A DNA stretch of 64,000 nucleotides from Heteronotia binoei (taxonomy: Eukaryota), in the NCBI RefSeq assembly GCF_032191835.1, contig NC_083223.1, positions 118,730,001-118,794,000 on the forward strand, written 5' to 3'. The notes below the pieces were generated by a model, which was given only the letters and a program-made list of their open reading frames with translations, was not told where the DNA came from and searched no databases. The translations under genes were made by a program, and so were the position numbers. This document shows, piece by piece, positions 1-64,000 of this stretch; the first letter of the stretch is position 1; every line of letters begins with the position of its first letter.

Positions 1-546
1 AGAATTATATTTACCCAAAGCTCACAACTCATCGATCTGTGGCATTTTACCATTATATGTTAAAGAGAACCATTATTTCAACAAATGATCAGATGTGAAC
101 CCTCATCTCAATAATTTACAGGGGACTTTCAGCCTTTACCAGGAAAATCAGGTAAATTCTACATGTTCTTGTACACATTATGATAATTTTAACCTTTTTA
201 AAGCATTCTCACTGAATCCTGAACTGTACACTGAATGCCAAATTTAATAATTTGATAAAGATGGAGACAACTGATCCACACAGACACTAAATGATAGGTA
301 GTAAATACAGGATCCTTGTTGGGTGCAAGTACCAATAGAGTTTGGCTATGCCTTCTATGACTACTAAAAGCTGGGGCAATAGAAACTTAATCTAACTTCT
401 GCCTTTGTGCAGTATTTAAATTATGAATTTTAAAGCTCAATTCAAAATTTGGTGAAATTGATTATTATCTCAAAACCATCCTAATACTAGGGTTTGTAGA
501 ATCTTTCGGGATCAAGTGCCGTGTTCTACTGGAGAAAGTTTTCCTT

Positions 547-587
547 CCAGACGTTTCGTTCTCAGCTGCGGAGAACATCCTCAGTGG
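547..587 (-). ncRNA. Minimal hammerhead ribozyme motif (inverted copy)
   Basis: Reverse complement reads cca-CTGAGGA-t-gttctc/gagaac-GAAA-cg-TC-tgg with a perfect 6-bp stem II. Confidence 0.75.
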
Positions 588-666
588 CGTGGCAGCCGGA
601 GCAGGTGCTCAGACCTTCTTGGCTGCTGTGCATTGAAGGTCTGAGCAGCCTGCTCCGGTTGCAACG

Positions 667-707
667 CCACTGAGGATGTTTTCCGCAGCTGAGAACGAAA
701 CGTCTGG
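667..707 (+). ncRNA. Minimal type-I hammerhead ribozyme motif in PLE pLTR
   Basis: cca-CTGAGGA-t-gttttc/gagaac (stem II)-GAAA-cg-TC-tgg. CUGANGA and GAAA cores are intact, stem I is cca/tgg, helix III is the palindrome ACGU. Confidence 0.75.
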
Positions 708-965
708 AAGGAAAACTTTCTCCAGTAGAACACGGCACTTGATCCCGAAAGATTCTACAAACCCTAATGTTGTTACCAGCCGTGAAAACCTGAAATCTTT
801 GATAACATCCTAATACTATTCTTTCACTCCAGACACTGCAAAGATGGAAATAACAAAGTTCAGCATTTTCGCTAGTTAAAGCAGGGATGCTTGATATTTC
901 TTACTTTAAAATGTGTGCCATTCTACAAAGCTTTACAGTTCTATGGAGCACATTGGGTATTATCC

Positions 966-1043
966 ACCCAAATTTATTTATTTATTTATTACTTTTCATT
1001 TATATCCCGCCCTCTCTGCAAGCGGACTCAGGGCGGCTTACAA
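966..1043 (-). mobile_element. L2-type LINE/SINE 3' tail fragment
   Basis: Reverse complement gtaagccgccctgagtcc...gagggcgggatataaat followed by (taaa)n, the same tail as at 14048 and 58521. Confidence 0.7.
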
Positions 1044-1143
1044 CATTATAAAACAATTAATCTGATAAAACATATAAAACCATAATTTACATATCAACTT
1101 TAAAACCATTCTATAGCGCTATTGGTTCCACTTTGGTTCCACT

Positions 1144-1376
1144 CAGGGCTTTTTTTTAAAGAAAAAGCCCAGCAGAAACTCATTTGCATATCAGGCCACA
1201 TCCCTGATTTCACCATTATTTCACACAGGGCTTTTTTGTAGAAAAAGCCCAACAGGAACTCATTTGCAAACTAGGCCACATCCCCTGATGCCAAGTCAGC
1301 TGGAACTGCGTTCCTGTGCGTTCCTGCTCTCCCCCCCCCCCCCCCCCCAAACAAACAAACAAACAAACAAACCCTG
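1144..1376. mobile_element. hAT-family MITE (cagggctttt... TIR family) carrying octamer motifs
   Basis: TIR-like ends cagggct / accctg and a perfect 8-bp TSD gttccact (1136-1143, 1377-1384). Internal ~80-bp duplication with ctcatttgcat. Confidence 0.85.
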
Positions 1377-1392
1377 GTTCCACTGGTTTCAG

Positions 1393-1876
1393 TAGGATTC
1401 CCAAGTCCAATTCAAGAAATATCTGGGGACTATGGGCGTGGAGCCATGAGACATTGGGGGTGGAGCCATAAGCAGAGTTGTGACAAGCACAATTGAACTC
1501 CAAAGGAAGTTCTGGCCATCACATTTAAGGGGACCATATACCTTTTTAATGCCTTCCCTACATTAGAAATAATGAAGGATAGGGGCACCTTCTTTTGGGG
1601 CTCATAGAATTGGACCCCCTGGTTCAATCTTTTTGAAACATGGAGAGCATTTTGAGGAGACTCAACAGATACTATGCTGAAAATTTGGTACCTCTACCTC
1701 AAAACACTGCCCCTCCAGAGCCCCAGATACCCTGGGATCAATTCTCCATTATACCCTATAGTCCAGCAGACATTTCCCTCCCTTCCCCCCCCCCACCCTG
1801 TTTCTGATGACTCTGAAGCTCTGGAGGGCCTCCAAACCGGGGATCCCCTGCCCCCACCTGGGGATTGGCACCTCTA
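1393..1876. mobile_element. hAT-like MITE (TAGGGTTGCCA-type TIR), decayed
   Basis: Internal sequence matches 44112-44929 in the opposite orientation. Ends are taggattccca and tggcacctcta. Confidence 0.7.
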
Positions 1877-3261
1877 CTCATGAGTTGCTGAACTTTCAAG
1901 TTTTTCACAGTAACACAGGGCAACCAAAGGTTCAAGTTTACCTTCACTATGCAAATGACCTCTATAAGGATTGTGCAAGAAATGGAGGGTCTGGGCTCAT
2001 TTCACAGCCATGTTGTTCTGCCTCTTCTCCCCCCTCCCCTTCAGCCTTAAAGATGCAGACACACCATCCAAAGAGGAAGGCTTTCTCAAGTAGAGATTGA
2101 AGCCTCCAGCGGGGAAAAGAACATGATGGCTGCTGGGGCAGGGAAAAGAACATGATGGCTGCTGGGGCAGGGCTTTCCCCCACCAGCCAGCTGACTGGGG
2201 GTGGGAAGGAGCCTGGGAAAGCAAGAGAACCCCCACTGGGACCTGGGGATTGACAAGCCTAGGCTTCAGTGGTAAACTTAAGCATCTGGTTCTTGCTCCC
2301 CTTTTGAAATCAACTGGTAAGAAATGTACTTAACTTCGATAGAACATAATATATGGCCCAATGAGTGCATACATAATGTAATGCATATGTAATGAAGTGA
2401 TGAGACTCCTATAGCAGTGTATGCACACCCGCTTCCTTAAAATGAGCTCAGGCCACAATCAGTCATTCCAGTTCAAAGCATTTCAGTCAGACTAATGCAG
2501 TATTGGAAGGGTCTATTTAGAGTAGAGAAGCAGCAGGGAGGTGGTGGAAGGAACTCCTTCCTTGACTGCAATTTACTTGCTGCACATCACTCCTTTTCTT
2601 TTTGCCTGTAGCAACCTCAGTTGTGTTTTATCTTGGCTGTGGCTTGCTGGGCCTGGTGCTTGCCTGGCCTGCTGCCCTGTGGAGGAATCAAATGTGTGAG
2701 TCATGGCTGGGGCCATTGCTGGAGTGGAGCTGGGCTTGGGGAGGGGCGCACTCTGCCCCTGTGTCTAGGTGGTGCCCTAGGCTGTGGCCTGCTTGACCTA
2801 CTCTATAGCACTGGCCCAGCATGCAACTTGTTCCTTTTATGGAGAAAGCTGTTTGAAGTAGTGATCTGGAAAGGAAAACTTATGGGAAGGGAAAAGAATA
2901 GGCATTTCTCCCTCTGCTGTTTCTTTATATTGTCCCCTACTGAAGCTTATCCTATATATACACAAAGCAAGCTGTCTTGCTGATGACTCACCTATTCTCG
3001 CATTGACTGAGCTGCATGTCACTCAATCTCCAGGGAGAGCAACTCCACCCTCCAGCCCCAGAACAGACAAGGATTGGGCCACTGGGGAAGCTGCCTTCGT
3101 GTCCTATTGACCAGTCTTGCCAGGTCCTCCATTTTCCCTTATGGCTGTTACTATGCAACCATATTATTTCAACAATGGTTCTGTTAGTAAAGGGTGGTGG
3201 GAATGTCCTTTCCAGGCCTATTTTGGACTTTGAGGGAGAACTCATTAAGACCAATCCTGAC

Positions 3262-3479
3262 CAGGGTTGCCAGCTCCAGTTTGGGAAAATGCTGGAGATT
3301 TTGTGGTGGGGTCTAAGGAAGCCAGAGTTTGGGGAAGGGAGAGGCTTCAGCTGAATATAATGCCATAGAGTCCACTCTCCAAAGCAGTTATTTTCCCCAG
3401 GGGAAAATATATCTGTTGTCTAGAGTTCAGTTGTGATACCAGGAGATCTTCAGGTTCCAGCTGGAGGTTGACTACCCTA
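3262..3479. mobile_element. Short hAT-like MITE (TAGGGTTGCCA-type TIR)
   Basis: Ends cagggttgcca and actacccta, flanks atcctgac / ggcctgac (6/8). Related copies at ~9417-9510, 10100-10222, 33140-33246, 46870-47087 and 47314-47552. Confidence 0.7.
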
Positions 3480-5826
3480 GGCCTGACAGCACCCTCCGGG
3501 TGACTTGATGTCATTAGAGTGGCATGACTTATCTAGACCTGGCTGCTTGCTACTGTTCAGCAGCTGCCCCCTTTTTACACCCAGTGTGGCATAGCAGTTA
3601 GTGTTTCAAAGCAGGGTTTGCCAGACCCATGTTCTTGCTGTGGAAACTGACTGGATAGGCTGATAGTTGACTGGGAAGGAGATAGGGCTGCCAACTCCAC
3701 GTTAGGAAATTCCTGGAGATTTGAGGGATGGAGCCTGGAGACGGTGGGGTTTGAAGAGGGTGGGACCTCAGACAGGTATAATGCAGATATGCTCAAATAC
3801 ACATAGTACCCCAATAAAACTTGATCAGACAATAGGTATTGTACAACTCTCTTCAATAGGAATATTGTCACCTTCTCTCTGGCGAGAACTATGTGTATAA
3901 GGTCTAATTGGCCCTAAGCTAAATATATTAGCATGCATACATAAACAATTTAACTCCTTCTTACACTAAAGGATGAGTGTATCACAATGAACAGCAATTT
4001 TGCACTTTGCAGTATTTTGTAGAGTGTGTTTTCAGTTTCTACTCGCCTGTGATTATTCATGAAATTGATATCAGCAGCAGACATTTCATTTCCTTTAAAT
4101 CACATTTTTTAGTTGCTTGTTTGGGCTCTATGCTTGACTTGGATACTTGACAAAAAGAAGATGATGAGGCTGTGTGGGCAGAGTTACATTCGGTATCAGT
4201 GAATCATGTCCCTTATTCTGCCACTGGTTATTCACATGACTGTTTGATGACTTGATTCTATGGGGAAAGCTAAAAAGTTTTGCATCCAGCACTGGTGACA
4301 GCTTGGTCTTATACATGCAAAGCAGGCTGTGTGAGAAGTTCATCTGTTGCACCTGTTAAACACAGTCTTGAAGGCAAAGGCAAGATGTTGAAACGATCCT
4401 TCATGTCACATACTGGAGCACTTGAAGAATGACTGCATATGCCAGGCTGACTCCAACTTCCCTGATTCCTTGGAGTCTTAGCATGGCTAGAATGTGCAAC
4501 AAGGTAGTGTGGAGGCAAAGCTGGATAGGATGAGCATATGGTTAGAACTGCGCTAGAATTAGACTTGTAGGACAGTGGGGTTTGCTTAATTAATGTGAAT
4601 GTTTGTTTTGTTTACGAAGGGTATTCCCAGTTACACAGATGCACTGAGTAAGGGACTCAAGGCTAATTTTTATAGCAGGAAACAGTAAATGTCAGCCACT
4701 GCTTGATTATAAGCCAGCGACAAAATCTGGCAGATAATCGTGTGATCATTTGCTGCTTCAACTGATCATGTGAATTCTTGGGGAGAGGGATGGTGGAGAT
4801 GGCAAGGATCACCCCAGTGGGACTTTTTCCTGCCATTTTTATGGTCAACATTTCTTCTGAATGCATGCATGGATACGCATACACACACAGTAATTATTTA
4901 TTTAAATAGTTTTATTTTACATTTGTGTAAACTGTAATGACTGCTGCTGACCATACCTTTTATGTTGATTGTGATATTTTTATTGATGGTGTTTTTACTG
5001 TTTTATTTTATTGTCAAGTGCTGCAAGCACATTGTGCAGAGGCAGGATATAAATATTTTAAATAAATAATGTATCAAATAAATCATGGTGGTAAAATCAA
5101 AAATTTTACCATCTCTTGGATATTATCAGTAGGGATCTCTGGCCTATCTGTTGGCAAAGATGAACAAATATGCCCTCTTCCTTTTCATTTTGGTATCTGT
5201 TAATGCCCTTTTATTTGTTTCTTTTACACATTTTGTGTGCATTTGAATACAGCTAGTGTGCACTTTATGCTATATTTAAATGGATAATGCTCAGTTACTC
5301 ATGTGCAAATAATTGAAAAAATATTTTTCTTTTTGTGTGAAAAAAATCAGTTCAAGGAATCAGCAAATGATTTGAAAGTAGGAGCTCCAGTTCAGTCTGT
5401 GCAAGGGAGAAACAAAACCAAAACAAGGATATTCAAACTGAACCAGCAAGCTTGCGAAATTTGATAGCATCCTCAGATCCAAATGGATAGGGCTTTGCTG
5501 TTGCCAAGAGGTTTTCATGTATGACAGCACTATGTTTCCTTTGGCTTATTAAAGGGCAGGAAGAAACAGAAAAAGGTAGGGAATAAGCATTAGAGACAGA
5601 AACAGCAAGCAAGGACAAACTAGGGAACCAACTGGAAACCAAGAAATCAATAAATCAGCTTGTGTTTACTTGTCCTAGCAGCATTGGTGGCAGTGCAATG
5701 GAAAAGGAACACTACTAATGCTCTTCTGCTTTTGCTGGTACTTTTTCCTTCTAGAGGGATCTGCCCAATCCAGAACCACAAAACATGCTTCTGATTGACT
5801 CTTGAGGGTATATTTGTGTATGATGC

Positions 5827-6288
5827 TCAGAAGCAAAAGCTAACAGCCAAATGCTGCAAAAATATGTGTATTAAAAATGTATATTAAAACAAGATGCCAG
5901 CTTTGTAAAACTTGAAGATAATTTTTGAATGTATGAACTGTCTCAGAAATACGTGCCTGACAAAGCCTTTGTGGAAAACAGCTTGGTATTGCTGGCTGTC
6001 TATCGCACTTTTTCATCTTCTCTCCGGGACGACTGGACTGAACTTTTTATAATTCATATGTACAAGGAAAGAAGAAATGTGCTTCTATTTGTTATGAGGA
6101 GTTTCTTGTGTGAACTTTCAAGTTCTGATCTTTCGGGTCTGCAAAAAGTCCTTTAAGGCTGTTGTGTACAGCTTGTATTTGAATGGTGTTGTAAAAAAAT
6201 TGCACAATTCGTATTTATACTGCTTTAATACACATTTTTGTCAATACATATATTTTTGCAGCATTTGGCCATTGGTTTTTGCTTCTGA
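5827..6288. repeat. ~460-bp unit bounded by imperfect ~62-bp inverted repeats (old MITE or foldback relic)
   Basis: 5827-5890 (tcagaagcaaaa...gccaaatgctgcaaaaata...) is the reverse complement of 6222-6288 (...tatttttgcagcatttggcc...tttttgcttctga). No TSD seen. Confidence 0.55.
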
Positions 6289-6987
6289 CTGTGGTTCCAC
6301 ACACAGTCCTTTGCTGGTGTGTATGATGCTCAGCTGTGCATCACTCTGGGGATGCCAGCCTCCAGTGGGGACTTGGGGATCCACCAGAATTACAGCCCAT
6401 CTCCAGAATACAGAGAACAGTTTCCTTGGGGAATATATTTATGCTTTGGAGGGTGGACTATGGCATTGTACTGCATTGAGGTACTTGTCCTCCTCAGTCT
6501 CCAACCCCAAATATCCAGGAGTTTCTCAACCTGGATCTGACAACTCTTCCCATCCATCCCTTGCAAGTGGTCACGTAACCCTAACTAGAACACTTCTGTA
6601 TAGTATTTTGTAAGCAGGATCCTATTATGTAATTTCTGTACTGCTCAATGTTGAATTCACTACCACAGAAGGTGCTAGTAGCTACAAGCATAGACAGCTT
6701 CAAGAGGGGATTGGATGGAACTCTGTCTTGGGCAGTGATGGTCTGTATTCTTGGTGCTTGTTGGGGGCAACAGTGGGAGGGCTTCTACTGTCCTGGCCCT
6801 ACTGATGGACCTCCTGATGGCACCTGGTTTCTTGCAATTAAAGAGCCAAACATTAAAAACAAAGTGTAAAATAAATCATAAACAAACATACATGTATTTA
6901 TTGTAGAAAGCTAAAACCATTTAAGGGCTCATCATAAGCCTCTATCCTATGTACAATCATAAAACCACAATGGGAACCCACTCAACT

Positions 6988-7031
6988 TGACCTGACATGT
7001 TTCGATCTAGACTGGTCTTCTTCAGAGGTCA
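6988..7031 (-). ncRNA. Minimal hammerhead ribozyme motif
   Basis: Reverse complement tgacct-CTGAAGA-a-gacc-agtcta-gatc-GAAA-catg-TC-aggtca. Stem I is 6 bp, stem II has one mismatch. Confidence 0.65.
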
Positions 7032-7329
7032 GAAAGGTAAGTACACATATTGGCTCATAATGCAGAATAGAATAAAACAATAGGACACATAACTCTTGGC
7101 ACATAGGCTCTGACCTGACACCTATCTTGATCAGTTCTGGACCATGTGGCATACAATAAGACACTGGATGCAATATGGATGCCCTTGATTAAGACATAAG
7201 GTTGTAGAATAAGAGGCCTCAAGAATATCTCTAAGTCTTTGTCACTTCATTAAATTTTCTTGTGGTCCAGCATTGTTCTATTGTTTTATTCTATTCTGTA
7301 TTATGAGCCAATATGTGTACTTACCTTTC

Positions 7330-7373
7330 TGACCTCTGAAGAAGACCAGTCTAGGTCGGAATGCGTCAGGTCA
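7330..7373 (+). ncRNA. Hammerhead motif with mutated core (GAAA>GGAA)
   Basis: tgacct-CTGAAGA-a-gacc-agtcta-ggtc-GGAA-tgcg-TC-aggtca. Stems I and II are perfect but the core is substituted. Confidence 0.55.
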
Positions 7374-8944
7374 AGTTGAGTGGGTTCCCATTGTAGTTTT
7401 ATGATTGTACATAGGATAGAGGTTTATGATGGGCCCTTAAATGGTTTTAGCTTTCTACAATAAATACATGTATGTTGGTTTATGATTTATTTTACACTGT
7501 GTTTTTAATGTTTGGCCCTTTAATTGCATATTAACCTTTCAGGTTTCTTACTCCAGTTTTTGGGTTAAGTTTCTTTCCCTTCTTTGTTTTACCTGTGTTT
7601 TTTTGGCTACTGTGTTGGACTGGATGGGACATTGGCCTGATCCAACATGGCTTCTCTTATGTTCATAATGTGTCATGTTAATACACATGCTGTGCTTCTG
7701 TTTCTTTCTGGTGGTTTCAGATTTCTAATATCCTAATGTATTTGTTCTTCAATGTCACATTTTTTGACTGTACTGATTCACTATGGATAATCTGCCTGGA
7801 GTCCCTAAGAAAAGAGTGGACTATAAATAACATTTTTTAAAAAGAACAGTAGCAATAAATAATGTTGGGGTTTGATTTTGGACCCGGAGATCCTCTTGTT
7901 AAAAATAGGATTGTTGTGAGCAGGATAGAGAGGCTATTTAGAATATCTCTACTTAATTATTGTGCAGCTATCATCAGAAAGAGAAATTACAGGCCCTTCT
8001 GTACAATTTAAAGCTAAACCTCTAATTAGAATTCTCGTTCCATTAACCTGGGGTGAAGTGAATGAACTAGCTAATTATCATTTCCACTTATAGAGAATGT
8101 AGCATTGAATGAGGATCTGATGGTAAATGAATGAGGAAAGATCTGCATGGCACCAATCCAGGAATTGCATATGTATGTAATGCTTCTTATTAAATACAGC
8201 TCTAAACAAATGTCATTGTTATTAGTAACTACTCAGTTGTGTAAAGTGAACATTTCATCCAGCTGTGCCATCAGACAATAATTTCACCCTGAGATAGTGT
8301 CAACTTATTTTATAAATTCTGAACTATATTTCAAGCAACATACATTATTTACCTTGACATCTAAAGTATATGTAACTGACTTCTCTTTTTGCTGGGTTAA
8401 TATAACAGTTGCAGAAATGCCATGGGAAGGAGATGACTTTTTCAAGTTGGGCTGAAATCCCTCCTCATTTTCCATGCCAGTGCACCACTAAATGATTGTG
8501 GTAAGGGATTCCCCCCCCCCCCCCCCCCAATTCTTTAAGTCTTTCTTGACACATGGTCTCTTCTGATTTTGGAGCACATATATTAACAGATAACTGGTGG
8601 GTCACAAGGAGTTAACATATAATTTCAGTAGGGTCTCTTGTAAGCGAGATTTGAATTGTCCGTTTACATAACCGCTGTGTGAGATCTCAGTTCCAAAATA
8701 ACAGTTACTGCGAAAAGACATTCAGTGAGTTATGGTAAAACTCTATAGCTCTGAAGGTTATTGTTGATAGGAAACAAAAGTTTGCTTTAGGTGAGCTTGT
8801 CTCACTCACCAGTGTTCAATTGAAGCCATGTTTACACCAGTTTGCTATAGAAGGGGGAATGGGATGAAAAAACTATAATTTGTTTCTAAATTTTCAAGAA
8901 AATTTATATCTATGCTATCCCTTAAAATTATATTAATTTAATTT

Positions 8945-9350
8945 ATTTTTTTATTTATTAAAAAATTACAAGATTCATACACTGCCCTTCTGATGGATAA
9001 CAAACATGTCTTAAAAACTATTAAAACACAAAAAATAAAAATAAATAAAACCTAAGCTAAGACACATACTAAAATATAAAAACAGCAATTAAAACATAGG
9101 GCAGAAAGGAGGAATCACTGAGAAAATGGCAGACAAAATGAAAATGTCTTCACCCACTGGTGGAAGATGGCAACAGAAGGGGACAGACAAGTCTTTCCGA
9201 GGAGAGAGTTCTTGAGTGTTGGTGACATGACGAAGACCTTGTCCTGGGTTGCCACCTGCCTAATCTCAGAAGGCAGAGGCACATGAAGTAGGACCTCTGA
9301 AGATGGCTATAGTGGTTCGGTAGATGCATAAGGAAGGATGTGGTCTTAGA
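8945..9350 (-). mobile_element. Old L2 LINE 3' fragment
   Basis: (ttta)n tail, A-rich 3' UTR, then sequence resembling the 3' end of the L2 at 14048-14560 but more diverged. Confidence 0.5.
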
Positions 9351-9416
9351 CTTAGTTGCGCTCTATCTAAAGCTCTAATGAAACTAAGCTCTAACTAAAG
9401 TCCAGTCCACAGACAG

Positions 9417-10222
9417 GGTTGCTAGGTCTGTGTTAGAAAATACCTGGAGACTTTGGGAGTGGATCTGGGAGAGGGTGGGGTTTGGGGAGGGGAGGAGCCT
9501 CAGCATGGAACAAGGAACTCATTTGCATATTAGGCTATACCTGGGATCATTTTGTAGAAAAAGAGGTGCCAGAGCTCATTAGCTCATTTGCATAACTCAT
9601 TTGCATATGTCGCACACCCCTGACATCACCGGAAGCTATACTAAATTATATCAGCTTAGCATCTACCTTAAAATGCTTCTTGAATTGTAATGGTCATAAG
9701 AAAACCTTGCTCCCATCATACTTAAAATTACTTTCTCCTATGTGGCCACAGTGGCATGATGAAGATTTCCATCTGTCTGCTTTATGTGTTTTGGTTATTT
9801 TCCCTTTTTTTGTGTGGGGAAAAACATTAGAAAGTTTGTCAAATCTTAGAGTTCAGCAAAACTCTTATAGGGGGTTTGAACAAAGGAGCCCAAAAGCAGT
9901 TATTTGGAGGTAGGGGTAAGAAAGAAAGAGCACAATAAAATTTAGGCTCCAGAGCTCCATTCCTGTGAGCTCCTGCCCAAAATGTGGCCTGGGCCACACA
10001 CCCTGATATCACCATGTTTTGCAGGAACTCATTTGCATATTAGGCCACACCCCCTAATGTCAAGCCAGCTGGAACTGTGTTCCTGTGTGTTCCTGCTCAA
10101 AGAAAGCCCTGAAGTCCACCCTTCAAAGCAGCCATTTTCTCCAGGGGAGCTGAGCTCTACCAGATAGAGATCAGTTGTAAAGGCGGGAGATCTCCAGCTC
10201 CCACCTGGAGGCTGGCAACCTT
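9417..10222. mobile_element. Cluster of nested or fragmented hAT-like MITEs
   Basis: 9540-9995 is homologous to 47767-48200. Flanking pieces match the 3262-type and 1144-type MITEs. Four ctcatttgcat motifs. Confidence 0.7.
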
Positions 10223-11447
10223 AAAACATCATTATATGGTTATTTGCACAAATATGAGATTGCAGTGATCATTATTGTTATTTATTATTATTTATTAGAT
10301 TTATATCCCGCCCTCCCTGCTGAAGCAGGATCATGACTGAGCCAAAATCAGGTATGTTTAAGTAGTATAGATTTAACTTTTTAAAATTTTTAGTGCTAAC
10401 GGTACTATCCTGAGCATCTACTGAAGTTAATGAACACAGAACAATGTAGCTCTGCTTAGGGTTGCGCAGTAAATGTCTTTACTGCTTTCAAATGTTGCAT
10501 CTGGATGACCTTCTGTCACAACATTACCCCGAAGAAGACCTGGTAGTGCTTGTAGAAACAGTTGGGACTGAAAGTAGCACTGGAGATGACAATAGCATGG
10601 GCATTAGTAGTCCTTAGAGACCCAGTAGTGGCATAATAGTTGGCAGCTGTGAGAGAAGCCTAAGGGCAAAACAGTACTTCTCACAAACAAGTAAAAATGG
10701 CATCTCCAAAAAGTTCTTTCCACACTACCATACGATGTAGGAATGGATCTGCTACCCAATCCCATAGTGTTCACATACTTTCACATACCTAACTCTATCA
10801 TTAGTTGCTGTGGTTTTATATATCATATGGAAAAGGACAGCACTCAGTTTATGGATGTTGTCTTTGGTAGTAGCTCCATGTTGGTAATAATACATAGTTC
10901 TACCCTGTGTGGAGGGGGGGAACTAGTAGAAATTATCGATGTACATGGTACTGAAGCACCTTTCTAATTCTGAGGAATTTTAACATTTTGGAAGGCTGCA
11001 AGATATTCTACTCTAACCTTCCTTCAGATCTCCAAATTTTAATCCCAAATATATTTCAAGCCACTTTCAATATGACATTATAAAGGATTGTTATAGATAG
11101 GACTTGTTCTTTGTATTAGCATTTATTAATGGTGTTTGACACATATTAGCGCCACTGGTGTGGCACAGATCATAGCAATATTAAGATTGCCTTCTGGCAG
11201 AAGTGCTGAAAAATTCAGGTGACTTGTTCAGTCTCCTTCCAGGCTTCCAGAGAGCATCAGAAACAATGGCAGGCACTTTTAATCAATCAATTGTAATATC
11301 AATACCCCCTATTCTCCCTAATGGGGACTCAAGCAGCCTACAACGTTGTTCTCCCCATTCTATTTTATTGTTAGTACAATAGCCCTGTTAGTTAGGTTGG
11401 GCTGTGAGACAATACTACAAGGGAACATGGTATAAAAGGGATAAAAT

Positions 11448-11803
11448 GATAAAACGAAGTACTTCTTCACCGAAAGGGTGATTAATACATGGAATTCACT
11501 GCCACAGAAGGTGGTAGCAACTAGAAGTACAGATGGCTTCAAGAGAGTATTGGATAAACATATGGAGCAGAGGTCCATCAGTGGCTATTAGCCATAGTGT
11601 ATAGTTGTACCTCTCTATCTGGGGCAGTGATGCTTTATATTCTTGGAGCTGGAGGGGGGGCAACAATGGGAGGGCTTCTAGTGTCCTGGCCCCACTGATG
11701 GACCTCCTGATGGCACCTGTTTTTTTGGCCACTGTGTGATAGCATGTTGGACTGGATGGGCCATTGGTCTGATCCAACATGGCTTCTCTAATGTTCTTAT
11801 GTT
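11448..11803 (+). mobile_element. CR1 LINE 3' fragment
   Basis: Homologous to the 3' end of the CR1 at 11928-13537 (aagtacttcttcacc...tggaattcactgccacag...ccatcagtggctattagcc...ccaacatggcttctc) and ends in (ttatgttc)-type tail repeats. Confidence 0.85.
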
Positions 11804-11927
11804 CAGTATGTAATAAAACATAATCAAAGTGCTAATGAGTACTGTACTAGATATACTATTACAAACTAAAAAGATTTTATACATATCAAAGGCAGAATTT
11901 GCAAAATGTGATATGGATATAAGCATT

Positions 11928-13537
11928 AACAACATAAGAGAAGCCATGTTGGATCAGGCCAACGGCCCATCAAGTCCAACACTCTGTGTCACACAGTGGC
12001 AAAAAATGTTATATACACACATACACTGTGGCTAATAGCCACTGATGGACCTGTGCTCCATATTTTTATCTAAACCCCTCTTGAAGGTGGCTATACTTGT
12101 GGCCGCCACCACCTCCTGTGGCAGTGAATTCCACATGTTAATCACCCTTTGGGTGAAGAAGTACTTCCTTTTATCCGTCTTAACCTGTCTGCTCAGCAAT
12201 TTCATCGAATGCCCACGAGTTCTTGTATTGTGAGAAAGGGAGAAAAGTACTTCTTTCTCTACTTTCTCCATTCCATGCATTATCTTGTAAACCTCTATCA
12301 TGTCACCCCGCAGTCGACGTTTCTCCAAGCTAAAGAGTCCCAAGCGTTTCAACCTTTCTTCATAGGGAAAGTGCTCCAGCCCTTTAATCATTCTAGTTGC
12401 CCTTCTCTGCACCTTCTCTAAAGCTATAATATCCTTTTTGAGGTGTGGCGACCAGAACTGCACACAGTACTCCAAATGAGACCGCACCATCGATTTATAC
12501 AGGGGCATTATGATACTGGCTGATTTGTTTTCAATTCCCTTCCTAATAATTCCCAGCATGGCATTGGCCTTTTTTATTGCAAACGCACACAGTCTTGACA
12601 CTTTCAGTGAGTTATCTATCATGACCCCAAGATCTCTCTCTTGATCAGTCTCTGCCAGTTCACACCCCATCAACTTGTATTTGTAGCTGGGATTCTTAGC
12701 CCCAATGTGCATTACTTTGCACTTGGCCACATTGAACCGCATCTGCCACGTTGACGCCCACTCACCCAGCCTCAACAGATCCCTTTGGAGTTCCTCACAA
12801 TCCTCTCTGGTTCTCACCACCCTGAACAATTTAGTGTCATCTGCAAACTTGGCCACTTCACTGCTCACTCCCAACTCTAAATCATTTATGAACAAGTTAA
12901 AGAGCATGGGACCCAGTACCGAGCCCTGCGGCACCCCACTGCTTACCGTCCTCCACTGCGAAGACTGCCCATTTATACTCACTCTCTGCTTCCTATTACT
13001 CAGCCAGTTTTTGATCCACAAGAGGACCTGTCCTTTTACTCCATGATTCTCAAGCTTTCTAAGGAGCCTTTGATGAGGAACTTTATCAAAAGCTTTCTGG
13101 AAGTCAAGGTAAACAACATCTATCGGGTCTCCTTTGTCCACATGTTTGTTCACCCCCTCAAAGAAATGCAACAGGTTAGTGAGGCAAGATCTTCCCTTGC
13201 AGAACCCATGCTGAGTCTTCCTCAATAACCCGTGTTCATCAATGTGCCTACTCATTCTGTCCTTGATAATGGTTTCTACCAACTTTCCCGGTATTGAAGT
13301 CAGACTGACTGGCCTGTAATTTCCCGGATCTCCTCTGGAACCTTTTTTAAAGATGGGGGTGACATTTGCTACCTTCCAGTCCTCAGGAATGGAGGCAGAT
13401 TTCAATGAAAGATTACAGATTTTTGTTAGAAGATCCACAAGTTCAACTTTGAGTTCCTTCAGAACTCTCGGATGTATGCCATCCGGACCCGGTGACTTAT
13501 TAGTTTTTAATTTGTCTATCAGTTGTAGGACCTCCTC
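11928..13537 (-). mobile_element. Young 5'-truncated CR1 LINE
   Basis: Uninterrupted RT ORF, 3' UTR and ttctcttatgtt tail. The 5' junction has templated extra bases (13537-13568). Confidence 0.95.
12032..13536 (-). CDS. CR1 ORF2 reverse transcriptase and C-terminal region (endonuclease lost by 5' truncation)
   Basis: Frame open from ~13536 (KSPGPDGIHPRVLKEL). Motifs NYRPVSLTS, YLDFQKAFDKV, SGVPQGSVLGP, KFADD, ERDLGV. Confidence 0.93.
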
Positions 13538-15696
13538 ATTCAGTTGTAGGACCTCCTACAACTGAATGTAGGATGTATACAGATTGTAAAATGTAATTCA
13601 TATATATATCCATTACAAAACCACAGTACCCAGAGCACATAACAAAGAACGGAGCATATTGTAAAACATGTGAACAACACTCTGTAATAGAAATCTGGTC
13701 TTGTATCCTGTTTTAAGTCAGATGAAATTGCTGATAACTAGGTCTCTTGTTTGATTAAAACAGATAGTAGAAGCTGCTCATTACATAGAAGCCTCTGATA
13801 GAGACAGCTGTGATAAAATATATTGCTCCTAAAGTACCAATTGTCATAGAATTAGTGAACCTTTGTAAATACTATTTCATGATACGCCCATTTGTATTAG
13901 ATGGGAATTTCATTTTAAAGTAAATACTTAAGAAATTTCGAAACAGAACACAATACTGGATTCCTATTATATGCTTTACAATATTTCTGTTCTCCGTTAT
14001 GTGCTCTGTTGTGCTATCATTTTGTAATGAATGTATGCATCACATTTTAATAATAATAATACGTTTTTATTTATACCCCGCCCTTCCCGCACAGGCAGGC
14101 TCAGGGCGGCTTACAAAGCATGATATAATATCATGGTATAACAATAAACAGATAATAAAATCAATAAACAACGGCATAGATACAATATATAAATTAATAT
14201 TAAAATTAAGCTATTAAAATTAAGCTAAAAACAATAAAATGGTGCTACAATCTCTGTTTATCCAAGATAGCATAATATTAGTTCTGGTTCCATCTTAAAA
14301 GGCTAATTGGAAGAGGGCGGTTTTGCAGGCCCTACGGAACTGATTGAGATCCCGAAGGGCCCGCACCTATTCCGGCAGCTGATTCCACCATTGGGGTGCT
14401 TTTATGGAGAAGGCCTGATCCCTGGTTAAGTTTGGCCTCCTTAGGCCCAGGGATTTCCAAAAGATTTTGTGAGCTGGAGCGCAGTGCTCTCTGGGGAACA
14501 TATGGAGAGAGGCGGTCCCTAAGGTAGGCAGATCCTCAGCCATATAGGGCTTTAAAGGTAATAACCAGCACCTTGTAACGAACCTGGTATACAATTGGCA
14601 GCCAGTGCAGTTCCTGCAGCCTAAGCCGCACATGTTCCCACCGAGGTAGTCCCACCAGCAGCCTGACTGCCGCGTTCTGCACTAGCTGCAGTTTCCGGGT
14701 TCGGTACAGGGGCAGCCCCATGTAGAGGGCATTACAGTAGTCCAATCTCGAGGTGACCGTCGCATGAATCACTGTTGCCAGGTCGCCTCGCTCCAGGAAG
14801 GGGGCCAACTGCCTTGCCTGTCTAAGGTGAAAGAAGGCGGATTTGGCAATGGCAGCTATCTGGGCCTCCATTGTCAGGGAAGACTCCAGTAGCACTCCCA
14901 AGCTCCTGACCTCGCGCACTGGTACCAGTGGCGCCCCGTCAAAAGCTGGAAGGGGGATCCCTCCTTTCGGACCGCTGCGACCTAGGCAAAGGACCTCTGT
15001 CTTTGCTGGATTCAATTTCAGCCTGCTCAGCTTGATCCAATCAGCCATGGCTTGCAATGCCTGGTCCAGATCTACAGGGATGTCGGCAGCCCGGCCGCCC
15101 ATCAATAGATAGAGCTGGGTGTCATCAGCATACTGGTGACAACCCAGCCCATATCCCTGGGCAATCTGGGCAAGGGGGCGCATGTAGATGTTAAATAGGT
15201 CTAGCAACAGCAGTACTGCCACACCGCCTCGATCCAGATGTCACCGGAGATCATCAATGAGGGCGACCAGCACTGTCTCCGTCCTGTGGCCCGGGTGGAA
15301 GCCGGACTGAAAAGGATCTAAGGTGGAAGCATCATCCAGAAAGCTCTGCAACTGCAACGCCGCAGCCCTGTCTATAACTTTGCCCAAAAAGGGCAAATTT
15401 GAGACCGGCCGGTAATGTGCCAATTCGGCCAGATCTGATGTAACCTTTTTCAGGAGGGGGCGGACCACTGCCTCCTTCTGAGGGGTTGGAAAAAGACCCT
15501 TCGAAAGAGATCTATTTATGATGTCCCGTATAGGACATCTTAGTCCCTCCTGGCAAGCTTTGGGCGTTTTCCCACGGAACTTACCTCGGAGCGATGTCCC
15601 TCTTCACTGTGTGGATTTCCCACCAACTGCTTCGCATAACCAGGAAGTGCCGGACCTTTTGTGTCGCAGATGTAAACCGCTAAAAACCAGTTTACG

Positions 15697-17682
15697 TTAG
15701 AAAGATTTAGAAGGACTACAAATAAAAGGGTATACCTATAAATATAGAGCATTTGCGGATGATATAATGCTTATAAATGAAAATCCCTTACAAGCTACAC
15801 CGTTGTTGCTAACGAGAATACAAGAGTTTGGGGAGTTGGCGGGACTTTACATAAACAAAGAAAAATCAAAAATTTTATGTAAGAATATGCAGAAAAATAG
15901 ACAACAAGAACTACAAAGACTAACGGGTTGTGAAGTTACCTCTAAGGTAAAATACCTAGGGGTAGAGATAACAATGAAAAATATTGATCTGTTTAGGAAC
16001 AACTATGAAAAGCTCTGGCATAAAATAGAAGAAGATATGCTAAAGTGGAACAAGCTCAATTTGTCATTGTTGGGCAGAATAGCTGCAGTAAAAATGAATA
16101 TCTTACCAAGGATTATGTATTTGTTTCAAACCATCCCCATTGTGAAAGATGCTAAGCAATTTGATAAATGGAGAAGAAAAATTTTGGAATTTGTGTGGGC
16201 CGGGAGGAAACCTAGAATTAAAATGAAAGTCCTGATAGATGCAAAAGAGAGAGGTGGGTTTCAATTACCAGATTTGAAACTGTATCATGAAGCAATTTGT
16301 TTAGTATGGTTGAAAGAGTGGATAACGCTATTAAATAAAAAACTTCTAGTGTTAGAAGGCCATGGAAAAAAATTTGGCTGGCATGCCTACTTGTATTATG
16401 GGAAAAAGAAGATGGACGGTCTTTTCTCTCACCATTATATAAGGAGCAGTTTACTAAATGTGTGGATAAAGTACAAGAAATATGGCGATGAGAGAAGACC
16501 TTTGTGGATAGTGCCGGCTGAAGTGATAAAGTTAATGGCCAAAACAGTTAAGGAAAAACAACTATCATACAACCAACTACTAAAAATACAAAGTGGGAAA
16601 ATAGAACTGAAAACTGCAGAAGAATTGAATTATAAATATGATTGGTTTCAAATGCAACAAATAAAAAGCTTGATGGAGAATGATATCAAAGCTGAAGGAA
16701 TAAGGAAAGAGCAAACAGAAATGGAAAGAGTTCTGCTTGGAGATAATGAGAAATTAATTTCAAAAGTGTACAAATTACTTTTACAATGGACTACAGAAGA
16801 TGAAGTAGTGAAATCTCAAATGATAAAATGGGCAATTAATGTAAATAAAGAAATAAAGATGGAATCTTGGGAATATTTGTGGAAAAACTCTATGAAACTC
16901 GCTACATGTCATAGTATTAAAGAGAACTGTTTTAAGATGATGTATAGATGGTATATGACTCCAAAAAAATTAGCAAAGATGAACAATAAGATGCCAGATA
17001 GGTGCTGGAAATGTAAAAAGCATGAAGGTTCTTTCTACCATATGTGGTGGACTTGTGAAAGAGCTAAAATGTTTTGGCAGATGATTCAACAAGAGATATC
17101 TAAGATCCTGGGATATGAATTTAACAAAGAAGCAGAGACTTTTCTGCTGGGATTACAAATGGAAAAATTTCCAAAAGAAGACAGAACTTTAATATGGTAC
17201 TTGCTCTCAGCTGCTAGGACATTGTATGCGCAGTTGTGGAAGCAAGAAAAAATACCAGAAAAATGGGATTGGACTATAAAAGTTATGTCATGGAGTGAAA
17301 TGGACAAATTAACAAGAAAACTAAGAGACTGCGATTTAGAACTTTTTAACCGGGAGTGGAAGAAATTCAGAAGATATGTAGAAAAAGAGTGGAAAATAAA
17401 AGGACATTGGACAATTTTTGATGATTAAGATTTTAAAGACAAGAATATAACTTTTGAAGGGGGGATCTTTTTCTTTATCAATTTTTGTTTTTTTTCTTGA
17501 TAGTTAAAGGTACCTTTAATATCTGTTTTTTTCAAAAAAAAAATAACACTGGCGGGGGTCAAGTATTGGGGGGAGGGGTGGGAGAAAAGTAAGGTGTGGG
17601 GTAGAATGATGTTTTTTTTTCTATCTTAAGCTTTTTATAAGTTGTAGATATAGTTTTACTACCATATGTTACTAATAAAATT
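15697..17682 (+). mobile_element. 5'-truncated L1-clade LINE
   Basis: Open ORF2 3' half, G-rich 3' UTR tract (~17551-17612), AATAAA at 17674-17679. Confidence 0.92.
15767..17428 (+). CDS. L1-clade ORF2 C-terminal half (RT thumb, DUF1891-like region, zf-RVT)
   Basis: Frame open from ~15701 and includes RAFADD, KYLGV, SLLGRIAAVKMNILPR, GGFQLPDLKLY and CWKCKKHEGSFYHMWWTC. No stops in ~575 codons. Confidence 0.92.
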   Translation: MLINENPLQATPLLLTRIQEFGELAGLYINKEKSKILCKNMQKNRQQELQRLTGCEVTSKVKYLGVEITMKNIDLFRNNYEKLWHKIEEDMLKWNKLNLSLLGRIAAVKMNILPRIMYLFQTIPIVKDAKQFDKWRRKILEFVWAGRKPRIKMKVLIDAKERGGFQLPDLKLYHEAICLVWLKEWITLLNKKLLVLEGHGKKFGWHAYLYYGKKKMDGLFSHHYIRSSLLNVWIKYKKYGDERRPLWIVPAEVIKLMAKTVKEKQLSYNQLLKIQSGKIELKTAEELNYKYDWFQMQQIKSLMENDIKAEGIRKEQTEMERVLLGDNEKLISKVYKLLLQWTTEDEVVKSQMIKWAINVNKEIKMESWEYLWKNSMKLATCHSIKENCFKMMYRWYMTPKKLAKMNNKMPDRCWKCKKHEGSFYHMWWTCERAKMFWQMIQQEISKILGYEFNKEAETFLLGLQMEKFPKEDRTLIWYLLSAARTLYAQLWKQEKIPEKWDWTIKVMSWSEMDKLTRKLRDCDLELFNREWKKFRRYVEKEWKIKGHWTIFDD

Positions 17683-19350
17683 GTTTATACACAGCGACGC
17701 AAAAGCTGCGGCTCTTCCTGGTTATGTGGAGCAGTTGGTGGGAAATCCACGCAGACGCTGCGCGGTGAAGAGGGACGTCGCTCCGAGGTAAGCTCCGTGG
17801 GAAAACACCCTTTAATTAACCAGGAGGGGCAAGGGTCCAAATCGCAAGTTGTTGGGCATGCAGCAGAGAGGATTCTGTCAACTTCCTCCAAACTGAGAGG
17901 GTCAAAACAATCCAGGGTCAAACCAGAAGGCAGGCACGGAGCCTCAAGCTTACTGTATCCAACATGGCAGGGCAATCGTGGTGGAGCGATTGGACTTTGT
18001 CTGCAAAAAATTTCGCAAAAGCCTCACAGCCTATGTCCAATTCCTTAATATTTGGTTTGCCTTGTGGCAATGTAGTAAGGTTCCGAATTGTTCTAAACAA
18101 TTGTTCCGGGTGCCAATTTGCAGGCGCAATCTTAGCCGCAAAGTATATCTTCTTTGTGGCCTTGACTGCCATCTCATAGGACCTAATAAATTCCCTATAA
18201 GATGCTCTAGTCGCTTCGTCCTGAGTACGTCGCCATTGCCTCTCTAGCTGTCTGAGACCCTGTTTCATCTGGCATAATTCCAGGTTATACCACGGAGCCA
18301 GCCTAGTCCGAGGTCGCAGAGGGCACCGAGGTGCAATCTCATCAATGGCCGTAGAGAGCCAGCTATTCCAGGACTCAATCAGGCCATTGAGGGAACCGCC
18401 AGAGGGCCAGGGATCCCGTAGAGCCATCTGGAACCATTCCGGGTCCATTTGGCTCTACAGGCGAGCCATAATACGCTCGTTGTCTAAGCAGGTTTGGAGT
18501 AGAATGTCCATACAAGCCCTGAGAGCAAGGTGGTCCGACCATGGCACTACTTCTGTAGTTACATCATCCACCATAATCCCAGCCTCAAAGATCAGGTCTA
18601 ACATGTGGCCAGCCTGGTGAGTGGGGGTTGTAACAAATTGAGAGAGTCCCAGTGTCGCCATGGATGACACTAGGTCCGCCGCCAGCTTAGAGGTCGGGTC
18701 ATCAGCATGGACGTTGAAGTCACCCAGGATCACCATCCTTGGGTGCTCTAACGCCCAGCCTGCCACGGCCTCAAGCAGGGACGGTAAGGCGTTGGCCGGT
18801 GTACTAGGTGAACGGTACACCAGCCAAATTGCCAACCCCTCTCCATCCTCCACGCCAGACCTGCACATTCAATACCCTCGATCTTTGGAGCCAGGAGTGC
18901 CCTAAAGGAGGAAGCCTCATGTATGAACAATGCCACTCCTCCCCCCCCCCCGCCCACTAGTCCATGATTGGTGAAAGACCGAGTAACCCGGGGGAGCTGT
19001 TTGAGAGAGAGCTACCAGATCTCCCTCTTGTACCCAGGTCTCGGTCACGCAAGCCAGATCCATGCCCTGCTTGAGTAAAAACCCTCGGAGGACAGAGGTC
19101 TTATTATTAATGGACCTGGCATTACATAACACCAATGACGGAGGTGGGTTATTTAACCTGGCCCTGCTACCTGTTACCCTTGGGATGGGACACAGACTGG
19201 AAGGTGATCAAGCCCTAATTGGTCTCGGTCCCCTTCCCTTATATCGTTGTCTGTTCCCACCACCATACCTCCCCCTCCCCAGGAGCACTGGAATCCCTGG
19301 GCCAGTGGTGTTAGTTGTTATCATAGCCACCAATTCTAGTACTCCCTAGC

Positions 19351-20510
19351 ACCACCCTTAAATACTCCTCAATCCACTCCACCCCACCAATCCCAATTCC
19401 AAATCAACCCAATTAAACCCACCCCATAATCCCTTTATATTAATTGGTAAAACACATATTAAAAGTCAGTGGCAATAAATATAATCCCTCCCTAATAACC
19501 CTCAATTTCTTTGCCAAATAATATATATAAATCAGACCCAATCAATATAATAATCACAAATCAAACGAGTTAATTGACTAAAACTTAAATTATAAATAGT
19601 AGATTGCGAGTGGATGGAGGTAGAATGTTAATAAGGAAAGTGCTGTCGTGCTAGTCAGTGCAAGATCTTCTGAACTGAGTAAAGTGCTAAGTAAGGTGCT
19701 GAGTAGATAAAGTGCAAAGACAGGTGCAGGTATCGAGCTTATACTACGAAGTGTGCTGCACTGAGGGCAGCGGTCGTACATCTGGGTGTAGGATGGAATA
19801 TATGTCAAGGGTCCATGAGACCTCGGCCAACAACACCCCTGGCACAACCCGGCAGGTCCAGGGAGGCGAACCCCCCCCCCCCCCGTGCCTCTTAGTTACG
19901 CAACAGGGCTCCACAGTTCCTCCAGTGGAGTTGGCCAGTCCAATCAGGGACCCTTGCTCCACCAAGATGGTCAGTGGCCTTGGGGCCGCCGCAGGCTTCC
20001 CCTTCGCTAGCAGCACCCCAACCGCCACTGTCAATCACCAACGGCCGTGCCCTCACTCGGCGCACACGTCGCATGATTGCAAGAGTCTCTGGCCATTCAC
20101 TCGACTCTGCTTGCCCGTTTGTCCAGTCCCTCTGCTCGCCTGCCTGTCACACACCACCCGTTCATATGGGCGTGGGCATCCCAGCCTCTCTGCTCCGCAC
20201 TCCCTCCACTCGCCGGCCACTCCTCTCGCCGTCCGACCTTGCCCGGCCAAACAGCGCAGTCCAGACCGGTGTCTCAGCCTCCTCCACGCTCGTCGCCAGG
20301 CCCCGCCTCACCCCACAAACCGGCAGTAGCTCCGGCGAAGCTCCGCAGGACCCTTCAACACCATACCACACTCTCCTGCTCTGAGGTGGGATATCTTGTC
20401 AGTTGCACTTGGTATTTTAGGCCAACTAAATATGAACCGAGTTGTTTCAAGTTGTTTCAAGGGAGCTCTAGCACCCGAGCTCTACCTCGCCGCCGCCATG
20501 TTGCTCTTGC
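19351..20510 (-). other. CpG-rich segment, possibly the 5' region of the L2
   Basis: Contiguous with L2 ORF2 and CpG-rich. YY1-like aacatggcggc near its far end (plus gccgccatgtt 20492-20502). No recognisable ORF1. Confidence 0.35.
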
Positions 20511-20552
20511 AGTGAGGAGATGGCTCAGCTCTGATATGGTCTTATAACATGT

Positions 20553-20844
20553 ACAGCCAGTTTGGTGTAGTGGTAGTGGTTAAGTGCGCACACTCTTATC
20601 TGGGAGAATGGGTTTGATTCCCCATTTATCCACATGCACCTGCTGATGTGACCTTGAGTCAGTTACAAGTTCTTGCAGAGCTGATCCTCACAAGAGCAGT
20701 TTCTGTCAGAACTCTCTTGGCTCCATCTATCTCACAGGGTATCTGTTATGGGGAGAGGAAGGGAAAGGAGACTATAAGCTGCTCTGAGATTCCTTTGGGT
20801 AGTGAAGGGTGTGGTATAAATTCAATATTTTCTTCTCTTCTTCT
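20553..20844 (+). mobile_element. tRNA-derived SINE, Squam3-like
   Basis: Head agccagtttggtgtagtgg with A/B boxes (ggtttgattcc), L2-like tail and (ttc)n. Confidence 0.85.
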
Positions 20845-21302
20845 ATAGGTGCTAATGTTTAAATATTTATCATTTACATTTGGCATATTCTTCCCTTGAT
20901 ATGTATAGCTCTTTTTGTTTTACAATACTGTATACAGGGTGGAGTTCATTAGTATTTTGGGATATGCATTCATACATAAATCTGCCTAAATCTACTCATA
21001 TACTCTGTCTTGGCACACACCAAGCTGCTCTGCACTATTGGAAAGAGAGGGCAGAAAAATTTTAAATAAATGTTCTATTATTCAAAAACCCTTCATCTTT
21101 AAGATTTTATACAATTTGTGTTCTAAGTTAAATATCTGAAATGTACTTTTTCACCTACTTTGAGATTCCACTCATGACCAAAGGCATCAAACTAGTACAG
21201 GACTAGTAAGCTAACATCTTGTGCTCTTCCAAATGCCTTCAAATGTTGAAAGAGCCATATTGACATTAATGTAGGTTAATGATCCATGTGGTTTATTGTT
21301 GC

Positions 21303-21449
21303 CAGGCCTCAGATTCAGTGGGAGCTCACAGGAGTGCAGCTTTGAACCTTTCTGAGAGTTCCACCTCCTTGTCCATTGAATAGTAGGTGCAGCTGCATAA
21401 CAATCCCTGGATGAGCTCCACCACCTATTTTTCTATAAAACGACCCCTG
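21303..21449. mobile_element. 147-bp hAT MITE
   Basis: Perfect 8-bp TSD attgttgc (21295-21302, 21450-21457). The same family is inverted at 63884-64000. Confidence 0.9.
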
Positions 21450-22806
21450 ATTGTTGCCCTCTTTAGCAGAATTATAACTTAAGTCCACTGAAGGTATAAA
21501 CTTCCACTGAAGTCAATCAGTGGACTAAGCAAACTGACAAGTGGATTTTGTAGGGTGTAACTCTGCTTAGAATGGCACTGTTAGTTTTGATTTGTAAACA
21601 AACAAATGTAATATATGATCTCTTTTGAACTCAACTACAGCAGAGTATATGAGTGCCAACATAACTATACTTTGCTCAGACTGAATTCAAAAGATAATTT
21701 CTGTTTTAAAGGTTGAATGGCAATGGAACCATTCATATGCTATATTGATCTGACTGGGATTTTTGTCCACAGTTAATGCATCTTAAATCTTCCCAGTACA
21801 TGAATTCCCAATGAATGCTGCACAGGACATTGATCCATCCATGAGCCAAATAATTATCAGATCCTTTTAAAGTATTGTACCTATAAATTGCCAGAAGGCT
21901 GCAGGTGAAGATGTGTAATGTACATTATCTATATCAATATATCTAAATTTATTCTATATAGTCATTGCAGTCCATGACTATCTCTTTTGCTTGCCTTATT
22001 TTTTAAAAAAAAATATTCTTCATATTCTGAAATGGCTTTGCTTAATTTGAAACAGAATGTTTCCAGTTTTTGGAAAACATACAGACATGTCAAGATTCAG
22101 CTAAATCTTTTTATGTATGTGTTGGGAGAATTCCACTATTAGTATCACACTTTCTTCTTCCTATCTTCCTCCATCCTCTGGTATATGACTGTTTTTTGAT
22201 AGATGTACTTTTATTGTCTGCTTCCACACAGTCCAAGTGCTAGTTTTTCAGCACATCACTTCTGCTATGTGGGGAGATCTCTGAAAACATCTGTATTGAA
22301 TTTACTTCACTCTTTATTTCCATTTCCCCTTTTTCTCAACATTATTGGACTTAGTCTAAAATTCATAGGGAAATCTGCTGTCAGTATGAACTTTTACACA
22401 TTCTAACAATTATTGTTCATTTGCACTCATTTATGAAAATGACTCTAGTCAAGGTAAGAAAAAGGGTTTACCTTCTAACACCTTGCTAGATTGTCACACA
22501 TAAAGAGGAGGATTTTGGAAAAGCCAAAAAGGCTAGATAGTGTTTCTTCCTCTTTGGCCAAGAAGACAAGGACAGAAACTGGAGGGGGATGGACTCCCAA
22601 AGGGAGATTATAAATTCTTACAGGACACAAAAAGCACTACTATTCCCTTTATTCATCCATCTCAGATGGGCGCAAACGGTGAAGGATGAACCTTTTACCT
22701 AGGGACTTAATTTTGACCATGTTGAGGGACAATGAAGAGAAACTTTGTACCATTTTGCATTCTAAACCACTGCCCACCGGCTATGTAGCTCTGCGCACTG
22801 TACCTC

Positions 22807-24053
22807 TGTAAGCCAAATTGCCATTGAAGAGAGGTTAGGGAATTTAAGTGGTGGGCAATTATGGCTCAGCGGGATACAGAATCTATGTATACAGGAGATG
22901 ACCTCCAGAACTTCCCTTAGAATAACAAGGGGAGTCTCCAAATAAAATATAAAAATGTTTTATTAGAAAAATAAGTCAAGCATACAAGGGAATATATTCA
23001 TTCAACATATATACAGTTCTAGGAAAAATAGAGGTGAGATTGATAGGGGTCACATATAAGGGATAACACAGACAAGGTGATACTTTACCTCTCGTAGTCT
23101 TCAAGGTGACGCTCCAATAGCGGCGAAAAAGGAAAGGGGGAGCAAGACACGGCCTGCATATCTTACTATTAGGGACCCCAAACTGATCAGGTTTATGGGG
23201 TGAGTCTAACAGCGGAGTAGGTATACTGTCAGATGCACACCTGAGGAACCATGGGTTAGACCTTTTAAGGACTACCCTGTGCCCTCAGGGGGTTGAGGTC
23301 AGATGGTCTATAACACCAGGTCAGGTGGGCTATGATGCTGGAACATGTGGTATGTGACCTCAGAAAAGGGGTGGCTCCAAGGTGACATTTGGAAAATAAC
23401 AGAAGAAGATGGGATTAACTATACTAAACAAAACTTATCTACACTGACAATATAGGGCCGAATTGTTATCTAAAGTGACATCCAACCTACACAATGGTGT
23501 TGGTCTCTGGGTTGGGTTTGGTCTTTGTCTTCTTCCCTTCTCAGCTGGCACAGTCTTTTGTAAGATGTATAGCTTGGAATACCTGGCACATAGAATGTCT
23601 GGCTCTGGATGCACATAGAGATAAGCTTGATGGCTTTATGGAAATGTCCAAATTGCACATTGGGTATATGGGGCTCCTGCTTCGCTCTCATGGCATCTGA
23701 AGATGCAGGGAGATAACCGCTGATGCTGTTAGCCCTTGTAATGGCTTCCATCAGGAAGGCTGAAAACCACATAGCTGGACAGCTCATGGCGGCAGTGCAA
23801 TCTCTTGTCCTGCAAAGCTGGGGACTTACATACGATAGCAGGCTAGAAGTCTTCTTGCCAGGTTTGGGTCTATCCATGGAAGTCCTGCCTTGGTGACCAG
23901 GACCCAGGTAGCCCACATAGGCGTAGTAGCAAGCTGGTAGCATGGCCTATGCCCACGTGTAGATGTGTGCAAGTTGGAACTCCATGCTTTCTGGCACCCA
24001 AGCCAGGAATCATGATGTCTGTACAAACATGAGGGAGGGGACTCTGGCTCACA
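22807..24053 (-). mobile_element. Solo LTR (1247 bp) of an unclassified LTR retroelement or ERV, with a decayed ORF in U3
   Basis: TG...CA ends with inverted termini tgtaagcca / tggctcaca and 4-bp TSD cctc (22803-22806, 24054-24057). On the minus strand: TATA-like 23263-23269, donor 23083-23088, AATAAA 22959-22964. Homologous along its length to 60918-62256. Confidence 0.85.
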
Positions 24054-24799
24054 CCTCATTCCTTGTATAATATAGTGGGTTCTATGCAATGATGAGGCGA
24101 GGTGATAGTGAACATAGCTCTTTTATTGAATACAACATGGTATAGTGCTACCTAAGAAGACTGGAGACTAGGACTGCAGGGTCAACTATAAACACACCCA
24201 AAGTTCCCGGGCTGCCTGTGATTGGACCATTCAAACCAGTCTTGATTGGAGCAGGGCAGCAGGAATTTGGATTCTACTGCCTATTGTTCCTGAGACCCCA
24301 AGCTCAGTCCTTCAGGCCCCAGTGAGCCAAGAGAGAACTCCAGCTTATAGATACAATTCTAAGCACATATACAACATCCCTTCCCCCCATGTTCGCAAGC
24401 CTAGCTGACGTAGTTGAGGTAGGCTGGCTTGCAATGCTCTCTGGTGGATTGCCTGAGCACTGGAGTGGGTGGCGGAGCAGATGCAGTTGCCACGGCAGTG
24501 AGTGGAGGAGCCACCGCTGTATTGCTTTCAGCCAGCGGCTCCTGGGTCTCCGTGACTGCTGGCTCTACCTGAAGGGCGGGGCCCTGGGCTTCTGCCTCAG
24601 CCATGGCCATCGGGGAAGGAGTGGGGGTGGCGGCCTGGTCATCAGGACTGTAGCCCTCAACTTCTTCCTTGGGGCTCTCGCAGGACCTCAGCTGGTCGAT
24701 GTGCCTCCCTATAGTGGACCCCCCTCTGTTGTAACCTCATACACCATGGACCCCAGCAACCTTTGCCAGAATCCAAGCGCCCCCCCCCCCCAGTTCTTA

Positions 24800-27338
24800 G
24801 CCATAACTCAGTCCCCTGTGTCTAACCCCCGAGGTGCCCGGACCACCTCTGGATCCTCTTGCAGATCGAAGGCTCTGTCTGGATGTAATCGGTCTAGTAG
24901 GATGGTTAACCGCAGCTGGGCTGCGGCCGGTGGCAATAGAGGGGATAGTATGCTGCGATAATAAGAACTCTGCAAGGCGGGCCTCCCAGTCCCCCTGGAT
25001 GATGCAGTGGAGCAATTCTTTAGTCGTCCACACCATCCTTTCAGCCTGGCCGTTGGTGGCCGGATGGAAGGGGGCTGACCTGATATGCCAAATGAGGTTC
25101 TGGATGCAGAAGAAGAAGAAGAAGAAGATGATGATGATATTGGATTTATATCCCGCCCTCCACTCCGAAGAGTCTCAGAGTGGCTCACAATCTCCTTTAC
25201 CTTCCTCCCCCACAACAAACACCCTGTGAGGTGGGTGGGGCTGAGAGGGTTCTCACAGCAGCTGCCCTTTCAAGGACAACCTCTGCCAGAGCTATGGCTG
25301 ACCCAAGGCCATGCCAGCAGGTGCAAGTGGAGGAGTGGGGAATCAAACCTGGTTCTCCCAGATAAGAGTCCGGACACTTAACCACTACACCAAACTGGCT
25401 CTCTAGAAGTCCTGGAACTCCCCCAACGTGAAGGCCGTCCTGTTATCCGAAACCAGTGTGTCTGGGAGGCCATGCGTGGTGAACACCCAGTGGAGGTCGC
25501 TGATGGTGGTCCAGGAGGAGGTGGAAGTGATCAGAAGCACCTCCAGCCATTTTGAGTGCGAGCCCACTCAAAAAGAACGTTTGTCCCTGGAAGGGCCCCA
25601 CAAAGTCCAGGTGCAAGCGGGACCAGGGATTTCGTGTGAACTCCCAGTGCTGCATTGGGGCCTGGGGAGGCGCCAGCCATGTCTCCTGGCAGGGCTGGCA
25701 TCAGGTGACCCAAGACTCGATCACATCGTCAATCCTGGGCCGCCATACATAACTGCGGGTGAATGCCTTCATGCGCACGATCCCCGGGTGGGTTTCATGC
25801 AGCGCCATGAGGACTTGGTGTCTCAAAACCAGGGGCACCACCACCCTGTTACCCCATAACAAACACCCCTTATGGGTAGAAAGCTCGTCCCCGCGGGACA
25901 CGAACACCCCAAACTCTGGTCCCACCCAGCCTGTGGGCCATCCCCTCCACACCCAGTTCAAAACTCGGGAGAGTATTTTGTCCTTGGCTGAGCAACGTGC
26001 AATGTCCTTCGCGTGAACTGGGTGGTCTGGAAGGGACTCCAGAAGCAGGATCTGGTGTGCTGGGGCAGGATCTGGCTTGTCCGATGGCACTGGCAGACGG
26101 CTGAGTGTGTCCACGTGGCCCATGGCTTTCCCAGACTTGTACTGAAGACTATACTGGTACCCAGCCAAGAAAATAGACCACCGCAGTACCCTGGGCAACA
26201 GCATCTGGGGCGTTTGTTGGTCGAGGGCAAAGAGGCCAAGTAAGGCCTTGTGGTCCGTAAGGATGGTGAAGGGCCAGCTGTACAAGTAATCGTGGATTTT
26301 TTTAACTCCCGCCACGATTGCCAGGCCCTCCTTATTGATTTGGCATAGCTGCGCTCCAATTTCTGCAATGTTCTGGAGTAATAGGCTACCAGGACCTCTC
26401 TGCCATGCAGCAACACAGGGGATGAGTGTAGTCTCGGTTCCCCCTTGGGGCAAAGTTTCTTAAGGTTCTGGGCAGAGATAATGGTGTGTGTGGCCCCAGA
26501 GTCAATCTCCATTCGACAGGGGGCGCCCTCAAAAAACACTGTTGTTTTGAGTTTATCTGGGGACGGCATGGTGATGTCGCATACCTGTCCGACCGATGCG
26601 GTGATGGCGTTGATATTCTCCATGACGGCGACCTCATGGCAGCAGCCATGTTTTCCGCTCTTCTGACGGGTGGTGCTCTCTTGGGTTGGTGTCGCTTTAG
26701 AGCGGCAGACTCTGGCGAGGTGACCCGTCTTTCTGCACTGGTGGCAGACGGTGTCCCAGAATCGGCAGGAGCGGCACTCGTGGTTCTCCCCACAACTTGC
26801 ACACTCCCAAGCTGGTGCGGTTTCAGTCATGCAAGGCGGCTGGCACTTCGCGGCGGTGTGGTGGAATTTGAAAGCATCATCGACCCCTGAGTCGTCCGCT
26901 TCCAAGGAGGATGAGGCGGCTTGGTGGGCCACCACCAACATGCGCTCTTTCCACGATTTTCATAGGCAAAAGCCTCTTTGATCGCCATGGTGAGGTCCAT
27001 ATAATCTTTTCCACGGCAGACTCATTGGACCACTGACGGCACTTGGAGAAGTCAAAGCAACGGGTCAGGACTGATGGCTGCGGTGTAAAATGGGTCATAA
27101 GGGTGGCAGTGATTTCTGCGACGAAGGCATCCTTGAGGAGGGTGGGCGCCATTAGCCCCTGGGCTAGCTCCTGGGTGTCCATCCTGCACGAGCTGAGGAG
27201 TTGCAATTTCTTTTTATTCCCCAAAACCCCGTGGTAGTGGATGAAGTTCTCCAGTCGTTCCAACCAGGTCTCCCATTGCTTTGGGCTGGTCACATCGAAC
27301 TCGGGAATTGCTCCTGGCATAGCGGCCATTGTCAGCAC
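24800..27338 (-). pseudogene. Gypsy gag-pro-(RT deleted)-RNaseH-integrase, frameshifted
   Basis: gag WETWLERLE; knuckle CHQCRKTGHLARVC; protease EIDSGA; RNase H AYYSRTL/KEGLAIV/TDHKAL/DTLSRLP; integrase HPGIVRMK, LHLDFVGP, VSDNG, FHPATNGQAERMV. Confidence 0.88.
25108..25403 (-). mobile_element. Squam3-like SINE inserted in the Gypsy integrase
   Basis: Full head-to-tail copy with a (ttc/tca)n tail. agaag is duplicated at 25108-25112 and 25405-25409. The integrase frame rejoins as GEFQDF-CIQNLIWHIRSAPFHP. Confidence 0.9.
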
Positions 27339-27381
27339 TGGCAGTGCAGAAAACCCATGGCTGCTGGCCTCGCTTACCAGG

Positions 27382-27399
27382 ATTCCACCTTCGCCGCCA
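27382..27399 (-). promoter_or_regulatory. Primer-binding site, tRNA-Ser(GCU)-like
   Basis: tggcggcgaaggtggaat lies 1 nt after the 5' LTR and matches the complement of the vertebrate tRNA-Ser(GCU) 3' end (TGGCGACGAGG(A/G)TGGGAT) at 14-15 of 18 positions. Confidence 0.65.
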
Positions 27400-27718
27400 C
27401 TATATTATAGTGGGTTCTATGCAATGATGAGGCGAGGTGATAGTGAACATAGCTTTTTATTGAATACAGCATGGTATAGTGCTGCCTAAGAAGACTGAAG
27501 ACTAGGGCTGCAGGGGCAACTATATACACACCCAAAGTTCCCGCACTGCCTGTGATTGGACCATTCAAACCAGCTGGGGGCTCTTGATTGGAAGAGGGAA
27601 GCAGAAATTTGGATCCTACTGCCTATTGTTCCTGAGTCCCCAAGCTCAGTCTTTCAGGCCCCAATGAGCCAAGCAAGAACTCCAGCTTATAGATACAATT
27701 CTAAGCACATATACAACA

Positions 27719-27850
27719 CCTTGTCTGAAGAAGTATGCATGCATATGAAAGCTTACATTCTGAATAAAACTTTGTTTGTCTTAAAGGTACTACTGGACTC
27801 CTACTTTGTTCTATTGCGTCAGACTGACATGGCTGCCCACCTGCATCTAT
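27719..27850 (+). mobile_element. Third PLE-type pLTR/3' fragment with hammerhead motif
   Basis: Homologous to the reverse complement of 52290-52420 (ctga..gaag...gaaagcttacattctgaataaaact...gtcttaaagg...gctgcccac). Its 5' part continues left of the two LTR insertions. Confidence 0.7.
27722..27757 (+). ncRNA. Minimal hammerhead ribozyme motif
   Basis: tgt-CTGAAGA-a-gtatgc-at-gcatat-GAAA-gc-TT-aca, with palindromic helix III AGCU. Confidence 0.6.
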
Positions 27851-30800
27851 CTAATGGGGAGAAATCTCAACTCTCTAAGTTCAAGAATTTCTAACCTAGC
27901 CTAAGTAAAGATCGTTTAGACATTTAAACATCATTAACCATCACTCAAAGGATAGCATGTTGTCATATTTTCTCTGTATCATTGCTTGGACTGATGCATG
28001 GTGAGTTTACTAAGCTTCGTATTTTGAGTACTTGAAGTCTGATCTTTGTAAACATATGCTTAGTTGGTCTTGTTTTCCAAAGAGAAGTAAAGGGTGGGGT
28101 GGGGGGTGGGGGCTGAGGTTAAGCTTGCCATCCCTAAAGCACAAAAGCTAGAAAATGTGAAAGTATTTGTCCCTGTGCTAGCTAGTACAAGCAAAGTGGG
28201 AGATGTGGCAGTTAGGCAGAGCCTAGAGTAAAAGATGCCCTTTTAGATCTGTTCGTGGCTGCAGTTAGTACCCAGAGAGAAGTAAGACAACCTCTGGGAG
28301 TAAATGGAAGGGTGGCCTCACTGAGAAGAGACCCAGGATGGCACCAGGGTTTTCCCAATCTCCCAGACTCAAAGCAACATGGATGGCTTGCAAGTCATTA
28401 AATCCTGAGACGTGTTAAATTTAGAATGGAAGTAGTGTCATAATCATGTGGAAGGGTACTCTTCTGAGTGAAAGGATTGTATTTCTTAATCATGGAACAG
28501 AAATGTTCAGGAAGGTTCTAACAAAAAAAGCACACACACATTCCACTGGCAATAATGGACTTCTAACCCTTTTAAAAATACTTTTAAACCATAGGATATT
28601 AAGTAACTGACATTTTCTCAGACTTATTAAACATCTAAAACTGTACCTCTTTGATGGATTAAGCAGAGTTTTGTAGACTTCTCTAAAAGACCCTTTAAAA
28701 AAATGTTCTGGTGGGTAAGATACAGTTAAGCAGGACTACATTGGTGGTTTTGGCTCATGTGCAGAATGTTGAGGCAGCTTTCAAAGTAACTTGCTACACT
28801 CTCAGCTAAAAAGCCACAGACACATATGGCAATGAATTACTTACTGTTTATTAAAAATTGTAGAGGACTCTGGCTTTTAATAGGGAAACTACATTGCTAC
28901 TCATTAAACCTCTTCAGAAATGTCTATCTTCATAAATATAAAATATTGAATTACATATGCCAAATAACAGAGTTATTACAGTTCCTTAAAATGAAATCTT
29001 CCAGGCTTTATAATGCTTAGTAATATTGACCTACTAACATCCTTCTTGTGACCTTAACTCAATTTTTGGTGTTTCTTTAAAAATATTTAGAGAGTGACTG
29101 CTCAGTGATGATTTTTAAATAAAAACACAATGTAATAGTTAATCTTAAAGGCAGGTGAAATTAAATTGGTGAATGTATTTCCCAAAGCATTCCTGCCTTG
29201 ATTTAAACAGTTTTAACCTTGGGGGAACAAGGCAGCCCGCTAACACTCACTGGCCCCAATCCAGCTGAAGTGAGCCATGTTGTATTGAAACCAATGGAAT
29301 AAATTAGTTGTGGCTCACTTAATTTTATTTTATTTGTGTTGGATTATTCACAACTAAATTTAACTGGATTGGGACCTTTGATTTCAAGGACACCATGGTT
29401 GCAGTCAAACGACTGGCTGCACCTCTATTTATCCAGTGTTAGTTGTTCCATAGTAGTTTGTCCAAACTTGCCACCTTAACCTGCCTCACCATGCACTCAC
29501 TATGTAGTTGACCATTCAGATTGTTGCTGTGTGGTAACCACAGAGTGGGCAGCTGGGCAGCATCCTTTGTTCTTTTTCTTTTCTTTTTTTGGTCTTTCAC
29601 ACGTGCACATAAGTATGCATCCAAAGCTCTGGCTCCTTTTTGACAGCTGTACAATCCCTCCACAAAATACTGCAGCCCCTTTCAGTCTCCTTCACATTGT
29701 CTCTCTTCCTTGGAATACATGGGAGACAAGTATAAGCATCATGCAGGTTTACATAACAGTAGCCCAACTGACTTCAATACATTTACATGGAATGCTCTCG
29801 AACATCAACCCTTTTTCTTCTAATAGAATTTGCATGGGGGAAAGTGGGATGGGGAGTAGGATGGCCAGGCTCCCAGCTGATATGGGAGCCTAACTAGGGA
29901 CTGTTCCCAAGGCTTTCCATCCCCAAGAAAGAGGAGGGTTTGGGAGGATTGTTGCTCAAAAACAACTCCCCCAGAGACTCCTGATCCTGACAGAATGTTG
30001 GGTGCGGAAAACAAACAGTGATTCAAAACTTTTGGGTGAATATCCACTTATGCTCACGTCAGTACCTGATTTTTTTTTTTTTAAAAAAGTGGTAGAACAG
30101 AAGGTTCATACTTCCCAAACACCTTGAGTTCACAACAGGGGAGTTAAGAAATCCAAAAATGCAGGGTGAAAGTGCTGACTTCTGTAGAGACAAGACTTTT
30201 CCCAGTGTCACAGAACTCCAATTTGAAGATGGGTCAGAACAGGGCGCCAATGACTGGGGAACTGGAGGCAGATGTTGCTGTCTGATTGTGTACTTTAAAT
30301 CCTGAAGGAAACAGCAACAACATCAGATCAAAGTGCTCATTTGACTGCAGCCCATGAGTCCTGTTCACACATGGTAGCTTAATTCTCTGGTTTTCTTTCC
30401 ACTGATACAGAAACCCATGAAGAAACTTGTGTGTGAACTTGATTATTTGATATTACCAGGGCTTTTTTTCAGCAGCAACACATTTCATCAGGGGGTATAG
30501 CCTAATATGCAAATGAGTTCTTGCTGGGCTTTTTCTATAAAAAGAAAGACTGGATATTACCATTGATGGCAAGTGCAGTTCCTCAAATTGCAACCACAGT
30601 ATGAATTTCCGATGAAATGTTGCTTCTGATTCTGGAAGTTGGCTTCTGCGGATATATCAATGGTTCACACTAATATCTTCACACAATATTGTACCAGAGA
30701 ACAGGGGAAAGCAGCAGATTGTAAACTAGCCCTGGAGAGTTCCCAGAAGAGTCTGAAGGTTTCTTAGGTAGGTTTGGTCAGGGATGAATGGGGATTGGCA

Positions 30801-32022
30801 TGGGAACTCTATGTACACTGAAATCCTTCAGAACATTGAATAATGGAGTAACTACATGAGTAAACACCTCTGAGGAGAACTGCAATATACTACATACTCA
30901 GAGCTTCTAAAAGCCCCCCAGTATAAAAGATATTCCAGGAAACCTTCATCGTTTAAAACCTGGGGTATCATTAGCATGAAATCTATTTTTTTTTAAAAAA
31001 AATCCTTATATGGCAATTGTGAATATTTGCTTCCATAAAATACCTTAAGTGGGGTGTTGCCTATCATGATGATGTATGATGCGGAAATGCTCTGTATGAT
31101 GCGGAAATAAGCTAGGGCATATGGTAAAAGTTTTCAATTCCCAGAGATTATAAAGAGGAGACTATGGTGCTCATCTTTATCCTGCAACAACCTCATTTGC
31201 CCTTAGGGAACTTGAAATCTCAAAGTCCATTGTATTATTCAGCATAAAGAGGCACTGGCTGAGGGCAAGAAAGCACAGGAAAAGAAATAGCATGTCAACA
31301 GGAGGAGCCTGATGTTGTATGCACTCTTGGCAGTGGCATACTGAAATAGCATCTCTCAGCTGCTGCTGAAATACTTGATAATGCAGAGGCAGAGAAAATT
31401 CATTATGCTTAAATCCCACAGAAATAATGGAGAGTTGCATCTGACTTGTATAACCGATGTCAATACGACCTATATCTATCTAATACATTTTTGTCTCATC
31501 TTCTTCCAAGGACTGCAGAGTCTTTTCTTCTATAGTTTCTTTGTTTTAATTGGGGAAATTCAGAGTAGAATATATTAAAAAGTTATAGACAATATGGGGT
31601 TTCAAGAAAGCATGGGAAAGCATGCTATTTTAAAGGGTTTTTTGTTGACTGTGGTTAGTTTTATCATTGTCTGTACACACTGTGGGCTGGGTTGGGGGGT
31701 TGCTGCTTTTGATAGAAATATTATACTGTTTTTGGATGTGTTGTATGTGTGTCAACATCCTGTTCTATAACACCTAGAAATATATAAACACTGCAAAATA
31801 TTACTTTTACATTTTTCCTACAGAGATATTATCTTTTTGCTCCAATCTGCTGCTTATTTGGAAGTAAAACTTACTGAAAGAAATGGGGGCTGCTTCCAGA
31901 TCACTATGTTTAGAAGCAGACTCATAAACTCATAAATCCACTCCATGTGAAAATAACTTTTTTCCTTGTTGAACAACAGGAGAGGGATTTTTAAAAGTGT
32001 GAAGTTCACAAGTCTACAAATG

Positions 32023-32410
32023 CAGAGCTTTTTTGTAGAAAAAGAACAATAGGAGCTCATTTGCATATTAGGCCACACCCGTGACACCAAGATAGCAGGA
32101 ACTGCGTTCCCATGCATTCCTGTTCAAAAGAAGCCCTGCTCAAACGTACATAATCTGACCTGTTTGAGCACTGCCTTCTCTTTGTGTACTGAGCAACAGG
32201 GATGGTACCCCAAGAGCTAGAACCAGGACTTTTTTTTTTTTTTTTGCAAGAATGCATAGGAACACAGTTCCAGCTGGCTTGGTGTTGGAGGCATAGCCTG
32301 CTGGGCTTTTGCTACAAAACAAGCCCTATACAAAACAGTGTTGACATCAGGGTGTGTGGTCTAATATGCAAATTAGTTCCTGCTGGGTGTTTCCTACCAA
32401 AAAAGCCCTG
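32023..32410. mobile_element. Two inverted copies of the 1144-type hAT MITE (32023-32138, ~32223-32410)
   Basis: cagagctttt...aagccctg ends, with ctcatttgcatattaggccacaccc and its reverse complement. Confidence 0.75.
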
Positions 32411-35400
32411 GCCCAGAACAACAAGGCTTGAGCCTTTCCAAAGCCAAGCATTTTCTCAAAGATGAAGGCCCAGCATACAATCCCAAACCTGCTACTCCTT
32501 GCCAAAGCATCACACACCACAACAATAATTCATTCTAGAATACGACAGTCTCTGTTAAATTAAAAATCTCACTGGAGAAGAATATAAATCTTTCTCTACT
32601 TTTGCAGCATAATGTGAAATGAGGGGCTAAATATGAACCAACACATAAATCACAGCCACAAGTCTATGTATAAAATCTGCAATGCATTCTGATTTACAGA
32701 GAGTGGGGAGACTGCAGCAGGTTCACTACCACCACTTATAACAAAGGCAGCTTTTTAGGGGAGAATTCTTGAGGGAAATTTACTATGATGCTTTATTTGT
32801 CACGCATGAACAATGTACTTAGCAAAAGAAAATAAATAAGTGTTTTAGACAGGGGGTAGACAAGTTCTACAGCACAGAAAAGTATGTGTAAACTAGCGGA
32901 GGAATTGCCCTGAGGGAAAGACAAGGCAGATGAAGTCCTTGGCAAAGAACTCAATCCTGCCATCCCTGAGGAGACCACCAGTGGCCTAAGAAAATTTGAC
33001 TGGCCATTTAAATTGCCTAAGAAAATTTGATTTCTACCCTAACAGTTAATCTTCTCTGCATGCATACCAGCCACCAGTTACTTCAAGTTCTCCTGCAATT
33101 ACAACTGATGTCTAGACTCCAGTGCCCTTGGAAGAAATGACTGCTTTGGAGGGTGGAAGTGCATGGCATTACATCCATCCTGAGCTGCCTCCTCAGCTAC
33201 CACCTCCAAATCTCCAGGAATTTCTCTAACCAGAGTTGGCAACCTTAACTGTGGGGCATATTTTAGATTGTTCGAGACTAGGATTAAAATACTATTAAAC
33301 TACCAGGGCATTGCATTTGCTCTCTGCTTGAAGCACTATCCTTTATTCTTTCAGCATACAGCTTTGTTAGTGTGGCTGACAAGGCTGGGTGGCAAACAAA
33401 CATGGGGTTGTATAGGACAGTCCCATTTAGCTGTGCCCTTGAAAGTCAACCAATAGCAATACACACAACTTCATTCCCTTTGGCCAATTAATAATTCACA
33501 GGGGGCCAGCATTTTGCTGGGACATCCTTGGACAACTGTTTCCTTTGCTTCTCTATCAGTACAGTGTATCTCTTCCTTTGCATATTGTTAACTCTACTTT
33601 ATTATGTGAGGAACAAAATTGCTCTCAAAGGACATCTGACCCTGGTAGTCATTTGTTATTTGGCTCAGGCAATTGTAGAACCTTTAGTCACTGAATGGTA
33701 ATGGAACAACTAAGTCTGTCTTTTCATGACAGTGAAACCTTCGGTTCTTTCCCTGAGAGAAGCTGCAGGAGAGACTAGTGCCAAGAGCCATCTCAGATGT
33801 ATTCAGTGTATTCCTCGAAGGCTTTCTTTCATGTACCTTATGAACACTCTGCAAAGACTGAAATGTAACTAAATCCGGGATTTGATATGTTGCATCTACC
33901 CTGTTGCCAACCCATTAAAGAGTTCATGCACAGGTTTCCTTGGAGAAATACTATTTTGCAGCCTATTATAAGCAAGGTTACAGTGAAGGAGACTAATAAT
34001 TATAAATGCTGGAAATAGATATATATTTGCAAAACCAAGGTTAAAATAAACTGCATCCAAACTGAACTCAAACAAAATATCAGCTGCTTTCAGAGGAGTA
34101 CTTTCATCTTAAACCCTAAAGCCCAACAACTGGATAACAGAGCTCCATCAGCTGTAAACATAAGTGGGTACAACTTATTATAATAGTTTGCTTTGATTCA
34201 AAAATTGAATACATTTTATTGTACACCTCTTTCCTGCTCCACTTTTCCCTTCCTTCTTCCTCCACCTCCTGGTTGTGTTTCTCATAACTATTCTCCTTTT
34301 CTAGTGTTTATCTCTGTTTAATAATCTGAATTATGTTATTAAAAACTCAGAAATAAAAACCCTACAGTGCTGCTACAGAATATGTCACAGCTATGCTAAG
34401 ATACTACCGTACTGCCATTTCTTCCTTTTTTCTAGACCCAGTTATGTAATGAACATTATTTTTTAAAAAAGTCACATCCCTTGAATTCCGACATTCTTTA
34501 CTCTGTTTGCCTTTAGCTATCTTTAAAACTCTTTATTTGAAGTGGAAAGCAATGGCTAGTTATCCCAGTACATTGTGTACTTTGGTATGGATAGTGGAGT
34601 ACAAAATTTAAACTTAAATAGCAAGTTTGAAAAGTGCACGTTTAAAATTAAGCACATATCTCTTTAAAAGTGAATCAACTGTTAATAGGATTGGATACCT
34701 ATATCTAAGCATTTAAAATGGAGATGAACCAAATTCTGTGTACATGCACACTTCAGAGTTGATGAGAATTGCATGTATTTTGTACTGAAATGTCTGTCCA
34801 TAAAGTGTGAATTGAGTCCACATCTGGAACTGCTGATATGAAGCCTTGTATTATTTCAGGTGTTCACATGTTCCAACTCACTGCCATCCAGCTATATATG
34901 GTATGACTCTTTTAAATTTTGAAATGAAGCATATCTCAGTATTGCACATTAGAATTGTGAGTTATTCACTGCTGGTACCTCAGCAGTCTTTTCTGGAGCT
35001 TTTTTAGAGGTAGTCTGTATGCAGCCTTGATAATCCTGCTTATTTGGTACAATTTTAAAATCTGCTTTCTTCCTAACTGCATAAACCCAACCAATCAGAG
35101 GCCATATTATTACTATACCATGGTACTACCTTGGCAAATACATTGGGCTACCTGCCGAGGAAGGAACAAATATTCTGAATGGAGAAAGAAGAGCATCCCG
35201 GCTGCCCATCTTGCTTTACTGTGAGGTAGAAAAGACAGGTTTCTTTCAATTTGTAACTACTTTCAAGTTTCTTGAGCTTTTGCCACATAGACTGAGGTCT
35301 ACTTCCAAATTTCCCTCTGCTTTGGAAGATGAAGTTTCAGTGTTAACAAATCCAAACACACAAACCCAACATGCTTCACTCTGAAGTCACTGTGAGCTAG

Positions 35401-35908
35401 GGCTAATCCTAACCTCTCTGCAGGATTCTCCAACCTTATTTGAGGGAAAATAACAGTCCTTTTACACTCCTTTTACTTCTCCAACTCTTCCTCCATCCTT
35501 GGCTTCTTGAGTCTACCAACAGAGAAAAAGGGGGATTGACTGGTACAGGTACAGGATAAAAAGAAAAGGCATTGGGTGTGATCTGACCAGGAATTAGCCA
35601 CCACAGTCTCTTGGCTTTTAAAAAGCCTATATAGTTCGAGAATGCAGCAGTGATCAGACAGTGCCAGCCCAGCAATAGAGTCACAGGCCACACACACACA
35701 GAGTGGAGTGATCACACTGCTCCTGCATATCCATGGCTGGAAACATTTCATAGAAATGCCACAATGACTTTGCCACCGGGAAGTTCCCGAAGTTTCCTGA
35801 CTGCATTGTGGAGGTGTTGGAGTATGAGGTAGGTGTGAGTGGGCTACAGGGGATAGATATGAGTGTGTGATTGTGCCCATCAAATCAGAGGTGGAGGTGG
35901 CTATGGTG

Positions 35909-36404
35909 CAGGGGTGGGTAACATCTGGCCCAAGGGCTGTTTATGGCCCTTGAGATCACTTGGTCTGGCCCTCGGTGGTTGCTGGGCCAAGACAAGCCAT
36001 GTGGCAGCCTCCCTGGGGCCCGGCTGGTGGGAGCTACCACCAGTTCAGTTTGCACTTGATTATCCCAGATGGTACAGCCTAATATGCTAATGAGTGTGTG
36101 ACCTAATATGCTAATTATTTATGTGGTCTAATATGCTAATGAGTTCCTACCGGGATTTTTTTTACAAAAAAAGCCCTGGACCTAGGCATTTGCCTAGGGC
36201 AGCAGGTCAGTGTGTGTGTGTGCCAAATTAGGCTCTTCCCACATGACTTCAAATAGAAAAACAATTATTTACATAAATTTTGCTGCCCTGAATTATTCTC
36301 CATCAGCAGAGCACTGTTTTTTAAGTTGATAATTTTGTGTGGCCTGCAAATGATGTTATAAATATCCAAATGGCCCTTGGCAGAAAAAAGGTTCCCCACT
36401 CCTG
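35909..36404. mobile_element. hAT (Charlie-like) MITE with a nested octamer-variant MITE fragment
   Basis: Ends caggggtgggtaac / ggttccccactcctg. Internal 36035-36180 matches 62270-62470 and carries three atgctaat repeats. Confidence 0.65.
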
Positions 36405-38244
36405 CAGTATGGTGGGACAAAATTCCTGTCTGATCACACACTTAATTTGTCACCTGTCTTCAATGAACCTTACCTAAAACACATCCTGTAGTAATTAACT
36501 GCATATAGAAGGAATTTTCAGCAGTGGAACAGGTCTTCTTTGCCTCCCAGTGCAATTCCAAATGATGCCCAAAATGCTGCTACTGGGACACAAAGGACCT
36601 CCCAGGAATAGCATCATAGGGGAGCCAGAGGTCTGCAGTGGGAGTAGGAGGTTGGGGGGGGGAGGGGAAGGGGGAGGGAACTACCCTTTCAACTCAGGGA
36701 CAGTGGCAAAAATAAGCTGGGAAAAACAGCATTCATCCTTGTAGTGACAAAAGTAAAATAATTAAAAGTCTCTGCATTACCTGGGTCATGCTTTCACATT
36801 CTACCCCAGTTAAAAATCAAACACAACTGGTTTTGGTTAAGGAAACACTGGCCCAGTAGCCTCAGCAACAGGAATGTTCACTCCTTTGTGACCACTGTTA
36901 TATCTGTTTGTGAAGGGCTCCAAATGGTTTAGGAATGGTTTTCTTGAGGGCATAAAAAGATTCACAAAAGCACACCCTCATTCCAGTTCTACTAGTGTAA
37001 ACTGCCTCCATTGTAGGGTGAATTAAGGATAATGTGAAAGCTTTGTTTGTGGTGTTTGGAAAATGGCCATGTGATGTCAGTTTCACATATTCAAGTCATG
37101 AGGAAAATGCATGTGTGAAATCAGCCCAGCTTGCCGGGTACTATAGTGGAAAAAATGTTCCATGGGCCAATTAATGCAGCAGAATGTAATGAAAGAGATT
37201 TGGAGGCCTCTTGCTAAGTTGAAAGTGTTACTTTCCCAAACAAGCCTTTATTTAGTTTCCGTGCTGGTTTTTGCCAATGCTGCTGGATTTCATGAGGAAA
37301 AAGTCCTAGACAAGAAGAAAGCAATTAACTACCCAGCATTTGCTTGTGATTTTAGAGAAAGTCAACATATTTGTTTGCTTATTGGGAACCACTAATGCTT
37401 ATGACATGTCATAAGGGAACTAATCCTTCTGAAGGAGGCCCATTTAATTAAATTATGCAATAAAGACAACGGGAAGCTAAGACAGTTTTAACTCAGAACA
37501 GCCATGAATTTAGTTAGAAAATGGCTTGCAATTCTATTTTAATTTGTAGCCAATGATGACAAGTCATCTGATGACAATGAGGCCTTAGTAGGGCTTGGCA
37601 GATGGATTCTCTTAGACAATCCTTAGACAAAGCACAGCATCATCAGCTTGTAACAGAAGGCATGTGGATGACTGAGGCACATCTGTCTATTGAACTAGCC
37701 CCATCCATGCAGTGCACAAAGACTTTCCTATTGACTGTGGCTGAGACATTGCTTAGCCTACCACTTGAGTGAAAATGAAGCTAAAGTGAAATGAACATCC
37801 AGGGCTTCCATCAAGAATGGTTGGGTTGTCCCAGTGTGGCAAGGAACCCAACCCTTAACAGCTGGTGTTTGCTTGGGAAAGAGAAGCAAGCAGGGCCAGA
37901 GGAGAGAAAAGCAAGTAGCAGTAAGAACCATATCTTCTCATCTGTCTTGTGTCAGTGTGGGATGAGAGTGTGAAATCAGTGCATCATGAACATCCATGCC
38001 CCGTACAAGAAATTAGAAGAGAAATGGATTCAAGAGGAGAGAAAGCCCTGCTGTAACAAAACTCATCCTTCATGCAACTAGGTGTTTTATTAGAGTTAGA
38101 TATGACTATGAGCCTGTATTCCTTATCCCTTGAGTAGGCATTCATGTATACAAACTTAATGTGTATACTGGGTCACTATTATTTATTGGCTTGGACAAAC
38201 TTCAGTGTCTGTGACAGATGGAAAAAGTGTCCATGGTGTTCAAC

Positions 38245-40353
38245 TTGTTGTTCAGTCGCACAGTCGAGTCCAACTCTTTGCAACCCCATGGTCAAAGTCA
38301 CGCCAGGCCCTCCTGTCTTCCACCATCCTCCAAAGTCTGCTCAAATTCATGTTTGTTACATCAGTAATGCTGATCCGCCATCTCATCTTTTGTCGTCCCC
38401 TTCTTCTTTTGCCTTCTGTCTTTCCCAGCATCAGGATCTTCTCCAGTGAGTGCTCCATTCTCATTTGGTGGCCAAAGTATTTGAGCTTCAGCTTCAGCAT
38501 CTGACCTTCCAGGGAACAATCAGGGTTGGATTCCCTTAGGACTGACTGATTTGATCTTCTTGCAGTCCAAGGGACTCTCAAGATTCTTCTCCAGCACCAC
38601 GTCTCAAAAGCATCTATTCTTCTGTGCTTGGCCTTCCTTATAGTCCAGCTCTCACAGCCATACATTACTACTGGAAATACCATCGCTTTGACTATACGGA
38701 CTTTTGTTGGCAGAGTGATGTCTCTACTTTTTATTATACTGCCCAGGTTCGCCATAGCTGTCCTCCCAAGGAGCAAACGTCTTTTAATTTCATGGCTACA
38801 GTCTCCATCTGCAGTGATCTTGGATCCTGGAAATGTGAAGTCTGTCACTACTTCAATGTCTTCCCCTTCTATTTGCCAAGGTGTGATGGGGCTGGATGCC
38901 ATGATCCTAGTTTTTTTTTATGTTGAGTTTCAAGTCTACTTTTGTGGTCTCCTCTTTTACCCTCAACAAGAGGTTCTTTAGGTCCTCTTCACTTTTTGCC
39001 ATTAGAGTGGTATCATCTGCATATTTGAGGTTGTTGATGTTTTTTCTGGCAATCTTAATTCTGGCTTGTGCTTCATCCAGGCCAGCATTCCACATGATAT
39101 ACTCTGCATATAAATTAAATAAGCAGGGTGACAATATACATCCTTGTCGAACCCCCTTTCCTATTCTAAAACAATCAGTTGCTCCATAACCCGTTCTGAC
39201 AGTTGCTTCTTGACCCTTATACAGGTTTCTCAGAAGACATGTGAGGTGGTCTGGTACTCCCATCTCTTTAAGGACTTGCCGCAGTTTGTTGTGATCAACA
39301 CATTCAAAGGCTTTAGCGTAGTCAATGAAGCAGAAATAGACTTTTTTCTGGTACTCCCGTGCTTTCTCCATAATCCAGCGAATGTTGGCAATTTGATCTC
39401 TAGTTCCTTGACCTCTCTGAAACCCAGCTTGAACTTTTGGTAGTTCCCGATCTACATACTGCTGAAGCCTAGCTTGTAGGATCTTTAAGATGACCTTGCT
39501 GGCATGTGAAATGAGTGCAATGGTGCGATAGTTTGAACATTCTTTGGTATTACCCTTCTTTGGGATTGGAATATAAACTGACATTTTCCAATCCTGTGAA
39601 CACTGTTGCATTTTCCAAATTTGTTGACATAATGTGTGCATCACTTTAACAGCATAATCTTTTAGGACTTTGAATAGCTCAACTGGGATACCGTCATCTC
39701 CGCTTGCTTTGTTGTTAGAAATGCTTTCTAAGGCCCATTTGACCACACTCCAGGAAGTCTGGCTTGAAGTCAGCGATTTCACCATCATGGTTGTCAAGAA
39801 CATTGAGATCCTTCTTGTATAATTATTCTGTGTATTCTTGCCACCTCTTCCTGATCTCTTCTGCTTCTGTTAGGTCCCTACCATTTTTGTCCTTTATCAT
39901 GGCCATCTTTGCACAAAACATTCCCTTGATTTCTCCAATTTTCTTGAAGAGATCTCTTGTCCTTCCCATTCTGTTATTTTCCTCTATTGCTTTGCATTGT
40001 TCCTTCAGGAAGGCCTCATCTCTCCTTGCTATTCTCTGGAAATCTGCATTCAGTTGGGTGAACTTTTCCTTTTCACCTTTGCCTTTTGCTTTCCTTCTTT
40101 CCTCAGCTATTTGTAAAGCCTCATCAGACAGCCACTTTGCTTTCTTGCATTTCTTTTTCTTTGGGATGGTGCTGATTGCTGCCTTCTGTACAATGTCACC
40201 AACCTCCGTCCATAGTTCTTCAGGCATTCTGTCTATCAACTCTAGTTCCTTAAACCTATTCTTCACCTCCTCTGTATATTCATAAGGGATGTGATCAAGG
40301 TCAAACCTGAATGGCCTAATGGCTTCCCCAGTTTAAGCCTGAATTTTGCAATG
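38245..40353 (-). mobile_element. RTE-BovB LINE, 5'-truncated, frameshifted
   Basis: ORF pieces 39823-40266, 38907-39803 and 38252-38902 with NYRTIALISHASK, CFIDYAKAF, GVRQGCILSP, NNLKYADD, TLPTKVRIVKAMVFP and LKLKLKYFGH. (caa)n tail. Confidence 0.93.
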
Positions 40354-43300
40354 AGTAGAAGATACTATCAGCCAATAACTATGATCATCTGATAATTTTT
40401 GTGGACGGGAATGCTCAGGCCGATATCCAATAATACCCTGAACTTGTCAAGATTCAGTCTTAACAGTGAAACCCAAAACTCTAGAGTGGAATGAGTTTAT
40501 GGTTATGTTATCCTTTGTTAATTAGTTGTTTCTTTTGGTACGGCAAGTAATAGTTCATACTGATTTGAGGACTGGAGTATGGCATATGAAAATAACTGTT
40601 GCATAAAAACTGATGTTCTGGTGATTTCGGCTGCATTGTTCAAATGATTCTGAGAGGATCAAGCTGCTTTTTCCACTGCACTGCTCTTCTTCCGGAAACT
40701 GTCCTCTCAAACCCACTTTTATTAGAGTGAACGTTAGTTGTGTATAACATGCAAACAACTCAAAGACAGTTGGGTTATATCAGCCTTGGCATGTGGACCA
40801 GCTGTCAGAAATTCAACAGAAACATGACTTCAGCTAATTGTACAGCCCAAAAATTCAAACTGCTCCAAACACACAAAGAAACGGGTAAATTACTCACAAT
40901 ATCTGAAACTTAAGCAGCCAAATTCTTCCAGCTGGTATAGTTGCTATCTTGCACATTCTCTTTTAAAATACATAATTATATAAGCATTGGCTGTATTGAT
41001 CCTTATTTTTCAGAAAAGGGAACCTTCAATATTGTACTCCTGAAGCTAAATATGAAGTGACCATATGTATTACTATGTTTCATTTAAGACCATCAGTGCT
41101 ATTTGGTATTTCAAATTTTCTAATTCCAGGCAGATCTGATTTTCACAGGTTTGTTCCATTTTTAGTTTTCACTGTGGTACAGCATTGCCAATCAATTAAG
41201 ACAGTGAAATGTGGAGGTGCAGGGTTCTGATACCTTTAGTGCCTTACATTTGTGAAGGTATGCTTTATTGGAATAAGTAAAAAATATTTGCATGTTAACG
41301 TGTTTGGGACTGAGTGCCAGTCAGGGATTTCCTCAGAGAGATGTTTACATAGCCATCCCTTGCTTCAGAACCCAAGACAGTTAGGGGCATTCAATCAGAG
41401 ACTCACTGGGGAGGAAATCTGTGGGAGACCTACTGAGTGGTATTTGACTAGCTTTAAAAGAAAAAGTTTTAACACTTTTATTCTCTAGATATGAAAAGAT
41501 TTCATATCTAGAGAATAACAGTGCAGTTTTTACTTCTCTTTATACTTTACTACCAGAGAGTTGAGCATCTTCAAAAGGATGGCTTGAATCAATACAATCC
41601 TGACAAAATCAGGGCAGTTGACAACTGTACAAAGAACAACCTTTAATAGCCTCTATTGCTAAGGGCATATAATAATAACCAGAATATTTCATAATAGCCT
41701 TTTATTGAAATATTTTGTATACCATGAGAAGGCCAATAATTTCTAGGCTAAACTTTTAAAACCACTGATGTGACTATAAAATACAAGATATTGCTTAATA
41801 ATAAACAATGTATGCATAATTGTTACATATGTTTATCTTTCAACAAGGATAAAAGTTATTGGGGCAATGCAGAAAGAGAGGCATATTATACACCAACCTA
41901 GCATTCTGTTGCATGCAAGGGAACTCCCATGTACAGTACATATGGAGCTGCCCAGTTCCCATCTTGTATCCTCCTTTTGCAAACTGATGCACACCCACAG
42001 TTCTGAATCAGAGTAACTCAAGGTATTTGAAGTGTAAAGTGCAGCTCTGTATGAGAGATATTGCAATGGTTTACAGACTCATGGAATATGATCATCCCGA
42101 GGCATCAGTTTTGACAGCTTAAGCTGCTCCCACTGTATGTATCTGCCTTTAAACACTACAAAAGTTGCATCTGTATAATCATCTTTCCCATGCCACCCCC
42201 TTCCCACTCTAGTCTGTCCCACAAGTCCCCCACAAAAATGTCTAGCCTAATGGAAATTTTATTCTTAAAAAACCCACAGAGATGACAGTATATAAATACC
42301 TTTTATTTACACATTCAAATGATGTCTGTAAACCTCCCAATGGTGTCTGTTCTAAAATCAAAACACCACCCATAAACAGTGCTGTGAGGAATTACATATT
42401 TACTCTGCTGTGTGCTCTTGCTTTTTGGTTTGTGCCGGATTAATATATCCACCACATGTCTTAAATTAAAAGAAAAAAAATATTGTGGGTAAGATAGAAC
42501 CTGGAAAGAAAAAGTTTCACCAGTCAAACTGAGACTGAAGAAAGGGGATAAAAAGAACAAAATGAAAAGAAATGTTTTGGGGTTTTTTTCTTTCCAAACA
42601 TGGTGAACCACAACCACACTTTCTAGTCTTTAACCATGTCTTATGAAGACTGCAGTCAAGTGAACAATGCGTATGGGAGTATATAAACAAGCAGAGCCAG
42701 CACATTCATGCTTGCAGAGATGGAAGGGCAGTAAGTAAAATGTGAAGTGGAGCTAGAGTCGAAATAACCTTTCACATTCATTAGGAATGAGGGAATATAA
42801 TGGCAAGCCAGAGAGGCAGAAAAGGTTGACCAAGAATCAAGCCAGACCACAGGCAATCTTGGATGGTTCTTGATTGTTCATTAGGGTCTTTCTAATGTAG
42901 TGACTCAGTCTAGTAGTGACTCAAATGACTTAGTGAACAAGATGCAATGATAATAGGCACCAGAAAGTGAGAAACAGAAAAGGTGGTCTGGATCTTGCTA
43001 CAGTCTAAAAACAGGGGCTACTTAAGGTTAATATTCAAGGGCATGATTTAAAAAAAACAAAATCTTTAGACAAGCAGTTTCTCCCAAACAATATCATAAG
43101 ATTATTTTTACAATTCCTCTTTGTTTCCCAAGTGGCTTTCATTCAGGATCTGCAATTTCAAACTTTCTTTAAGTATGTGGAACAAGGATTAAATTCTTTG
43201 CAGCCACTCTATGGCTTAGATACTGGCATAGAAACAACCTGCTTTCATCCATGTTTTGCTGTAACCATAGTTTAGGGTTGTGTCATTTGAGAGCTCATTA

Positions 43301-44111
43301 TAATTAGAGCTAATGGGATTGCTCAGAACCACAATCCACAACTGATTTTGAACTATGGGGTTAAATTATGTATTGAAGCAATCCTGATTTACTCCTGTTC
43401 AGTGCTTAACCAAACAGCTTAACTCTGGATGCAGCAAATTTTGGAAAGGAATGGAGGCTGGAGGAGGAAATGTGTGAATTTACAGTATCTTTCCAGTCTT
43501 TAATCATAGTTTTCATTATTTCCAGTGGAAATTATTCTCAGAGATACAAACAAGGCCTAAAAGTGCTTAGTTTAGTGTAGATCAGGGCTGGTAACTTTAC
43601 TATGGGTACTTTAAGGTCCCCCTGATTTCAGTAGGATACAGCATGCATTTTACCTTTGCTATTGAAAGCAACAAACCTAAACACACTTCAGTTTGGTTGG
43701 ATTGTGCTCTTTTAAGTACATGCATATGAAATGATAAATAAACACCTATTGGTATTTAGGTAGATACTATAGTGAAGTCACACCTATTTGAGGCGGGGGG
43801 GAGGGATGCCACAGTTTAGAAACAAACTAGACAAGAGGTACTAACTATATCTATGATAGCATCTCTCCTTTATTTAAACCTTGCTAAACACCCATGAGGG
43901 AGTCAGTTTATTTGCTGTGCCCTTTTCCCAATATAAATCACATCTCTCTAACCCCCCCTCCCCCACAACCCAGTGATTTGCCACTATATGGAAGAATACA
44001 TTTGCATATAACACTTAGGAAAAAATGATGCGGAAAGAGCTGCATCAAGCAGCACCACAACCTAGTCACTGTCTAACAAACTTTAGATTTTCCAATAATT
44101 TAGTCATAGAT

Positions 44112-44929
44112 TAGGCTTCCCAACCCCCCCCCCCCCGCCCTGGCAGGGGACCCCCGAATTTGCAGCCTCCTCCCCCGCTCTCGAAAAATCTGGGGGCGGG
44201 GGGGGGGGAGAGAGAACATACCTGTAGGCATCATGTCATTGTAGAGCTTCTGATCCGTTTTTAAAATCTGTCCCTTTAAGGCTGCACAGGAAACAGGAAG
44301 GGCTTCATGGGAAAGGGTCAGTAACAGTTTCCATGGAGAACGGCCCCTCCCTTTCTTTTCCTGTGCAGCCTTGCTTTCGTTTTCACAGCCAACAAAGTTC
44401 TGCTGGAAGAAGACCAAGTAAGTATTTGTGTGTGAGAGAGAGGGAGGGGGATTCCCTGGTATGGAGGCCCTCCCCCCCCTTTAGAAAGCGTGAGGGGGGA
44501 GGAGGGAAATGTCTACTAGGCACTCTATTATTCCCTATGGAGAACGATTCCCATAGGGAATAGATCTGTGGGTATTGGGGGCTCGGGGGGGCTATTTTTT
44601 GAGGTAAAGGCACCAAATTTTCAGTATAGCATCTAGTGCCTCTCCCCAAAATACCCCCCAAGTTTCAAAACAATTGGATCAGAGGGTCCAATTCTATGAG
44701 CCCCAAAAGATGGTGCCCCTATCCTTAATTATTTCCTATGGAAGAAAGGCATTTAAAAAGGTGTGCTGTCCCTTTAAATGTGATGGCCAGAACTCCCTTG
44801 GAGTTCAATTATGCTTGTCACACCCTTGTTCCTGGCTCCACCCCAATGTCTCCTGGCTCCACCCCCAAAGTCTCCTGGCTCCGCCCCCAAAGTCCCCAGA
44901 TTTTTCTTTAATTGGACTTGGCAACCCTA
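44112..44929. mobile_element. 818-bp hAT MITE (TAGGGTTGCCA-type TIR)
   Basis: Ends taggcttccca / tggcaacccta with a perfect 8-bp TSD tcatagat (44104-44111, 44930-44937). Confidence 0.9.
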
Positions 44930-46351
44930 TCATAGATTCCAAATATCTTTGTCTACTTTGACTCTCAAATAAGTGCACTGACCTTGCTTTGTCTTGGAAT
45001 AGCCCAATCTGATAGGCAGGAACATCCCAGATCTTGAGAACCACCAGCAATTAGAACCACAACAAACTAAAGATTGGGGGGTGGGGATGGAATCTGAAAC
45101 AAACCCAGCCATTGGCCTATTACCCAGTCACCATTTAGACTTGTGTTACAGATCTTGTGTCAATATTTAATGGTTTAGTGAGTGCCTGAGTTTGGCTAAG
45201 GCATAAAAGCAGTCAACCTCCTTTGCAGAGCAATACATTTCGTCAAACAGGGTAAAAAGTTTAACGTGGAGCCCAATCATGCTTTTACAGCTGAAAGACT
45301 TACAGCTTTAAGAGCTGTTTGACAGTCAGGCTTTCCCCAGACTTTTCGGCATTATGTCTATTTTCCAGTTGAGGTTTTGAGTTACTCTCTTGCTGATTTG
45401 CCCATGTACAAGCCCACATAGAGCTGAATATGAATGATGCAGCAATGCTCTGGAATGTTTAACTGCTATTTTTTGGGGGGGTGGGGGGGACCTTTCCATG
45501 CACTAGCTGCAACCAATCAATTTCTGCCTGATGCCAAGAAATTAAACACAGTAAAGCCAGACCCTTCTCAGCAGTGAGTTGATTGCTTTAAATAAGGGAG
45601 ATTTCCTGAATGTTTAAATTGAAACTTCTACTATGATTAAAGCAATGAGAAGGGACCAGGATGGCTTCCTAACTATTTAGTTCCTAAAATTTCTGTGAGG
45701 TCTGGAGATGACAAATTCAATTCTGATGTGCTGTGTTTTACACTCTGCAGGCTGTAGTTAAAAGGGGGGAAACTAATCAGGCTTGGGTTTCCCAGGGGCT
45801 GAACTTTAAGATGTTTTCCTATTTAAACTTATGGAAATATGTTAAAACCCACAGTGACTGGATGAGGATTATACAATATGAAATGTATGTGCCAGTAGGT
45901 GTTTTGTTTTTGTTTTTTGCCCTGTGTGCATATTTAAACTTCTTACTACTTTTGTTTGTTTAATCTTTCATCCTGCTGGGGGGAAAAATGCCTTAACCAG
46001 ATTTTATTATCACAAGAGGAATTGTTTATAGTACACTCCAAAAGATGGTGGATGAGAACTGGGCCAATTAGATTATGTTTTCAGATTGAGCTGCTTCACT
46101 GCCCCCCCCCCCACTATTTTTTAACAAGGGGCTTGTAGAATACATGGTAGGTACTCAAAACTACCAGAGGTATGATGAGAAGTGGGATCCCCTTGGCATA
46201 CACAAAGCTCAAGTGAGAAATAAATTCTCTCTTATGCACTCCACACAGCTCACTAGCCTCGTCTGCCTGCAAACAAAATTCACTAGCTTATTTTACAGGT
46301 CTCCAGTAACAATAAAGATAGAATGAATTCCCACAAGAAGCATTCATTAAA

Positions 46352-46575
46352 GCCCTGATCTGGATAGCCCAGGCAAGCTTGATCTTGTTAGATCTTGGAC
46401 GCTAAGTAGGGCCAACTCTGGCAACTACTGGGATGAGAGACCTCCTTGGAACACCAGGAGTGAGAGGTAGAGGCAGAGGTAGATCTGCCACCTCTCTGAA
46501 TGTCCTCCATGCTCCAGTAGGGGTCACCAGAAGTCACCATGACTTCCAGGAATGTGCGCACACGTGTGCACACAC
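46352..46575 (+). mobile_element. 5S rRNA-derived SINE with a Sauria/BovB-like tail
   Basis: 46375-46458 aligns to the 5S rRNA internal region (gatcttgttagatcttggacgctaagtaggg...gggatgagagacc). It ends in gtcacc...gacttccagg and (ca)n. Confidence 0.7.
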
Positions 46576-47766
46576 AAAAAATGAAAAAAGCCCACCAAAA
46601 ATAAGCATTTATGAAAATATATAAACATATATTTCCCATAAATGAAGAACTTGATGTAAAATTCATCAGAAGAATCAACATTTATTATCCAGGCATGGAT
46701 ATGTGTGAGAGAATCTCATGCATAGCTAGAAAACTCTGTTTTCCTCTTCTACTTTCTATAAAAACTGGATCTTTAGCGGCAGGAAGAGCTGCTGGGAAAA
46801 TGCTCGAAGCTTCTGTGTTGTGCTCAGTTTTCCCCTACAAAAGCCCAATCCACCATTTCTATATGCACATAGGGTTGCTAGGATTGTGCTGGAAAATATC
46901 TGGAGACTTTGGGGGCGAAGCCAGGAGAGGGCAGTGTTGGGGGAGCGGAGAGGCCTCAGCCTGATACAATGTCATAGAGTCCACCCTTCAAAGCAGCCAT
47001 TTCTCCAGGGGAGTTGACCTCTGCCATCTGGAGATCAGTTGTAAAAGAGGGAGATCTCCAGGCCCCAGCTGGAGGCTAGCAACCCTACGTGCTGTCAGTT
47101 ACTGGTTTATTTGAATGTGCTCCTCTCATCTGATATCACATGTACCAGCTAATGTTGTCACACAGCACTGCAGCTGGAAATGAACTCACTAGGCTCCAGA
47201 CGGAGTTAAACCTTAGAGTCCATAAAATAAAAGGTGACACAAAATGGCTGGCAAGAAGGCAGAGGAAGGGTGTGGGAAGTCATGCCTGCCCCAGAAGGAA
47301 AGGAAGAGAGTGTTAGGGTTGCCATGTTCCCCCTGACCACCAGCTGGGGATGGGGGATAAGACTGCCAGATCCAGGTTGAGAAACTCCTAGAGATTTGGG
47401 GATGTAGCCTAGGGAGGACAGGGACCTCAGTGGGGAGCAAAGTCATAGAATCCACCCTCCAAAGCATCCATTTTATTGAAGGGAATAAATCTGGAGATGA
47501 ACTGTAATTCCGGAGGATCCTCAGGTCCCACAAGCACAAGCTGGCATCCCTAGGAGTCTGTGCTTTTATGTGGCTGCTTATCCTATAAAGAAGAAATCAG
47601 GCCATTTGTGTTTTCTCAGATTTGCACTGGAACTTTTTGTATCTTGTATAGTTTGGAAAGAAAAATATTTTTCTTATTTTATATTTTACATTGTTAGCAG
47701 TAGGAAAGTTAGTTCTGAATTAATAGGCATCAACTAAGTTCTATAACTATAAAGTTTATTTTTAAT

Positions 47767-48200
47767 CAAGGGTCATTTCATAGAAAAAGAGGTGCTGTAA
47801 CATATTAGCATAACTTTTTTGCGTATGCCACACACTCCTGACATCACTGGAAAGTGTAATATGTTATATCAACTCAGCATCTCCCTTAAAATGCTTCTTG
47901 AATTATAATTGTCATAATAAAACCTTACTCCCATCATACTTTTTAAATTACTTTCTCCTATGAGGCCACAGTGGCATGAAGATTTCCATCTGTCTGTTTT
48001 ATATGTTTTGGTTATTTTCCTATTTTTTTGTGGGGGGAAATATTAGAAAGATTGTCAAATCTTAGAGTTCAGCAAAATTCTCACAGGGGGTTTGAACAAT
48101 GGAGCCCAGAAAGCCCAGGGGTTTAAGAAAGAAAGAGCACAATAAAATTTAGAGGTTCTGGAGCTCCGCTGCTGTGAGCTCCTGCCCAAAATGAGGCCTG
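47767..48200. mobile_element. ~435-bp hAT MITE
   Basis: Ends caagggtcatttc / aaaatgaggcctg, TSD tttttaat / tctttaat (7/8). Homologue at 9540-9995. Confidence 0.85.
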
Positions 48201-49365
48201 TCTTTAATAAAAGAAACTGCTGATAATCCTATTCATTGGAGTTCATAAGTGTCATTGTTATTCATTCATTTGGATTTTCAGGTTTAAGAAGTAAAATCTA
48301 TATAAATAGTTTAAAAAAACAAAACAAAACAAAAACCCTGCTGCCAAGCTTTTCAGCTATAATACAGAAAGAATTTGGCACTTGTGGTTACAGGGAATTT
48401 ATACTTTGTGTTAAGATGTGTTTATATAAATAGAAAATTAGCTGTTTCAGAAGCAACAAATGTCAGCTCTGTACAGGGAGGTTCTTTAAACATGCGATTA
48501 TATGGCTTCAGTTAGGCTTGAGCTTGCTGTTTTCCAATACATAGATTTTGGCTGCTGGAGTAGAGAAGCCATTTTCCTGTTAGTGCTCCAACACAAATGT
48601 TGGTTTTAAATTTCTTGTTCCATAAACACCATCATTTTGACTGATGCACCATCAGTGACATCTGTTGATAAGTGTGGCTTGGGTTTCTTTCGAAATAAAC
48701 TTGAACCAGTCCGTTGTTGTTCAAAAGTGTTGTGCTATTGTAAGCTCTGCAAACTGCAGTGGCAGCATTTATGACTGCGTTTACAAAGTTGCTAACCATG
48801 AGGGCAGGGGTTAGGGCAAGGGCTGCTTAATGAGCAAGAGGGTTCAAGCAGAAGGTGCAAAATCTGCTGTTGTAACTTTGGGTGTAAGTTGCGAACGTCA
48901 TAATAGATTAGGTAGCTGATCTTTATGTGGCCTATTTTGCAAATTCACGTAAAACTTCTATCTGGACAAAGTCATTCTCCAACTTTAGTGGCATAAGCAA
49001 CATTTTGATGGTAAGACACATAGAAACACATCATGCCACATAATAAGAGGAATTTATGAAGATTTTCATTTTTCAATAGCAGGGTAGCTTACCGGAAAAC
49101 AAACCATGATGAAATGGCAGCACTACAAGAAACCAATCATAGCTGAACGGGTATTGAAGGGCTGTAAAATGAGCAGAATCAAAAATTAAAGTTTTGCAAG
49201 CAATTCAAACTGTTGGTCTGAATGGAGGTGACAGTGAGCTGAGCACAGCTCTGGAGGTCTGAAAGATCTGCAGAAGAAGAGGAATACAGAAAAGTCAGCA
49301 AGGTAGCTGTTGCTGTGTTAGACTTGGACTGCAGACACCCAGCCTCAAATCCCCCCTCAGATATG

Positions 49366-49656
49366 AAGGAGAAGGAGGGCGAGATTGAATTTATACCCCA
49401 CCCTTCACTACCCAAAGAGGTCTCAGAGGGGCTTACAATCTCCTTTACCTTCCCCACCCTTCACTACCCAAAGAGGTCTCAGAGGGGCTTACAATCTCCT
49501 TTACCTTCCCTCCCTGTTCTTGAGAGGAACAGCTCTGCGAGAACTTGTGACTGACTCAAGGTCAAAGCAGCAGGTACAGGTGGAGGAATGAAGAATCAAA
49601 CCTGGTTCTCCCAGATAAAAGTCTGCACACTTAACTACTATGCCAAACTGGCTCTC
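49366..49656 (-). mobile_element. Squam3-like SINE with an internal 56-bp tandem duplication
   Basis: Head ccaaactggctctc at 49643-49656. The unit from 49396 is repeated at 49452. Confidence 0.8.
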
Positions 49657-49976
49657 ATGGCTTTAGGCCAACCAACCACTTTCCCTCAGCCCAAGCTATT
49701 TTAAAGCAAGAGGGTTCAAGCAAGGTTATTGTAAAATGGGAAAGAAGAGGGACATGTAGGCCACTTTGACCTCCAAGAAGGCAGGAGAAGCATAAAAGTA
49801 CCCTACACAAACACACACAGAAGAGAGTATAAAACATGTTTTTGCTTGAACATTGACTGGTGGTCAAACATGTCTGACAGCTGCTGTTACATCCCAGAAA
49901 CAAATGATTTGAGACGGCTGGATTTATGTTAAACCAACAAATACTATTATCCCTATGACATCACTACTGGATAGCC

Positions 49977-50549
49977 CAGGGGTGTCGAGCTCATTTGTTA
50001 TGAGGGCTGGATCTGACATAAATGAGACCTTGAGGGGCCGGGCCATGTCGGGTTGGGCTGAGCCATCTCAGGCCAAGCCATGTGTGCACCTATTTAAGAT
50101 TAGGTAGCAGAGATATACATTTTTATATGGTACAAAAACAAATATATATTTTTAAAAACTTAGAACATGCTTAAAATGTTAGCACTCATTGGTCTTAAAG
50201 GTGCTTTCTTTGTATTTCTTCCATGGGATCCAGGGAACTGGATCCTTCCCCAGGAATTGGGGGGGAAGCCTCAGCCAATAGAAGGAAGAGAGGCTTGGCT
50301 CAGTAGCTCTGCTGTGCGACTGAGAGAGCCTGGCAAAGCAAGCTATTCCTCCCCTCTTCCTCCCCAAGGGAGAAGCCTCAGCCAATGGAGAAAACAGAGG
50401 TTTTGTTCTGTAGTTCCTGTGCAACTGAGCAAGCCTGGCAAAGCAAACTGTTATGCAGAAGGAAGCAAGAGAGAGGGAGAAGGAAGCAGATGACAACCAA
50501 TTGCTCAGGGGCCTGATTCGGCCCCCAAACTGCATGTTTGACACCCCTG
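49977..50549. mobile_element. 573-bp hAT (Charlie-like) MITE
   Basis: TIR caggggtgtc / gacacccctg with a perfect 8-bp TSD ggatagcc (49969-49976, 50550-50557). Confidence 0.92.
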
Positions 50550-51451
50550 GGATAGCCCCTTTCCCATTCCCTTACCTAGCAAGCTATCTTCATAAGTAGC
50601 TGTGTCTTTCAAACTTTCATTTACAAGTAGGACATTTACTCAAATCCTAGATAGTTCCCCTAAAGGCTACCTGAAATACAACAAATGTCCTGGTGTCCTT
50701 GCTTGATGCTGAACTTGCATAGCTGCTCAACAAACTTGTCTGTCTGGCACATTTTTATCCCTTCCACCCCCCACTTTCTCCAAGGAGCTAAGGTTGTCTT
50801 ACTTAGCTTCCCTCCATTTTATTTTTATATCAACCCTCCGAGATAGCTTAGGGTGAGAGTGACTACGCAACGTGCCTTCTAGTAGCATTGGGTTTAGAAG
50901 GTGTAACTCAAATTAGCCAGGCAGTCTTAGTGAGTCTCATAGACTTTTTAAATAAATGCCTCTCATTCTATCCAGCCATGCCATTGGTAGAGCTGTCTTG
51001 TAATTACAAGTTACCAACTATAACTAAGGCTAGTTGTCCAGCTCCCTGCTATAGCCATTAGAACAATGGGGCTTGCTCTTCAATTTACAGAAGAGTGTGT
51101 ATACTTGAAGACTGGGTAATGTTACTGAAACTTTGGGTCAGCCTCATTTTAGAGGTGCATTCAACCATTTTAAATAATGCTGCAATGGCCTGATTCCCTT
51201 GGTGTGGTGGGATGAAGTGATCTTGTCACACATACATCCCTGCAGGCTTTTTCAAGTACTGAAACTGACCCTGATGTTTTGGCCTCTTAAGAAGGCATGG
51301 GGGGGGGGGGGCAAAATCACCTGGTCTCAGCATACAAAATTCTCATGGCAGTTTTAAACGGCTGAATTCATAAAAAAAAAAAGATGTCAGTGGTAACTGG
51401 AAAAAAGCCCACATGGAAAAAAGCTCATACAGAAAAAAGCCCACATGGAAA

Positions 51452-51764
51452 GAAGAAGATATTGGATTTATATCCTGCCCTCCACTCCAAAGAGTCTCAG
51501 AGCGGCTCACAATCTCCTTTATCTTCCTCCCCCACAACAGACACCCTGTGAGGTGGGTGGGGCTGGAGAGGGCTCTCACAGCAGCTGCCCTTTCAAGGAC
51601 AACCTCTGCCAGAGCTATGGCTGACCCAAGGCCATTCCAGCAGGTGCAAATGGAGGAGTGAGGAATCAAACCCGGTTCTCCCAGATAAGAGTCCGCACAC
51701 TTAACTACTACACCAATCTGGCCCATAAGAGTCTGCACACTTAACTACTACACCAATCTGGCCC
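51452..51764 (-). mobile_element. Squam3-like SINE with a duplicated 40-bp head
   Basis: 51685-51724 and 51725-51764 are near-identical tandem head copies. gcccacatggaaa repeats at 51439-51451 and 51761-51773 (TSD). Confidence 0.88.
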
Positions 51765-52284
51765 ACATGGAAAAATATTATGAGAATGAACATGTGTTAC
51801 CTATATTTTATATTGTTATTTTAGGATTAAAATATGTCACATTCATGTGCAACATTGTGTTGTGATTTTGGTAGCCTGGGACACCACCTCACCTACGGGG
51901 CACTGCTAGGTGTCCCCTCCCCCTGCCCCACCGCTCTCAGCTTCCCAGGTCACAGACCTGGGAAACTGAGAGATGCTGGACATCACGTTGGCGAGAACAC
52001 ACCCTACCTGGCTGCCCGGCTGCTCTCATCTTGAAAGCAAGAACAGATGAGCAGGATGCATTCTTCTTTTCCAAGCTTGACTTCCCTTGCAAGGGAAGCC
52101 GAGCTCAGAGGAGAAGAGTGCAACTGTCCCCACCCGGCTGCTCTTGCCTTTAAGCAAGAGCAACCGAGTGAGGCACCTTCTTCTCATCCAAGCTCTTGCA
52201 AGGGAAGCTGAGCTTCGAGGAAAAAATTGCACCCTGCCCCACAGGGCCTGGGCTGGCCACAAACACTGCCTAATGTACAGGAAG

Positions 52285-52620
52285 GTTGATCCAAGTGGGC
52301 AGCCGTGTTGGTCTAAAGCAATAGAACTAAGCAGTAGACAAGTGTACCTTTAAGACCAACTAAGTTTTATTCAGAATGTAAGCTTTCATATCCTCTAAGC
52401 AGACTTCATCAGACAAAAAAGGAATGGCAAGCAGTCCTAAATATAGAGAAAGTGGGTAGTGAGTTGGTATGTAGAGTCATGGAAATGTTTTTAGCAGATT
52501 AAAAGAATCACAAATTGGGGTCTGTGTTTGTTAGTGTTGTTAACTGGGCTAAAACAACAGTGGAGGGTGATAAAAAGCAGATAGATGTTGTAGGTGTGAA
52601 GGAAGGTTGTGATAGTTTGT
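52285..52620 (-). mobile_element. PLE-type 3' fragment (same family as 27719-27850) with a degenerate hammerhead at 52377-52415
   Basis: Reverse complement tgt-CTGATGA-agtctgcttagaggatat-GAAA-gc-TT-aca, followed by a pLTR tail homologous to 27758-27850. Confidence 0.65.
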
Positions 52621-55600
52621 GGCAAGCCCAGGCCTGGATCTCGGGCACCTCAGGATGGCTCCTGCGCCCCCCACCCATGCCAGCCCTGCCACCACATTCC
52701 CACCTGCAGGGAGGGCAGGCAAGGTGGCATGGCAGGGGAGTGCAGGGAGAGCTCTGGGCAAGCCATGCCCGCGCTCGCGGAAGCATTCTGAGATTGCCTT
52801 TCTTAGGGCAGTTTTGGAGTGCCTCTGAGAGGAGAATGCATCCTGCATGGCTGCTCTTGCCTTAAAGGTGGGAGCAGGCAGGGCCAGGTGCATTCTTCTT
52901 CTCTGAGCTCAGCTTCCCTTGCAAGGGAAGCCAAGCTTGGAGGAGGAGAAGGTGCCCCGCTTGGCTGCTCTTGCCTGAAGGTGAGAGCAGCCGGATGGGG
53001 CTGGGTGCACTCTTCTCTGAGCTCAACTTCCCTTGCAGGGGCAGCTGAGTTTGGAGAAGAATGCACCTGGCTCCACCTGCTCTTGCTTTCAAGGGAAACT
53101 GGGCTTTGAGAAAAGCCTCACCAACGCGCCATCCAGCAACTCTCAGCTTCCAGGGTCTATGATCTGGGAAGCCGAGAATGGCGAGCCGGGGGAAGGGGAT
53201 GCCTAGCGGCACCCAGTAAATGAGCGGGCACCCCAGGCCACCACCTACCTTTACTACTCCCATGCATCAGCCATGGACAATCCAGGTTCCTCTGCAGTCC
53301 ATCAAATAGCAAATCTGGAAATTATGAGAAACTATGAAGAACTATGGGATGCCGTCCACTTATACATCTTATACATTATATGTTAGCAGACATAGCACTA
53401 AAACTGTTAATTTTTATATACTATGGTTTTAATAATTGTTTAATGTTTTACTATAATACTGTTTTATAAAAGATTGTTGTATTTTAAAATGTTAAATTGC
53501 TGTTAGCCACCCTAAGCCTCTTTGCAGGGAGGGTGGGATACAAATAGAAATAAATAAATAAGTAAACAAATAATTTAGCAAAATTATTATTTAATTATAC
53601 TTGATAAAATCACAACACAAATTGTTGTTCGCGAATATGACATATTTTAATCCTAAAATAACATAGGTAATACCTGTTCATTCTCATAAATGGAGGTGAA
53701 TGGTTTCCCACAATTATAAATATCTATGGTGCTTTACATGGTATTTTCCCATGTAAGCTTCTTTCCGTGTGGGCTTTTTTCTCTATGGGCTTTTTCCATG
53801 CAAGCATTTTTCCTGTGAGCATTTATGACCATGGTTTTTTTTTCTGTGAGCTTTTTTTCTGTGGACTTTTTTCATGGAACAAGTGTCATCATCTGCTGGT
53901 TGAATCCCTGGACACCATAGTGTCTGGGTAGAGATTAAGGAATAAGGCTGGATATCACTGTTTGGTAATTGATTTAAATCTGTTGTTTTTTAAAAAAATA
54001 ATTCATACAAGACTGGCTACAAATTACTGTGCATTTTTGTTTCATAACAAACCATTCACCAAGAACACATAAAGCCTGTGGTTTCTATAAATTATGCCAA
54101 TTATCACATTTCTCTTATTTGGCATGATTTATCCTGCATTTGTTAGTCATAGGAAGGATCAAGAAACTATGCAGAGCAATGAAAGCATTTTGCTAATCTC
54201 TAAAAATGTTGCTGAAGCAACTTGATGTTTCAGCAGCCATTTTCCACAAATTTCCATTCACAAATCTTTGCCATCTTTAGAGCTAGAAACAATATTTAAT
54301 AAATGAGAACGTTAAGAAAGTTCCATGGAAGAATTACTTTTTTCCCCTCTTCCCTTTTGTCTTTTCTATGCCCCTATGGAAGCCTGGAGTACGCACAGCT
54401 GTTGTTGCTCAACAGACCTAGAGAAAAATGTTCTTAATGTAAGGAAGTGGGCAGCTGAAGCTTATCCTGGCATGGAGGTAAATAAAATCCCACCAAGCCT
54501 CTATTAAAAGGACAAGACATTTTTTCTCTCCAGTCATCTGGCAACCCTACACACAGGTCCACACTTAAAGAGGCAGAATGTACAGTGAACAGCATGCAAT
54601 AATATGCCACCCTTCATTTGCTATGATTCAAAGGCACTAGACAACATCCATTCCTCCATTCAAAAAAAAAAAAAAATCCCCAAAGAGCTGCAACTGTGGC
54701 ACTACCTTCAAAGTGACTCTTAGCAAGAAAAGCAGAAGCCCCAGCTGCATGCAATTACCACATCCACACAGACTAAACAAAGGGCTATTGCTCCCTCATC
54801 CTTCCCAATTTCAAAAGATAGAGAATCACTGGACAGGAGGAGTGTGCGTGAGTCAGACTTAGACCAGTGTAGCATCAGGATCCTTCAATCAGACTGAATC
54901 ACATAACTGAACATGTTAAGTACCACATCAGAACCCCAACTGAGTTGCAAAGTGATTACAAGTGACAGATAAAGACAACAAGAAAGGGAAAAGGAGGATG
55001 AGAGAGCTTGAGCCCTGTGGACATCTAAAAATACCCACACATTTTCTCTCTCCTACCTCCCTCCTCCCCCAGCACACTTTTCCTGCTTGGGTCTTATTTT
55101 TAGGGCTTTCCACTTGGGAAGAAGAAAGGGGTTTCTGTGCTCTTTGAAGCTTGTATGTGCTGCTCAGACAGGAAGCCTGAGCTTCTGTCAGTCAACAGCA
55201 CATGCAAAATTTATCAAGTATATTACTTGACACAGAGGTTACTCTGTCATTACTAACTAACAGGGGCCTGCCAGGGAATTTTTTTTATGGAAACATGTGC
55301 TGCCAAAGGCGAAGTGTCCATTGATTGATTGCCACAGCTGACCTAAATATACACGAATCACTATGTAATAAGCTCTTTATCATATATAAACCACCCAACT
55401 TAGGTTCAGATAAAATTAGGAGTCTTACCTACACCCCAAAGACCAAAAACTTAGCTTTTGTGATCACTTTCATTTGGGGGCTTACTCATACCCCATTCTG
55501 ACTACAAGAGGCATTTTTCCTATCTTTCTGATTTTTTAAAAAAAAAAAACCTTATTTTTTTTCAATTGCTTTATGTACTGCAAATAAATATTTTAAAGAT

Positions 55601-58520
55601 TTCATGTCCCTTATGCCTATTTATATCGGTTTGTATCCCTTTAATGAGAAAAAATTATGTGTTTCCTTGTCATCCAAATTAAAGCTCAGTTCAGATGTAA
55701 TGCAAACCCAGGATTTATTTTAACTGTGGTTAGTTCATGAAACCAAGATTTGACTAACAGTCATTCAGATCCTGCTTGGACTCAAACACTTCATTCTGGA
55801 CAGGTGCCTCTACTTCCAGGGGCAATACCAGCGAACAAACCAGCATTATGTCCAGTAACTCACCTGGATTCCCCACTTTCATTCTTTTCAAAGCTAGTCT
55901 CTAGGATTTCTAAATTAAGATATAGACAGCAAAATGTGAATACAGGTCTCTGCTTGTTTTATGGAAACATGTCTGTTCCACCTTCCCTTTGTTACCCAGT
56001 GAGAGAAGATGTGGCTATAATTGTAAGATCTACACCAGCAATTGGTAGCTCCACTGGAATTTTTCATTTAGACTTAGCTGCTAAAATGAAGTAATTTTAA
56101 GTCTTCTGCCTTCTTCTGAATTTCCAGGTTATCCCAAAACAGTAATGTAATAAAACTTGAGTATCCTTCCTTCTTATAAAATATCAAAAGGCAGTTTCCC
56201 AACTCTACCTATAAAACTGAGAGCAGCAGAAAAACAAAGTGATCTTTATATTGTTCAAAACTGGAAAATAACATCAGAAGGAGCCCAATTGGGTGGCATT
56301 GCCTAGCATAGGGAGGATATATAGTTAGTCTCTTGAGATTTGTAAGGCAACACATACTTAGAAAATTGATTTCCTTTATTACTATTTCATATATCATGAT
56401 ATATTCATCAGTAAAAATTTTAGAGACTGAATTTGGCTTTCCCAAAAACCTTAATAAAAGTGACTGGTTTGTAATAGTTTTCTTTTTACATAGCCCCGTT
56501 CTGGGATTTGGAGCCAGGATTTGGTAACACTTTGAATGCTCACAAAAACAGTAGCCTGCAGAAAGAGTGTTATTTCCACTACTTGATGATCATCCATATA
56601 CTGACCTTCAGCATATGTTTTCATTGAGCATGCCAGTAAAAAGTACATTCAGGTTCTTCAGACTTGGCATATAGCAGCAGTTTAGCCAACTGTCGGCAAG
56701 GAATCTGTGACAATGCTTCCTAAGGTTCAATTAACTGGCTACCGTTATGGACTGGTCTATTAATACTGAGCTTTCCAGTTAGGGTTTTTTTAATTGCTTG
56801 TGAAGGGAAGCTCTTAGACTCAATGCCACTTTGTTTCGTTGGGAGATATTTGAGATGTTTAAGGCTACAGTACTGCATACTTGTTTGGAAATTAATCCTA
56901 TTTAAATGGATAAGATTTACTTCAGAGTAAATTAGGCTGCTGTCTTATTCACACTTCATTAATGGGGATTTTCATAGAAATCAATGAAACCTCAGTGAAA
57001 TCAATAGGATAGCAGCCCAATTCTTACTTCATCTGACTACGAGGATTTTCCATTTCAGCTAAGACTAAGTACTACAAACTACAGTGGGTGAGCTTTGTAT
57101 AAATCTATCAAGGGTTTGAGATTTGGGAGGAAAACAAAGAAGAACATGCTAAATGGGAAACTCTACTTGTATGCTAATTGGATAGATATGGAGCCATATA
57201 TGGCTAGAAAAAGAAATCACTGGGCATAGTGCCTTGCTCCATCTATCTGTCTTCCAGACTGGTTTCATAAGAGAGACTAAGGCTGGATTCAGATGGGCTA
57301 TTTGGGCCAAAATAGGCACTTCCCCCAGGCAGATCGAAAAGTCAAGGTCAGACATGCACAGCTACTGCCCTTCCCCCCCTCACATTCACCCCATTCTCCA
57401 TTGTCTCTAAGAGACATCAAATAGCTACCAGTTGAGAAGTGGTAGCAAAGTCTTTTGCCACACTCCTGTATTTCCTGGCTTCTGAACACAGGAGCGTGCA
57501 AGCAAGGCAGATTGGCGGTGTGAATCTGCCAGTCCACTTTAGGTGCTCCCCAGTTGTTGTTTTTTTTAAAAATCACTGCCACAGAGTAGATGAGCACATA
57601 TGCACATGGCTACTTAAAATATAAGAGGAAAAAAACAAAACCCTAACTGCACTAAGGGAATGGCGCCCAACAACCATATGAATGCAGAGCCCCCCCCCCC
57701 CCCCGGTGCCTCCCATGGGAGTGTCTGATTGGGATTTGTCTGCTCCATTTCAGGGAACAGGCTACATGTGATGCCTCCCACACAAACAGAGCTGCAGGTC
57801 TAAATGCAGCTTAAGCTTCCATGCTCCATCTATTTATTGTCAAACCAATATCCATGGGATATTTTATTTAACCATTTTATACTCTGCCTTTCCTCATGGT
57901 TCAAGGTGGCTTACAATAATAGTTTAAAACATTTTCAGTTAAAACAACTGCTCCCCCCCAAATCTCCCACACACCTCTTAAAACATGCCTACCTTTCAAA
58001 CCCCCTCAAAAGCACTGGAAAAAATGCAGGCCTTGCAGCACCTCTTCAGGGACCATGTTTCACAGAGTAGAAGCCACTTGGGAAAAGGGCTCTGGTTGAT
58101 GCCAGACAGGCCACCCTAAGTGGTACAATAGCCAAGAGATGGTTGGAGATGGTCCTTCAAATATGTATACCCCAGATTGTGAGAGACACAAGCCCTTTCA
58201 TAAAATATTAGTTCTATGGATCATGGTGTTCATATGGTTGGCCAAGATGGTACTGTGGGGACAGTGCTCCAGTTGTTCCAGTGTTATCTGTCAAACAAAT
58301 ATCCATGGGAGTGTATCTCACACTGATTGAGGCCAAGTTATTTAAAAGATCACTTATTCCCATGCAAACCTATCTATAATTTAAGATCATCATCAATAGA
58401 TATCCTAGTTGGTGTACCCAAGTATTTAGTTGGAGGCCATTTGAAACTATATTGGTTGCTAGTTTGCTTCCAAGTTCAAATGCTGGTTGTGACGTTTAAA
58501 AGCCCTTTGTGGTCTAGGAC

Positions 58521-58990
58521 ACAACAACAACAACAACAACAAATTTTATTTGTATCCCGCCCTCCCCGCCGGAGCAGGCTCAGGGCGGCTAACAACATGG
58601 CTCAGAGCCAAATTATACAGGTGAATAAAACTACATCAAACATCAAACATTTAATTAAAATCTGGTTAGGCTTTAAAATTAAGTTAATTTTTTAAAAGTG
58701 CTAGTGCTAGTGCTAGACACACATATATAAAGAACAATTTCTCTCTATATGTCCCTATGTACCAACTTCAGTCTTCTGGTTGGGAACATTGGGAACATAT
58801 ATCCTTATAGCAGAGACAGTGTAATAATACGTAATCAACTGTCTCAGCTTTTCCCATTTGACATGGACAAACCTGTTGAGAATATGGAATGTGAAAATAT
58901 CTACCATCCAGAAAAGCTGAAGGCAAGGCATTGAAATGTGCCAAAGCAAAGGTTCTCCAGTATTTATCAATTTCTAAGGCATGATAGTCT
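58521..58990 (-). mobile_element. L2-type tail plus a decayed non-LTR ORF2 C-terminal remnant
   Basis: (caa)n plus gtatcccgccctcc...cagggcggctaac tail. 58768-58998 encodes FALAHFNALPSAFLDGRY...CPC...ETVDYVLLHC, a Cys/His C-terminal motif of non-LTR ORF2. Confidence 0.55.
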
Positions 58991-59027
58991 GCAGGCAAGT
59001 AACAATAACAACATGCTATGTTGCAGT

Positions 59028-60273
59028 CAGGGGCGTAGCTAGGGCTTTGGGGGCCTGGGGCCCAAGATTTATGTGGGCCCCCCTATGTGTGTGCACGCCG
59101 CCAGAAACAGGATATGATGTCACTTCCGGTGATGTCACTTCCGCAAGATGGCCACCACAGATAAGAATTCACTTACCGAGTTGTAAACTCAGAAGGCATT
59201 TAAAGTTTAAATCCCTTCTGAGTTCACTTGACATGACTTGGCAAGTAAACTCAGCAAGTTTTCCAAATGTGTGCCCAAGTCCCAATATAATACCAATATT
59301 GGTATTTGGGAAAACTAATGTTTTTCATATCCTGAATTGGAAAAAAAACATTTTTTGCATGCCCCTTGAGTGAGGTGAGACACTTGATGCTTAAGAATAG
59401 GCAATAAGCACATTTGCAAGCTTCATACAAGCTTGTATGTGAGGCACATAGTCGTGGCCTTGTTGCCTGGAGTTGCCTTTGCCATGGCAACCCAAAACAG
59501 CACTGGAGAGTTCCCAGGACTACCTTCATGAGACTCTGCTAGCATGTGATACTTTAAAAAAAGGGTTAAGTTGTTTTGTGAATTCCACATCACTCTCTAG
59601 GACAGTGGTCCCCAACCTTCTTGGTACCGGGGACTGGCATCAGGGCTGACTCACCCACCACTGCCCCAGGGCTGGCAGAGTGGGAGCACAAAATTTGCCT
59701 CCACCCCCCGTGCCGCAGTCTCGTCACCTGCCCCCCCCCTCCCGCCACCATCTTCCCTCTCTCCCCAGCACTGCAATGCAGCATGGTGCTCTGTCATTAT
59801 CACCCTCCCTCCCTCCCATCGCGCCGAGCCAAGCAGCGCAGAAACTGGACCTTACCAGCTTCACTGTAGCCGCGTCATCTAACACTTTGGAGTTCGCGCG
59901 AGAGAAGACCTCCTTCCCTCCTTCCTGGAACCGGAAGTGAGGGGGGAGAAGTCTTCTCTTGTGCGAACTTCAAAGTGTTAAATGGCACGGCCGCAGCGAA
60001 GCGTTTTGCGGCGCTAAAATGTTTCCGGGCAGGCAGAGCGAGCGAGCGAGCGCGAGGAGAAAAGGCGGCGCGGGGAAGCTGCCTGCCTCACTTTACTTGC
60101 GGGGCTCTCGCGGGGAGGACGGCCGAGCACGAGGGGCCCTTCTGCGTCGCCCGGCGAACTTCGCGCCAACTTGCAGCTGGCGGCAGGTGAGCGGGGACCC
60201 CCCCTTGGCAATGCGGGGCCCCCCCCAGACCCCCCAGACCTGGGGCGACCTGCCCCCCCTCCCTACACCACTG
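59028..60273. mobile_element. 1246-bp non-autonomous hAT element with a CpG-rich interior
   Basis: Ends caggggcgtagc / ctacaccactg with a perfect 8-bp TSD gttgcagt (59020-59027, 60274-60281). A second hAT-type end cagtggtccccaacc is nested at 59603. Confidence 0.85.
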
Positions 60274-60559
60274 GTTGCAGTGTCATACCACTGCAAGCAC
60301 ATCCTATCAGAGTAAAGAGCCAGGTCCTAGATCTGTTGCTTAGTTATTTCTTTGGCTTTCATGAAGCCCAGGGCTTTTTTTGAGCTAGAACACACCAGAA
60401 AGCCATTCCGGCTGGCATGGGCAGCATTCCAGCTGCCATGGCCAGCATTCTGGCTCAGCCCAGGCAGCTTCAGGGGGCCCAGCTGCATTTGCACAGCAGC
60501 TTCATGATGTCCCGCTGGCCAGCAAAGTCAGGAGGCCCTGCTGCACTGAGTTGAGATGA

Positions 60560-60852
60560 NNNNNNNNNNNNNNNNNNNNNNNNNNNNNNNNNNNNNNNNN
60601 NNNNNNNNNNNNNNNNNNNNNNNNNNNNNNNNNNNNNNNNNNNNNNNNNNNNNNNNNNNNNNNNNNNNNNNNNNNNNNNNNNNNNNNNNNNNNNNNNNNN
60701 NNNNNNNNNNNNNNNNNNNNNNNNNNNNNNNNNNNNNNNNNNNNNNNNNNNNNNNNNNNNNNNNNNNNNNNNNNNNNNNNNNNNNNNNNNNNNNNNNNNN
60801 NNNNNNNNNNNNNNNNNNNNNNNNNNNNNNNNNNNNNNNNNNNNNNNNNNNN
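60560..60852. other. Assembly gap (N run)
   Basis: 293 consecutive N. Confidence 1.
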
Positions 60853-60917
60853 CTACTAAAGGACTGCTGCTTTGAAGGTCTGGTGGGAGCAGCTGCAGCT
60901 TTGAGAGGCAGGGGTGG

Positions 60918-62256
60918 TGTGAGAAAAATACCCCTAATTTCAGAACATCGTAGTCACCCGTTTGGTTGCCAGGTACCTGGAGAATTCACTCACACACATC
61001 TGCCAGGAGAACTTGGGTTTTGTCTACCAGAATGTAAGGGACTTATGTGAGTACTAACAGCCACAACGTTGCAGCAGCACTTGGTATCTCTAGAAGAGTG
61101 CTAACCAGGAGGACAGATGGGTTTCCAGCCGCTCCGTGCGTGCACCATCTTGGCCGTTGCAGTGGAAGAAGTTGTGCCGCCAGGAACTGTCGGGCAAGTG
61201 GATTCCAGCCTTGGCCATAGAATCCATATTGGTAGGCTAACATCATCAGCAACTATCTTCCTGCAGTGCCAGACTCCATGACAGCGAAGCGGGAGGCTCA
61301 CGTACTCAACAGATGTCACCTATGCATTAGGCAATCAAGCTTATCTTAGGCGTGGATCCTGTCAGACTGTCTAAAGCCTTTGTCCAACAGAACACAAGAT
61401 AAAGGATGGTGCCAGTAGAGGAATGAAGAAGAGGAAGAACATCTTCATCCACAGCCAAGCTTCTTTGTATAGATCGTGTGTTACCTTAGGTAGTAGTTTG
61501 GCCATCTATTGTCACTTTTTAGATAAGTTTTGATAGCCTTTTAATCACTTCTACCCCAATAATTTCACCCATTCTTTCCCTTAATGGTCTTCCTGGAGCC
61601 TCCCCCTTTTGGCCCATTGTTACCTGGAAGTCCAATCAAGTAACCAGGGCCAGGTCTGCTCATTGGCCAGGAATGGGCATCCAATCAGGTGCCCCCAATA
61701 AACTGGCCATTGGCTACCGCACAAGTCCAGCCCTTATGATCATTGTGGAGCCTCCCCTTTTTCTGAGGTCATGTACCAGCTGACCACCTGTCATCCGCCC
61801 CTGTACCGCCTACCCCCTAAGGGCTCAAGGTAGCCCTTATAACCACAGTCCCAACTCCCCACAGTTGCGCATCTAGCAGTACTGTTTAGATACATCCCCG
61901 ATTCTTGGCCAGTTGAGGGTTCCCTTCCCCATAGTCCTTGTTTGTCGCCATTGGAGCCTTCCTTGAAGACTACGATCGGTAATTATCACCTTGTTTGTCC
62001 ATCCTTATGTTACCTCTATGCATTTCTCTCTATTTTTATTAGAACTGTATGTGTGTTGTATGTATCCATTACCTTGCATGTGTGTTCAATAATTTCTGTA
62101 ATAAATGTGTATTGTTTTACTTAATTAGTGTCCTTGGTAAATTTAGCAATAATTTCTGGAAGTGGAATCCTGTATACATAGATTCTAGGTCCTTTTAAAG
62201 CCAAAGTTGCCCACCTGTCAATTCCCCAACCTCTATTGAGGGCATCTTGGCTTACA
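60918..62256 (+). mobile_element. Solo LTR (1339 bp), same family as 22807-24053
   Basis: tgtgag...gcttaca ends with 4-bp TSD gtgg (60914-60917, 62257-62260). CCAAT boxes ~61630-61715, cttataa 61836-61842, donor g|gtaatt at 61979, AATAAA 62100-62105. Identical blocks with the other copy: atcaagcttatct, ccttgaagactacga, cctgtatacatagattct. Confidence 0.85.
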
Positions 62257-62269
62257 GTGGCAGTGGGGG

Positions 62270-62470
62270 ACAGGAGCCGGCTACCACCAGTTCCACTTGC
62301 ACTTGATTATCCCAGCTGGTGTGGCCTAATATGCTAATGAGTGTATGGCCTAATATGCTAATAAATTAATATGCTAATATTAGGGGGTGTGGTCTAATAT
62401 GCTAAAATTAGGGGATGTAGTCTAATATGCTAATGAGTTCCTGCTGGGCTTTTTCTATTGAAAAAGCCTG
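62270..62470. repeat. MITE fragment with five tandem taatatgctaa(t) motifs
   Basis: atgctaa(t) at 62331, 62355, 62371, 62399 and 62427. Homologous to 36035-36180. Confidence 0.75.
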
Positions 62471-62533
62471 GAGGAAGCCTAGCTGTAACAAGGCGGGGGG
62501 GGGGGGGGAGAAGCCATACATTTGTAATTTTTC

Positions 62534-62917
62534 TTAAGCAGTTTTCAGCCAGCTTGAATGGTAATTATCCACACAAATTAGTCCCTGAGGGTTGCAATTT
62601 AGTTTTAACCAATAGGTGGTCATTTGGACCCACATGAGTGCCTCAGGTGGAACCATCCCTATCTCCAGCTTGATGAGAGCATTTGAGAGACACCAAGGAG
62701 CTTCAAATATTGATTGCAAGAACTTTGGTTGTACTACTTCCAGAAACTGAAGATAGTTACAAAGACAAAGCTGGGAGCCATACATGAACTGGACAGTAAC
62801 CTTCCTCTGAAAAACCTTAACTGCTGCAGGGATATAAGAAGCCCCTTCTGTGAACAAAAATCTCACGATGGCAGAGGTCACTCTATGGGCATTCCAGGGC
62901 CATAGCCAGGGTTTCAC
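62534..62917 (-). mobile_element. Decayed non-LTR retrotransposon ORF2 C-terminal remnant
   Basis: LEVVQPKFLQSIF...LIKLEIG...YWLKL resembles the post-RT region of L2/Crack-type LINEs. Clade is uncertain. Confidence 0.45.
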
Positions 62918-63580
62918 GTTTGGTGGGGCTCACAGCAGGATTTGTTTTGGGGGAGGTGGTGGAAGGCCACCCTGTTTGGTAGCCCTGTGCTCTCGGCACT
63001 GTAAGCTGCCTTGAGTTCCACAAGTTAAACCCCTTTCACCTGAGCAGTCACAGCAGCTCTTCTCCCCCCACCCCTTTCTTATATGCCCCTCTCTCAGGCA
63101 GACACTCCCCCCCCCCTTTACTCTGCATGCTGTGTTAGGGAACGGGAGTTAGAGTTATATAGAGTAATTTATTTTAAAAACTACTTGTTCAGAGTGGCAG
63201 TGAGCAAAAGGGACAGATTGGGGGCCTTCCAATGGAGGGGCCATACAGTTGGAGGGGGGGTTGAAAGAATGGGTCTCTCCCCTGTGGCCCAACTGTAGCT
63301 ACAGGCCTGGGGCATTCTCAGTACTACGTACTATACTTTCCACAACCCATTAAACTGGAAGACTGTACCTAAGTATTTAAAAGTTTTTACCTGTTTGATA
63401 TCATGCCTCTCAATCTGCCATCTGTATCAGAAGCAAACCATTTTAAAAGCTGGTAAGATAAAGCCTTTAATTAAGATTCTTGGTTATTTTTTTTTTAAAT
63501 ATCTGAGATTTTATTTATTTTGGAATTTTAACCACTGGAACCACAAGGGAAAAGTGGTTTATAAATATTTTAATAAATAA

Positions 63581-63650
63581 ATCATAGAGTTGGAAGGGAC
63601 CTCAAGGGTCATCTACTCCAACCCCTTGCATGGTACAGGAACTTCACAAA
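63581..63650 (-). mobile_element. CR1 3' end fragment (atcatagagttggaagggacc type)
   Basis: atcatagagttggaagggacctcaagggtcatctactccaacccc is the reverse complement of a common squamate CR1 terminus. Confidence 0.6.
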
Positions 63651-63883
63651 TACCTTTTTCCCATGCACACATCCAGAATATGTTGAAGGGTGTCAACATC
63701 CCCTGGAACTTGACCCCTTTACTGTTCAACATTTACTTGGAAAAGGCCATACATTGATAGCATAAACTCTTATTTCTCTTTTCTAACAGCCAGGTGAGGT
63801 TAGAGGTGATAATTGGATGGTTGAGGGCAAATAAACTGAATCCAGAAAACACTGAAATCCTCCTGACTGCTTATACATTTAAC

Positions 63884-64000
63884 CAGGGGTCATTTTGTAG
63901 AAAAATAGGGGGTGGAGCTCATCCAGGGATTGTTATGCAGCTGCACCTACTATTCAATAGACAAGGAGATAGAACTCTCAGAAGGAGGAGGTGGAACTCC
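63884..64000. mobile_element. hAT MITE, inverted copy of 21303-21449, cut by the window end
   Basis: caggggtcatttt end and shared gagctcatccagggattgttatgcagctgcacctactattcaat. Confidence 0.85.

Follow-up and report, generated by a model that had tools for sequence, protein, structure and literature searches.

The chicken locus Ovex1 is described as a single co-opted retroviral copy with neither full LTRs nor a primer-binding site (PBS) and with damaged RT and IN active sites (PMC2717909). The crocodilian elements CrocERV37, CrocERV38, and CrocERV39 (ERV-3_AMi, ERV-5_Ami, and ERV-1_Crp in Repbase, respectively) have been placed with Ovex1 and SpeV in an unclassified lineage, reported there as absent from mammals (PMC4299795). 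Knowledge of the lineage has come mainly from a single co-opted bird gene that lacks LTRs and from a few crocodilian copies. Our literature search retrieved no description of a gecko or lizard family of the Ovex1 type; such sequences are probably present, without a name, in large RT screens.

The window analyzed here, a stretch of 64,000 nucleotides of the genome of the gecko Heteronotia binoei, contains two LTRs that are very probably solo LTRs of an abundant endogenous retrovirus (ERV) family of the Ovex1/SpeV/CrocERV37-39 lineage, their solo state presumably having been left by LTR-LTR recombination. Where a sequence-only reading had proposed an undescribed spuma-like or other complex ERV lineage, the affiliation with another ERV lineage has held, but that lineage is already described; the family is a new, abundant member of a known, poorly described lineage, for which it supplies full LTRs, a PBS, a polypurine tract (PPT), and a gene order read from many copies. 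The likeness to Ovex1, as the latter is described in PMC2717909, comprises an Env homolog, Pol motifs, a coiled-coil Gag without a zinc finger, an amber codon in frame with Pro-Pol, a splice donor in an R-like repeat, and an env located right after the acceptor. In contrast to Ovex1, the gecko family has full LTRs of 1.2-1.35 kb, a tRNA-Ala PBS, an RT with a YVDD active site, and very many copies, those seen being all broken. The three CrocERV elements resemble it by the presence of env and their clustering with Ovex1, CrocERV37 and CrocERV39 also by their 4-bp target site duplications (TSDs) (PMC4299795), CrocERV37 further by an Ala-like PBS (supplement of PMC4299795), and CrocERV39 by Pol and Env translations that look similar by eye (PMC4299795). 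The three elements as listed there differ in their crocodilian hosts, in their one or two copies each, and in their length of 9.3-10.8 kb, against about 15 kb for the full gecko element, a figure summed from parts measured in different broken copies; CrocERV38 differs further by a 5-bp TSD.

The Two Solo LTRs and Their Family

Copy A spans positions 60918..62256 of the plus strand (1339 bp) and copy B positions 22807..24053 of the minus strand (1247 bp). At these coordinates the sequence-only reading had recognized two LTRs with TG...CA ends and a 4-bp TSD each, and the duplications are exact: GTGG for copy A, at 60914..60917 on the left and 62257..62260 on the right, and GAGG for copy B, at 24054..24057 upstream and 22803..22806 downstream, on the minus strand. 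Its series of signals was also recovered in both copies, namely a TATA-like box, the block ccttgaagactacga joined to a G|GTAA donor, and AATAAA about 120 nt further on. In copy A, the TATA-like box (TATAA, 61838..61842), each position of which is conserved in 20-21 of 21 A copies, predicts the start site, and the U3/R border should lie about 30 nt downstream of it; the conserved purine-rich block with the predicted major splice donor in R follows at 61962..61984 (GT at 61979), and the AATAAA poly(A) signal at 62100..62105, 121 nt past the donor. The corresponding minus-strand features of copy B are a TTAAAA box at 23263..23268, the block and predicted donor at 23083..23105 (GT at 23088), and AATAAA at 22959..22964, 124 nt past the donor. 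The estimate that the two copies are roughly 70% identical fits only two BLASTN blocks, one of 334 nt (71%) and one of 371 nt (67%), and identity drops to 62% over 1159 aligned columns. A Gypsy-like LTR element occupies positions 24066-27718 of the minus strand, its end lying 12 nt from solo LTR B; its LTRs of about 310 bp are 91% alike, and it retains a zinc-knuckle gag and remnants of RNase H and integrase.

Both LTRs are repeated in the genome. Of 5273 first-look candidates, 40 were scored for copy A, which is 89-93% identical to 39 others, and 40 of 3744 for copy B, which shows 77-86% identity to the others; these candidate totals are not copy numbers, and the scored matches are almost all long. 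Because most of these matches are both long and of high identity, the two repeats do not reflect chance similarity. On sequence comparison, the subgroup of copy A is the younger and that of copy B the older. Among ten A loci, seven have an exact 4-bp TSD and one more has a TSD with a mutated end, the remaining two being a 3' LTR with a PPT and a locus without TSD. For copy B, 30 loci were fetched, and of the 19 that align from one end to the other, 18 are bordered by a 4-bp TSD with at most one mismatch (exact in 13).

Examination of the stretches upstream of 11 internal copies, most of which have no 5' LTR within 7 kb, yielded one two-ended provirus with a TSD and one further copy with two LTRs. 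The former (C21:71921029-71935194) has both ends, a CCCC duplication on each side, and an internal deletion. The two LTRs of a pair diverge by a K2P distance of 0.073 (423 nt) in this provirus and of 0.072 (369 nt) in the second copy, which, at an uncalibrated substitution rate near 2e-9 per site per year, corresponds to an age in the order of 15-20 million years. No intact element was found among the copies seen, each of them being broken by stops, frameshifts, deletions, or insertions. Short derivatives also occur, one of which keeps just the start of gag and the post-env region, with about 5.2 kb inside; in a derivative of this kind at locus L163 (G000:C7:70.165-70.172 Mb), the 3' LTR is reduced to less than 80 nt through an internal deletion. 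A search for B-type proviruses found none: a pattern built on B-type ends gave ten matches, of which five had a PBS junction with LTRs that were not B-type, and a PPT pattern was discarded since its 56,451 matches were swamped by an abundant unrelated repeat. Subgroup B is therefore linked to the family via LTR homology only.

Internal Organization and Relationships

The architecture of the family was read from the internal copies L041-L060, reached via a 3' LTR copy bearing a PPT. The genes are ordered gag, in-frame amber stop, PR-RT-tether-RNase H-IN, and env, followed by about 3 kb of sequence and the PPT. The tether is RNase H-like and a second, retroviral RNase H is also present; together with env, this dual RNase H supports the view that the window copies are solo LTRs of a retrovirus. 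Gag has an N-terminal coiled-coil-like part, recognized from its sequence and from weak Pfam hits, and no CCHC knuckle, and it terminates in a TAG codon in frame with the protease in all three copies read. Env carries a basic cleavage site and a transmembrane (TM) anchor. The region downstream of env, closed by the G-rich PPT, measures 2.9-3.2 kb and is 83-92% alike among the stretches sharing it, at least 10 of 20, which indicates that it belongs to the element.

A pattern joining the LTR end to the PBS gave 160 matches, against 10 for its control. The PBS begins after a 5-nt spacer and matches tRNA-Ala(AGC) in 19 of the 30 loci fetched, over all 18 nt in three of these 19 and with variants after base 10 in the others; a preliminary guess with a spacer of 0-4 nt had given eight matches, none of which was a PBS. 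The tRNA-Ala(AGC) genes of the host end in sequence complementary to the PBS, and a pattern search for a tRNA gene fitting the variant shared by the L117-L143 junctions found none.

Placement in the Ovex1 lineage relies on both Env and Pol. In the Env search from the relative P0121, the best named hit was P0234, the 873-aa chicken protein LOC422926 (E 4.7e-92), to which two natural env frames of the family are 33-34% identical; this protein is identified as Ovex1 ORF3 in PMC2717909. Pol is 47% (RT-tether) and 45% (IN) identical to the ostrich sequence P0139, which contains the Ovex1 motifs WFVDGSN and WMGPVR and owes its Ovex1-type label to these motifs only, and 66% identical to the ERV P0141 of the turtle Pelodiscus. 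The closest sequences are turtle ERVs (P0141 and P0004 from Pelodiscus, P0144 from Pelusios) and the records P0001, P0002, and P0121, with identities of 44-77% in Pol and up to 54% in Env. In the RT tree, three copies of the family group with ostrich P0139, Ovex1-type by its motifs, and with the turtle ERVs (SH-aLRT 99), on a branch apart from the Gypsy rows and from those class I ERVs of the genome that are linked to Gag_p30. This tree, computed by the quick method of IQ-TREE, has 60 rows and does not include foamy, SnRV, ERV-L, SpeV, CrocERV, or chicken Ovex1 sequences; copies without a long enough RT frame and the near-duplicates P0122-P0138 were left out, and of the Gypsy-type hits only 14 were retained, P0143 being a further row that fell with them. 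No named exogenous retrovirus was among the matches of three protein searches, and a scan of viral contigs with the RT frame found no relative. The snakehead retrovirus resembles the family by its coiled-coil Gag and amber read-through (PMC2717909) and by extra sequence after env, and differs from it, by its description, in a 518-bp LTR, a Gag zinc finger, and defined accessory ORFs (PMC12193657, PMC2717909). Pol-like proteins of birds belonging to many orders (P0009-P0028) form a tight clade that also groups with the family and is separate from ostrich P0139; it may represent another co-opted gene of the lineage.

Coding Capacity of U3 and of the Post-env Region

The first 580 nt or so of both LTRs had been read as coding, in the manner of a bel2/bet-like ORF running into U3. 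We searched for such a signal with env as a control, whose TM part gave a pN/pS of 0.25-0.35 (p 0.003) and whose stop shares were 0.2-0.6% in all four env windows. The U3 of copy A behaves as noncoding, since its longest plus-strand stop-free stretch is 60 codons, against 73 in shuffled sequences, and subgroup A as a whole has no codon signal and a longest shared plus-strand frame of 74 codons. Furthermore, env is separated from the 3' LTR by the 3-kb region, and no frame is open over more than 53 codons upstream of the PPT/U3 junction in any of the 14 A-type 3' ends (out of 20) in which this junction could be located, so that the bel2/bet-like ORF is not supported. The coding impression persists, weakly, for copy B, in which a frame of 158 codons is open from stop to stop at 23470..23946 (minus strand), a candidate for a small U3 gene. 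B-type LTRs share 144 codons of this U3 frame. Stops amount to 0.9% in it, against 3.2% under the null (p 0.006, for a region chosen after seeing the ORFs), and pN/pS is 0.60 (p 0.11), or 0.55 in the first half (p 0.026), a pattern that the SU part of env reproduces. The comparisons of B with A and of B with C give no pN/pS signal. Outside subgroup B, the frame is interrupted by stops common to A copies, reduced to fragments in C, and of lesser length in E; Pfam has no hit for it, and the Atlas none that is usable. The 144-codon ORF is thus a weak lead to an accessory gene. In the post-env region, where the longest shared frames are 162 and 132 codons, one window is low in stops (1.7%, p 0.017) and two overlapping windows show weak periodicity (p 0.012-0.024), but none has the signature of env TM and no convincing gene emerges. 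All p-values for U3 and the post-env region are uncorrected over about 20 tests, on regions picked after seeing the ORFs.

These data bear on whether the family descends from a complex retrovirus of the Ovex1 lineage, in which the 3 kb after env, U3, or both once coded for accessory proteins that have since decayed or evolve too fast to be recognized. Such a history would be in keeping with the preservation of the post-env region among the stretches that share it, with the stop deficit of the B-type U3 frame, and with the low-stop post-env window. However, the post hoc choice of regions and the uncorrected p-values, a U3 frame that is not whole in A, C, or E, the negative comparisons of B with A and C, the lack of Pfam or Atlas hits for that frame, and the weak periodicity after env all weigh against it, and we consider it a tentative possibility, with the odds clearly against it.

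Rival Affiliations and the Predicted Splice Donor in R

The sequence-only reading had offered a Gypsy or epsilon-like element with long LTRs as its alternative. An ordinary Gypsy element is excluded by the combination of a tether, a retroviral RNase H, and an env. A class I (gamma/epsilon) ERV with long LTRs would account for the 4-bp TSD and the amber read-through, which are both class I traits, for the MLV RT being the best PDB hit, and for the Env proteins of WEHV and WDSV occupying ranks 2 and 3 in the viral fold search described below. Nevertheless, the three Gag frames of the family have no Gag_p30 hit and no zinc knuckle, and the class I RTs of the genome are only 34-35% identical to the RT core of P0001 and form a separate branch in the tree, which makes a Gypsy or class I origin very unlikely. 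Many Gag_p30 (class I ERV) loci of this genome (154 matches, 150 candidates scored) retain frames open over about 700 aa, which points to a young gamma-like family beside the one described here.

The fold of Env brings in the lokiretroviruses, whose Env is reported to be related to the F proteins of paramyxo- and pneumoviruses (PMC7947760). The Env of P0121, a 54%-identical relative, was modeled with a pLDDT of 66 and a pTM of 0.38. Among the PDB matches listed by Foldseek for this model, ranks 1-42 are paramyxovirus or pneumovirus F proteins (best E 2.8e-7), with low TM-scores of 0.14-0.21. In BFVD, an unnamed 928-aa target precedes the Env proteins of WEHV and WDSV, F-type glycoproteins are also found, and the feline foamy Env is at rank 26; the Atlas search weakly agrees with an F-like Env. 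At the sequence level, Env had no match in the PDB, with either single sequences or profiles, and PF00523 had no hit in the 57 Env relatives. Env would thus be a class I fusion protein with a paramyxovirus-F-like fold, and, as far as the model can be trusted, this supports the view that ORF3 of Ovex1 is a real envelope, an identity that its describers doubted (PMC2717909). Since the published lokiretroviruses also have an F-like Env (PMC7947760), the fold by itself does not define the lineage.

Besides the F-like Env with its basic cleavage site, a lokiretrovirus would share with the family the dual RNase H (PMC7947760) and a coiled-coil region, and many of our protein hits are named NYNRIN-like. 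In contrast, the RT of lokiretroviruses is described as sister to those of all other retroviruses and their reptile copies as highly degraded (PMC7947760), whereas the gecko RT joins the Ovex1-type and turtle sequences, with a support of 99, on the class I ERV side of the tree. The only row that we take to be Loki-like, from its motif, is P0023, which is 33% identical and falls towards Gypsy, and the Env of the family resembles Ovex1 ORF3 much more closely than it does any F protein. Membership in the lokiretroviruses is accordingly a shade less probable even than a Gypsy or class I origin. P0316, a hypothetical protein of 928 aa from Bufonid herpesvirus 1, shows homology to the Env family (E 3e-13 from P0121); this similarity suggests that an amphibian herpesvirus may have captured an env of the Ovex1 type.

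Least probable of all is a divergent endogenous foamy virus (EFV) with a Tas/Bet-like ORF entering U3, given a tRNA-Ala PBS instead of Lys1,2, Gag-TAG-Pol in what reads as a single frame instead of a separately spliced Pol, and an Env without any foamy Env match. Foamy viruses, as described, use a Lys1,2 PBS, express Pol from its own spliced mRNA, and have an internal promoter with Tas/Bet (PMC5035957). What they have in common with the gecko family, PFV and the gecko and tuatara EFVs included, is a long LTR (more than 1.2 kb here), with a 4-bp TSD and a donor that precedes the poly(A) signal (PMC3694450), a Gag without zinc knuckle, and some similarity in IN, for which foamy IN is the best match among solved structures (106 bits, vs. 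77 for Ty3), the 60 matches listed including neither a gamma nor an epsilon IN. In the viral fold search of the relative P0001, the equine foamy Pol comes second, with 23% identity, alongside WDSV with 26%. Such IN and fold-search results fit a third lineage roughly equidistant from both groups. Against a foamy affiliation, RT-tether scores 167-175 bits with MLV/XMRV and 139-150 with foamy Pol in the PDB. The foamy-specific Pfam families (Env, Gag, and A9 protease) are hit by none of 11 family proteins, nor foamy Pfam by any of the 57 Env relatives, although PF03408 does detect a true foamy env of 982 aa in the gecko genome, with which the family Env is not alignable (hhalign probability 0.2%, blastp E no better than 0.5). 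A-type ends show no ORF running into U3; as a tuatara EFV is described without accessory genes (PMC6669660), their absence alone does not exclude a foamy virus. Considering the PBS, the Gag-Pol frame, and Env, the family is not a spumavirus.

For the Ovex1-type family, we propose that U3 would drive transcription from about 30 nt past the TATA box and that read-through at the amber codon would yield Gag-Pol, a mechanism also proposed for Ovex1, SnRV, and gamma/epsilon viruses. The donor, which lies 110-150 nt into R, would join the first exon to an acceptor just before env, comparable to the Ovex1 RACE product; pyrimidine-rich acceptor-like sites directly before env were found by pattern in two of nine copies. 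The predicted position of a splice donor in a long R was borne out by its motif, which is conserved in all five LTR subgroups examined: GTAA is kept in 20-21 of 21 copies of A, in all 8 mixed C copies, and in 13-15 of 16 copies of B, and GGTA also occurs in subgroups D and E. The donors agree with the U1 consensus at just 5-7 of 9 positions, and a leader donor with at least 7 of 9, common to most copies, was not found among the 17 copies scanned.

A donor in R has been called unique to foamy viruses, in which U1-dependent suppression of the 5' poly(A) site was demonstrated (PMC3694450). In chicken Ovex1, the RACE-mapped intron spans 97-5766 and the R-like repeat extends from -6 to +114 (PMC2717909), so that its donor also lies in R. 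Because the donor is found in all five gecko subgroups and in the repeat of Ovex1, the layout is probably a trait of the lineage rather than a foamy marker. This suggests that a feature described as foamy-only also occurs in a non-foamy lineage, in which case a long LTR, a 4-bp TSD, and a donor in R do not together diagnose a spumavirus. Given that AATAAA follows the donor by about 120 nt in both LTRs, we lean, by analogy with foamy viruses, towards U1 snRNP bound to this donor suppressing premature polyadenylation in the 5' LTR. The family would then probably combine an orthoretrovirus-like expression of Gag-Pol with a foamy-like control of splicing and polyadenylation in R. More speculative still than the lost accessory genes considered above, and in our estimation rather doubtful, is that the Ovex1 lineage constitutes a deep branch of complex retroviruses of about 15 kb, with read-through Gag-Pol, a U1-dependent R donor, an F-like Env, and an as yet undescribed accessory protein encoded in U3 (best preserved in B-type LTRs), in the post-env region, or in both. 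If so, the R-donor layout and the F-type Env would be ancestral in non-class-I/II retroviruses and not foamy specialities.

The window copies themselves would be inert, unless their promoter, donor, or poly(A) signal acts on host transcripts, and many solo LTRs carrying these three signals could influence such transcripts as well. As for the true foamy env of this genome, no Pol match was found near its loci; it is unbroken at L061:250-3195 (G000:C18, about 2.50 Mb), where PF03408 scores 344 and 206 bits, it has a second copy on C232, and it resembles the co-opted foamy env described in geckos (PMC6669660).
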